From NCBI RefSeq assembly GCF_003334315.1, contig NZ_QOWR01000087.1: a DNA stretch of 10,895 nt; one strand, written 5' to 3'. Origin of the DNA: Escherichia coli. GTDB taxonomy: Bacteria > Pseudomonadota > Gammaproteobacteria > Enterobacterales > Enterobacteriaceae. Below are positions 1-10,895 of this stretch, one piece after another. The notes beneath the pieces were generated by a model that had not been told where the DNA came from, searched no databases, and worked only from the letters and a program-made list of their open reading frames with translations. The translations under genes were made by a program, and so were the position numbers. Numbering within the stretch: the stretch's first letter is position 1; every line of letters begins with the position of its first letter.

Positions 1-16
1 CGGTTCGGCACAAACC

Positions 17-86
17 TGTAGGCATGATAAGACGCGACAAGCGTCGCATCAGGCATTATGCGCCGACTGCCGGATGCTGCCTACGA
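17..86. repeat. REP-type extragenic palindromic repeats (BIME-like) downstream of yjjV
   Basis: Imperfect palindromes tgtaggcatgataagacgcgacaagcgtcgcatcaggcat and gccggatgctgcctac resemble the E. coli REP consensus (GCCGGATG...CCTAC). Located in the non-coding stretch 3' of the yjjV stop (95-97). Confidence 0.5.
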
Positions 87-94
87 AGGGTAAA

Positions 95-877
95 CTACCC
101 ACTAACGCTAAACAACGCATACGTATTATTAAGCAACACTTCGGCAATCTCATCTTCTGGTTCCGGGCGCAACTCGCAAAGCACGTCAAACACCCGCACA
201 GCCTGTTCCGGTCGGTTAGGCTGCCCCTGAAAGCCGTTGAGCGGCATATCCGGCGCGTCGGTTTCCAGCAACAACGATGCCAGCGGTAATTTTGCGATGA
301 CATCGCGGGTTTTACTGGCGCGTGGATAGGTGATAGTACCGCCTACGCCGATTTTGTAGCCCAGCTGTACAAACCGCTCGGCCTGTTGCAGGCTGCCGGA
401 AAAACCGTGAACCACGCCAGTGCACGGTAAATTGTGACGTTTAAGATGCATCGCCAGTTTGTCGTGTGTACGCCGGGAATGAAGGATCACCGGCAGATCG
501 TAGCGTTTCGCCAGTTTCAGCTGTTCGTCGAGTAACCACTGCTGCCTCTCAAATTGCGGATCGTCGCCGAAGAGATCCAGACCGATCTCCCCCACCGCCA
601 CCACCTTCGCCGGACGCCTTTCCAGCGCCTGCTGTAGCTGATCAAGAGACACATCGCTATGTTTTTCCAACATCCCCGGATGCAACCCCAATGCGGCATA
701 CAGCGGTTGATATTTTTCCGCTAACGCCTGCACGCGGGCAAAATTTTCCGCCTCTGTCGCCGGAACAATGATCTTGCCTACGCCCGCTTGTGCCGCGCGT
801 TGCAGGCTGGCCTCTTCATCGCCACTAAACGGCGGGAAATCAAAATGGCAGTGGGTATCGATAAAACGGCAAATCAA
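95..877 (-). CDS. yjjV: TatD-family metal-dependent hydrolase (deoxyribonuclease-like) YjjV
   Basis: 260-aa ORF beginning MICRFIDTHCHFDF with the HxH metal-binding motif typical of TatD/amidohydrolase proteins. Start codon is TTG (rc of 875-877) and overlaps the yjjU stop as TTGA; the exact start is uncertain. Confidence 0.85.
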   Translation of the reverse strand: MICRFIDTHCHFDFPPFSGDEEASLQRAAQAGVGKIIVPATEAENFARVQALAEKYQPLYAALGLHPGMLEKHSDVSLDQLQQALERRPAKVVAVGEIGLDLFGDDPQFERQQWLLDEQLKLAKRYDLPVILHSRRTHDKLAMHLKRHNLPCTGVVHGFSGSLQQAERFVQLGYKIGVGGTITYPRASKTRDVIAKLPLASLLLETDAPDMPLNGFQGQPNRPEQAVRVFDVLCELRPEPEDEIAEVLLNNTYALFSVSG

Positions 878-1947
878 GCCAGATCCTCATTGTTAAATGT
901 CGGGTCGTTCGCCTGCGGAGCATCGCTCACTTCGGCAACCAGCGTATCGTTGGCGACTGGCGCAGGCGGAATAACGATCGATTCCGGCGTCACCACTGGC
1001 ACCAGATGGCGGGTAAGCGGCGCTTTTTCAGTTAATAGCTTGCCAACCGTGGCGAGGAAATAACGACCGCATAAACGCCCAAGTTTATAGTCTTCACGCA
1101 GCGCCGGAATCCGACTGCCAAGCGCGATACTATGTAATGGTTTCGGTGGATAAATTTCGAATATCCGCAGCTTGCCCGGTGGTTTCTCAATAAATTGCTG
1201 AATGTCACGATAGCTGGTTTCATGATGCTGCACCAGATTGACCAGCGGCTGCAGGCTACTGTCACCCAGCCAGCGTTCCATGCGTTTGAACCACTGCGGC
1301 GTGTAGTACATTTGTGACGGCACAGTGCGGATGACGACCAACGTTTTAGCGCCCTGCCTTGCCGCCTCTTTAACCGGAATCGCATCACTGATCCCGCCAT
1401 CCAGGTAGTTAATGCCTTCCAGCGACACTCCGCTACGATAAAAGCCAGGTATCGCACTGGAGGCGCGAATCACATCCAGCCAGTTTTGTTTGGTTGGTAA
1501 AAAGTAATTAGGCGCGTAGTCATCCTGACGACAGGCGCACATATAAAACGATTTGCCGCTGTCAAACAACCGCGCGGCGGTATCCATTTGCAACGGCATC
1601 TGGCTTGCGGTGGCCTCCACCAGCCAGTCGAGATCGATAAGATTTCCTCCACGGACAAAGCGCAATGGATCGAAAAATTCGCGTTTTGTGGTATAGCGCA
1701 TGATGACTTTGCGCGCGTAACCGGGCTGATTGCAGATAAACGCCGAGAGGTTCTGCGCCCCGGCAGATGTGCCGAGATAAAGATCGAAAGGATTAAACTG
1801 CGCGCGCATAAACTCATCCAGCACGCCAGCCGTGAAAATTCCACGCTGTCCGCCGCCTTCGCACACCAGAGCTATTCGTCCAGGCTGGAACGGCCTTAGC
1901 GACAACGGCGCAATATTACCAAGCGTTACAGGTATTCGCTGCCCCAC
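874..1947 (-). CDS. yjjU: Patatin-like phospholipase YjjU
   Basis: ORF contains patatin hallmarks: GGGQRG oxyanion hole, GTSAG (GxSxG) nucleophile motif and a DGG catalytic Asp motif. The track ORF starts at TTG 1983 (369 aa); I chose GTG at 1945-1947 because it is preceded by AGGAAGG at a 5-nt spacing and gives 357 aa, matching my recollection of K-12 YjjU. Confidence 0.85.
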   Translation of the reverse strand: MGQRIPVTLGNIAPLSLRPFQPGRIALVCEGGGQRGIFTAGVLDEFMRAQFNPFDLYLGTSAGAQNLSAFICNQPGYARKVIMRYTTKREFFDPLRFVRGGNLIDLDWLVEATASQMPLQMDTAARLFDSGKSFYMCACRQDDYAPNYFLPTKQNWLDVIRASSAIPGFYRSGVSLEGINYLDGGISDAIPVKEAARQGAKTLVVIRTVPSQMYYTPQWFKRMERWLGDSSLQPLVNLVQHHETSYRDIQQFIEKPPGKLRIFEIYPPKPLHSIALGSRIPALREDYKLGRLCGRYFLATVGKLLTEKAPLTRHLVPVVTPESIVIPPAPVANDTLVAEVSDAPQANDPTFNNEDLA

Positions 1948-2014
1948 CTCTGCCTTCCTGTTTTTGTTGTGAAAGAATGACAAAGTAACGCAATTTATTA
2001 TTCGCTAAAACCGC

Positions 2015-2040
2015 AAAAGCCAGTCCGCTGGACTGGCTTT
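2015..2040 (-). terminator. Rho-independent terminator downstream of ytjA (possibly bidirectional)
   Basis: Perfect 8-bp GC-rich stem gccagtcc/ggactggc (2019-2026 and 2030-2037) with a 3-nt loop, flanked by AAAA and TTT. On the minus-strand transcript it is followed by UUUGCGGUUUUAGCG. Confidence 0.6.
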
Positions 2041-2068
2041 GGATAAAATTTTCTTAATGGTCTGAAAT

Positions 2069-2230
2069 CTAGGGTCGTTTTCGGCCCATGAACAAACTCA
2101 CCAGGAACAGAATAATCCCGACGACAAAGACAATTTTAGCTGCGCCTGCAGCGGTACCGGCCAGACCACCAAACCCAAGTGCGGCGGCGATTAACGCGAT
2201 AACCAGAAATATGATGCCCCAACGAAACAT
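2069..2230 (-). CDS. ytjA: Small membrane protein YtjA (UPF0391/DUF1328 family)
   Basis: 53-aa product [53 protein letters not shown], predicted as two hydrophobic helices. ATG at 2228-2230 is preceded by GGAGAC; the 63-aa upstream extension in the track lacks a comparable RBS. Confidence 0.85.
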
Positions 2231-2319
2231 AAGCGTCTCCTTTACCATAGTTAATGTCACCGCTTGATATGAGCGTGAAAATCACTCAATGCGATATTTT
2301 TAGTGTGGTGCACATCGCG

Positions 2320-2341
2320 CCTCCCGACAAAGTTCGGGAGG
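2320..2341 (-). terminator. Possible hairpin terminator downstream of osmY
   Basis: Inverted repeat cctcccga / tcgggagg with a 6-nt loop lies 16 bp after the osmY stop. The U-tract on the minus-strand transcript is weak, so termination is uncertain. Confidence 0.3.
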
Positions 2342-2356
2342 ACGAATTACGACGAA

Positions 2357-2962
2357 TTACTTAGTTTTCAGATCATTTTTAACGCTTTTCACACCATCTA
2401 CCGCTTTGGCGATACTTTCAGCACGGTCACTTTGTGCCTGAGAATCTACGGTACCGGAGAGCTGAACCACGCCATCGGTGGTTTCAACTTTCACATGACG
2501 GGAAGGGACGATATCGTCCGCCAGCAGTTTGGCTTTGATTTCACTGGTGGTGGCGGTGTCACCCGCGTAGCCCTTCACCGAGCCTTCTTTAGCGTCGCGA
2601 ACGTGCAGTTTGTCGCTGACAGAGGTCACCCCTTCAACGCCTTTCGCCACTTTCACTGCCTCTTCGGCCTGAGCCTGGCTTTCAACGAAACCGCTCAGGG
2701 TCACGACTTTTTGATCGGTTTTGACAGAGATATCGGTGCTCTTGATGTTGTCATGATCCACCAGGGCCGCCTTCACTTTCGCGGTGATGGCGCTGTCATC
2801 CATGAAATTACCGACTTTATTCATAGAGCTATCGACTTTTTGCCCTGCGCTTTCATTGGTAGTCTGCGCGTTGTTTTCCGCGTAGGCAGAGCCTGTCGCG
2901 ACGGCAGAGGTCAACATTACAGCCAGCAGAGTTTTCGAAATCTTCAGTCTTGTCATAGTCAT
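2357..2962 (-). CDS. osmY: Osmotically inducible periplasmic protein OsmY (two BON domains)
   Basis: 201-aa product starting [28 protein letters not shown] (signal peptide, AYA cleavage site) followed by two BON-like repeats. ATG at 2960-2962 is preceded by AGGAATAAATCG. The 227-aa track ORF starts further upstream without an RBS. Confidence 0.93.
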
Positions 2963-3206
2963 CGATTTATTCCTGTAAGTTTGCTCGTAATTTGAGCCTG
3001 GCAACACGAGGTTGCATTGCTGAATAGGGAGAGACTTCACCCTCTACAGAAGTCAATGGTCGCCATCACAAAAGCGATGGGTGATGAATAACGACCATTA
3101 CAGCCTCTGAATCAGTTATTAATATCGGTAGAATGACAATCTACGGCTTTAGATACTGATATCTACGCATTGAACGGTATTTAACGCCGTCAGAAATGTC
3201 ATTACT

Positions 3207-3250
3207 TTGTTAAATATAGATCACAATTTTGAAACCGCTCGGGATATCAG
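3207..3250 (-). promoter_or_regulatory. osmY sigma-S-dependent promoter region with overlapping CRP-like half-site
   Basis: Minus-strand sequence cccgagcggtttcaaaattgtgatctatatttaacaa matches my recollection of the published osmY promoter. The -10 element is CTATATT (rc of 3213-3219), with the C at -13 typical of RpoS promoters, and TGTGA falls within the spacer. Implied leader to the ATG at 2962 is about 240 nt. Confidence 0.55.
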
Positions 3251-3318
3251 CGAAAACATAAGCAAAAGTGAATGTTTTAAGAACATTCCGTAAGCGGCTA
3301 ATAAGGAAGGGAAATTGA

Positions 3319-3344
3319 CAGGGCGCAGCGGCTACCGCGCCCTG
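3319..3344 (-). terminator. Putative terminator downstream of prfC
   Basis: Hairpin cagggcgc / gcgccctg (8-bp stem, 10-nt loop) lies 11 bp after the prfC stop. On the minus-strand transcript it is followed by UCAAUUUCCCUUCCUUAUU. Confidence 0.5.
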
Positions 3345-3354
3345 GAGGCAAGAA

Positions 3355-4944
3355 TTAATGCTCGCGGGTCTGGTGGAACTGAACGTCCGGATAACGTTCC
3401 TGCGCCAGGCGCAGGTTGACCATGCTGGTAGCGATGTAAGCGAGGTTATCGCCGCCATCAAGCGCCAGTTGGCTTTCGTTCTTACGCTTGAACTCTTCGA
3501 ATTTCTTCGCGTCTGCACATTCTACCCAGCGGGCGGTGGCAACGTTGACTGATTCATATACTGCTTCAACGTTGTATTCGCTCTTCAGGCGCGATACCAC
3601 CACATCAAACTGCAGCACACCAACCGCACCAACGATCAGATCGTTGTTGGAGATTGGACGGAACACCTGCACCGCGCCCTCTTCGGAAAGCTGTACCAGC
3701 CCTTTGAGCAGCTGTTTTTGCTTCAGCGGATCTTTCAGGCGGATGCGACGGAACAGTTCTGGCGCGAAGTTCGGAATACCGGTGAACTTCATCATCTCAC
3801 CCTGGGTAAAGGTGTCGCCAATCTGAATGGTGCCGTGGTTGTGCAGGCCGAGGATATCGCCCGGATATGCTTCTTCAACGTGCGAACGGTCACCTGCCAT
3901 AAAGGTCAGCGCGTCGGAGATCACCACATCTTTCGCAGTGCGCACCTGGCGCAGCTTCATGCCTTTTTCATATTTACCGGATACCACGCGCATAAACGCC
4001 ACGCGGTCGCGGTGTTTCGGGTCCATGTTGGCCTGAATTTTAAATACGAAGCCGGTAAATTTGTCTTCGCTCGCCTCTACGGTACGGGTATCAGTCTGAC
4101 GCGGCATCGGCGCAGGAGCCCACTCCACCAGGCCATCCAGCATATGATCGACACCGAAGTTACCCAGCGCAGTACCGAAGAATACCGGAGTGATTTCGCC
4201 CGCAAGGAACAGCTCTTTGTCGAACTCATTAGACGCGCCTTTCACCAGTTCCAGTTCGTCACGCAGCTGCTGTGCCAGATCTTCACCGACCGCTGCATCG
4301 AGATCCGGGTTATTCAGCCCTTTAACAATGCGGACTTCCTGAATGGTGTGGCCTTTACCGCTCTGATAGAGATAGGTTTCGTCTTTATAAAGGTGGTAAA
4401 CGCCTTTAAACAGCTTGCCGCAGCCGATCGGCCAGGTGATCGGTGCGCAGCCGATTTTCAGCTCGTTCTCAACTTCATCGAGCAGTTCCATCGGGTCGCG
4501 GATATCACGGTCAAGTTTGTTCATAAAGGTGAGGATCGGCGTGTCGCGCAGACGGGTAACTTCCATCAGCTTGCGGGTACGATCTTCAACACCTTTTGCG
4601 GCGTCGATAACCATCAGACAGCAGTCCACCGCCGTCAGGGTACGATAGGTATCTTCCGAGAAGTCTTCGTGCCCCGGGGTGTCGAGCAGGTTAACCAGGC
4701 AATCGTGATACGGAAACTGCATCACAGATGTAGTAATGGAGATCCCACGCTGCTTTTCCATCTCCATCCAGTCCGACTTAGCGTGCTGGTTAGAGCCACG
4801 GCCTTTTACTGTACCGGCGGTCTGAATGGCCTGTCCGAACAGCAGCACCTTCTCGGTGATGGTAGTCTTACCGGCGTCCGGGTGAGAAATAATGGCAAAA
4901 GTGCGGCGCTTCGCCACCTCTTGCAAATAAGGAGACAACGTCAT
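3355..4944 (-). CDS. prfC: Peptide chain release factor 3 (RF3), translational GTPase
   Basis: 529-aa product [28 protein letters not shown] with the G1 P-loop, DTPGH G3 motif and NKLD G4 motif. ATG at 4942-4944 is preceded by a purine-rich AAGAAGAAAG stretch. The track's 538-aa ORF adds 9 codons upstream. Confidence 0.95.
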
Positions 4945-5034
4945 AATTCTTTCTTCTTGAGTAAGCGGCATCGCGCCGCGCTTGTTGAAAACGAAAAATT
5001 GCGGCTATTTTACCCATCAACGGGGGGGAGGCAA

Positions 5035-5712
5035 TCAGTGTTTACACAGGAGCTGCTCCAGTTCGTGCAACGAAGAAACGGTCCAGGTGGGCGCGATGCC
5101 TTCTGGTTGCTCGCGATTGTGCGCATTCAGCCAGCAGGTCGCAAGCCCGGCGTTGATGCCACCGAGAATATCGGACTCGGCAGTGTCGCCAACCATCAGC
5201 ACGCGTGAACGGTCAGGATTGCCCGCCTGTTCCAGCGCATAATCGAAAATTTTCTTATTCGGTTTGGCAACGCCAACTTCTTCGGAAATCACCAGCAAAT
5301 CGAAGTAATCACGCAGGCCCGTGCGTTCCAGACGCACCTGTTGCAAGGCACTAAAGCCGTTGGTGATGATGCCGATTTTGGCGTTGCCACGAATGGCGTT
5401 AAGCAGAGAAACCGCGCCCGGCAGCGGCGTGCAGATTTCCGCCATCGCATTAATAAAGGCTTCGTTGAGTTTACCCGGCTCGACGTTCAGCCGTTCGGCC
5501 CAGCTCTCGAAACGCCCGTGCTGAAGCTGTAATGAAGTGATCGCGCCGTTTTGATAATCCACCCACAGTGGCTTGTTAACGGCCTGATAGTCCTGAAAAT
5601 CTTCAGCGGTAAAGGTGACGCTGTAATCAAGAAACATCCGCTGCAGGCCGGTGAATGAGTCAAAGGTAAACAGCGTTTCATCGGCATCAAAGAAAATCCA
5701 GTCCCACTTCAT
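5035..5712 (-). CDS. yjjG: HAD-family pyrimidine 5'-nucleotidase YjjG
   Basis: 225-aa [18 protein letters not shown] with HAD motif I (DxDxT) and a C-terminal GDT..SD motif. ATG at 5710-5712 is preceded by AAGGTGGAATA. Confidence 0.93.
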
Positions 5713-5726
5713 TATTCCACCTTGTC

Positions 5727-6173
5727 TTACATACTGATTGGCAACGCCATGATGATGGCGTCTTCGCGACCGTCCGTGGTGGGGTAGTAATTGCGGCGAA
5801 TCGTCGCCTCGTTAAAGCCTAAACTTTCGTACAGGGCAATGGCGGCAGCATTTGAGGCACGGACTTCCAGCCATAGTGTCGCCACGCCGCGTTTTTCCAG
5901 TTCGTCGATCAGATGTTCCAGCAGCACCCTTCCCAATCCCTGACGCTGATAGTCAGGATCGACCGCAATATTGAACAATGTAGCTTCATCCAGCACCACT
6001 TGCGTAATCGCAAACGCCGCCATTTTGCCGTTTTGCGTTAACTGAAAGTTGAGATAACGCTCGCCCTGGTTGCTGGCAAAGGTTTTTTCACTCCACGGAA
6101 AGGCGTGGGCGCGTTGTTCAATGTGGTAAGCCGCCGGTAAATCAGTCGTTTCGAGGGAAGAAATCGTGTTCAT
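5727..6173 (-). CDS. rimI: Ribosomal protein S18 alanine N-acetyltransferase (GNAT family)
   Basis: 148-aa ORF with GNAT acetyl-CoA motif [10 protein letters not shown]. Its 5' end overlaps the 3' end of holD by 32 nt. Confidence 0.93.
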
Positions 6174-6555
6174 ATGTGCAAATTTGTTGCCATAACGCGG
6201 CGCGTGCCGTTGGGTTTGCCCGTAATTCGGTGAGCGCCGGTGATGCCACCTGAGCGCCTTCCAGTGATAGCGGTTCGTCAGTACCCAACCGCCAGCTGTT
6301 GCAGCGACTGCCTTGCGGCAGCATCGCGATTTTTTCTGGCGTCAGTTGCAGCACTTGATCGGGGCTGACGGTTAATGCGCGCAGAACATCGCTCACTAAA
6401 GGATCGGTCAGGGCGGGAAGATCGTTTGCCACCATCACCAGACGGACGTGTGCCGGGATCGCAATGGCAATCTCCCCCTGCAACGCGCCAGGGCGACGCA
6501 GCGACCACTGGGTAATGCCCAGTTGCTGTAACTGCCAGTCTCGTCGGGATGTCAT
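6142..6555 (-). CDS. holD: DNA polymerase III psi subunit
   Basis: 137-aa ORF MTSRRDWQLQQLGITQWSLRRPGA, matching HolD by sequence memory. ATG at 6553-6555; the 3' end overlaps the rimI start. Confidence 0.92.
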   Translation of the reverse strand: MTSRRDWQLQQLGITQWSLRRPGALQGEIAIAIPAHVRLVMVANDLPALTDPLVSDVLRALTVSPDQVLQLTPEKIAMLPQGSRCNSWRLGTDEPLSLEGAQVASPALTELRANPTARAALWQQICTYEHDFFPRND

Positions 6556-6598
6556 AGCGAATCGCTCCTGTTGTCAGGGGCGCAAATATAGCAAATTC

Positions 6599-6628
6599 GT
6601 CGATACCGCGCCAACATATGGCTATAAT
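6599..6628 (+). promoter_or_regulatory. Candidate sigma-70 promoter for rsmC in the holD/rsmC divergent region
   Basis: Perfect -10 hexamer TATAAT at 6623-6628, 30 bp upstream of the rsmC ATG; the -35 is weak (gtcgat-like). Inferred from sequence only. Confidence 0.35.
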
Positions 6629-6657
6629 CGCCGCCAGTATCAATTGAGGAGCATTCC

Positions 6658-7689
6658 ATGTCTGCATTTACCCCGGCAAGTGAAGTCTTGCTGCGTCACA
6701 GTGATGATTTCGAACAAAGCCGTATTCTGTTTGCCGGAGACTTACAGGATGACCTGCCCGCGCGTTTAGATACCGCGGCCAGCCGTGCTCATACCCAGCA
6801 ATTCCACCACTGGCAGGTATTAAGCCGCCAGATGGGGGATAACGCCCGTTTCAGTCTGGTCGCCACGGTGGATGACGTCGCAGATTGCGATACGCTGATT
6901 TACTACTGGCCGAAGAACAAACCGGAAGCCCAGTTCCAGTTGATGAATTTACTTTCTCTGCTGCCAGTGGGGACAGATATTTTTGTCGTTGGCGAGAACC
7001 GCAGCGGCGTGCGCAGCGCCGAGCAGATGCTGGCAGATTATGCGCCGTTGAATAAAGTCGACAGCGCTCGTCGCTGTGGCCTCTATTTTGGTCGTCTGGA
7101 AAAACAGCCGGTATTTGATGCCGATAAATTCTGGGGCGAATACAGCGTCGATGGCCTGACGGTCAAAACGCTGCCTGGCGTGTTTAGCCGCGACGGTCTG
7201 GATGTCGGTAGCCAGTTGCTGCTCTCGACGTTAACCCCGCACACGAAAGGTAAAGTGCTGGATGTCGGCTGTGGCGCGGGTGTGCTTTCAGTTGCCTTTG
7301 CGCGCCATTCGCCGAAAATTCGTCTCACCTTGTGCGATGTCTCTGCGCCAGCGGTAGAAGCCAGCCGCGCAACACTTGCGGCCAACGGTGTTGAAGGTGA
7401 AGTCTTTGCCAGCAACGTCTTTTCCGAGGTGAAAGGTCGTTTTGATATGATCATCTCCAACCCGCCGTTCCACGATGGGATGCAAACCAGCCTGGATGCG
7501 GCGCAAACGCTGATTCGCGGCGCGGTGCGTCATCTTAATAGCGGCGGCGAGCTGCGAATTGTAGCGAACGCCTTCCTGCCTTACCCGGACGTGCTGGATG
7601 AGACATTTGGCTTCCATGAAGTGATTGCGCAAACCGGGCGTTTCAAGGTGTATCGCGCCATTATGACCCGCCAGGCGAAGAAAGGTTAA
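6658..7689 (+). CDS. rsmC: 16S rRNA (guanine1207-N2)-methyltransferase RsmC
   Basis: 343-aa [15 protein letters not shown] with SAM-binding motif [12 protein letters not shown] and the NPPFH motif characteristic of N-directed methyltransferases. GAGGAG RBS lies 7 nt upstream of the ATG. Confidence 0.95.
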
Positions 7690-7700
7690 TTATCTCGCCG

Positions 7701-7880
<180 letters not shown>

Positions 7881-7928
7881 CCTGATGGACATTTTTCCAG
7901 CAATTACACCTCCGGCGATAATTAACTA

Positions 7929-7964
7929 TTGACGAAAAGCTGAAAACCACTAGAATGCGCCTCC
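7929..7964 (+). promoter_or_regulatory. Stable-RNA type sigma-70 promoter for the tRNA-Leu gene
   Basis: -35 TTGACG (7929-7934), 16-bp spacer, -10 TAGAAT (7951-7956), then a GC-rich discriminator gcgcctcc typical of stringently controlled tRNA/rRNA promoters. AT-rich sequence upstream; about 35 nt of leader before the mature tRNA 5' end. Confidence 0.5.
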
Positions 7965-7997
7965 GTGGTAGCAATTCTTTTTAAGAATTGATGGTAT

Positions 7998-8084
7998 GCG
8001 AAGGTGGCGGAATTGGTAGACGCGCTAGCTTCAGGTGTTAGTGTCCTTACGGACGTGGGGGTTCAAGTCCCCCCCCTCGCACCA
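7998..8084 (+). tRNA. tRNA-Leu (anticodon CAG), leuQ/leuP/leuV family; single copy in this window
   Basis: 87-nt sequence gcgaaggtggcggaattggtagacgcgctagcttcaggtgttagtgtccttacggacgtgggggttcaagtcccccccctcgcacca. It has class II tRNA features: long variable arm, CAG anticodon in the loop cuUCAGgu, T-loop GGTTCAAGTCC and an encoded 3' CCA. Confidence 0.95.
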
Positions 8085-8122
8085 ATTATCTTTACTTCCT
8101 TTCTTGTTTCTTCCTTGATTTT

Positions 8123-8359
8123 TCATCCCTGATTCAAATTCATTAGCATCAGCATGATGCCAGCACTAAGCGCCAGGCACGATGGTAGCAAAATGTAATG
8201 CCGTAACTGTTTGTGATACAGCATCACCGGCGTCAATATCAATCCCATCAGAATGACAATCCGCCACTGATCCGGCGATAAATCCGCATACATCAGCCCT
8301 GCAATCAGCAATCCCGGCAGCAACACTCCCCAGCCACTGCCCAGCGTACGTTGCAACAT
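8123..8359 (-). CDS. yjjZ: Small uncharacterized membrane protein YjjZ (Fur-regulated by location)
   Basis: 78-aa hydrophobic product MLQRTLGSGWGVLLPGLLIAGLMYADLSPDQW. ATG at 8357-8359. The 115-aa track ORF would start at a TTG inside the fhuF promoter / Fur-box region, which is unlikely. Confidence 0.75.
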   Translation of the reverse strand: MLQRTLGSGWGVLLPGLLIAGLMYADLSPDQWRIVILMGLILTPVMLYHKQLRHYILLPSCLALSAGIMLMLMNLNQG

Positions 8360-8377
8360 GGTTTCATCTCTTTCATT

Positions 8378-8416
8378 GATAATGATAACCAATATCATAT
8401 GATAATTTTTATCATT
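8378..8416. promoter_or_regulatory. Fur boxes (overlapping) in the yjjZ/fhuF divergent control region
   Basis: gataatgataaccaatatc (8378-8396) and atatgataatttttatcatt closely match the Fur consensus GATAATGATAATCATTATC. They lie immediately upstream of yjjZ. Confidence 0.7.
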
Positions 8417-8465
8417 TGCAAGCCAGAGAAATCCCTTGCTATCGGGTAAACCTATCGCTAGGATT

Positions 8466-8486
8466 AGCAATCATTATCATTTAGAT
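8466..8486. promoter_or_regulatory. Fur box overlapping the fhuF promoter
   Basis: agcaatcattatcatttagat contains AATCATTATC, matching the 3' half of the Fur consensus, about 15-35 bp upstream of the fhuF ATG. fhuF is a classic Fur-repressed gene. Confidence 0.6.
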
Positions 8487-8499
8487 TACTATCCCGATT

Positions 8500-9288
8500 A
8501 TGGCCTATCGTTCCGCACCGCTCTATGAAGATATCATCTGGCGAACGCATCTCCAGCCGCAGGATGCTGGGCTTGCACAAGCCGTACGTGCGACGATCGC
8601 CAAACATCGTGAACATTTGCTCGAGTTTATCCGCCTGGATGAACCCGCTCCGCTTAACGCCATGACGCTGGCGCAATGGTCATCACCGAATGCGCTAAGT
8701 TCTCTACTCGCGGTCTATTCCGATCATATCTATCGCAACCAACCAACGATGATCCGCGAGAACAAACCGCTGATCTCACTATGGGCACAATGGTATATCG
8801 GCCTGATGGTGCCACCATTAATGCTGGCGCTACTGACGCAGGAAAAGGCATTAGATGTGTCGCCGGAACATTTCCATGCTGAGTTTCACGAAACCGGACG
8901 CGTCGCCTGTTTCTGGGTCGATGTGTGTGAAGATAAAAACGCAACACCACATTCGCCGCAGCAGCGAATGGAAACGTTAATCAGCCAGGCGCTGGTTCCG
9001 GTTGTGCAGGCACTAGAAGCGACCGGAGAGATCAACGGCAAACTTATCTGGAGTAATACCGGTTATTTGATCAACTGGTATCTCACTGAGATGAAGCAGC
9101 TGCTCGGCGAGGCGACGGTTGAATCGCTGCGCCATGCCCTCTTTTTTGAGAAAACGCTCACGAACGGTGAAGATAATCCACTCTGGCGTACCGTGGTACT
9201 GCGCGATGGCCTGCTGGTGCGCCGCACTTGCTGCCAGCGTTATCGCTTACCGGATGTGCAGCAATGTGGCGATTGTACGCTGAAATGA
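8500..9288 (+). CDS. fhuF: Ferric-siderophore reductase FhuF ([2Fe-2S] protein)
   Basis: 262-aa ORF MAYRSAPLYEDIIWRTHL ending in the Cys cluster C-C-x10-C-x2-C (RRTCCQRYRLPDVQQCGDCTLK) characteristic of FhuF. Confidence 0.93.
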   Translation: MAYRSAPLYEDIIWRTHLQPQDAGLAQAVRATIAKHREHLLEFIRLDEPAPLNAMTLAQWSSPNALSSLLAVYSDHIYRNQPTMIRENKPLISLWAQWYIGLMVPPLMLALLTQEKALDVSPEHFHAEFHETGRVACFWVDVCEDKNATPHSPQQRMETLISQALVPVVQALEATGEINGKLIWSNTGYLINWYLTEMKQLLGEATVESLRHALFFEKTLTNGEDNPLWRTVVLRDGLLVRRTCCQRYRLPDVQQCGDCTLK

Positions 9289-9294
9289 AAGCAC

Positions 9295-9316
9295 TGCCGG
9301 GGAAGTAAACCCGGCA
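9295..9316. terminator. Hairpin between the convergent fhuF and bglJ genes (possible bidirectional terminator)
   Basis: tgccggg / cccggca 7-bp stem with an 8-nt loop, 7 bp after the fhuF stop and 10 bp after the bglJ stop. Flanking U-tracts are modest. Confidence 0.45.
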
Positions 9317-9325
9317 TCATGCGGA

Positions 9326-10003
9326 TTAATAGGGATGCAACACATTACTTGCTTCGCAATGCCGCATACATAACAGAATATCTGCGGCCTCCAACAACCC
9401 TGCATCAGAACTGACGCCCAGTTTCGACATCACATTAAATTTATGTGCACGGATCGTTTTGATATTGCGTTTAAGCTGCTCGGCAATTTGTGTCATTGAG
9501 TAGCCACGCGACATAAAGCGCAATATTTCTCTCTCCGTGGGGCTTAGCGTCCGGCTTTGGTTAATGTACCACTGATTGTTCAGTCGGTCGGTCGCCTGAC
9601 GTACACCATTTAATGACAAAAAGAGTTCCTGATGAAAAATCTCCAGCGTTGACGCTTTACTTAATACACCGTCCAGCGGTGATGGCGACAATGAACCAAT
9701 CAGCCGAGCTTCAATATCATCATCCGCAATAACTAAACGCCGGGTACGCGGAAACTTAATCGCCAGTTCAGTCAGGCAAGATAATCCCTCTCTGCGCTCA
9801 CTTCTCATGGCAGAAAAAGAAAAAATGACCGCCGCAAACGAGATCCGCGTCATGGCATCCTGAAATGACTCCTGACTGGTATAGGTATGGAGCTTATAAG
9901 GGTTACCCGCAAACTTTCTGAATAAACTCTCAATACCGATACTACTCATGACGCATTTTTCTATGAGTGCGACATTTCTCTTCTTAATTCGGCTGTGTTC
10001 CAT
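9326..10003 (-). CDS. bglJ: LuxR/FixJ-type transcriptional activator BglJ
   Basis: 225-aa [31 protein letters not shown] with a C-terminal LuxR-type HTH ([44 protein letters not shown]). The start overlaps the 3' end of yjjQ by 43 nt. Confidence 0.92.
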
Positions 10004-10442
10004 TCTGCGGCATCTCCATAAACAGAAGGCAAGTTAAGTTCTCTTGCACCCTGCGCGCTATTTATCCATGCATACATTTCAGCGTTGCTGTGAATTGCCA
10101 GTCGACGCATCGCACTGTTTTTTTGGGCGCTGATAGTTTTATTACTTTTCTTAAGCAATGAAGCTATCTGGTTGATGCCCCATCCTTTACCTAATAGCCG
10201 CAGTACCTTGCGCTCTGAAAGAGTGAGAATGACGGAGCGATAGCTAAAATCATGAGTTTCAGTCATTGCCGGAGAGGTCAGCATGGCGCTGATACGCTCT
10301 GCGTGCGTATTGCCGGAACGTACGGTCTTGACCAGATTCTCAATGGGTTCAACATCAGACAATAACGTCGCCGTAGGGCACATGAGCAGTTCTACTGCCT
10401 GGGAATACCAGGAGCGTGACACCATGAAAACCCAGTGAATTT
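9961..10442 (-). pseudogene. yjjQ: yjjQ (LuxR-type regulator), 3' portion only; 5' part separated by an IS1 insertion
   Basis: The reading frame ending at 9961 with a LuxR HTH ([42 protein letters not shown]) stays open upstream of the ATG at 10425, encoding ..[12 protein letters not shown].., up to the IS1 terminus at 10443. From memory full-length YjjQ is about 241 aa, so roughly 87 N-terminal codons are displaced beyond the IS. A 154-aa ORF (9961-10425) remains that could in principle be translated. Confidence 0.75.
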
Positions 10443-10895
10443 GGTAATGACTCCAACTTATTGATAGTGTTTTATGTTCAGATAATGCCCGATGACTTTG
10501 TCATGCAGCTCCACCGATTTTGAGAACGACAGCGACTTCCGTCCCAGCCGTGCCAGGTGCTGCCTCAGATTCAGGTTATGCCGCTCAATTCGCTGCGTAT
10601 ATCGCTTGCTGATTACGTGCAGCTTTCCCTTCAGGCGGGATTCATACAGCGGCCAGCCATCCGTCATCCATATCACCACGTCAAAGGGTGACAGCAGGCT
10701 CATAAGACGCCCCAGCGTCGCCATAGTGCGTTCACCGAATACGTGCGCAACAACCGTCTTCCGGAGACTGTCATACGCGTAAAACAGCCAGCGCTGGCGC
10801 GATTTAGCCCCGACGTATCCCCACTGTTCGTCCATTTCCGCGCAGACGATGACGTCACTGCCCGGCTGTATGCGCGAGGTTACCGACTGCGGCCT
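10443..10895 (-). mobile_element. IS1 insertion sequence, right end (partial; continues beyond the window)
   Basis: Terminal sequence ggtaatgactccaacttattgatagtg matches the IS1 right inverted repeat, followed by the insB reading frame. The element is 768 bp in full, so about 315 bp lies outside the window. The flanking 9 bp agtgaattt (10434-10442) is the candidate target-site duplication. Confidence 0.92.
10458..10895 (-). CDS. insB: IS1 transposase InsB reading frame (part of InsAB'), 5'-truncated by the window edge
   Basis: Translation ..[125 protein letters not shown] matches IS1 InsB. The frame is open to the window end. Confidence 0.9.

Follow-up and report, generated by a model that had tools for sequence, protein, structure and literature searches.

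The yjjU–yjjV junction of Escherichia coli is an ordinary four-nucleotide operon overlap between genes with predicted GTG and TTG starts

A spacing of −4 nt, in which the stop codon of one gene and the start codon of the next share the tetranucleotide NTGA, is the commonest arrangement among co-directional gene pairs of E. coli (PMC10666635). Termination–reinitiation has been shown experimentally in several E. coli pairs of this geometry, where the final 15 nt of the upstream gene, with the Shine–Dalgarno sequence that they contain, suffice for re-initiation, which drops sharply in the tested native pairs once stop and start are separated (PMC10666635). For instance, the coupled pairs trpB–trpA, menD–menH and hyfH–hyfI are co-directional, carry an NTGA junction and have the Shine–Dalgarno sequence of the second gene within 15 nt of the end of the first (PMC10666635), and yjjU and yjjV are likewise co-directional neighbours with an NTGA junction and a Shine–Dalgarno sequence within the last ~15 nt of yjjU. 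The described pairs usually have ATGA (or GTGA) and their coupling has been measured, whereas the yjjU–yjjV junction reads TTGA and its coupling is a prediction.

Both genes of the yjjU–yjjV pair open with a codon other than ATG, namely GTG for yjjU and TTG for yjjV. The initial annotation had described such starts as non-canonical, a label that has to be dropped since both codons are standard: GUG opens 14% and UUG 3% of E. coli genes, and initiation at them reaches 10–100% of the level of AUG (bioRxiv 10.1101/063800). The truly non-canonical AUU starts of infC and pcnB have in common with yjjU and yjjV a start that is weaker than AUG, but UUG and GUG are standard starts and nothing suggests an autoregulation of the IF3 type here.

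The pair was analysed in a window of 10,895 nt from an E. coli genome (the whole stretch of DNA under study; RefSeq assembly GCF_003334315.1, contig NZ_QOWR01000087.1), in which the minus strand carries prfC, osmY, ytjA, yjjU and yjjV in this order, the last two adjacent and co-directional. Positions 60–2100 are 100% identical to E. coli strain 13C1065T, whose RefSeq/PGAP annotation gives a yjjU of 1074 nt and a yjjV of 783 nt overlapping by 4 nt, with the same starts as here. K-12 MG1655 (b4377, 4612411–4613484; b4378, 4613481–4614260; yjjUV in RegulonDB) has the same GTG, TTG and TTGA as well; its YjjU shares 99.7% amino-acid identity, while its YjjV has 259 aa against 260 aa here and is 94.6% identical, with the differences concentrated in the 3′ half of the gene and none at the junction. 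The two genes are listed as one transcription unit in RegulonDB and are alike induced by YdeO, in the YdeO>GadE acid-resistance cascade (PMC4222967). The 60–2100 stretch was found with fixed synteny in 5424 of 5426 complete E. coli genomes. Salmonella, Klebsiella, Citrobacter, Enterobacter and further Enterobacteriaceae have the same osmY–ytjA–yjjU–yjjV synteny, the 4-nt overlap, a Shine–Dalgarno sequence of the GAGGAT type and the yjjU GTG, and differ from E. coli in having GTGA rather than TTGA at the junction. This is an ordinary yjjU–yjjV operon junction, as already annotated, without any departure from known biology, and the analysis adds no more than a firmer comparative basis for the two predicted non-ATG starts and a clear evolutionary reading of the TTG.

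The tetranucleotide TTGA was read directly on the minus strand at 877–874, where the yjjV start TTG (877–875) overlaps the yjjU stop TGA (876–874), and the identical RefSeq and K-12 annotations agree with the initial annotation that the two genes share it. The yjjU frame ends ...GAG GAT CTG GCT TGA, and the yjjV frame begins TTG ATT TGC CGT TTT ATC GAT ACC CAC TGC CAT, so that the first base of the TTG is the wobble base of the last YjjU codon (GCU, Ala) and the TG after it opens the UGA stop. Such a tetranucleotide is trivial by itself; its placement is not due to chance, because an in-frame TGA lies just upstream at 889–887, the next NTG of the yjjV frame comes only at codon 49, and NTGA recurs in 61 related loci.

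The yjjV coding sequence (95–877, minus strand; stop TAG at 97–95) encodes, according to the open reading frame list and its translation, a 260-aa metal-dependent hydrolase of the TatD family (group II, HxH), in which the TTG is the first start after a stop. The in-frame TGA (887–889, minus strand) stands four codons 5′ of the TTG and closes the reading frame upstream. A Shine–Dalgarno sequence GAGGA (884–888, minus strand), made by the yjjU codons GAG GAT (Glu-Asp), is located 6 nt 5′ of the TTG, and its anti-Shine–Dalgarno duplex of −6.1 kcal/mol ranks in the top 5.7% of window positions. The NCBIfam equivalog NF008522 scores 573.9 bits against YjjV (cutoff 481) and covers residues 1–258, and the sequence DTHCH at residues 7–11 supplies the N-terminal HxH motif (His9/His11) by which the group II TatD enzymes, YjjV among them, are defined (PMC10085689); YjjV is accordingly assigned to the YjjV/YcfH type of this group. 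The chain of crystallised E. coli YjjV (PDB 1ZZM; match E = 1e-164) begins MICRFIDTHCH, and the orthologous start codon in relatives is GTG or ATG. The annotation, the upstream TGA, the 1ZZM N-terminus, the coverage by NF008522 and the orthologous GTG or ATG together support TTG 877–875 as the start of yjjV, where the initial annotation had placed it. The following codon, ATT 874–872, was considered as a start and rejected, codon 2 not being start-like in relatives. A programmed −1 frameshift generating a YjjU–YjjV fusion was rejected as well, the yjjV frame being shut by TGA 889–887 and the remaining 10 nt containing no slippery heptamer.

The yjjU coding sequence (874–1947, minus strand) encodes a 357-aa patatin-like phospholipase according to translation, Pfam and annotation. 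YjjU contains a Patatin domain at residues 27–195 (Pfam PF01734, E = 3.8e-23) and a DUF6363 domain at residues 234–305, and its translation displays the motifs GGGQRG (oxyanion), GTSAG (serine) and DGG (aspartate), by which it is classified as a patatin-like phospholipase. The gene identities given in the initial annotation, a patatin-like lipase and a TatD-like hydrolase, were borne out by PF01734 and NF008522, respectively. The GTG start (1945–1947, minus strand) is preceded, across a 5-nt spacer, by the Shine–Dalgarno sequence AGGAAGG (1953–1959, minus strand), whose GGAA core is conserved in relatives and whose anti-Shine–Dalgarno duplex with this start reaches −6.5 kcal/mol, a value within the top 3.6% of window positions. 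The Shine–Dalgarno sequences of both genes are thereby of moderate strength. The N-terminus predicted from this start is (f)MGQRIPVTLGNIAPLSLR.

The comparative scan, with one genome per species, yielded 80 loci across Enterobacterales, of which ~75 were used and 71 served for the yjjU start. The aligned first codon of yjjU is NTG in all 71 (GTG in 57, TTG in 12 and ATG in 2), bases 2 and 3 being invariant. Column entropies over the same loci show that the low-low-high pattern of coding sequence begins exactly at the GTG, with no pattern upstream, and residues 1–26 are conserved as protein with variation at the wobble positions. Alignments in tblastn searches with YjjU reached residue 1 in essentially all loci, and the NCBI entry for Salmonella YjjU begins at the equivalent of the GTG, MGQRIPV. 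In E. coli, the context of the GTG was present in 5419 of 5426 genomes in a 28-mer test. The start of yjjU at GTG 1945–1947 downstream of AGGAAGG, which the initial annotation had judged the most plausible, is upheld by the annotation, the codon periodicity and the NTG in 71/71 loci. Both genes of the pair carry an NTG at the point where coding conservation begins, and neither has a better in-frame start upstream.

Initiation at other codons of the two genes was weighed against these assignments. Internal initiation of yjjV, which would make the TTG overlap coincidental, might be entertained on the ground that no other start codon comes near ATG in frequency; the candidates within the gene are GTG codon 49 (733–731), which is the next in-frame ATG, GTG or TTG after the TTG and lies beyond the HxH motif, and ATG codon 69. 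The product of such a start would be devoid of His9 and His11, that is, of the HxH motif which defines group II TatD enzymes (PMC10085689), and residues 1–48 are conserved, form part of the crystallised chain and fall within the family profile; a GTG or ATG stands moreover at the orthologous position of codon 1 in relatives. The comparative evidence excludes an internal start, named in the initial annotation as the alternative for yjjV, and the residual probability that can be given to it is negligible. For yjjU, the corresponding alternative was TTG 1983–1981 (minus strand), which opens the longest open reading frame (874–1983, 369 aa) as its first NTG and would yield the 369-aa protein of one E. 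coli entry in nr. However, this TTG has no Shine–Dalgarno sequence (+0.4 kcal/mol), neither codon periodicity nor amino-acid conservation is found upstream of the GTG, and the TTG sits in a conserved promoter-like motif just 3′ of the ytjA terminator hairpin. An upstream in-frame start candidate is missing altogether in 43 of the 71 loci, and an in-frame stop occurs in the 36 nt that precede the GTG in 32 of the 71, in which the equivalent of TTG 1983 is therefore unusable. TTG 1983 was rejected as a start on this comparative evidence, and translation from it is very improbable. A few database entries for YjjU are longer, with 369 aa for E. coli and 364 aa for Salmonella, where an in-frame ATG seven codons 5′ of the GTG equivalent was taken as the start; the comparative evidence shows these automated calls to be too long.

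The region between ytjA and yjjU contains a stem-loop followed by UGCGGUUUU (2016–2040, minus strand), with a folding energy of −17 to −20 kcal/mol (z = −2.9) that was equalled in 0 of 200 shuffles. It is likely the terminator of ytjA as judged from the folding model, which would place the promoter and 5′ UTR of yjjU within the ~70 nt downstream. A simple terminator scan did not call this hairpin, and a promoter scan of the gene strand from ytjA to yjjU found no sigma-70 consensus promoter.

In the initiation-profiling and N-terminomics literature consulted, no direct mapping of initiation or of the N-terminus was found for yjjU or yjjV, and the supplements of the TRAINSPOTTER N-terminomics, acid-stress Ribo-seq and Salmonella riboproteogenomics studies hold no entries for the two genes. 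As the pair is not highly expressed, this silence is uninformative. The literature consulted also yielded no published test of whether translation of yjjV depends on that of yjjU. In the available part of the report on INRI-seq, an in vitro method that uses a synthetic transcript pool, three weak alternative peaks are given, comprising an out-of-frame TTG at yjjU +25 (12 CPM, 2 of 5 replicates), an in-frame GTG at yjjU +81 (1 replicate, below the calling rule of that study) and an out-of-frame ATG at yjjV −13 (1 replicate); within that part of the report, alternative peaks of yjjU and yjjV occur in vitro only and none in vivo.

Across Enterobacterales, yjjU is located directly upstream of yjjV in nearly all scanned loci. 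The −4 overlap with NTGA is present in 61 loci spanning Enterobacteriaceae, Erwiniaceae and Serratia, as GTGA in 46, ATGA in 13, including Erwiniaceae (Pantoea, Erwinia), and TTGA in two, E. coli and E. albertii. GTGA was also found in the separately retrieved Salmonella enterica, Klebsiella pneumoniae and a Citrobacter-like lineage. In ten further loci, among them those of Xenorhabdus, Photorhabdus, Budvicia and Mangrovibacter, the genes show a −1 overlap or stand 0 to 11 nt apart, and nearly all of these have ATG as the start; in one locus yjjV is distant from the yjjU match, which is limited there to residues 1–119. The junction base that varies is the third position of the final Ala codon (GCN) of YjjU, at which A, G and T are silent and each provides a yjjV start. 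A C at this base was met in one locus with yjjU upstream (Mangrovibacter), where an ATG comes next to it (CTGATG). The Glu codon contributing to the yjjV Shine–Dalgarno sequence is GAG in 47 of the 47 loci with Glu at this position and GAA in none; because neighbouring synonymous sites vary, this is good evidence that the yjjV Shine–Dalgarno sequence is under selection.

Within E. coli, the junction base was examined with a 55-mer query in which every 28-nt seed word had to span base 877. At least 5388 of 5426 genomes have T at this base and none has the G variant; all 5424 genomes bearing the locus have at least 90% identity here, and the most divergent one still carries TTGA. The comparison shows GTGA as the ancestral junction of Enterobacteriaceae and the TTGA of Escherichia as a derived G-to-T change, because the relatives carry GTGA or ATGA and TTGA is confined to E. 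coli and E. albertii. Being synonymous for yjjU, the T of Escherichia may reflect neutral drift and not any tuning. One nucleotide here serves as the wobble base of the last yjjU codon and as the first base of the yjjV start, which makes the junction a textbook case.

The reading that explains these observations best, and that very probably holds as a whole, is that of the annotated yjjUV junction with GUG and UUG starts, likely termination–reinitiation and a TTG derived by drift. Ribosomes would initiate yjjU at GUG 1947–1945 via AGGAAGG and yjjV at UUG 877–875 via GAGGA; those terminating at the yjjU UGA would sit on the Shine–Dalgarno sequence and start of yjjV and re-initiate there, and fresh 30S subunits could bind at the same Shine–Dalgarno sequence as a second route. 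The change from GTGA to TTGA in Escherichia would have been silent in yjjU and left a usable start, most simply by near-neutral drift at a site where C alone is forbidden. Non-AUG starts on both genes would be compatible with a modest expression of this stress-induced pair. The initial annotation had suggested low, coupled translation. Coupling between yjjU and yjjV is plausible because the 4-nt overlap and the Shine–Dalgarno sequence inside the last yjjU codons are conserved across families, while low translation is only inferred, from the identity of the start codons alone. RNA folding was unusual neither at the junction (z = +0.28) nor in the yjjU start region (z = −1.39), so nothing suggests an obligatory coupling through unfolding, and the idea that the yjjV start is masked by a structure and freed by translation of yjjU was dropped.

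De novo binding of 30S subunits to the GAGGA of yjjV, with the overlap reflecting compact packing without coupling, is possible but rather less probable than the coupled reading of the junction. It is favoured by the Shine–Dalgarno sequence itself, with its ideal 6-nt spacing, its −6.1 kcal/mol and the constraint on the synonymous site that forms it, by a start region that no RNA structure sequesters, and by Xenorhabdus, Photorhabdus and Budvicia, whose genes lie 0–11 nt apart with an ATG of its own for yjjV. Yet the overlap is kept in 61 loci of several families, the relatives without it also stay within a spacing of −8 to +6/+11 nt, and re-initiation dominates in the tested E. coli pairs of this geometry (PMC10666635). 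The weak starts could also be actively selected, in that a lipase and a nuclease, both potentially harmful, would be kept low and matched, the T of Escherichia being a further down-tuning. The yjjU start is non-ATG in 69 of the 71 loci, with several switches between G and T and only two occurrences of ATG, 48 of the 61 overlapping junctions have GTG or TTG for yjjV, and E. coli is all but fixed for the TTG; that ATG is so rare at the yjjU start across the order is suggestive of a tolerated or preferred weak initiation. However, phylogenetic non-independence leaves few independent changes, about four to T (the G/T switches) against two to A, Erwiniaceae have ATGA junctions without apparent problem, the first base of yjjV is the wobble base of the yjjU Ala codon, which tolerates A, G and T alike, and in Salmonella and E. 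albertii an in-frame ATG stands seven codons 5′ of the yjjU GTG. Active selection for weak starts is on balance unlikely.

Different from the above readings of the junction, a role in anti-phage defence, as a module combining a CBASS CapV lipase with a Qat QatD nuclease, was considered and rejected, since the scores are far under the cutoffs (CBASS_lipase 25.1 bits, cutoff 200; QatD 104.5 bits, cutoff 230) and the locus is core and syntenic; PADLOC gave partial or weak matches only on the locus. It has also been considered that selection locks the two non-AUG genes together across Enterobacterales, with YjjU and YjjV forming a stoichiometric pair and possibly a lipase–nuclease complex, which is improbable on present evidence. 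Natural fusions of Patatin and TatD domains were absent from the best 120 homologues of YjjU, all of which are close relatives. YjjV purified alone is reported to show poor solubility and weak activity (PMC10085689); if the two proteins did form such a pair, these properties would reflect the missing partner, and coupled synthesis at a low level would matter for folding or for avoiding toxicity.

The junction matters little beyond the quality of annotation, for which the comparison gives firm support to two predicted non-ATG starts. If the conserved coupling corresponded to a physical or functional partnership, which is speculation, it would provide a lead to the function of this acid-stress-induced pair.

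In the spacer between ytjA and yjjU, the motif TGCGTTACTTTG (1981-1992, minus strand) recurs in relatives, being found also in Escherichia, Salmonella, Klebsiella, Citrobacter, Kosakonia, Phytobacter and Enterobacter, where the yjjU start follows it at a distance of about 35-48 nt. With its sequence TG-C-GTTACT, in which C occupies -13, the motif looks like an extended -10 element; RNA polymerase binding in the same spacer has been reported from genomic SELEX (PMC3946193). The TTG at 1983, which opens the longest yjjU reading frame and was rejected as the yjjU start, sits within this motif and may be absent from the transcript of the operon's own promoter. Directly past ytjA, the minus strand carries a hairpin, AAAGCCAGUCC-AGC-GGACUGGCUUU, followed by UGCGGUUUU (2016-2040), which is probably the ytjA terminator. 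RNA folding characterized it as stable (z-score -2.9), with none of 200 shuffled sequences folding equally well; a simple terminator scan made no call at this hairpin.

Three further codons on the minus strand gave weak alternative initiation peaks in vitro in INRI-seq, which uses a synthetic transcript pool, namely an out-of-frame TTG at +25 of yjjU (1921-1923), an in-frame GTG at +81 of yjjU (1865-1867), and an out-of-frame ATG located 13 nt before the yjjV start (888-890), which would open an ORF of 16 codons. Among the relatives, Salmonella enterica (locus L085, 1501-1524) and E. albertii (locus L005) bear an in-frame ATG 7 codons (21 nt) upstream of the conserved yjjU GTG, a position occupied by AAC in E. 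coli. Automated calls on assemblies yield a 364-aa YjjU because of this in-frame ATG, which overlaps the Shine-Dalgarno region in both loci, while the NCBI annotation starts YjjU from the GTG equivalent rather than from the upstream ATG.

Compared with K-12, yjjU (1074 nt; 874-1947) differs by about 8 SNPs and yjjV (783 nt; 95-877) by about 45, 18 of the latter falling at 100-199, and the amino acid identities are 99.7% for YjjU and 94.6% for YjjV, the C-terminus of which is unlike that of K-12 (260 aa in the window versus 259 aa). This step in divergence within the operon suggests that a recombined stretch ends here or that the sequence is variable next to the REP-rich region downstream, where REP-like palindromes (gcctgatgcgacgc...) lie within 1-94, directly downstream of yjjV. 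A REP-derived element, the nucleoid-associated RNA naRNA4 (7768-7850, minus strand; Rfam match, 70.3 bits), is placed between rsmC and the tRNA.

The latter is a single tRNA-Leu(CAG) (7998-8084, plus strand), while K-12 (leuQ-leuP-leuV) and strain 13C1065T, which is identical to the window over 60-2100, both possess three tandem copies in the rsmC-yjjZ interval. The spacing to fhuF (8500) is about 235 nt shorter in the window than in these two strains, corresponding to two repeat units, and the single copy reflects either true copy-number variation or assembly collapse. Regarding the copy number of the yjjU-yjjV stretch itself, 3 of its 5428 matches in the E. coli genome collection were on plasmid-labelled records, and some genomes of the same collection harbour two copies.

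Inside yjjV, TGGCATCGTTGTTGCT (267-282, minus strand) lies in the sense orientation and departs from the sigma-54 promoter consensus at a single position; overall, matches to this consensus across the window were no more frequent than expected by chance. The K-12 yjjV gene, b4378, is reportedly mentioned in a genome-wide study of sigma-54 binding.

The yjjU-yjjV junction takes another form in four Xenorhabdus loci (L057, L058, L075 and L080), in which the two genes share one reading frame (junction near 2990-3000) and are parted by a lone stop codon, TAA or TAG, with an ATG directly after it. In these loci, a single substitution or stop-codon readthrough would generate a YjjU-YjjV fusion protein.

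Follow-up and report, generated by a model that had tools for sequence, protein, structure and literature searches.

The osmY gene of Escherichia coli raises the question of where its transcription begins and what is encoded, in sequence or in structure, by the long stretch of RNA that precedes its start codon. This question was examined in a window of 10,895 nucleotides (the whole stretch of DNA analysed, from contig NZ_QOWR01000087.1 of assembly GCF_003334315.1), which contains the E. coli prfC-osmY region, annotated as prfC followed by osmY in matching chromosomes. The 521 bases around the promoter and leader are 100% identical to many E. coli chromosomes and are present in 5424 of 5426 complete genomes. 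In the window, the intergenic region between the two genes measures 392 nt, and window position p converts to 4,611,396 + (2962 - p) in MG1655. The allele is not that of K-12, from which it differs by four substitutions in the leader (3203, 3142, 3080 and 2978). For comparison, the osmY locus was collected from 80 Enterobacteriaceae species; prfC lies upstream of osmY in all 80, with an intergenic distance of 298-415 nt in nearly all. The coordinates of the features discussed below are collected in Table 1.

Table 1. Features of the prfC-osmY intergenic region and its flanks, in window coordinates.
Feature	Position	Strand	Basis or remark
prfC	ends 3355	minus	
Conserved upstream block CTTATTAGCCGCTTACGGAATGTTCTTAAA	3277-3305	minus	about -100 to -72 from +1
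-35 region TCCCGAGCG	3236-3244	minus	poor match to TTGACA; named as the osmY -35 in PMC9764084
CRP site, 22-mer AATTGTGATCTATATTTAACAA	3228-3207	minus	left half TGTGA at 3225-3221; overlaps the -10
Extended -10 CTATATT, C directly 5' of TATATT	3219-3213	minus	sequence reading
A/T-rich TAACAAA after the -10 CTATATT		minus	joint reading TCTATATTTAA, close to the sigma-S consensus
Transcription start, most likely G3205 (MG1655 4,611,153)	3204-3206	minus	PMC6917491 numbering
5'-terminal stem-loop of osmY mRNA, about 78 nt	3127-3205	minus	folding, covariation, covariance model
Conserved AU-rich box CGAUAUUAAUAACUG	3127-3113	minus	single-stranded, directly 3' of the 5' stem-loop
Lineage-variable middle of the leader	about 3026-3100	minus	gapped in 40-70% of species
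Hairpin b, GCAAC-CUCGU-GUUGC	3015-3001	minus	covariation
Hairpin c, GCUC-AAAUUAC-GAGC	2997-2983	minus	covariation
Shine-Dalgarno AGGA, 8-nt spacer, osmY ATG	2974-2971 (AGGA); 2962-2960 (ATG)	minus	
osmY ORF	ATG 2962-2960, stop 2357	minus	

The extended -10 element was evaluated first by its sequence and then by its conservation. The sigma-S consensus in this region reads KCTAYRCTTAA, and TCTATATTTAA at 3220-3210 fits it at 10 of 11 positions. The heptamer CTATATT taken by itself is not significant, with two occurrences in the window against 0.76 expected and a count reached in 36 of 200 shuffles. A scan with a generic sigma-70 consensus did not call the osmY promoter on the minus strand, because its -35 is poor, and called no other promoter on that strand; a poor -35 is typical of sigma-S promoters. 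Across species, CTATATTTAAC is found upstream of osmY without change in 79 of the 80 Enterobacteriaceae. It falls within the best-conserved block of the whole intergenic alignment, ATTGTGATCTATATTTAACAAAGT.

Published experiments on this DNA point the same way. A fragment from -107 to +50 (window 3313-3156) was transcribed with sigma-S RNA polymerase, and in a duplex from -66 to +27 (window 3270-3178) the thymines at -9 to -7 were permanganate-reactive in the open complex (PMC6917491); these KMnO4-reactive positions correspond to the TTT of CTATATTT in the window. Additionally, the "cognate osmY promoter" was rebuilt with TCCCGAGCGA at the -35 and with TAACAAA after the -10, placed between the -10 and the transcription start (PMC9764084, citing Yim 1994 and Becker & Hengge-Aronis 2001), and both sequences occur in the window at the matching places. 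In Salmonella, osmY mRNA is absent from an rpoS mutant (PMC3333887) and RpoS is enriched at osmY by ChIP (PMC3753932). The case for a real promoter thus rests on conservation together with published experiments on the same DNA. The first-pass annotation, made from the sequence alone, had named CTATATT as the best promoter match, about 250 bp from the osmY ATG; this is borne out by the position of the element (251 nt from the end of the -10 to the ATG), by its invariance and by the published sigma-S transcription.

The site is osmYp, the already characterised RpoS-dependent promoter of E. coli osmY, and both the promoter and its long leader were already known. Compared with osmYp of E. coli K-12 (Yim et al. 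1994; Lange et al. 1993; Colland et al. 2000), the window holds the same locus with the same elements, namely the -35 region, CTATATT, TAACAAA and a start near MG1655 4,611,153, as well as the sigma-S dependence and the repression by CRP, IHF and Lrp; nothing substantial sets it apart beyond the four leader substitutions. Mechanistically, sigma-S RNA polymerase recognises the extended -10 together with the A/T-rich discriminator, with no good -35 required, and transcription begins at about G3205.

Elements that may act on this promoter were observed both upstream of it and within it. The upstream block at 3277-3305 shows 80-100% identity at most positions among 81 sequences and is better conserved than the -35 region. 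Judged from this sequence conservation, it probably represents one or more sites for a transcription factor or nucleoid protein. It is also contained in the amplicon used for IHF ChIP-qPCR at osmY. On a separate point, the IHF coordinates 4610912-4611001 given in PMC8407004 are not reconcilable with their intergenic label under NC_000913.3 numbering.

The CRP 22-mer matches 14 of 22 consensus positions (TGTGA-N6-TCACA), with a perfect left half, TGTGATCTA, and a right half, TTTAA, that agrees at two of five. Its centre falls at -12.5 if +1 is G3205, and Colland and co-workers reportedly placed the centre of the site at -12.5. The half-site is less conserved than the -10 element: of 79 species, 41 have TGTGA and 54 its GTGA core. 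Since the site overlaps the -10, repression by occlusion is the obvious mechanism; cAMP-CRP bound where the strong half TGTGA abuts the -10 would compete with the polymerase. The Hengge laboratory describes cAMP-CRP, IHF and Lrp as direct repressors of osmY (PMC6119863, citing Colland 2000). The earlier reading of a TGTGA motif as consistent with CRP repression agrees both with the position of the motif, directly 5' of CTATATT, and with this report. According to the literature, CRP, IHF and Lrp together keep the osmY promoter down until sigma-S is abundant.

The first transcribed nucleotide was set at G3205 from the thymine stretch at -9 to -7, while the construct ends given in PMC6917491 lead to 3204 or 3206; the position is taken from secondary descriptions of the mapping, whose numbering differs by 1 nt either way. 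The osmY leader accordingly measures about 243 nt (242-244). The Hengge laboratory fusions treat the whole of this segment as 5'-untranslated region (PMC6119863). In all species examined, CTATATTTAAC lies 141-262 nt upstream of the osmY ATG, so that the leader is long everywhere, and the unusual length remarked on in the first-pass annotation holds for E. coli and for every relative examined. The leader lengths fall into classes of about 148, 183-196 and 228-262 nt, because a segment at about 3100-3026 is missing in many lineages.

Folding of the leader, a check proposed with the first-pass annotation, gave -71.1 kcal/mol for E. coli (z = -3.09). That annotation had identified no specific structure in the leader; folding and comparison reveal a conserved 5' stem-loop, an AU-rich box and covarying hairpins. 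In silico, the leader is predicted to be a modular structured RNA made up of the stem-loop, the AU-rich box, a lineage-variable insert and two covarying hairpins. The stem-loop begins at the first or second transcribed nucleotide, and the last hairpins end 9 nt before the exposed Shine-Dalgarno sequence.

The most extensive of these elements is the 5'-terminal stem-loop. The segment from +2 to +80 folds as a single long hairpin in every species, despite stems that diverge in sequence (for instance, GUAAUGACAUUUCUGACGGC... in E. coli, GUGUUUAGCACCGGGCGUGGAUGA... in Enterobacter and CCAGUGACAAAUUGG... in Buttiauxella). A semi-conserved motif, CUGUUCAAUGCGUG, occupies its apex, and the minimum-energy version in E. 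coli spans 3206-3130. RNAalifold, applied to a plain MAFFT alignment of +1 to +100, returned no consensus structure, as the register of the stems shifts from clade to clade. Column-pair statistics from single-sequence folds and a held-out covariance model were used in its place. When the single-sequence folds of 63 distinct sequences were mapped on the ungapped alignment, one dominant register was obtained. In this register, 63.8% of the cells are paired in the 63 species, against 37-50% when the partners are slid, and the covariation score is 0.326 against 0.13-0.20 (none of 500 shuffles was as high). Furthermore, 285 cells are changed on both sides, compared with 127-177 in the slid controls, and up to six pair types occur at single positions. 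The mean folding z-score of the stem-loop is -3.7, with 83% of species below -2, while 124 prfC coding windows of the same length from the same genomes gave a mean of +0.13 and 3% below -2.

A covariance model of the 5' element was trained on 24 species and tested on 24 held-out species, in which it located the element at the same place. In the window, which was among the held-out sequences, the hit covers 3112-3206 on the minus strand (54.7 bits, E 5e-9). The held-out alignment, which leans towards structure through being fitted to the model, has 68.6% of its cells paired against 37-47% when slid, and both partners have changed in 22 of 31 pairs. Only 64-69% of cells thus pair in the consensus 5' structure. 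In the stem, G.U pairs are 2 to 2.8-fold commoner than A.C mismatches, which points to selection on the osmY-sense RNA. The stem-loop also sits at the very end of the transcript: in whole-leader folds starting at +1 = G (within 1 nt either way), no nucleotide is left unpaired at the 5' end in 50 of the 70 distinct leaders, and at most two are in 56; the mean pairing probability of nucleotides 1-3 is 0.78. The window allele has two unpaired nucleotides at this end. The E. coli hairpin is among the weaker and more interrupted ones, with 19 of the 31 consensus pairs and a longest uninterrupted helix of 7 bp.

The AU-rich box that follows the stem-loop shows 70-100% identity across species and is unpaired in most folds. 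Based on sequence comparison, the predicted stem-loop and the box have solid support, and their interest is modest. Beyond the box, species whose leaders measure about 148 nt lack the variable middle, which in E. coli is predicted to form two hairpins, at 3096-3058 and 3043-3026. The possibility that this middle segment is a mobile or repeated element was considered and rejected, as it occurs at a median of one place per genome.

Conservation returns towards the start codon. The sequence ACAGGAAUAnAUCGAUG at the Shine-Dalgarno and start region is nearly invariant, and hairpins b and c, located just upstream, have 81.5% of their cells paired against 22-35% when slid, with changes on both sides in 9 of 10 pairs. 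Hairpin c is paired in 91% of cells, and its U-A pair is replaced by C-G in 14 species. This part of the leader corresponds to the Rfam family RF03036, "osmY RNA". The match in the window covers 2960-3018 and scores 17.8 bits (E 0.08-0.34), below the gathering threshold of 46.9. Among 40 relatives, 10 have a match at the same position with 22-33 bits (best 33.2), and the threshold is reached in none. According to the family description, the motif is reportedly not predicted in E. coli. RF03036 comes from a survey of 224 candidate RNAs (Weinberg et al. 2017), of which the text and supplements make no mention of osmY. The family and the E. coli leader share the location, which is the last 60-70 nt up to and including the osmY AUG, and the order of elements, two short hairpins and then AAAC..AGGA..AUCGAUG, while the E. 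coli stems are shorter and poorer in G+C. E. coli carries what this comparison of sequences identifies as a degenerate homologue of RF03036, not a member by the Rfam criterion.

Other types of element were also sought in the leader. Apart from RF03036 below its threshold, the Rfam search gave only snoRNA hits attributable to chance (E > 1), and no riboswitch or catalogued cis-regulatory family. The 5' stem-loop therefore appears to be uncatalogued, a second and larger conserved RNA element outside Rfam. No terminator-like site, as would be expected of an intrinsic terminator or attenuator, was detected on the minus strand between 2300 and 3500; the 5' hairpin is followed by CCGAUAUUAAUAA. Upstream open reading frames were rejected as coding. 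A 29-aa frame with a TTG start (3056-2967) and a GTG (3040) that shares the osmY reading frame both lie in unconserved sequence, and a 17-codon AUG frame at +5, read by eye, is cut to two codons in Salmonella. A literature search for the osmY leader or UTR, or for a link to an sRNA or Hfq, yielded nothing relevant.

Taken as a whole, the locus is very probably best explained as osmYp followed by a structured leader, and it is the function of the leader that we infer. The 5' hairpin of ompA lengthens the life of its mRNA by blocking decay that depends on the 5' end, as established by the Belasco laboratory. The osmY leader resembles the ompA 5' UTR in its arrangement: the transcript opens with a stem-loop, continues with an AU-rich single strand and has one or more hairpins just upstream of an exposed Shine-Dalgarno sequence. 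Their sequences are unrelated, and osmY has by far the longer hairpin, at about 78 nt, and a leader of almost double the length; stabilisation is established for ompA, whereas for osmY it is suggested by analogy. On this analogy, we tentatively propose, as a serious possibility that could readily prove wrong, that the 5' stem-loop shields the mRNA from the 5'-end-dependent decay that involves RppH and RNase E, and that the hairpins adjoining the Shine-Dalgarno sequence keep the ribosome-binding site insulated. The joint outcome would be a long-lived and well-translated osmY message in stationary phase or under osmotic stress.

A broader proposal, which we hold to be doubtful, is that the leader is a post-transcriptional module in which the stem-loop with CUGUUCAAUGCGUG and the AU-rich box are bound by RNase III, RNase E or an RNA-binding protein, and set stability or translation according to osmolarity or growth phase, independently of sigma-S. 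Such a module may have been overlooked, since osmY serves mainly as a read-out of RpoS activity. A more specific role for RNase III can be considered in the light of the bdm, proU and betT mRNAs, which are reported to be stabilised when RNase III activity falls after an osmotic upshift. Like them, osmY is osmotically induced, has a long imperfect duplex in its transcript and changes its half-life with stress. The 5' hairpin would then be an RNase III substrate whose cleavage starts the decay of osmY mRNA at low osmolarity, and an osmotic upshift, by lowering RNase III, would stabilise the message. The median of 28 bp in the 5' domain and the presence there, in 20 of 70 species, of unbroken helices measuring 11-19 bp are compatible with this, as are the reported down-regulation of RNase III by osmotic stress and the more than 3-fold rise in osmY mRNA half-life on stress (PMC9764084, where it is ascribed to poly(A) polymerase). 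The E. coli helix, however, is heavily interrupted, with no run longer than 7 bp, and osmY goes unmentioned in the main text of the study on RNase III targets. We therefore regard cleavage by RNase III as unlikely. A translational switch appears quite unlikely. In it, the AU-rich box would pair with the segment from the Shine-Dalgarno sequence to the start codon (about 2975-2963) and close the ribosome-binding site, which would be opened by a factor such as an sRNA, Hfq, ionic conditions or a cold-shock protein. No other single-stranded segments of the leader are as well conserved as these two, and in the ensembles of E. coli and a few relatives the box pairs with the spacer at p = 0.45-0.8. 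For most species, however, the folds do not predict this pairing, with mean probabilities of 0.13 (Shine-Dalgarno sequence) and 0.21 (spacer), and average pairing of the Shine-Dalgarno sequence reaches only about 43%. Both segments are also too invariant for a covariation test, and the literature search gave no sRNA or Hfq link to the osmY leader. The rpoS leader offers a parallel as a long leader on a general-stress gene with possible occlusion of the ribosome-binding site by long-range pairing (for osmY, in E. coli only), but the rpoS switch is conserved and is opened by DsrA, RprA and ArcZ with Hfq, whereas the osmY pairing is not conserved.

The conserved features downstream of the start could also be read at the level of DNA, as sites for IHF, Lrp or CRP or for a poised polymerase, with the hairpin as a by-product of palindromic sites. 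Repression of osmY by three DNA-binding proteins with extended footprints would be in line with this reading, and the apical motif CTGTTCAATGCGTG and the AU-rich box are indeed conserved as sequence. The stem arms, in contrast, keep their complementarity and not their sequence, with up to six pair types and both-side changes in 22-23 of 31 pairs; the excess of G.U over A.C indicates selection on one RNA strand, and the folding z-scores are far below those of the controls. These observations make an explanation by DNA sites very unlikely. The mRNA with the long leader would be a minor species if most osmY mRNA came from a second promoter near the ATG. This is scarcely credible: the minus strand has no promoter-like site from 3205 to 2963, indels are frequent and conservation is poor in the middle of the leader, and the published fusions take the whole segment as 5' UTR (PMC6119863).

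For the biology of osmY, the promoter adds nothing new, being a standard model sigma-S promoter. The comparison of the leader adds Escherichia, with a degenerate version, to the range of the Rfam "osmY RNA" motif. RpoS activity is widely gauged with osmY fusions, and several of these include the leader together with the first codons. If the elements of the leader do alter stability or translation, osmY reporters would partly measure post-transcriptional effects, beyond the activity of RpoS.

Upstream of the osmY promoter, the CTTATTAGCCGCTTACGGAATGTTCTTAAA block retained 80-100% identity across the 80 Enterobacteriaceae compared, among which the -35 region of osmY was less conserved than this block. 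The block encompasses a palindrome, AATGTTCTTAAAACATT, together with two strings that represent candidate protein-binding sites: an IHF-like TATTAG-N4-TTA and an RcsB box-like string, the latter judged against the RcsB box consensus. The features described here are listed in the table.

Features of the osmY locus, in window coordinates
Feature	Position	Strand	Remarks
G+C-rich hairpin GGGCGCGGTAGCCGCTGCGCCC	3341-3320	-	14 nt past the prfC stop
Conserved block CTTATTAGCCGCTTACGGAATGTTCTTAAA	3305-3277	-	~-100 to -72 relative to the osmY start
Apical motif CUGUUCAAUGCGUG	3176-3163	-	Apex of the osmY 5' stem-loop; columns 31-44 of alignment A1
Lineage-specific indel	~3100-3000	-	Middle of the osmY leader; loci L007, L024 and others
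Perfect 10-bp tandem direct repeat GTAATTCGTC GTAATTCGTC	2360-2341	-	
Small ORF beginning ATGTTTCGTTGGGGC	2230	-	Downstream of osmY; ytjA in the MG1655 annotation

An IHF GeF-seq footprint at MG1655 4610912-4611001 is labelled 'Intergenic (prfC-osmY)' in the supplement of PMC8407004, whose ChIP-qPCR primers flank window positions 3321-3220. In NC_000913.3 numbering, however, the footprint corresponds to 3446-3357 (minus strand), the final 90 nt of prfC, and thus lies outside the prfC-osmY intergenic region, contrary to its label. This mismatch may be attributed either to the reference version or to the labelling. The GGGCGCGGTAGCCGCTGCGCCC hairpin downstream of prfC is conserved among the species. 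A T tract is absent and the terminator scan makes no call there; the hairpin presumably represents a structure of the prfC 3' end.

At the other end of osmY, the stop codon TAA (2359-2357) lies inside the first GTAATTCGTC copy, and the tandem repeat is followed on its 3' side by a hairpin, CCTCCCGA-ACTT-TGTCGGGAGG, with no T run after it. The ytjA ORF, which encodes a DUF1328 protein according to the MG1655 annotation, starts ~126 nt past the osmY stop.

The length of the osmY leader differed among lineages, with ~148 nt in the Citrobacter freundii group, Enterobacter, Lelliottia, and Leclercia and ~245-262 nt in Escherichia, Salmonella, the C. amalonaticus group, and Cedecea. Within E. coli genomes, the leader-middle segment does not behave as a repeated element. 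Between the window allele and K-12 MG1655, four leader differences were observed, at 3203, 3142, 3080, and 2978. At 3203, close to where the 5' stem is anchored at its base, the alleles differ by A/G; an A-U pair thereby becomes G.U, and pairing is retained. In the cross-species alignment, CUGUUCAAUGCGUG was kept as sequence at the apex of this stem-loop, whereas the stem beneath it covaries, which suggests that the apex may be a loop recognized by some protein or RNA.

Follow-up and report, generated by a model that had tools for sequence, protein, structure and literature searches.

The 3' end of holD and the 5' end of rimI share 32 nucleotides in different reading frames, and this overlap is genuine, not a chance overlap of open reading frames. 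It lies in a 10,895-nucleotide stretch of the Escherichia coli chromosome (contig NZ_QOWR01000087.1), hereafter the window, whose orientation is opposite to that of K-12. On balance we favour the reading that the junction belongs to an anciently fixed holD-rimI-yjjG operon, in which one mRNA carries the genes and RimI is made mostly by ribosomes that have just left holD. The overlap as such is not new: it has been in the literature since 2008 at the latest, and for a compact operon it is nothing unusual. The coordinates of the features are collected in Table 1.

Table 1. Position, strand and main properties of the features discussed, in window numbering
Feature	Position	Strand	Properties
holD, DNA polymerase III subunit psi	6142..6555	-	137 aa; stop TGA 6144..6142
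rimI, ribosomal protein S18-alanine N-acetyltransferase	5727..6173	-	148 aa; ATG 6173..6171
holD/rimI overlap	6142..6173	-	32 nt; last 10 codons and stop of holD (…EHDFFPRND-stop); first 10 2/3 codons of rimI
Near-invariant core ATGAACACGATTTCTTCCCTC	6153..6173	-	first 21 nt of overlap; mean column entropy 0.094 bit
rimI upstream region	6174..6193	-	within holD codons for LWQQICTY; 65% AU, no Shine-Dalgarno
Third-frame mini-ORF (MATNLHI-stop)	6170..6193	-	ATG at -20; TGA stop overlaps rimI ATG as ATGA
holD Shine-Dalgarno, AGGAG	6565..6569	-	10-14 nt upstream of holD ATG; anti-SD duplex -6.6 kcal/mol
Candidate operon promoter upstream of holD	6585..6614	-	sigma-70-like: TTGGCG, 18-nt spacer, TATATT, TG extension; 9/12 consensus matches, pattern match only
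yjjG, pyrimidine 5'-nucleotidase	5035..5712	-	14 nt past rimI stop; NCBIfam NF006976, 412.5 bits; own SD
yjjU stop/yjjV TTG start overlap	874..877	-	4 nt
bglJ start within yjjQ 3' end	9961..10003	-	43 nt
tRNA-Leu(CAG) gene	7998..8084	+	one copy
yjjQ, part still open	9961..10425		3' 154 codons
IS1 element	10443..10895		runs off window end
IS1 terminal inverted repeat GGTAATGACTCCAACTTATTGAT	10443..10465		exact
IS1 transposase fragment	10458..10835	-	NF033558, E 1.5e-36

The initial annotation had described an overlap of this position and length, with the rimI ATG inside the 3' end of holD and in a different frame, and left the strand unstated. Both genes are on the minus strand, the exact coordinates and the length agree with the open reading frame list, and the reverse complements of positions 6171-6173 and 6142-6144 read ATG and TGA. 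The RefSeq/PGAP annotation of an identical strain gives the same coordinates for both genes, and the same ends are found in K-12 MG1655 (holD 4607803..4608216, rimI 4608185..4608631), where the overlap is again 32 nt. The frames differ because 32 mod 3 = 2; rimI is read in the +1 frame relative to holD, so that position 1 of a rimI codon is position 2 of a holD codon. A psi Tyr codon supplies the A and T of the rimI ATG as its second and third bases, and the next codon, for Glu, supplies the G (T-ATG-AA); past it, the eight-residue psi tail HDFFPRND extends for 29 nt in the -1 register, so that the overlap is 32 nt long. Several complete genomes match positions 5000-6700 of the window at 100% identity, and this region with the junction occurs in 5425 of 5426 complete E. 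coli genomes (junction at 95% identity or above). Both genes are annotated across it in the E. coli records listed.

Palleja et al. 2008 (BMC Genomics 9:335, PMC2478687) described the E. coli K-12 holD/rimI overlap as 32 bp, citing Carter et al. 1993 (J Bacteriol 175:5604) for this figure, and reported 56 bp in Salmonella and Yersinia together with conservation among Enterobacteria. Locus, length and frames are the same here and nothing essential differs; their 56 bp is reproduced by overlaps of 56 nt in Salmonella arizonae and Serratia. The present analysis contributes counts for some 80 species, shows the ATG to be anchored in psi Tyr/His-Glu codons of distant lineages, and reports variants of 8 nt and 29 nt as well as the lack of a Shine-Dalgarno (SD) sequence.

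Both protein assignments hold over the full length of the sequences. HolD residues 1-137 match the clamp-loader psi chain PDB 8giy_F (E 1.5e-88, two mismatches), and the protein scores 320.7 bits against the curated psi equivalog NCBIfam NF005339 (cut-off 270) over 1-137 of 137, which makes it a full-length member; its nearest database homologues bear Pfam PF03603. RimI residues 1-148 match E. coli RimI (PDB 5isv_A, E 5.9e-95, one mismatch) as well as Salmonella RimI (2cnm_A). Scores of 262.7 bits against NCBIfam NF007025 (cut-off 173), with residues 2-146 on profile positions 1-145 of 145, and of 159.6 bits against TIGR01575 (cut-off 86.4) were obtained, and the GNAT acetyl-CoA motif (Q/R-x-x-G-x-G/A) is present as QRQGLG at residues 76-81. 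Because RimI is here nearly identical to the E. coli enzyme that has been characterised, it is assumed to acetylate the N-terminal alanine of ribosomal protein S18.

To follow the junction beyond E. coli, a GTDB set with one genome per species was scanned with a psi alignment, and the best 80 of 365 matches, all Enterobacteriaceae-like and with psi 69-99% identical, were inspected. Among these best 80 of 365 matches, the overlap is exactly 32 nt with the ATG at the homologous position in 75 of the 79 evaluable Enterobacteriaceae species genomes. Three more of the 79 (Salmonella enterica subsp. arizonae and two Pseudocitrobacter) have a 56-nt overlap, since the holD stop codon has been replaced and psi runs to 145 aa. 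The last, Enterobacter sp. RIT418, has a shifted start: ACG occupies the usual position, with an ATG one codon upstream and another two codons downstream, both still within holD. Both frames are thus coding and the geometry is kept in orthologous loci, as in a real, conserved co-directional out-of-frame overlap and not a misannotation. Within this set, the ATG and the 32-nt overlap are intact in a Citrobacter amalonaticus contig (L017), whose rimI appears to have a frameshift because the tblastn match begins out of frame. A contig labelled Chryseobacterium sp. 18061 (L033, CACSKA010000015.1) carries an Enterobacteriaceae-type holD (74% identity) and rimI (84%) with a 32-nt overlap, and is probably a contaminant or a mislabelled assembly.

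Five more distant psi loci show the same arrangement. Their psi proteins are 58% (L082, Serratia), 46% (L086), 43% (L083), 39% (L087) and 35% (L088) identical to that of E. coli, with overlaps of 56, 29, 32, 32 and 8 nt, respectively; psi of L088 ends in …AAYE-stop. At all five, the rimI ATG is built from psi [Tyr/His]-[Glu/Asp] codons (xAT-GAx) and follows a conserved W-Q-Q-I/F motif. The position of the rimI start is thus kept between E. coli and relatives whose psi is as little as 35% identical, and the overlap length differs (8, 29, 32 or 56 nt) only because psi ends earlier or later. The RimI N-terminal pattern M-x-x-I-x-x-L-x-x-x-D is kept even where psi has ended, and is therefore evidence for the rimI start codon that is independent of the psi frame. 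Very distant psi relatives (P0168, P0201, P0219, P0229 and P0257; 24-35% identity) have no gene adjoining holD downstream, and the P0250 contig stops just after holD. These very distant genes come mostly from small or uncharacterised genomes, both of the named sources being small genomes of the endosymbiont type, and are uninformative about the holD-rimI junction.

Column entropies were calculated from an alignment of 79 sequences, namely 78 Enterobacteriaceae species loci (from the best 80 of 365 matches) and the window. The entropy of the 21-nt core is the lowest among 662 sliding 21-nt windows covering holD and the first 300 nt of rimI, while third codon positions in the non-overlapping parts of both genes average 1.24 bit. 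When all single substitutions in the E. coli overlap were enumerated, only C to A at +20 was synonymous in both frames, and this change occurs in two species. Dual coding accounts fully for the conservation of the overlap, and no further hidden element is needed. Upstream of the start (-20 to -1 of rimI), third-position entropy is 0.70 bit versus 1.24 bit elsewhere; most codons there are two-fold degenerate or TGG. Two candidate elements in this region were examined and rejected. A conserved RNA hairpin over the rimI start was ruled out, as the fold has a z-score of -0.18 and the would-be pairs (-20/-1 and -19/-2) vary independently. The third-frame mini-ORF that ends on the rimI ATG is not a conserved feature and is probably fortuitous, because its ATG is found in only 48 of the 79 aligned sequences.

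The initiation region of rimI was then characterised. No SD sequence was found within 30 nt upstream of rimI, the best anti-SD duplex there reaching -1.5 kcal/mol, compared with -6.6 for holD, -7.0 for yjjG and -8.5 kcal/mol for rsmC. The opening energy of the rimI start (-20 to +14) is 8.6 kcal/mol, in the middle of the range of 12 starts in the window (3.6-13.8), and a 121-nt fold at the start is no more stable than shuffled sequence (z = -0.18). Of the two traits expected for the downstream gene of a coupled pair, a weak or a masked ribosome-binding site, rimI thus has the former through its lack of an SD; structural masking was not seen.

Translational coupling, which the initial annotation had raised as a possibility, is plausible. 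A single mRNA from the promoter upstream of holD would bear both genes, and RimI would be translated at a low level because rimI is without an SD. Most rimI translation would probably come from ribosomes that had just translated holD. Such ribosomes would end at the holD UGA, 29 nt downstream of the rimI start, and then re-initiate at the nearby AUG, or would keep the site unfolded, and RimI output would thereby be tied to expression of the first gene of the operon. The unfolding form of coupling is unsupported, because no RNA structure that would need opening is seen at the rimI start. In the coat and lysis genes of RNA phages, coupling has been demonstrated at spacings of -38 and -50 nt, and coupling without an SD has been described as well (reviewed in PMC12548453); the stop-to-start spacing of -32 nt at holD-rimI is inside the range for which phage coupling was shown. 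According to the same review, coupling works best when the spacing is very short (-4 and -1 nt) and usually loses efficiency with distance. No experimental data on rimI translation, or on its dependence on holD translation, were found in the literature, where the gene name is confusable with the English word 'hold'; the ribosome-profiling, N-terminomics, kasugamycin and coupling literature makes no mention of rimI or holD as far as its text is searchable.

E. coli genes that lack an SD can initiate on their own. The main rival explanation accordingly accepts the overlap as real and dispenses with coupling: free 30S subunits would initiate rimI de novo on an AU-rich, moderately accessible site, and the overlap would be a neutral by-product of where psi happens to stop. 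We regard this as a distinct possibility, though not as the expected outcome. It agrees with the mid-range opening energy and AU content of the region, with the lack of significant local structure for translation to open, and with the finding that dual coding by itself explains the conservation of the overlap. It also agrees with a start that stays fixed while the overlap follows the psi tail, which suggests that the stop-to-start distance is not under tight selection. Such variation in overlap length (8-56 nt) argues against a critical role for the exact distance, and is compatible with coupling and with no coupling alike. What speaks against independent initiation is that rimI has no SD at all, that its start is within a translated region crossed by elongating holD ribosomes, and that it lies near the psi stop in every examined lineage retaining the gene pair; moreover, both SD-less coupling and coupling at -38 nt are documented (PMC12548453). 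The coupled reading is still the preferred one.

A stronger form of coupling can be put forward only tentatively, and we think it rather doubtful. It would make rimI a chromosomal case of long-range backward re-initiation, in which RimI comes almost only from ribosomes that finish psi and slide back 29 nt to the AUG within the psi Tyr-Glu codons, an arrangement kept across the gammaproteobacterial lineages examined at spacings from -8 to -56 nt. If this were true, output of the acetyltransferase would follow psi synthesis.

Co-transcription of holD and rimI, which the initial annotation had taken to be implied by the overlap, is probable and soundly inferred: rimI begins within holD mRNA, the promoter and terminator scans agree, and a published table gives 'holD,rimI,yjjG' as one operon (PMC4448311). 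On the minus strand, a scan with a crude, insensitive consensus found no promoter-like site inside holD and only the one upstream of it, and a consensus scan of 4900..6800 on this strand found no terminator-like site. The part of the claim that does not stand is its strictness. The overlap is not strict proof of sole co-transcription, because a weak internal promoter is possible. Internal promoters are common in E. coli operons, and rimI could also, or mainly, be transcribed from its own promoter inside holD, which would partly uncouple its expression at the level of transcription. No positive sign of such a promoter was found, and the insensitivity of the consensus scan leaves some room for one; against it, the sole sigma-70-like match on the minus strand lies upstream of holD, and the published table lists the three genes as one operon (PMC4448311), which makes an internal promoter unlikely in our view. 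That a replisome subunit is paired with a ribosomal-protein acetyltransferase, a point to which the initial annotation had drawn attention, is a matter of conserved gene order and is not evidence of shared function.

Far less probable is the reading of the overlap as an annotation artefact, with the true rimI start at a downstream codon outside holD. Gene callers do at times avoid overlaps: at locus L083 (1614..1647, AT-rich), the GNAT gene was called from a downstream ATG just past the holD stop, giving 136 aa, and the homologous upstream ATG restores a 32-nt overlap. This call is an example of caller bias against long overlaps. In E. coli, by comparison, the first in-frame ATG, GTG or TTG downstream of the rimI ATG is codon 51, with only the rare ATT at codons 4 and 18 before it. 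A start at codon 51 would cost about a third of RimI, a protein matched over its full length (1-148) by two crystallised RimI chains and covering with residues 2-146 the whole curated RimI profile, and a rimI start outside holD is therefore effectively excluded. A start further upstream is no better placed, as the rimI frame contains no ATG, GTG or TTG between the annotated ATG and the preceding stop. In addition, the homologous RimI N-terminus is retained in L088 beyond the psi stop, where RimI coding alone can constrain it. The downstream start, which had been named as the case that would overturn the initial annotation, was thus examined and can be set aside.

A programmed +1 frameshift in the overlap yielding a psi-RimI fusion protein has next to nothing to recommend it: rimI does lie in the +1 frame relative to holD and database proteins of 211-275 aa do contain psi and RimI segments, but these long proteins are full of out-of-frame stretches typical of assembly indel errors, the sequence shows no recognised slippery or stimulatory motif, and dual coding is enough to account for the conservation. 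The apparent natural fusions (P0136, P0137, P0150 and P0264) were accordingly rejected as frameshift-ridden translations of error-prone assemblies.

Two kinds of known junction can be compared with holD-rimI. The coat-lysis junctions of RNA phages fr and MS2 (-38 and -50 nt; PMC12548453) resemble it in that the downstream start precedes the upstream stop by tens of nucleotides, is read in a different frame and is itself served by a weak ribosome-binding site. They differ in that coupling was shown experimentally for the phage genes, whereas holD-rimI is known here from sequence, and in that MS2 coat-lysis relies on RNA structure, of which none is evident at holD-rimI. The common 4-nt and 1-nt overlaps (ATGA and TGATG; Huber et al. 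2019, PMC6728339) likewise join co-directional operon neighbours with a stop near a start. The holD-rimI overlap is eight times longer than the 4-nt type, and therefore comprises about ten dual-coding codons and would require a terminating ribosome to back up 29 nt. If coupling were shown, the junction would be a further case, and a cellular one, of long-range backward re-initiation.

Apart from its bearing on correct annotation the overlap has little import, although it is a textbook-type demonstration that long co-directional overlaps can be genuine. Gene callers can usefully be checked against it; one of them shifted the rimI start downstream in L083. It also matters for genetics at this locus: deleting or tagging holD at its 3' end takes away or changes the start of rimI, and changes in the first ten rimI codons alter the psi tail. 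A single T-to-C change at window position 6172 would destroy the rimI start codon without altering psi, since TAT and TAC both encode Tyr.

Several other features of the window were recorded. The overlap of the yjjU stop with the TTG start of yjjV is of the common short type. According to RefSeq and K-12 annotation, bglJ starts inside the 3' end of yjjQ, which would make this a longer co-directional overlap than that of holD and rimI. The longest open reading frame of prfC on the minus strand begins at ATG 4971 (538 aa), and RefSeq and K-12 begin the gene at 4944 (529 aa). The SD is not strong at either position (-3.0 and -1.6 kcal/mol, respectively). The window has one tRNA-Leu(CAG) gene versus three tandem copies in K-12 (leuQ, leuP and leuV) and in the closest RefSeq strain, and is shorter by 236 bp at this site, the combined length of two repeat units (115 and 121 bp). 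The difference could stem from a deletion by recombination between copies or from a collapse in the assembly. Finally, yjjQ is interrupted by an IS1 element with an exact terminal inverted repeat and a transposase fragment, and only the 3' 154 codons of yjjQ are still open.

Follow-up and report, generated by a model that had tools for sequence, protein, structure and literature searches.

The window analysed here is a 10,895-bp stretch of Escherichia coli DNA, and the only tRNA gene that ARAGORN finds in it is a tRNA-Leu with the anticodon CAG at 7998..8084 on the plus strand. The gene is 87 nt long, includes an encoded CCA end and matches the Rfam tRNA family (RF00005) at 7998..8081 with 48.5 bits, against a gathering score of 29. 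It is identical in 87 of 87 nucleotides to leuQ and leuV, copies 1 and 3 of the tRNA-Leu(CAG) array in both K-12 and strain ES6, and differs from the middle copy, leuP, at a single base in the stem of the variable arm (C48T). The window gene, with its C48, is a member of the leuQ/leuV isodecoder family of tRNA-Leu(CAG); the T48 variant is absent from the window. A variable-arm hairpin (GUCC/GGAC) is predicted in this tRNA. Its minimum-free-energy fold gives no cloverleaf, which is usual for tRNAs, and was not counted as evidence.

The tRNA gene sits alone between rsmC and yjjZ, where the initial annotation had placed it; the ARAGORN call, the Rfam match and the identity of the flanks all concur on this. 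Upstream, rsmC (6658..7689, plus strand) encodes the 16S rRNA m2G1207 methyltransferase in an open reading frame of 343 residues, with 100% identity to the rsmC annotated in NZ_CP124506.1 and 99.4% to that of K-12. It is followed by a REP-element region (7700..7860), which extends towards the tRNA promoter, is about 42 nt longer than its K-12 counterpart by alignment and contains a match to the Rfam family naRNA4 (RF02564; 7768..7850, minus strand, 70.3 bits). The spacing between rsmC and the tRNA differs among strains, e.g. 197 nt in HS30-1 and 308 nt in the window. A predicted leuQ-type sigma-70 promoter, TTGACG-16 nt-TAGAAT, spans 7929..7956 on the plus strand; it scores 10/12 in a consensus scan, matches the region upstream of K-12 leuQ exactly and would drive transcription of the tRNA gene. 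The GC-rich discriminator GCGCCTCC follows it directly, and the discriminator together with the 5' leader (7957..7997, plus strand) has the same sequence as the region upstream of leuQ in K-12, where the leader is removed by RNase P (PMC2190699).

Downstream of the gene, a 3' trailer (8085..8122, plus strand) beginning with ATTATCTTTACTTCC has the same sequence as the region that follows leuV in K-12. A terminator scan of the plus strand found no hairpin or intrinsic terminator after the tRNA; for the K-12 leuQPV transcript, Rho-dependent termination has been reported (PMC2190699). The trailer is bordered by yjjZ (DUF1435; 8123..8359, minus strand), with 100% identity to the yjjZ annotated in NZ_CP124506.1. 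This accession belongs to E. coli AVS0750, to which the window is 100% identical over 7300..8800 and in which the annotated order is rsmC, one tRNA-Leu, yjjZ and fhuF.

Two further elements are found towards the ends of the window. An IS1 element at 10443..10895, whose terminal inverted repeat begins at 10443, interrupts yjjQ (9961..10442), and the C-terminus of its transposase matches NF033558 at 126 bits. IS1 occupies the same yjjQ site in none of the complete E. coli genomes of the collection; VG1046-3E9 has an IS1 118 bp away. At the other end, positions 1..80 are part of a tandem repeat (about 101 bp) that lies upstream of yjjV (in AVS0756, the counterpart is at 197..601 of locus L113). 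The copy number of this repeat varies among close relatives, which explains the 101- and 202-bp length differences between genomes.

Anatomy of the probable deletion and the question of assembly

In K-12 MG1655 the same site carries leuQ, leuP and leuV in tandem between rsmC and yjjZ, in agreement with the initial annotation. Each of these genes is 87 nt long, and they are separated by spacers of 28 and 34 nt. Alignment of the window to K-12 pairs the region upstream of leuQ, one tRNA and the region downstream of leuV, with one clean gap. The missing block measures 236 bp (about 230 bp had been estimated), which is the length of two tRNA units and both spacers (2 x 87 + 28 + 34), and neither K-12 spacer is found anywhere in the window when up to three mismatches are allowed. 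The window does not have the three tandem genes with their 28- and 34-nt spacers; it does have the rsmC-yjjZ site, the leuQ promoter and leader, and the leuV trailer. A whole number of repeat units is lost, and both endpoints lie inside direct repeats. In all respects but copy number, the window locus is the leuQPV operon.

The comparison with ES6, a three-copy strain, is even closer. The flanks are identical right up to the tRNA, and apart from the 236-bp indel there are 0 differences in the 10,442 bases that the two sequences share. A leuQ leader joined through one tRNA to a leuV trailer is the structure expected from a crossover or slippage between leuQ and leuV. A clean, repeat-mediated deletion of 236 bp that reduced leuQ-leuP-leuV to one gene is therefore very likely to be the explanation of the window locus. 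The initial annotation had allowed for a genuine recombinational collapse, and this branch is supported by the anatomy described above, by 39 complete genomes with an identical allele and by the repeated origin of such alleles in E. coli.

The alternative is that the source genome has three copies and that the assembler collapsed the tandem 87-nt repeats. The flanks of the window, without a difference in 10,442 bp, equal those of about 24 complete genomes, all of which have three copies; every complete genome that is 100.0% identical over 1..10442 is a three-copy genome, and a collapsed assembly of an ES6-like strain would look the same. Nor does any complete genome reproduce the window as a whole, including the IS1 junction in yjjQ. 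One tRNA at this locus is also seen in OR845757.1, a short-read contig of low coverage from another enterobacterium, which could itself be a collapse. This record, named "Escherichia phage ECO95 1-6-1", is a 1,661-bp SPAdes node that consists of rsmC, tRNA-Leu and yjjZ of a non-E. coli enterobacterium (82-89% identity), and its single tRNA reflects either a one-copy allele that exists in nature or a collapse of short reads. Against an assembly collapse in the window stands the 287-nt junction, which occurs at 100% identity in the 39 complete genomes. These come from many laboratories and several countries, and their sources include human, dog, Swiss wastewater, chicken meat, imported coriander and Japanese collections. 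Among them, the AVS clade shows no difference from the window between 5985 and 10442, and the nearest single-copy genome, AVS0756, differs by six SNPs, all upstream of 5985. Furthermore, an 87-nt unit with unique spacers should be resolvable by 150-nt reads or by k-mers longer than 87, and the window extends 453 bp into IS1, unlike a contig that breaks at repeats. We consider an assembly collapse unlikely. The single copy in the window is almost certainly a genuine, recurrent and ordinary copy-number polymorphism.

Copy number of the array in E. coli and its relatives

One copy of the gene is present in 425 of 5,426 complete E. coli genomes (7.8%), counted as one full-length HSP to the single-copy configuration. 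About 4,966 genomes have three copies, 11 have four, and the junction counts imply that about 11 have two. The core composed of spacer 1, leuP and spacer 2 is found in 4,977 genomes, the spacer-1 junction in 4,980, the spacer-2 junction in 4,985 and the four-copy junction in 11. Ten of the 11 four-copy genomes have the arrangement spacer2-tRNA-spacer2 (spacers of 28, 34 and 34 nt) and one has spacer1-tRNA-spacer1 (28, 28 and 34 nt); examples are the O18ac:H14 strain 873.10 and Ec-U9-2. Such arrays are the gain products of unequal exchange between adjacent copies. The reciprocal product of an exchange between leuQ and leuV would be a five-copy array with the junction spacer2-tRNA-spacer1, and this junction is present in none of the 5,426 genomes. 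Examples of two-copy and four-copy arrays were verified in annotated records.

The single-copy, four-copy and leuT-duplication counts rest on an E-value threshold strict enough to admit nothing but single HSPs of full length. A count of 509 single-copy genomes based on at least 80% query coverage was rejected, as it is inflated by joined leader-plus-tRNA and tRNA-plus-trailer pieces from two- and three-copy genomes; a broad search with a 1.5-kb query was confounded by variation of the upstream REP elements. Inclusion-exclusion on the junction counts gives about 438 genomes with neither spacer, against the 425 counted directly, and about 13 genomes fall between the two figures. Rank sampling puts the number of O157:H7-type genomes among the 425 at about 300. 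Two records in these searches have an unusual form. The 655-kb record NZ_CP128951.1 of TUM2805 contains a complete single-copy junction on the rsmC side together with yjjZ, and the 294-kb "plasmid" NZ_CP170379.1 of strain 1428_w1_hybrid has a tRNA-only match and may be the one "plasmid" place in the single-copy count. Both are probably split or misassigned chromosome pieces.

At least three of the deletions are provably independent, namely those in the window lineage, in K-12 MC1061 and in O157:H7. MC1061 (NZ_CP195014.1) has the same 236-bp collapse and 0 differences from MG1655 in 1.6 kb of each flank. TOP10 retains the spacer-1 junction, so the MC1061 collapse is either a recent laboratory event or an assembly error. 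The one-copy O157 strain 7784 differs from the three-copy O55:H7 strain CB9615 by the deletion and by two flank differences, one base in each flank. More broadly, 11 single-copy representatives fall into at least eight groups of flank haplotypes, which differ at 15-126 of 2,374 aligned sites. This diversity is far above that of one spreading allele and makes at least eight independent single-copy origins probable. The events at this array are recurrent and independent, and they are accompanied by other copy-number products.

E. coli recombines often and single-copy alleles are found on several backgrounds, so the allele of the window might have been imported by homologous recombination from another single-copy lineage. 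However, the window flanks match a three-copy genome of their own lineage perfectly over 10.4 kb, with no tract of foreign SNPs, and the other single-copy haplotypes differ at 15-126 of 2,374 flanking sites. An import is very improbable, and a deletion within the lineage of the window is the preferred reading.

The three-gene array is widespread outside E. coli. A scan of one genome per species for two tandem tRNA-Leu(CAG) genes returned 109 loci, in Enterobacteriaceae and Erwiniaceae. When 23 of these were scanned for tRNAs, all but one had three copies; the three-copy loci include those of E. albertii, Salmonella enterica arizonae, Citrobacter, Klebsiella, Enterobacter, Kluyvera, Pantoea and Erwinia. 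According to tblastn of the species loci, rsmC lies on one side of the array and yjjZ on the other. Three-copy arrays between rsmC and yjjZ across these genera indicate that three copies are ancestral and that one copy is derived. The reverse, an ancestral single copy that was amplified in K-12-like strains, has nothing in its favour beyond the existence of both states and practically no chance of being correct, being ruled out by the outgroup data, i.e. the same synteny with three copies in dozens of Enterobacteriaceae and Erwiniaceae species, in addition to which about 92% of E. coli genomes have three copies and the one-copy O157:H7 derives from an O55:H7-like background with three.

Mechanism and gene dosage

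The deletion would have joined copy 1 (leuQ) to copy 3 (leuV) within their identical 87-nt sequences, with a crossover somewhere inside 7998..8084. Such an event would leave intact the leuQ promoter and leader, one tRNA of the leuQ/leuV type and the leuV trailer. It was probably a homology-driven misalignment of tandem repeats, in the form of replication slippage, sister-strand exchange or RecA recombination. The preferred partners may be the two outer copies, as these are perfectly identical and the middle copy carries the C48T mismatch. Single mismatches strongly suppress deletion between tandem repeats of about 100 bp, in a manner that depends on mismatch repair. Deletion between short tandem direct repeats can proceed by replication misalignment or unequal sister exchange, and repeats of about 100 bp have reportedly been studied in E. 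coli by Lovett and colleagues. leuQ and leuV share 87 nt of uninterrupted identity and each pair that involves leuP shares only 47 or 39 nt, which could plausibly account for the excess of genomes with one copy over those with two. The link between this excess and the mismatch in the middle copy is circumstantial.

Outer copies without a difference between them, around a middle copy with 1 nt changed, are found not only in K-12 and ES6 but also in Salmonella arizonae, and in 33 of about 84 species arrays. No other pattern is as common across Enterobacterales arrays, which suggests that the leuP-type variant is being preserved and not homogenised.

Used alone as a query, the tRNA sequence has a median of four matching places in an E. 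coli genome, and K-12 has four genes for tRNA-Leu1 (PMC2190699). Each of the 39 genomes with the window allele has two tRNA-Leu(CAG) places, the array gene and one other. At the level of gene counts, this bears out the lowered dosage proposed in the initial annotation: tRNA-Leu(CAG) genes are half as many as usual in window-type strains, and no additional copy compensates for the loss. Two such genes, the array gene and leuT, would have to serve the cell in place of four, without the leuP isodecoder. Expression of the remaining monocistronic operon presumably continues from its unchanged promoter, and the abundance of the tRNA in the window strain may be affected. The codon CUG ranks among the most abundant ones (bioRxiv 10.1101/355404). 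The complete deletion of leuVPQ is viable in E. coli (PMC9981150), and leuQPV does not figure among the tRNA transcription units identified as essential (PMC11480407). Redundant tRNA genes are reported to be an advantage in rich media and a burden when nutrients are limiting (Raval et al. 2023, PMC9981150).

The gene count of O157:H7 is different. Its genomes show a third tRNA-Leu(CAG) match, the source of which is a 225-bp tandem duplication in the argX operon that results in the order argX-hisR-leuT-X-leuT-proM. Element X is a chimera of the 5' part of proM and the 3' part of hisR, fused at a T-arm motif common to both, GGTTCGAATCC, and is called a 75-nt tRNA-Pro by ARAGORN. The duplication is seen in O157:H7 Z1816 (locus L130, 6190..6760) and in strain 9000 (L132), and is absent from O55:H7 CB9615 (L131, 43303..43739). 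Extra places in the argX operon occur in about 295 genomes, a figure similar to the estimate for O157-type genomes with a single array copy. Together, the collapse of the array and the duplication of leuT changed O157:H7 from 3+1 to 1+2 genes, and the extra leuT partly offsets the loss of two array copies. A phage-borne tRNA-Leu(CAG) was rejected as the source of the extra match, as only misfiled bacterial contigs matched. Both leuT copies of Z1816 (6308..6393 and 6533..6618) have a run of seven C residues instead of eight and are 86 nt long, whereas strain 9000 has eight. The C run of leuT is a documented indel hotspot (PMC8510543), and the difference in Z1816 may just as well be an error in sequencing the homopolymer.

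The recurrent reduction of the array to one copy might reflect selected tuning of tRNA-Leu(CAG) dosage, e.g. in slow-growing or nutrient-poor niches. The great excess of one-copy over two-copy genomes (425 and about 11), the spread of the former over at least eight backgrounds and the retention of three copies elsewhere in Enterobacteriaceae are consistent with selection. So is the O157:H7 branch, which lost two array copies and gained one leuT after its separation from an O55:H7-like ancestor, a change that resembles a rebalancing of dosage. A purely mutational account, in which the outer copies recombine through their perfect 87-nt homology and the middle copy is mismatched, fits the same data. 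We regard selection on dosage as conceivable and rather doubtful.

Relation to known systems

The single-copy allele is already known in the sense that hundreds of public genomes carry it with annotation, O157:H7 references among them, and the phenomenon is textbook tandem-repeat instability. The literature searched contains papers on the biology of the operon and on engineered deletions, and no paper on natural copy-number polymorphism of leuQPV was found in it. In practical terms, a lone tRNA-Leu between rsmC and yjjZ should not be "fixed" as an assembly error. The locus represents a natural allelic series with one, two, three or four copies of the gene for the CUG-reading tRNA, which is the most-used leucine tRNA of E. 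coli.

The closest relative of the window locus is the leuQ-leuP-leuV operon of K-12 (tRNA-Leu1, CAG). The two share the site, the promoter, the leader, the trailer and the tRNA of the leuQ/leuV type, but the window is without two of the genes, both spacers and the leuP isodecoder. In the K-12 operon RNase P cuts between the genes (PMC2190699), a step that would not be needed in the monocistronic transcript expected from the window. The single-copy allele of O157:H7 (e.g. strains 7784, Sakai RIMD 0509939, SS17 and Xuzhou21) has the same leader-tRNA-trailer build and the same 236-bp loss. It is, however, the result of an independent event, its flank haplotype differs from that of the window at 50 of 2,374 sites, and the window's relatives have no gain comparable to the 225-bp duplication with its second leuT.

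As in other deletions between short tandem repeats, the endpoints in the window lie in perfect direct repeats, whole units are lost and the flanks are untouched; at the leuQPV array, loss and gain alleles are both present in the population. The glyV/W/X/Y array, whose copy number in E. coli is three or four (McDonald et al. 2015, PMC4539685), is likewise a strain-variable tandem array of identical tRNA genes, but it concerns another tRNA at another locus, and the Leu(CAG) array is not mentioned in that paper. The engineered leuVPQ deletion (Raval et al. 2023, PMC9981150) shares with the natural allele a reduced redundancy of tRNA-Leu(CAG). In the engineered strain all three genes are gone, but in the natural allele one of them remains with its native promoter. 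With near-isogenic natural pairs (the window lineage and ES6-like strains, MC1061 and MG1655, O157:H7 and O55:H7), the effect of tRNA gene redundancy on fitness, whether a cost or a benefit, could be measured outside engineered strains.

Follow-up and report, generated by a model that had tools for sequence, protein, structure and literature searches.

Probably two Fur operators, joined by gene loss, in the 140-bp region between yjjZ and fhuF of Escherichia coli

The 140-bp region between the divergent genes yjjZ and fhuF of E. coli probably comprises two promoters, each under its own Fur array, whose ancestrally separate operators were joined by loss of an intervening gene. Our inference is that each array works independently of the other in E. 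coli. The Fur-box cluster is real, correctly located and already known in detail (literature, EcoCyc/RegulonDB), as are the footprints and the membership of yjjZ in the Fur regulon; new here is the interpretation only, namely two operators and their origin by gene loss, and neither appeared in any passage of the cited papers returned by a term search.

The DNA analyzed (referred to as the window, 10,895 nucleotides) is part of the E. coli chromosome, 97-99% identical to that of K-12 and identical to that of several environmental isolates. The gene names yjjZ (DUF1435) and fhuF were taken from the RefSeq annotation of identical E. coli genomes. The locus is organized as follows.

6658-7689, plus strand: rsmC
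7690-7870: REP-rich spacer downstream of rsmC
7998-8084, plus strand: tRNA-Leu(CAG) gene, single copy
8123-8359, minus strand: yjjZ coding sequence, 78 amino acids, ATG at 8359-8357 and stop codon at 8123-8125 (translation, Pfam, RefSeq)
8360-8499: yjjZ/fhuF divergent intergenic region, 140 bp, with two back-to-back sigma-70 promoters and two clusters of Fur sites
8500-9288, plus strand: fhuF coding sequence, 262 amino acids, ferric-siderophore reductase (NCBIfam NF007932, RefSeq)
Beyond fhuF, minus strand: bglJ and yjjQ

A reading of this DNA from its sequence alone had placed the divergent intergenic region at 8360-8499, and both start codons were located exactly at its borders, with translation and RefSeq in agreement. 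FhuF matched the NCBIfam equivalog NF007932 (siderophore-iron reductase) at 4.7e-144, above the cut-off. The 140-bp region was found at a coverage of at least 80% in 5425 of 5426 complete E. coli genomes, in nearly all of them with at least 95% identity; the version in the window is the majority form (at least 99% identity in 3436 of the 5425 genomes). It differs from K-12 at three of 140 bases (8361, 8428 and 8461), which leave the strong Fur sites unaffected. An Rfam scan of the 140 bp found no RNA family. On the far side of yjjZ, K-12 carries three tandem tRNA-Leu genes (leuQ, leuP, leuV) versus one at 7998-8084 in the window; thus, the tRNA-Leu(CAG) copy number at the rsmC-yjjZ locus differs among E. 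coli strains. The spacer after rsmC contains a REP/BIME-type unit of approximately 43 bp twice (~7703-7745 and ~7814-7856), and Rfam reported a match to naRNA4 (CssrE, a REP-derived nucleoid-associated RNA) on the minus strand at 7768-7850 with 70.3 bits.

Fur sites were scored with a weight matrix derived by Gibbs alignment of 16 footprinted or gel-shifted Fur regions of K-12 (fepA-fes, fepB, entC, fepD-entS, fur, tonB, cir, sodA, fecA, fecI, gpmA, ryhB, sufA, bfd, mntH and yoeA), from which fhuF was left out. Coordinates of the training regions were taken from the table of Chen 2007 (NAR 35:6762, PMC2189734) and converted to NC_000913.3, and the DNA was fetched from K-12. The de novo motif obtained by the Gibbs sampler from the 16 regions was AATGATAATAATTATCATT, and the training sites scored 7.6-28.8 bits in leave-one-out evaluation. 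Application of the matrix to the intergenic region gave five sites.

8375-8393, centre 8384: Fur site A, 16.8 bits, at +2 from the yjjZ transcription start (weight matrix)
8381-8399, centre 8390: Fur site B, 21.0 bits, overlapping the -10 hexamer and transcription start of yjjZ
8398-8416, centre 8407: Fur site C, 21.4 bits, filling the spacer of the yjjZ promoter, at -62/-63 from the fhuF start
8463-8481, centre 8472: Fur site D, 13.7 bits (weight matrix)
8469-8487, centre 8478: Fur site E, 5.1 bits (weight matrix)

The sequence-only reading had counted at least three near-consensus Fur sites; the matrix bears this out with four to five, arranged in two separate clusters. The four sites with 13.7-21.4 bits fell within the score range of the experimentally verified sites, while the highest score elsewhere in the 10.9-kb window was 6.3 bits and the other intergenic regions reached at most 4.7 bits. 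The classical 19-bp consensus matched 8378-8396 with two mismatches (zero matches expected by chance in the window), followed by 8401-8419 with four and 8395-8413 with six mismatches. At three mismatches or fewer it marks a single location and is therefore poorly suited for counting sites, which is why the weight matrix was used instead. With the 7-1-7 model, the best four matches of the whole window all lay inside the 140 bp; the gap-less three-hexamer pattern GATAAT GATAAT ATTATC gave no useful signal.

Fur boxes resemble -10 and -35 hexamers and the intergenic region is 67% A+T, so that the matches might be a by-product of A+T-rich promoter DNA without Fur function. Among 5000 dinucleotide-preserving shuffles of the region, 189 contained at least one site of at least 13 bits and seven contained at least two; four or more, the number found in the actual sequence, occurred in none. 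Together with the low scores in the other intergenic regions, the DNase I footprints over these sites, their conservation across about 20 genera and the expression data from fur mutants, this refutes a chance origin, to which we assign a practically negligible probability.

The positions agree with published Fur binding. Chen 2007 reported a gel shift and DNase I footprints of a high-affinity and a low-affinity cluster at this locus of K-12 (PMC2189734). K-12 coordinates from that paper were converted by the relation window position = 4612186 - K-12 coordinate, which was checked on both start codons.

8371-8423 (K-12 4603763-4603815): high-affinity DNase I footprint, "fhuF1" (Chen 2007 Table 3, PMC2189734)
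8453-8506 (K-12 4603680-4603733): low-affinity DNase I footprint, "fhuF2" (Chen 2007 Table 3, PMC2189734)

All matrix sites of the intergenic region lie inside these two footprints. The scores obtained here (21.4, 21.0, 16.8, 13.7 and 5.1 bits) reproduce those given in Chen 2007 (22.3, 20.8 and 16.1 bits for the strong cluster, 14.6 and 9.3 bits for the weak one), an agreement that is not fully independent because the matrix sites were partly chosen by a similar published model. Site C is centred at 8407, exactly on the strongest site of Chen 2007 (K-12 4603779, 22.3 bits); A and B correspond to its 16.1- and 20.8-bit sites, D and E to its 14.6- and 9.3-bit sites. Thus, the K-12 sites and those of the window represent the same locus with the same scores and footprint positions (PMC2189734). 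Further Fur binding at the locus was reported by ChIP-exo/ChIP in several strains (PMC10164565, PMC7157518).

The sequence-only reading had proposed that both genes are co-repressed from shared operators. In such a model, a single Fur array would nucleate at the strong sites, spread and cover both promoters as at fepA-fes. All sites lie within 140 bp, the -35 hexamers of the two promoters are only 14 bp apart, and Fur protection was described to extend along the DNA at higher concentration ("secondary footprinting", PMC2189734), all of which would suit such an array. However, the published footprints are separate and of differing affinity, with an unprotected stretch of approximately 30 bp (about 8424-8452) between them (PMC2189734). 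In agreement, site C ends at 8416 and site D starts at 8463, so the sites do not form a single contiguous array over both promoters, and each cluster overlaps only one core promoter.

8394-8421, minus strand: yjjZ sigma-70 promoter, -35 TTGCAA at 8421-8416, 16-nt spacer, -10 TATGAT at 8399-8394
~8386, minus strand: yjjZ transcription start (MG1655 4,605,777; Schmidt et al. 2023, PMC10301672)
8436-8470, plus strand: fhuF sigma-70 promoter, -35 TTGCTA at 8436-8441, 17-nt spacer, -10 TAGGAT at 8459-8464
8469/8470, plus strand: fhuF transcription starts (Chen 2007 Fig. 5, PMC2189734)

A promoter scan of the window recovered the yjjZ promoter at 8394-8421, in accordance with Schmidt et al. 2023, who described the TTGCAA...TATGAT sigma-70 promoter with two Fur sites in EcoCyc (PMC10301672). 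Relative to the yjjZ start, sites C, B and A are centred at about -21, -4 and +2 and together span about -30 to +11, so the high-affinity footprint overlies the yjjZ core promoter. The wild type showed no yjjZ transcription, whereas a fur mutant did, and transcription in vitro was strong (PMC10301672). Gao et al. 2023 assigned the gene to the Fur regulon core of nine E. coli strains, with upregulation on fur deletion (PMC10164565), and it also belongs to the direct Fur regulon of uropathogenic CFT073 and of MG1655 (PMC7157518). In Salmonella, a yjjZ-lacZ fusion required sigma-S only when Fur was present, which the authors ascribed to sigma-S counteracting Fur repression (PMC8970401), and a PyjjZ-gfp fusion was iron-repressed and 23-fold induced in the epithelial cytosol (PMC8432900). 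The sequence-only reading had regarded the inclusion of yjjZ in the iron-starvation response as the more interesting point; the inclusion itself is correct, but as the Fur regulon and fur mutant data are already published, it provides no new lead.

Historically, both clusters have been named after fhuF ("fhuF1" and "fhuF2"), which would fit a strong array that serves fhuF alone, with yjjZ as a bystander lacking Fur dependence. Derepression of yjjZ in fur mutants of E. coli, uropathogenic E. coli and Salmonella contradicts this, as does the position of the strong array directly on the yjjZ core promoter and its retention at yjjZ where fhuF is distant or absent (see below); we consider a bystander role of yjjZ highly improbable.

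Public gene calls often extend YjjZ to 91, 98 or 133 amino acids by using in-frame upstream start codons, e.g. the ATG at 8398-8396. These codons lie upstream of the mapped transcription start at 8386 and within the Fur-bound promoter, so the longer versions are probably mis-annotations. A plus-strand match, TTGATA-16-TATGAT at 8376-8403, was considered as a second fhuF promoter or as a relic of the promoter of the lost gene. It shares with the yjjZ -10 element the palindrome ATCATATGAT (8394-8403), which reads TATGAT on both strands. The match is probably incidental because its -35 hexamer is not conserved and other genera carry a CCGATA-type sequence there.

At fhuF, the -35 and -10 hexamers were read from the sequence and are conserved in an alignment of 20 genera. 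Sites D and E are centred at about +2/+3 and +8/+9 from the fhuF start and span roughly -7 to +18; in the window, they run from the end of the -10 hexamer (8463) to 8487. The strong cluster A-C lies 62-86 bp upstream of the fhuF start, outside the fhuF core promoter. At both yjjZ and fhuF, Fur sites therefore overlap the core promoter or the transcription start, as expected for Fur-repressed promoters. The expression of fhuF was reported to be derepressed without Fur or under iron limitation (PMC2189734, PMC8068687). Thus, the proposal that iron and Fur repress both genes is backed by published footprints, derepression in fur mutants and regulon data. In vivo, fhuF is described as a weak-affinity Fur promoter, the property that underlies the FURTA assay. 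This behavior fits control by the weak array D/E and not by an array with 21-22-bit sites located 60-85 bp upstream, and it argues against a shared operator.

The difference from K-12 at 8461 concerns the fhuF -10 hexamer, which is TAGGAT in the window and nearly all other aligned genera, TAGTAT in a few (including E. albertii, E. whittamii, Klebsiella and Raoultella), and TATGAT, nearer to the consensus, in K-12. Judging from the hexamer, fhuF expression may be somewhat stronger in K-12. Repression of fhuF by OxyR was also reported (PMC8068687), and a consensus scan placed a weak candidate OxyR site over the spacer, -10 hexamer and start site of the fhuF promoter.

8441-8477: candidate OxyR site, 13 of 20 specified consensus positions

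This match is tied second-best in the window. As one unrelated site reached 14 of 20 positions, it is regarded only as a candidate.

The yjjZ locus was then compared across species. A search with one genome per species, using an alignment of eight DUF1435 sequences (25 diverse ones were too divergent to serve as alignment), yielded 80 yjjZ loci, essentially all from Enterobacteriaceae; Salmonella was not among them. A divergent fhuF lies upstream of yjjZ in 78 of these loci; the other two end inside the intervening gene. The distance between the start codons falls into three classes: 140 bp only in Escherichia (five loci), 155-166 bp in Leclercia and Silvania (five loci), and about 1400-1560 bp in 68 of the 78 loci, from genera including Citrobacter, Klebsiella, Raoultella, Enterobacter, Kosakonia, Buttiauxella, Lelliottia, Phytobacter, Kluyvera, Franconibacter, Atlantibacter, Siccibacter and Dryocola. 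The insert in the 68 loci encodes a membrane GGDEF diguanylate cyclase of approximately 354 amino acids (~1.1 kb; TIGR00254, 2.5e-46). Its gene is divergent from yjjZ (median gap 255 bp) and co-directional with fhuF, which it immediately precedes; an example is found at L025:1680-2744, minus strand (loci L020-L094). By position, its counterpart in Salmonella may be STM4551. In some loci, a Fur-like site of 9-15 bits also lies close to the start codon of the diguanylate cyclase gene, approximately 240-300 bp from yjjZ.

All 78 scorable loci carry at least one Fur site of at least 13 bits. Where the diguanylate cyclase gene separates the two genes by ~1.4 kb, yjjZ retains the sites located ~25, ~31 and ~48 bp before its start codon, and fhuF the one ~30 bp before its own. 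A site of at least 13 bits was present within 70 bp of the yjjZ ATG in 67 of the 68 long-gap loci (median best score 21.0 bits) and within 70 bp of the fhuF ATG likewise in 67 of 68 (median 15.9 bits); the remaining sequence of these loci has a background density of 0.048 such sites per kb. The presence of strong yjjZ and weak fhuF sites in separated loci implies that the asymmetry of the E. coli footprints is ancestral. Of the Fur sites, B is the best conserved between genera, with a median of 21.0 bits and a score of ~21 bits at the majority of the 78 loci. Each of the five Escherichia loci has a 21.4-bit site C, compared with a median of 11.7 bits for the genera that retain the diguanylate cyclase gene. 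In a multiple alignment of 20 genera, each side retains one conserved block consisting of promoter and operator, and conservation ends at each -35 hexamer: GCTGACAAATGAGAAATTTTATCATATGATATTGGTTATCATTATC on the yjjZ side and CTTGC-(17)-TAGGATTGGCAATCATTATCATTTAGATT on the fhuF side. The block GCAATCATTATCATTTAGATT over sites D/E (8463-8487) is conserved in all genera aligned. An enterobacterial contig (L095:2718-3228) contains yjjZ divergent from anmK and a murQ-like SIS gene, without fhuF or the cyclase gene; in this contig, the promoter block of yjjZ is retained, and a Fur site of 23.5 bits occupies the usual position 48 bp before the ATG.

Pairwise and multiple alignments also located the point at which the two parts meet in the window.

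~8423-8430: approximate junction at which the diguanylate cyclase gene would have been lost (pairwise and multiple alignments)

To its left, the sequence aligns with yjjZ-proximal DNA of other genera, to its right with fhuF-proximal DNA. From these alignments, it looks as if the Escherichia lineage lost the diguanylate cyclase gene, which left the promoters back to back with their -35 hexamers 14 bp apart. The loss in Leclercia and Silvania was apparently independent, because these two genera have a different junction and the gene is still present in the related Lelliottia and Enterobacter.

The proposed shared operators are accordingly not supported by the comparative data: genes and sites are not inherited as a unit, as the genes are separated in 68 of 78 loci and unlinked in L095, and in both situations the arrays are kept by their respective genes. 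The strength of site C specifically in Escherichia, where fhuF became the neighbor, would be in line with a shared array; the comparison of scores suggests that site C was possibly strengthened after this event, which could mean new cross-talk post-fusion. Considering the separate footprints, the weak Fur affinity of fhuF and the arrays that stay with their own genes, we judge a single shared operator unlikely.

In the two-operator reading that we prefer, active Fur would block each of the two back-to-back sigma-70 promoters through its own array under iron-replete conditions. The strong three-site operator of yjjZ (centres at 8384, 8390 and 8407) would keep this gene essentially silent at sufficient iron, and the weaker array of fhuF (8472 and 8478) would make fhuF a leaky, easily derepressed Fur target. 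Ancestrally, the diguanylate cyclase gene would have stood between yjjZ and fhuF, each with its own Fur site or sites, and its loss in Escherichia would have pushed two separate operators together. Since the footprints are only ~30 bp apart, loading of Fur onto the fhuF promoter could be assisted by the strong array, or upstream contacts of RNA polymerase could be disturbed by it.

YjjZ had been described from the sequence as a small membrane protein, and this holds: the 78-residue protein has three hydrophobic segments by hydropathy and is described in the literature as having three transmembrane segments (PMC5437024). It matches PF07256 (DUF1435) over the full profile (residues 1-75 of 75, 1e-35). 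The family is tiny, with 54 representatives at 50% identity among 1.84 billion proteins. It conserves SGWG near the N-terminus and an ML.H..LR...LLP motif; only M46, L52, R53, L57, L58 and P59 of YjjZ are conserved at 90% or more across the family. A metal or haem site was considered and dropped, since no His or Cys is invariant in DUF1435 and the sequence thus offers no evidence for such a ligand. None of the publications found in a literature search assigned a function to YjjZ. [quoted passage not shown] A role of YjjZ in the FhuF ferric-siderophore reductase system, e.g. as a membrane tether for FhuF, is conceivable, but we regard it as quite improbable. The linkage is breakable (L095) and, within a single bacterial family, may reflect plain inheritance. 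If the partnership were true, gene loss in Escherichia would have tightened an existing link into a compact iron-controlled divergent pair. A functional study of YjjZ appears worthwhile, considering its tight control by iron and its high induction in Salmonella in the host-cell cytosol; the need for such a study is already recognized.

The arrangement resembles the bidirectional promoters of the enterobactin system (fepA-fes, fepB-entC and fepD-entS), all three of which are in the training set: divergent iron-regulated genes likewise share a short gap with Fur boxes, and repression likewise occurs by occlusion of sigma-70 promoters. At fepA-fes, a single operator array overlaps both promoters. 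In contrast, yjjZ/fhuF has two arrays of different affinity, one per promoter, which were ancestrally unlinked. Overlapping Fur sites of graded affinity, with wider protection at more Fur, are also known from the aerobactin gene iucA (PMC2189734); there, the sites are contiguous and belong to a single promoter, whereas the weak and strong sites at yjjZ/fhuF belong to two promoters on opposite strands.

In the available parts of Chen 2007 (PMC2189734), both clusters are named after fhuF and yjjZ is marked only by its start codon; databases and FURTA controls likewise assign both boxes to fhuF ("FB-FhuF1+2"). We consider it somewhat more likely than not that the "high-affinity fhuF operator", for decades a standard Fur box, is really the operator of yjjZ, and that the weak one is fhuF's own. 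The high sensitivity of fhuF::lacZ as a Fur-titration reporter would then follow from the weakness of its own operator. The two-operator reading would also reconcile two seemingly contradictory descriptions, a Fur cluster ranking among the strongest in the genome and a weak Fur affinity of fhuF, and the locus would provide a clean natural example of two operators fused through the loss of an intervening gene.

Follow-up and report, generated by a model that had tools for sequence, protein, structure and literature searches.

The C-terminal cysteine cluster of the siderophore reductase FhuF is intact in an Escherichia coli locus with a truncated yjjQ

Introduction

FhuF is the archetypal iron-sulfur ferric-siderophore reductase of the FSR family, and in the literature its family is defined by the motif C-C-x10-C-x2-C. 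The same motif, in native numbering (cysteines 244 and 245), is given in an earlier characterisation paper, which also describes Fur-mediated derepression of fhuF at low iron and its repression by OxyR (PMC8068687). In the 1.9 A structure 7QP5, residues C268, C269, C280 and C283, all carried by one loop, are the ligands of the [2Fe-2S] cluster; the numbering used there is the native one plus 24, i.e. the ligands are native C244, C245, C256 and C259 (bioRxiv 10.1101/2023.07.04.547673). Fe1 is held by C269 and C280 (native C245 and C256) and Fe2 by C268 and C283 (native C244 and C259), and this placement of adjacent cysteines on different iron atoms is, according to the authors, unique among [2Fe-2S] proteins (bioRxiv 10.1101/2023.07.04.547673). 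In the same study, resonance Raman spectroscopy indicated complete cysteinyl coordination, and the cluster cysteines were found to be hydrogen-bonded by S117, N210 and R271 (native S93, N186 and R247) (bioRxiv 10.1101/2023.07.04.547673).

The potential of the FhuF cluster is very low (about -420 mV at pH 8), and the protein was not reduced in vitro by NADH, NADPH or spinach ferredoxin; once reduced, K-12 FhuF gives an electron to ferric ferrichrome (at about 110 per second at 20 C), bisucaberin and ferrioxamine (bioRxiv 10.1101/2023.07.04.547673). YdbK is only a proposed electron donor for FhuF, which does not bind ATP in vitro.

Here we analyse the fhuF gene of a 10,895-nucleotide stretch of E. 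coli DNA (the window, in which all positions below are counted), together with its promoter region and the neighbouring genes.

Results

Identity of the fhuF gene and its cysteine cluster

The predicted fhuF product (Table 1) is 100% identical to RefSeq WP_000331559.1, the annotated FhuF of strain VG1046-3E9. It matched two NCBIfam equivalog models named 'siderophore-iron reductase FhuF', i.e. (i) NF007932, at 478.5 bits, where the cut-off is 300, and with model positions 1-262 of 262 covered, and (ii) TIGR03951, at 230.6 bits, where the cut-off is 63.85. In the Pfam scan, PF06276 was placed N-terminal to the cluster loop, and the match to PF11575 spanned model positions 1-21 of 21.

Table 1. 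Coordinates of the features described in this study (positions in the window).
Feature	Position	Strand	Details
tRNA-Leu(CAG), single gene	7998-8084		context 7860-8220
Sigma-70-type promoter-like site of fhuF	8376-8403	+	TTGATA, 16 nt spacer, TATGAT; 10/12 consensus matches
Fur-box-like palindrome	8378-8396		GATAATGATAACCAATATC; 2 mismatches to GATAATGATAATCATTATC
fhuF CDS, ferric-siderophore reductase FhuF	8500-9288	+	ATG-initiated ORF, 262 codons + stop
Pfam FhuF PF06276 ('palm-like' domain common to siderophore synthetases)	8776-9207	+	residues 93-236, E = 1.4e-26
Pfam FhuF_C PF11575, 2Fe-2S C-terminal domain	9220-9282	+	residues 241-261, E = 1.5e-6
C-C-x10-C-x2-C cluster, four [2Fe-2S] ligands	9229-9276	+	C244, C245, C256, C259
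yjjQ remnant	9961-10442		YjjQ residues 83-241 of 241 left
IS1 end	10443-10895		GGTAATGACTCCAACTTATTGAT; matches the IS1A copy of strain VG1046-3E9

The + strand at 9229-9288 translates as CCQRYRLPDVQQCGDCTLK followed by a stop, which corresponds to the last 19 codons, in frame with the 262-codon ORF; the full translation of FhuF terminates in LLVRRTCCQRYRLPDVQQCGDCTLK and the same stop. This range is composed of the motif itself (9229-9276), three codons for TLK and the stop codon (9286-9288). The cysteines are encoded by TGC at 9229-9231 (C244), TGC at 9232-9234 (C245), TGT at 9265-9267 (C256) and TGT at 9274-9276 (C259), and the regular expression CC-x10-C-x2-C gave an exact match at residues 244-259, with the loop CCQRYRLPDVQQCGDC. 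Both the translation and the exact pattern match agree with the initial annotation, in which the cluster had been described as intact in this range.

FhuF contains six cysteines in total, two of which (137 and 143) lie outside the motif. When the residues of the protein were shuffled, the C-C-x10-C-x2-C pattern arose in 4 of 200,000 shuffles, which rules out a chance arrangement of the cysteines.

Comparison with K-12 FhuF and distribution of the gene

K-12 FhuF (b4367, NP_418787.1; PDB 7QP5) is of the same length (262 aa) and identical at 256 of the 262 residues, and all six cysteines are shared in position (137, 143, 244, 245, 256 and 259). The two proteins are distinguished by the substitutions V12I, P23A, T24G, V65A, M83T and H155Q; none is found after residue 155, and the C-terminal 107 residues (156-262) are identical. 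Alignment with 7QP5 ('Ferric iron reductase protein FhuF'), the one structure of characterised FhuF in the Protein Data Bank, was gapless to residues 18-262 (E = 1.4e-163) and the only differences were the engineered C143S and the K-12 polymorphisms. Thus, the alignment to characterized FhuF that had been proposed as a check revealed no difference in spacing or in residues, stretch 156-262 being the same in the window, K-12 and 7QP5, and the unusual arrangement with two adjacent cysteines is, as claimed, fully present, its four ligands matching those of K-12 FhuF and 7QP5 in identity, position and spacing. S93, N186 and R247, the hydrogen-bonding partners of these cysteines in 7QP5, are also the same in the window protein.

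It is worth mentioning that 'Asp 259', the redox-Bohr residue of the structure paper (bioRxiv 10.1101/2023.07.04.547673), corresponds under the +24 rule to Arg235, the neighbour of which is Asp236. The numbering of the preprint is likely to be off by one or mixed here, which leaves the conclusion untouched, because every residue past 155 is that of K-12.

At the nucleotide level, the window and K-12 fhuF differ at 24 positions, of which 17 are silent and 7 lie behind the six amino-acid changes. From the 17 synonymous among 24 differences we infer that purifying selection may well act on fhuF. The differences from K-12 in fhuF and in the region upstream are ordinary strain polymorphisms.

A 931-base fhuF region was found, at a DNA identity of at least 95%, in 5,424 of 5,426 complete E. 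coli genomes, where it is annotated as fhuF; by the same threshold, the 3'-terminal 120 bases of fhuF, motif included, were present in 5,421 of these 5,426 genomes. Records at least 99% identical across the 931-base region numbered 930. The intact cysteine motif is therefore an ordinary and already known feature, since its spacing is the textbook one and the gene, which is full length, is carried by almost every E. coli genome.

In the family search (1.84 billion representatives of 50%-identity clusters), 374 relatives were detected at E up to 0.001, and the motif was counted in the 86 sequences of at least 200 aa among the best 150 of them. The form C-C-x10-C-x(2 or 3)-C was kept in 84 of these 86 full-length distant relatives. 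The x2 spacing was present in 58 of the 86, with all four cysteines invariant, and in this class L/Q, R, Y, x, L and P were favoured after the CC pair. The last two cysteines are separated by x3 in 26/86 (about 30%) of the distant representatives of the FSR family, whereas in the window protein they are separated by the canonical x2. The x3 class often ends in CGSLC, e.g. in proteins P0062, P0072, P0077 and P0078. The remaining 2 of the 86 had no motif and look like frameshifted gene calls: along their matched N-terminal part they share 97% and 59% identity with the query, and beyond it they diverge.

Promoter, Fur box and the region downstream of fhuF

The Fur-box-like palindrome overlaps the promoter-like site of fhuF in its -35 hexamer and spacer (Table 1), and 0 such matches to the 19-base Fur consensus are expected by chance. 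Both the Fur-box-like site and the promoter hexamers are identical in K-12 and in the window, as judged by sequence match only. The 140-base yjjZ-fhuF intergenic region contains three base differences from K-12 (8361, 8428 and 8461), all outside the Fur box and the hexamers; a degraded promoter was accordingly ruled out. Two further stretches, GATAATTTTTATCATTTGC (8401-8419) and GCAATCATTATCATTTAG (near 8468-8485), appeared Fur-like by eye and were rejected as a second Fur box, having more than 3 mismatches to the 19-base consensus.

The terminator scan revealed no canonical terminator 3' of fhuF on the + strand. A 7-bp hairpin, TGCCGGG-GAAGTAAA-CCCGGCA, is located at 9295-9316, between the convergent stops of fhuF (9288) and bglJ (9326); it was missed by the scan because no T-run follows it on the + strand. 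On the - strand, the sequence past this hairpin is GTGCTTTCATTTC. The hairpin may represent a shared or a bglJ-side terminator.

Integrity of the locus

The whole window aligns to the opgB...osmY region of K-12 in reverse orientation. Its gene order includes rsmC, tRNA-Leu, yjjZ, fhuF, bglJ and yjjQ, of which yjjZ-fhuF-bglJ are arranged as in K-12 and VG1046-3E9. Among the protein-coding genes of the corresponding RefSeq annotation, yjjV, yjjU, ytjA, osmY, prfC, yjjG, rimI, holD, rsmC, yjjZ, fhuF and bglJ are full-length ORFs with no internal stops, and the products of these twelve genes differ from the references by 0-5 amino acids.

The match of yjjQ to K-12 ends at 10442 and IS1 sequence begins at 10443, the window ending inside the IS. 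The exact junction 10442/10443 had no single clean match in any complete E. coli genome, and IS1 was present elsewhere in yjjQ in fourteen genomes. One of these is VG1046-3E9, in which a simple insertion lies 118 bases further out and neither half of yjjQ is missing. On the basis of the fourteen genomes, yjjQ looks like a recurrent target of the element.

A second difference was observed at the tRNA-Leu site, where K-12 and VG1046-3E9 carry three tandem genes (leuQ, leuP and leuV) and the window only one, being 236 bases shorter. The one-copy stretch was matched in one piece by about 509 of the 5,426 complete E. coli genomes, which makes it a common copy-number polymorphism. The single gene is probably the product of recombination among tandem copies.

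Repeated sequences were also detected: positions 1-77 of the window recur upstream of yjjV in strain VG1046-3E9, four times and in a tandem-like manner, and a 50-base unit is present twice between rsmC and the tRNA-Leu gene (7698-7747 and 7809-7858). These repeats are probably intergenic elements of the REP/BIME type.

The intact motif had been proposed to serve as an internal control for a locus undegraded apart from yjjQ. This description holds insofar as the other twelve genes are full length and yjjQ is truncated by IS1; it fails for the tRNA-Leu site, reduced from three copies to one, and the motif carries no information on its neighbours. As a check of the locus the motif is weak, because the integrity of one gene tells nothing of those around it.

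Discussion

We consider it very probable that positions 8500-9288 of the window represent an intact E. coli fhuF allele that encodes active FhuF, and no result of our analysis speaks against it. On sequence grounds, the earlier prediction that the reductase is functional was reasonable and well supported, given the full-length ORF, the identity of residues 156-262 with K-12 and the conserved sequence of the Fur-box-like promoter. The assignment of the ligands, the reduction of siderophores and the regulation by Fur come from published work; that the allele of the window is itself expressed and active is what we infer from them.

The reading frame and the ligands could be intact in an allele that is nevertheless impaired or silent, if one of the substitutions or intergenic changes affected stability, cluster loading or expression. 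Such an effect could be sought among the six amino-acid and three intergenic differences from K-12, and FhuF is known to be unstable and prone to aggregation in vitro (bioRxiv 10.1101/2023.07.04.547673). However, the same protein is the RefSeq product of other strains, the 930 records counted above share 99% identity or more across the gene region, neither the Fur box nor the hexamers are changed from K-12, and synonymous changes outnumber non-synonymous ones by 17 to 7. Moreover, the substitutions are all conservative or N-terminal, and residue 12 lies within the first 17 residues, which K-12 FhuF loses through autolysis (bioRxiv 10.1101/2023.07.04.547673). We thus regard an impaired allele as very unlikely. 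P23A and T24G are situated just past the site of this N-terminal loss. It is likewise improbable, to a similar degree, that these two changes, or V65A, M83T and H155Q, would make the window allele behave unlike K-12 FhuF with respect to autolysis of the N-terminus, aggregation or a loose association with the membrane, and no result of our analysis points to this.

The cysteine pattern might also be taken for a coincidence or for a feature unrelated to an iron-sulfur cluster, such as a zinc site or disulfides. Other metals can indeed bind Cys-rich C-termini; no result of our analysis speaks in favour of this reading, and against it stand the rarity of the pattern among the shuffled sequences, the invariance of the four cysteines in the 58 x2-spaced distant relatives and the structure paper on 7QP5 (a truncated C143S construct), by which it is contradicted. 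We consider this reading extremely improbable, even more so than an impaired allele.

For an intact, active FhuF the following sequence of events can be proposed. The putative fhuF promoter is predicted to be overlapped by a Fur box, and fhuF would therefore be switched on at low iron: iron limitation would lift Fur repression and FhuF would be made. Its C-terminal loop CCQRYRLPDVQQCGDC would carry all four thiolates that coordinate one [2Fe-2S] cluster, with C245 and C256 on one iron and C244 and C259 on the other, solvent-exposed iron. The cluster, reduced by an electron donor, would then pass one electron to Fe(III)-hydroxamate siderophores imported by the Fhu system (ferrichrome, ferrioxamine and coprogen), and this reduction would free Fe(II) in the cytoplasm. 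The window protein very likely acts in this way too, because it is 98% identical to K-12 FhuF and the surroundings of the cluster are identical.

There is nothing novel in the finding on the FhuF motif. The strain has the normal E. coli gene for the release of iron from hydroxamate siderophores of other microbes, which matters very little, as almost every E. coli carries fhuF. The sole practical use of the motif is as a sanity check of the annotation, and each neighbouring gene still needs a check of its own.

With regard to known systems, FhuF shares with the SIP family (YqjH/ViuB type) the reductive release of iron from ferric siderophores as well as a redox-Bohr effect. In contrast, the SIP proteins have an unrelated fold, and their cofactor is FAD instead of the [2Fe-2S] cluster of FhuF; the FAD- and NAD(P)H-binding domains of the SIP type were absent from the window protein, in which the Pfam scan detected PF06276 and PF11575 alone. 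The IucA/IucC-type (NIS) siderophore synthetases, e.g. AcsD, have the palm-like domain PF06276 in common with FhuF, and a similarity of fold has been described (PMC8068687; bioRxiv 10.1101/2023.07.04.547673). Unlike FhuF of the window, these synthetases are devoid of the C-terminal cysteine loop, and the Pfam scan of the window protein (262 aa) revealed no IucA_IucC synthetase domain. The organization found here, in which the FhuF_C cluster loop comes after the Pfam FhuF domain, is that of the FSR family at large, and the gene occupies the same chromosomal position as its K-12 counterpart, where fhuF lies between yjjZ and bglJ.

Follow-up and report, generated by a model that had tools for sequence, protein, structure and literature searches.

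The conserved 43-nt yjjQ-bglJ overlap in an Escherichia coli genome with IS1 inserted in yjjQ

Introduction

The yjjQ and bglJ genes of E. coli form one operon that is silenced by H-NS and activated by LeuO (Stratmann 2008, as cited in PMC5025477 and PMC3950696), and the operon has been described as driven by Ptet when this promoter is placed before yjjQ (PMC9678765). BglJ acts with a known partner, RcsB. Functional BglJ has been obtained from plasmids that carry bglJ alone, and the bglJC allele, an insertion designated yjjQ/bglJ-Y6::mTn10-cmR, produces functional BglJ constitutively (PMC5025477, PMC3950696, PMC6698644). In addition, IS insertions in the yjjP/yjjQ intergenic region have been reported to be adaptive in the mouse gut (PMC4674774, PMC5094792), and for the inflamed gut yjjQ has been reported as a target of mutation (bioRxiv 10.64898/2026.05.27.728231).

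Here we describe the yjjQ-bglJ junction in a 10,895-nt stretch of E. coli DNA (the window). The window shares the synteny of K-12 around yjjQ-bglJ (b4365-b4366), that is, yjjP ... yjjQ-bglJ, convergent fhuF, yjjZ, tRNA-Leu and rsmC, but differs from K-12 in that yjjQ is broken by IS1 after nt 244 and in that a single tRNA-Leu(CAG) gene replaces the three of K-12. As in the bglJC allele, a transposable element is found at yjjQ, upstream of an intact bglJ. However, the bglJC element is a mini-Tn10 with documented constitutive bglJ expression, whereas that of the window is an IS1 for which no outward promoter was found. The mouse-gut insertions affect the same locus through the same kind of mutation, with IS1 among the elements; they are nevertheless intergenic and linked to an approximately 2-fold rise in yjjP expression, whereas the insertion in the window lies within the yjjQ coding sequence.

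With regard to the surrounding region, the tRNA-Leu(CAG) gene (7998..8084, plus strand) is present as three tandem copies, leuQ-leuP-leuV, in K-12 and in several other strains. The single-copy form matches approximately 501 of 5426 complete genomes, which identifies it as a common lineage variant. Between rsmC and the tRNA gene lies a REP-type repeat (7768..7850, minus strand) that corresponds to Rfam naRNA4 (RF02564, 70.3 bits).

Geometry of the yjjQ-bglJ junction

The features that define the junction are as follows.

9961..10003, minus strand: region shared by yjjQ and bglJ, 43 nt, read in two frames
9326..10003, minus strand: bglJ coding sequence, 225 codons plus stop (225 aa), intact, 99.1% identical to K-12 BglJ
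10001..10003, minus strand: bglJ start codon ATG, within the yjjQ codons GAA-TGG (Glu-Trp), invariant in all orthologous loci examined
9961..9963, minus strand: yjjQ stop codon TAG, drawn from BglJ codons 13-15 (CTC ATA GAA)
10034..10036, minus strand: TAA closing the bglJ frame upstream, 30 nt upstream of the ATG

Analysis of the ORFs and comparison with K-12 and other strains showed that yjjQ is followed by bglJ on one strand, beside the convergent fhuF. A previous sequence-only reading had placed the bglJ start 43 nt inside the 3' end of yjjQ, and our analysis bears this out: the bglJ ORF extends over 10003..9326 and the yjjQ TAG occupies 9963..9961, leaving 9961..10003 common to both. These bases encode BglJ codons 1-14 plus one further base, and the last 13 sense codons and the stop of YjjQ, with the TAG beginning 40 nt downstream of the bglJ ATG. 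From the upstream TAA to residue 19, the bglJ frame contains no ATG, GTG or TTG other than the ATG at 10003. The same reading had proposed a comparison with K-12. In the MG1655 annotation, yjjQ extends over 4603477..4604202 and bglJ over 4604160..4604837, an overlap that is also 43 nt long, and all junction bases are identical to those of the window. The overlap is thus genuine and conserved, and since the annotation of E. coli K-12 already includes it as part of a characterized operon, it should be regarded as ordinary.

It should be noted that the third base of BglJ codon 14 creates the yjjQ TAG. This codon (9962..9964, minus strand) is the rare Ile codon ATA in Escherichia and the Val codon GTA in Citrobacter. 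S. arizonae has GTC as codon 14 and lacks the TAG; its YjjQ continues for another 9 nt to a TGA that overlaps BglJ Met19.

The bglJ start codon

Long same-strand overlaps frequently correspond to mis-annotated starts. As such overlaps are often mis-called, the start inside yjjQ was put to the test against the only other candidate, located outside yjjQ.

9947..9949, minus strand: ATG of BglJ Met19, sole candidate start outside yjjQ, 11 nt past the yjjQ stop, judged internal

A scan of species-representative genomes identified 30 bglJ loci, distributed among Escherichia, many Citrobacter, Salmonella enterica subsp. arizonae, Intestinirhabdus and Pluralibacter. An ATG within the 3' end of yjjQ is present in every locus carrying both genes, and this ATG, together with a GGAG 10 nt upstream, is invariant in approximately 28 loci from Escherichia, Citrobacter, Salmonella arizonae and Intestinirhabdus. 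The two genes share 43 nt in Escherichia and 52 nt in S. arizonae, against 40 nt in both Citrobacter and Intestinirhabdus.

Codon changes among 20 distinct orthologous sequences were then counted in both frames over bglJ codons 9-14, the final 16-18 nt that the two genes share. Read in the bglJ frame, 27 changes are synonymous and 16 non-synonymous; read in the yjjQ frame, the same sequences give 2 synonymous and 26 non-synonymous changes. Third positions of bglJ codons are variable in five of the six codons and second positions in none. The 11 nt from the yjjQ stop to Met19 continue in the same phase, with 34 synonymous and 9 non-synonymous changes in the bglJ frame. This substitution pattern indicates that selection in the overlap acts on the bglJ frame, not on the yjjQ frame.

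We also examined the predicted protein. BglJ harbors a GerE/LuxR helix-turn-helix (HTH) domain (PF00196, residues 152-203, E = 2.4e-12) and matches the C-terminal domain of RcsB. The Pfam Response_reg profile gave no match to BglJ, which suggests that its receiver is divergent in sequence, and the fold was therefore tested by structure prediction. An AlphaFold2 model built from 25 sequences (mean pLDDT 73.6, a moderate value, and approximately 62-73 over residues 1-20) presents a complete five-strand/five-helix receiver fold followed by the HTH, and the top Foldseek matches among solved structures are full-length RcsB, with 200-217 aligned columns. With an HTH and a receiver fold, the latter predicted, BglJ resembles response regulators of the FixJ/NarL (LuxR) type. 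In the model, strand 1 comprises residues 9-15 and helix 1 residues 18-30, with Met19 at the beginning of this helix.

Taking these data into account, it is very improbable that the overlap is an annotation artefact and that BglJ starts at Met19, perhaps by reinitiation after termination of yjjQ. Besides the general frequency of mis-annotated starts among long overlaps, what speaks for this alternative is that the Met19 ATG is kept in every locus, 11 nt past the yjjQ stop or, in S. arizonae, overlapping it. However, the paralogue YjjQ has a Met18 at about the equivalent position of the fold, and the conservation of Met19 can therefore be read as that of a structural residue. Codons 9-18, upstream of Met19, are under purifying selection in the bglJ frame, and the residues that they encode include strand 1 of the receiver, a fold that aligns with full-length RcsB; initiation at Met19 would remove this central strand. 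In addition, no purine-rich Shine-Dalgarno (SD) sequence is visible before Met19. Met19 was thus rejected as the true start. The annotated bglJ start inside yjjQ is sound and well supported, with comparative and structural evidence locating initiation before residue 9. The literature searched, which did not include Giel 1996 and Stratmann 2008, yielded no experiment that maps the BglJ N-terminus directly. A minor reinitiation product from Met19 may exist in addition to that starting at ATG 10003.

Ribosome-binding site and coupling to yjjQ

Upstream of the bglJ start we identified a putative ribosome-binding site.

10014..10017, minus strand: SD-like GGAG, 10 nt before the bglJ ATG, within the yjjQ Tyr-Gly-Asp codons and inside TATGGAGA

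The segment TATGGAGA (10020..10013), which contains the GGAG, is unchanged in all 20 distinct orthologous sequences. This invariance includes two yjjQ third positions (Tyr TAT and Gly GGA), while adjacent third positions vary, indicating that selection acts on the nucleotides themselves, as expected for a ribosome-binding site. Folding of 151-nt and 71-nt regions around the start revealed no RNA structure masking it. Both regions are less stable than their dinucleotide shuffles (z = +1.34 for 151 nt and +1.91 for 71 nt), and no base pair of the minimum-energy structure involves the AUG. An Rfam scan of the junction gave no match. A terminator-like stem at 9952..9971 was considered and discarded, as it forms only on the plus strand and its G-T pairs correspond to C-A mismatches in the mRNA.

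Coupling by termination and reinitiation is associated with a stop and a start within 1-4 nt of each other. Gene pairs with 1-nt or 4-nt overlaps (ATGA or TGATG) resemble yjjQ-bglJ in being same-strand overlaps within one operon. Nevertheless, yjjQ-bglJ differs from them in the 40 nt that separate start from stop, in its own conserved SD, and in an unstructured start region; moreover, the codon nearest to the terminating ribosome is Met19, which is not the real start. The distance of 40 nt from ATG 10003 to TAG 9963 is not that of a stop near a start, and the start is not sequestered in the way that coupling by unfolding would demand, as the AUG is unpaired and stability is below that of the shuffles.

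The sequence-only reading had held that bglJ translation is normally linked to yjjQ transcription and probably to its translation. The first part agrees with the published operon; the second is not borne out by the data presented here. Substantial translational coupling, by which disruption of yjjQ by IS1 would strongly lower BglJ even when the mRNA is made, appears quite unlikely. The two genes do share an operon, ribosomes translating yjjQ must cross the SD and ATG of bglJ, and an untranslated remnant of 440 nt before bglJ could invite Rho-dependent termination. However, bglJ has a conserved, autonomous SD, folding predicts no structure that would sequester it, the bglJ start and the yjjQ stop lie 40 nt apart, and functional bglJ is obtained both from the mini-Tn10 insertion allele and from plasmids with bglJ alone. 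We infer that bglJ translation is largely autonomous of yjjQ translation. Since yjjQ ribosomes cross the bglJ start region in the wild type, some coupling, positive or negative, may occur in strains with an intact yjjQ.

IS1 is inserted within yjjQ

Upstream of the junction, yjjQ is interrupted, and three features describe what remains.

10443..10895, minus strand: right-hand 453 nt of IS1, with the InsB C-terminus ...HYLNIKHYQ followed by its stop and the terminal repeat ...GGAGTCATTACC; cut by the end of the window
9961..10442, minus strand: 3' remnant of yjjQ, 482 nt (nt 245-726 of the gene), pseudogene
10423..10425, minus strand: first start codon in the yjjQ remnant, an ATG corresponding to YjjQ Met88, with no SD upstream

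The element was identified as IS1 by its terminal inverted repeat and the InsB reading frame. It differs by 3 mismatches from the IS1B copy of strain HZ13, and PGAP annotates an IS1 family transposase for the same sequence. IS1 has the orientation of yjjQ-bglJ, and the TAA of InsB lies approximately 17 nt before the end of IS1. The right end of IS1 is at 10443 and yjjQ resumes at 10442, which corresponds to nt 245 of 726, the second base of codon 82; because IS1 abuts yjjQ at this point, only the last 482 nt of the gene are present. An intact yjjQ of 241 codons is consequently not found in the window, and bglJ is the only intact gene of the pair. Equivalent yjjQ fragments in other strains are annotated as "incomplete; missing N-terminus".

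Normal translation of yjjQ is ruled out in this strain, as IS1 interrupts the gene after nt 244 of 726, and the yjjQ stretch that overlaps bglJ is probably translated barely. The yjjQ frame meets a TGA inside IS1 (10503..10501). It should be noted that the remnant is open from Met88 to the stop (9961..10425, minus strand), a stretch of 154 aa in which the LuxR-type HTH is complete. Translation of this stretch, if it occurs, could yield an N-terminally truncated DNA-binding fragment, although no SD is visible.

The sequence-only reading had also proposed that any polarity or promoter activity of an IS1 located upstream would be passed directly to bglJ. This is only partly correct. Since the two genes share an operon, changes in transcription that enter the 3' end of yjjQ also reach bglJ; IS1, however, lies inside yjjQ and not upstream of it. 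The insertion is thus a yjjQ knockout that parts bglJ from its regulated promoter, rather than an element that precedes an intact operon.

Effect of IS1 on bglJ expression and recurrence of IS1 in yjjQ

IS1 is classically polar in both orientations. We searched the minus strand from 10895 to 9250, including the IS1/flank hybrid and the yjjQ remnant, and found no sigma-70-like promoter with at least 9 of 12 matches to the consensus. A looser scan of the minus strand gave only two 8/12 matches, both with poor spacers (15 and 19 nt).

To place this insertion in context, we compared it with IS1 insertions in 5426 complete E. coli genomes. IS1 is present within approximately 1.3 kb upstream of bglJ in the orientation of the window in 22 genomes and in the opposite orientation in 39. 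By record spans, these correspond to approximately 16 and 17 distinct positions, respectively, of which approximately 9 and 8 are inside yjjQ. An identical IS1 junction in the orientation of the window was not found among the 5426 genomes. Four insertions were mapped by sequence, in strains HZ13, MB53, ZH142 and CUVET19-1426. The IS1 of HZ13 is flanked by a 9-bp target duplication, GATTAAAGA, at yjjQ nt 223-231, 22 nt from the window site. That of MB53 is at nt 224, next to which nt 64-223 are missing. That of ZH142 is at approximately nt 244, 1 nt from the window site and in the opposite orientation, and that of CUVET19-1426 is at nt 254. The insertions in HZ13, MB53, CUVET19-1426 and W21 are 10-22 nt from the window site, and the cluster as a whole covers yjjQ nt 223-262, equivalent to about 10425..10464 of the window without IS1.

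At least five independent IS1 events appear to have occurred within 40 bp of the window site (loci L002, L003, L034 and L035). The loss of yjjQ sequence in MB53 (locus L003, 3664..4495) resembles an IS1-mediated adjacent deletion.

Considering the bglJC precedent, the IS1 of the window could be an activating insertion of the same type, which would relieve silencing or send transcription outward, make BglJ constitutive and turn on bgl, leuO and other BglJ-RcsB targets. The mini-Tn10 at yjjQ/bglJ that makes bglJ constitutive argues for this explanation, as do the direction of IS1, which reads towards bglJ, the repeated selection of neighboring yjjP/yjjQ intergenic IS insertions in the mouse gut, and the recurrence of IS1 in yjjQ of natural isolates. 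Nevertheless, we consider it doubtful. No hybrid or consensus promoter is found at or past the end of IS1, IS1 is polar both ways, and the mouse-gut study measured yjjP and not bglJ. Natural insertions are, in addition, about equally frequent in both orientations by distinct positions (approximately 16 and 17; 22 and 39 genomes), and this lack of orientation bias counts against an outward promoter carried by IS1 as the selected feature. Taking into account the general polarity of IS1, the most likely net effect of the insertion is polarity, with bglJ less coupled to its native promoter and weak read-through at most, rather than a new strong promoter.

The missing orientation bias fits either a target preference of IS1 or an effect independent of orientation, such as the loss of YjjQ or the disturbance of H-NS silencing. 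Because bglJ has an autonomous start signal inside yjjQ, the two genes are separable by mutation, and the recurrent insertions at yjjQ nt 223-262, which occur in unrelated natural isolates and in either orientation, might have been selected for loss of the YjjQ repressor while BglJ is kept and possibly partly unsilenced. We regard such selection as unlikely; alternatively, the cluster would reflect a mere target preference of IS1 for AT-rich, H-NS-bound DNA.

Discussion

Our analysis makes it very probable that, jointly, the yjjQ-bglJ overlap is native and conserved, bglJ starts at ATG 10003 with its own SD, its translation is essentially autonomous, and yjjQ is split by IS1. In the proposed picture, the 43-nt overlap represents the native and conserved architecture of the operon, with BglJ initiating at ATG 10003 through its own GGAG, within a C-terminal tail of YjjQ that would be dispensable. 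The shared bases specify a short leader at the N-terminus of BglJ and the first part of strand 1 in its predicted RcsB-like receiver, and the bglJ frame is under selection while the tail of YjjQ drifts. Both genes are carried on one transcript, on which the translation of bglJ would be essentially autonomous.

In the strain studied here, IS1, in the same orientation as the operon, splits yjjQ at codon 82 and leaves bglJ overlapping with a pseudogene remnant, so that 768 bp of IS1 part bglJ from the H-NS/LeuO-controlled yjjQ promoter, which lies beyond the window. Being separated from its native promoter by IS1, bglJ would have to be expressed from transcription that survives passage through IS1 or that leaves it.

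The current understanding of the yjjQ-bglJ locus is unchanged by this analysis, and the IS1 hot spot in yjjQ is an only modestly new thread. With a sound start and its own conserved ribosome-binding site, bglJ would not be inactivated by the disruption of yjjQ in itself. Since BglJ and RcsB turn on silent loci repressed by H-NS, bgl and leuO among them, the manner and timing of BglJ synthesis are the central question for this regulon.
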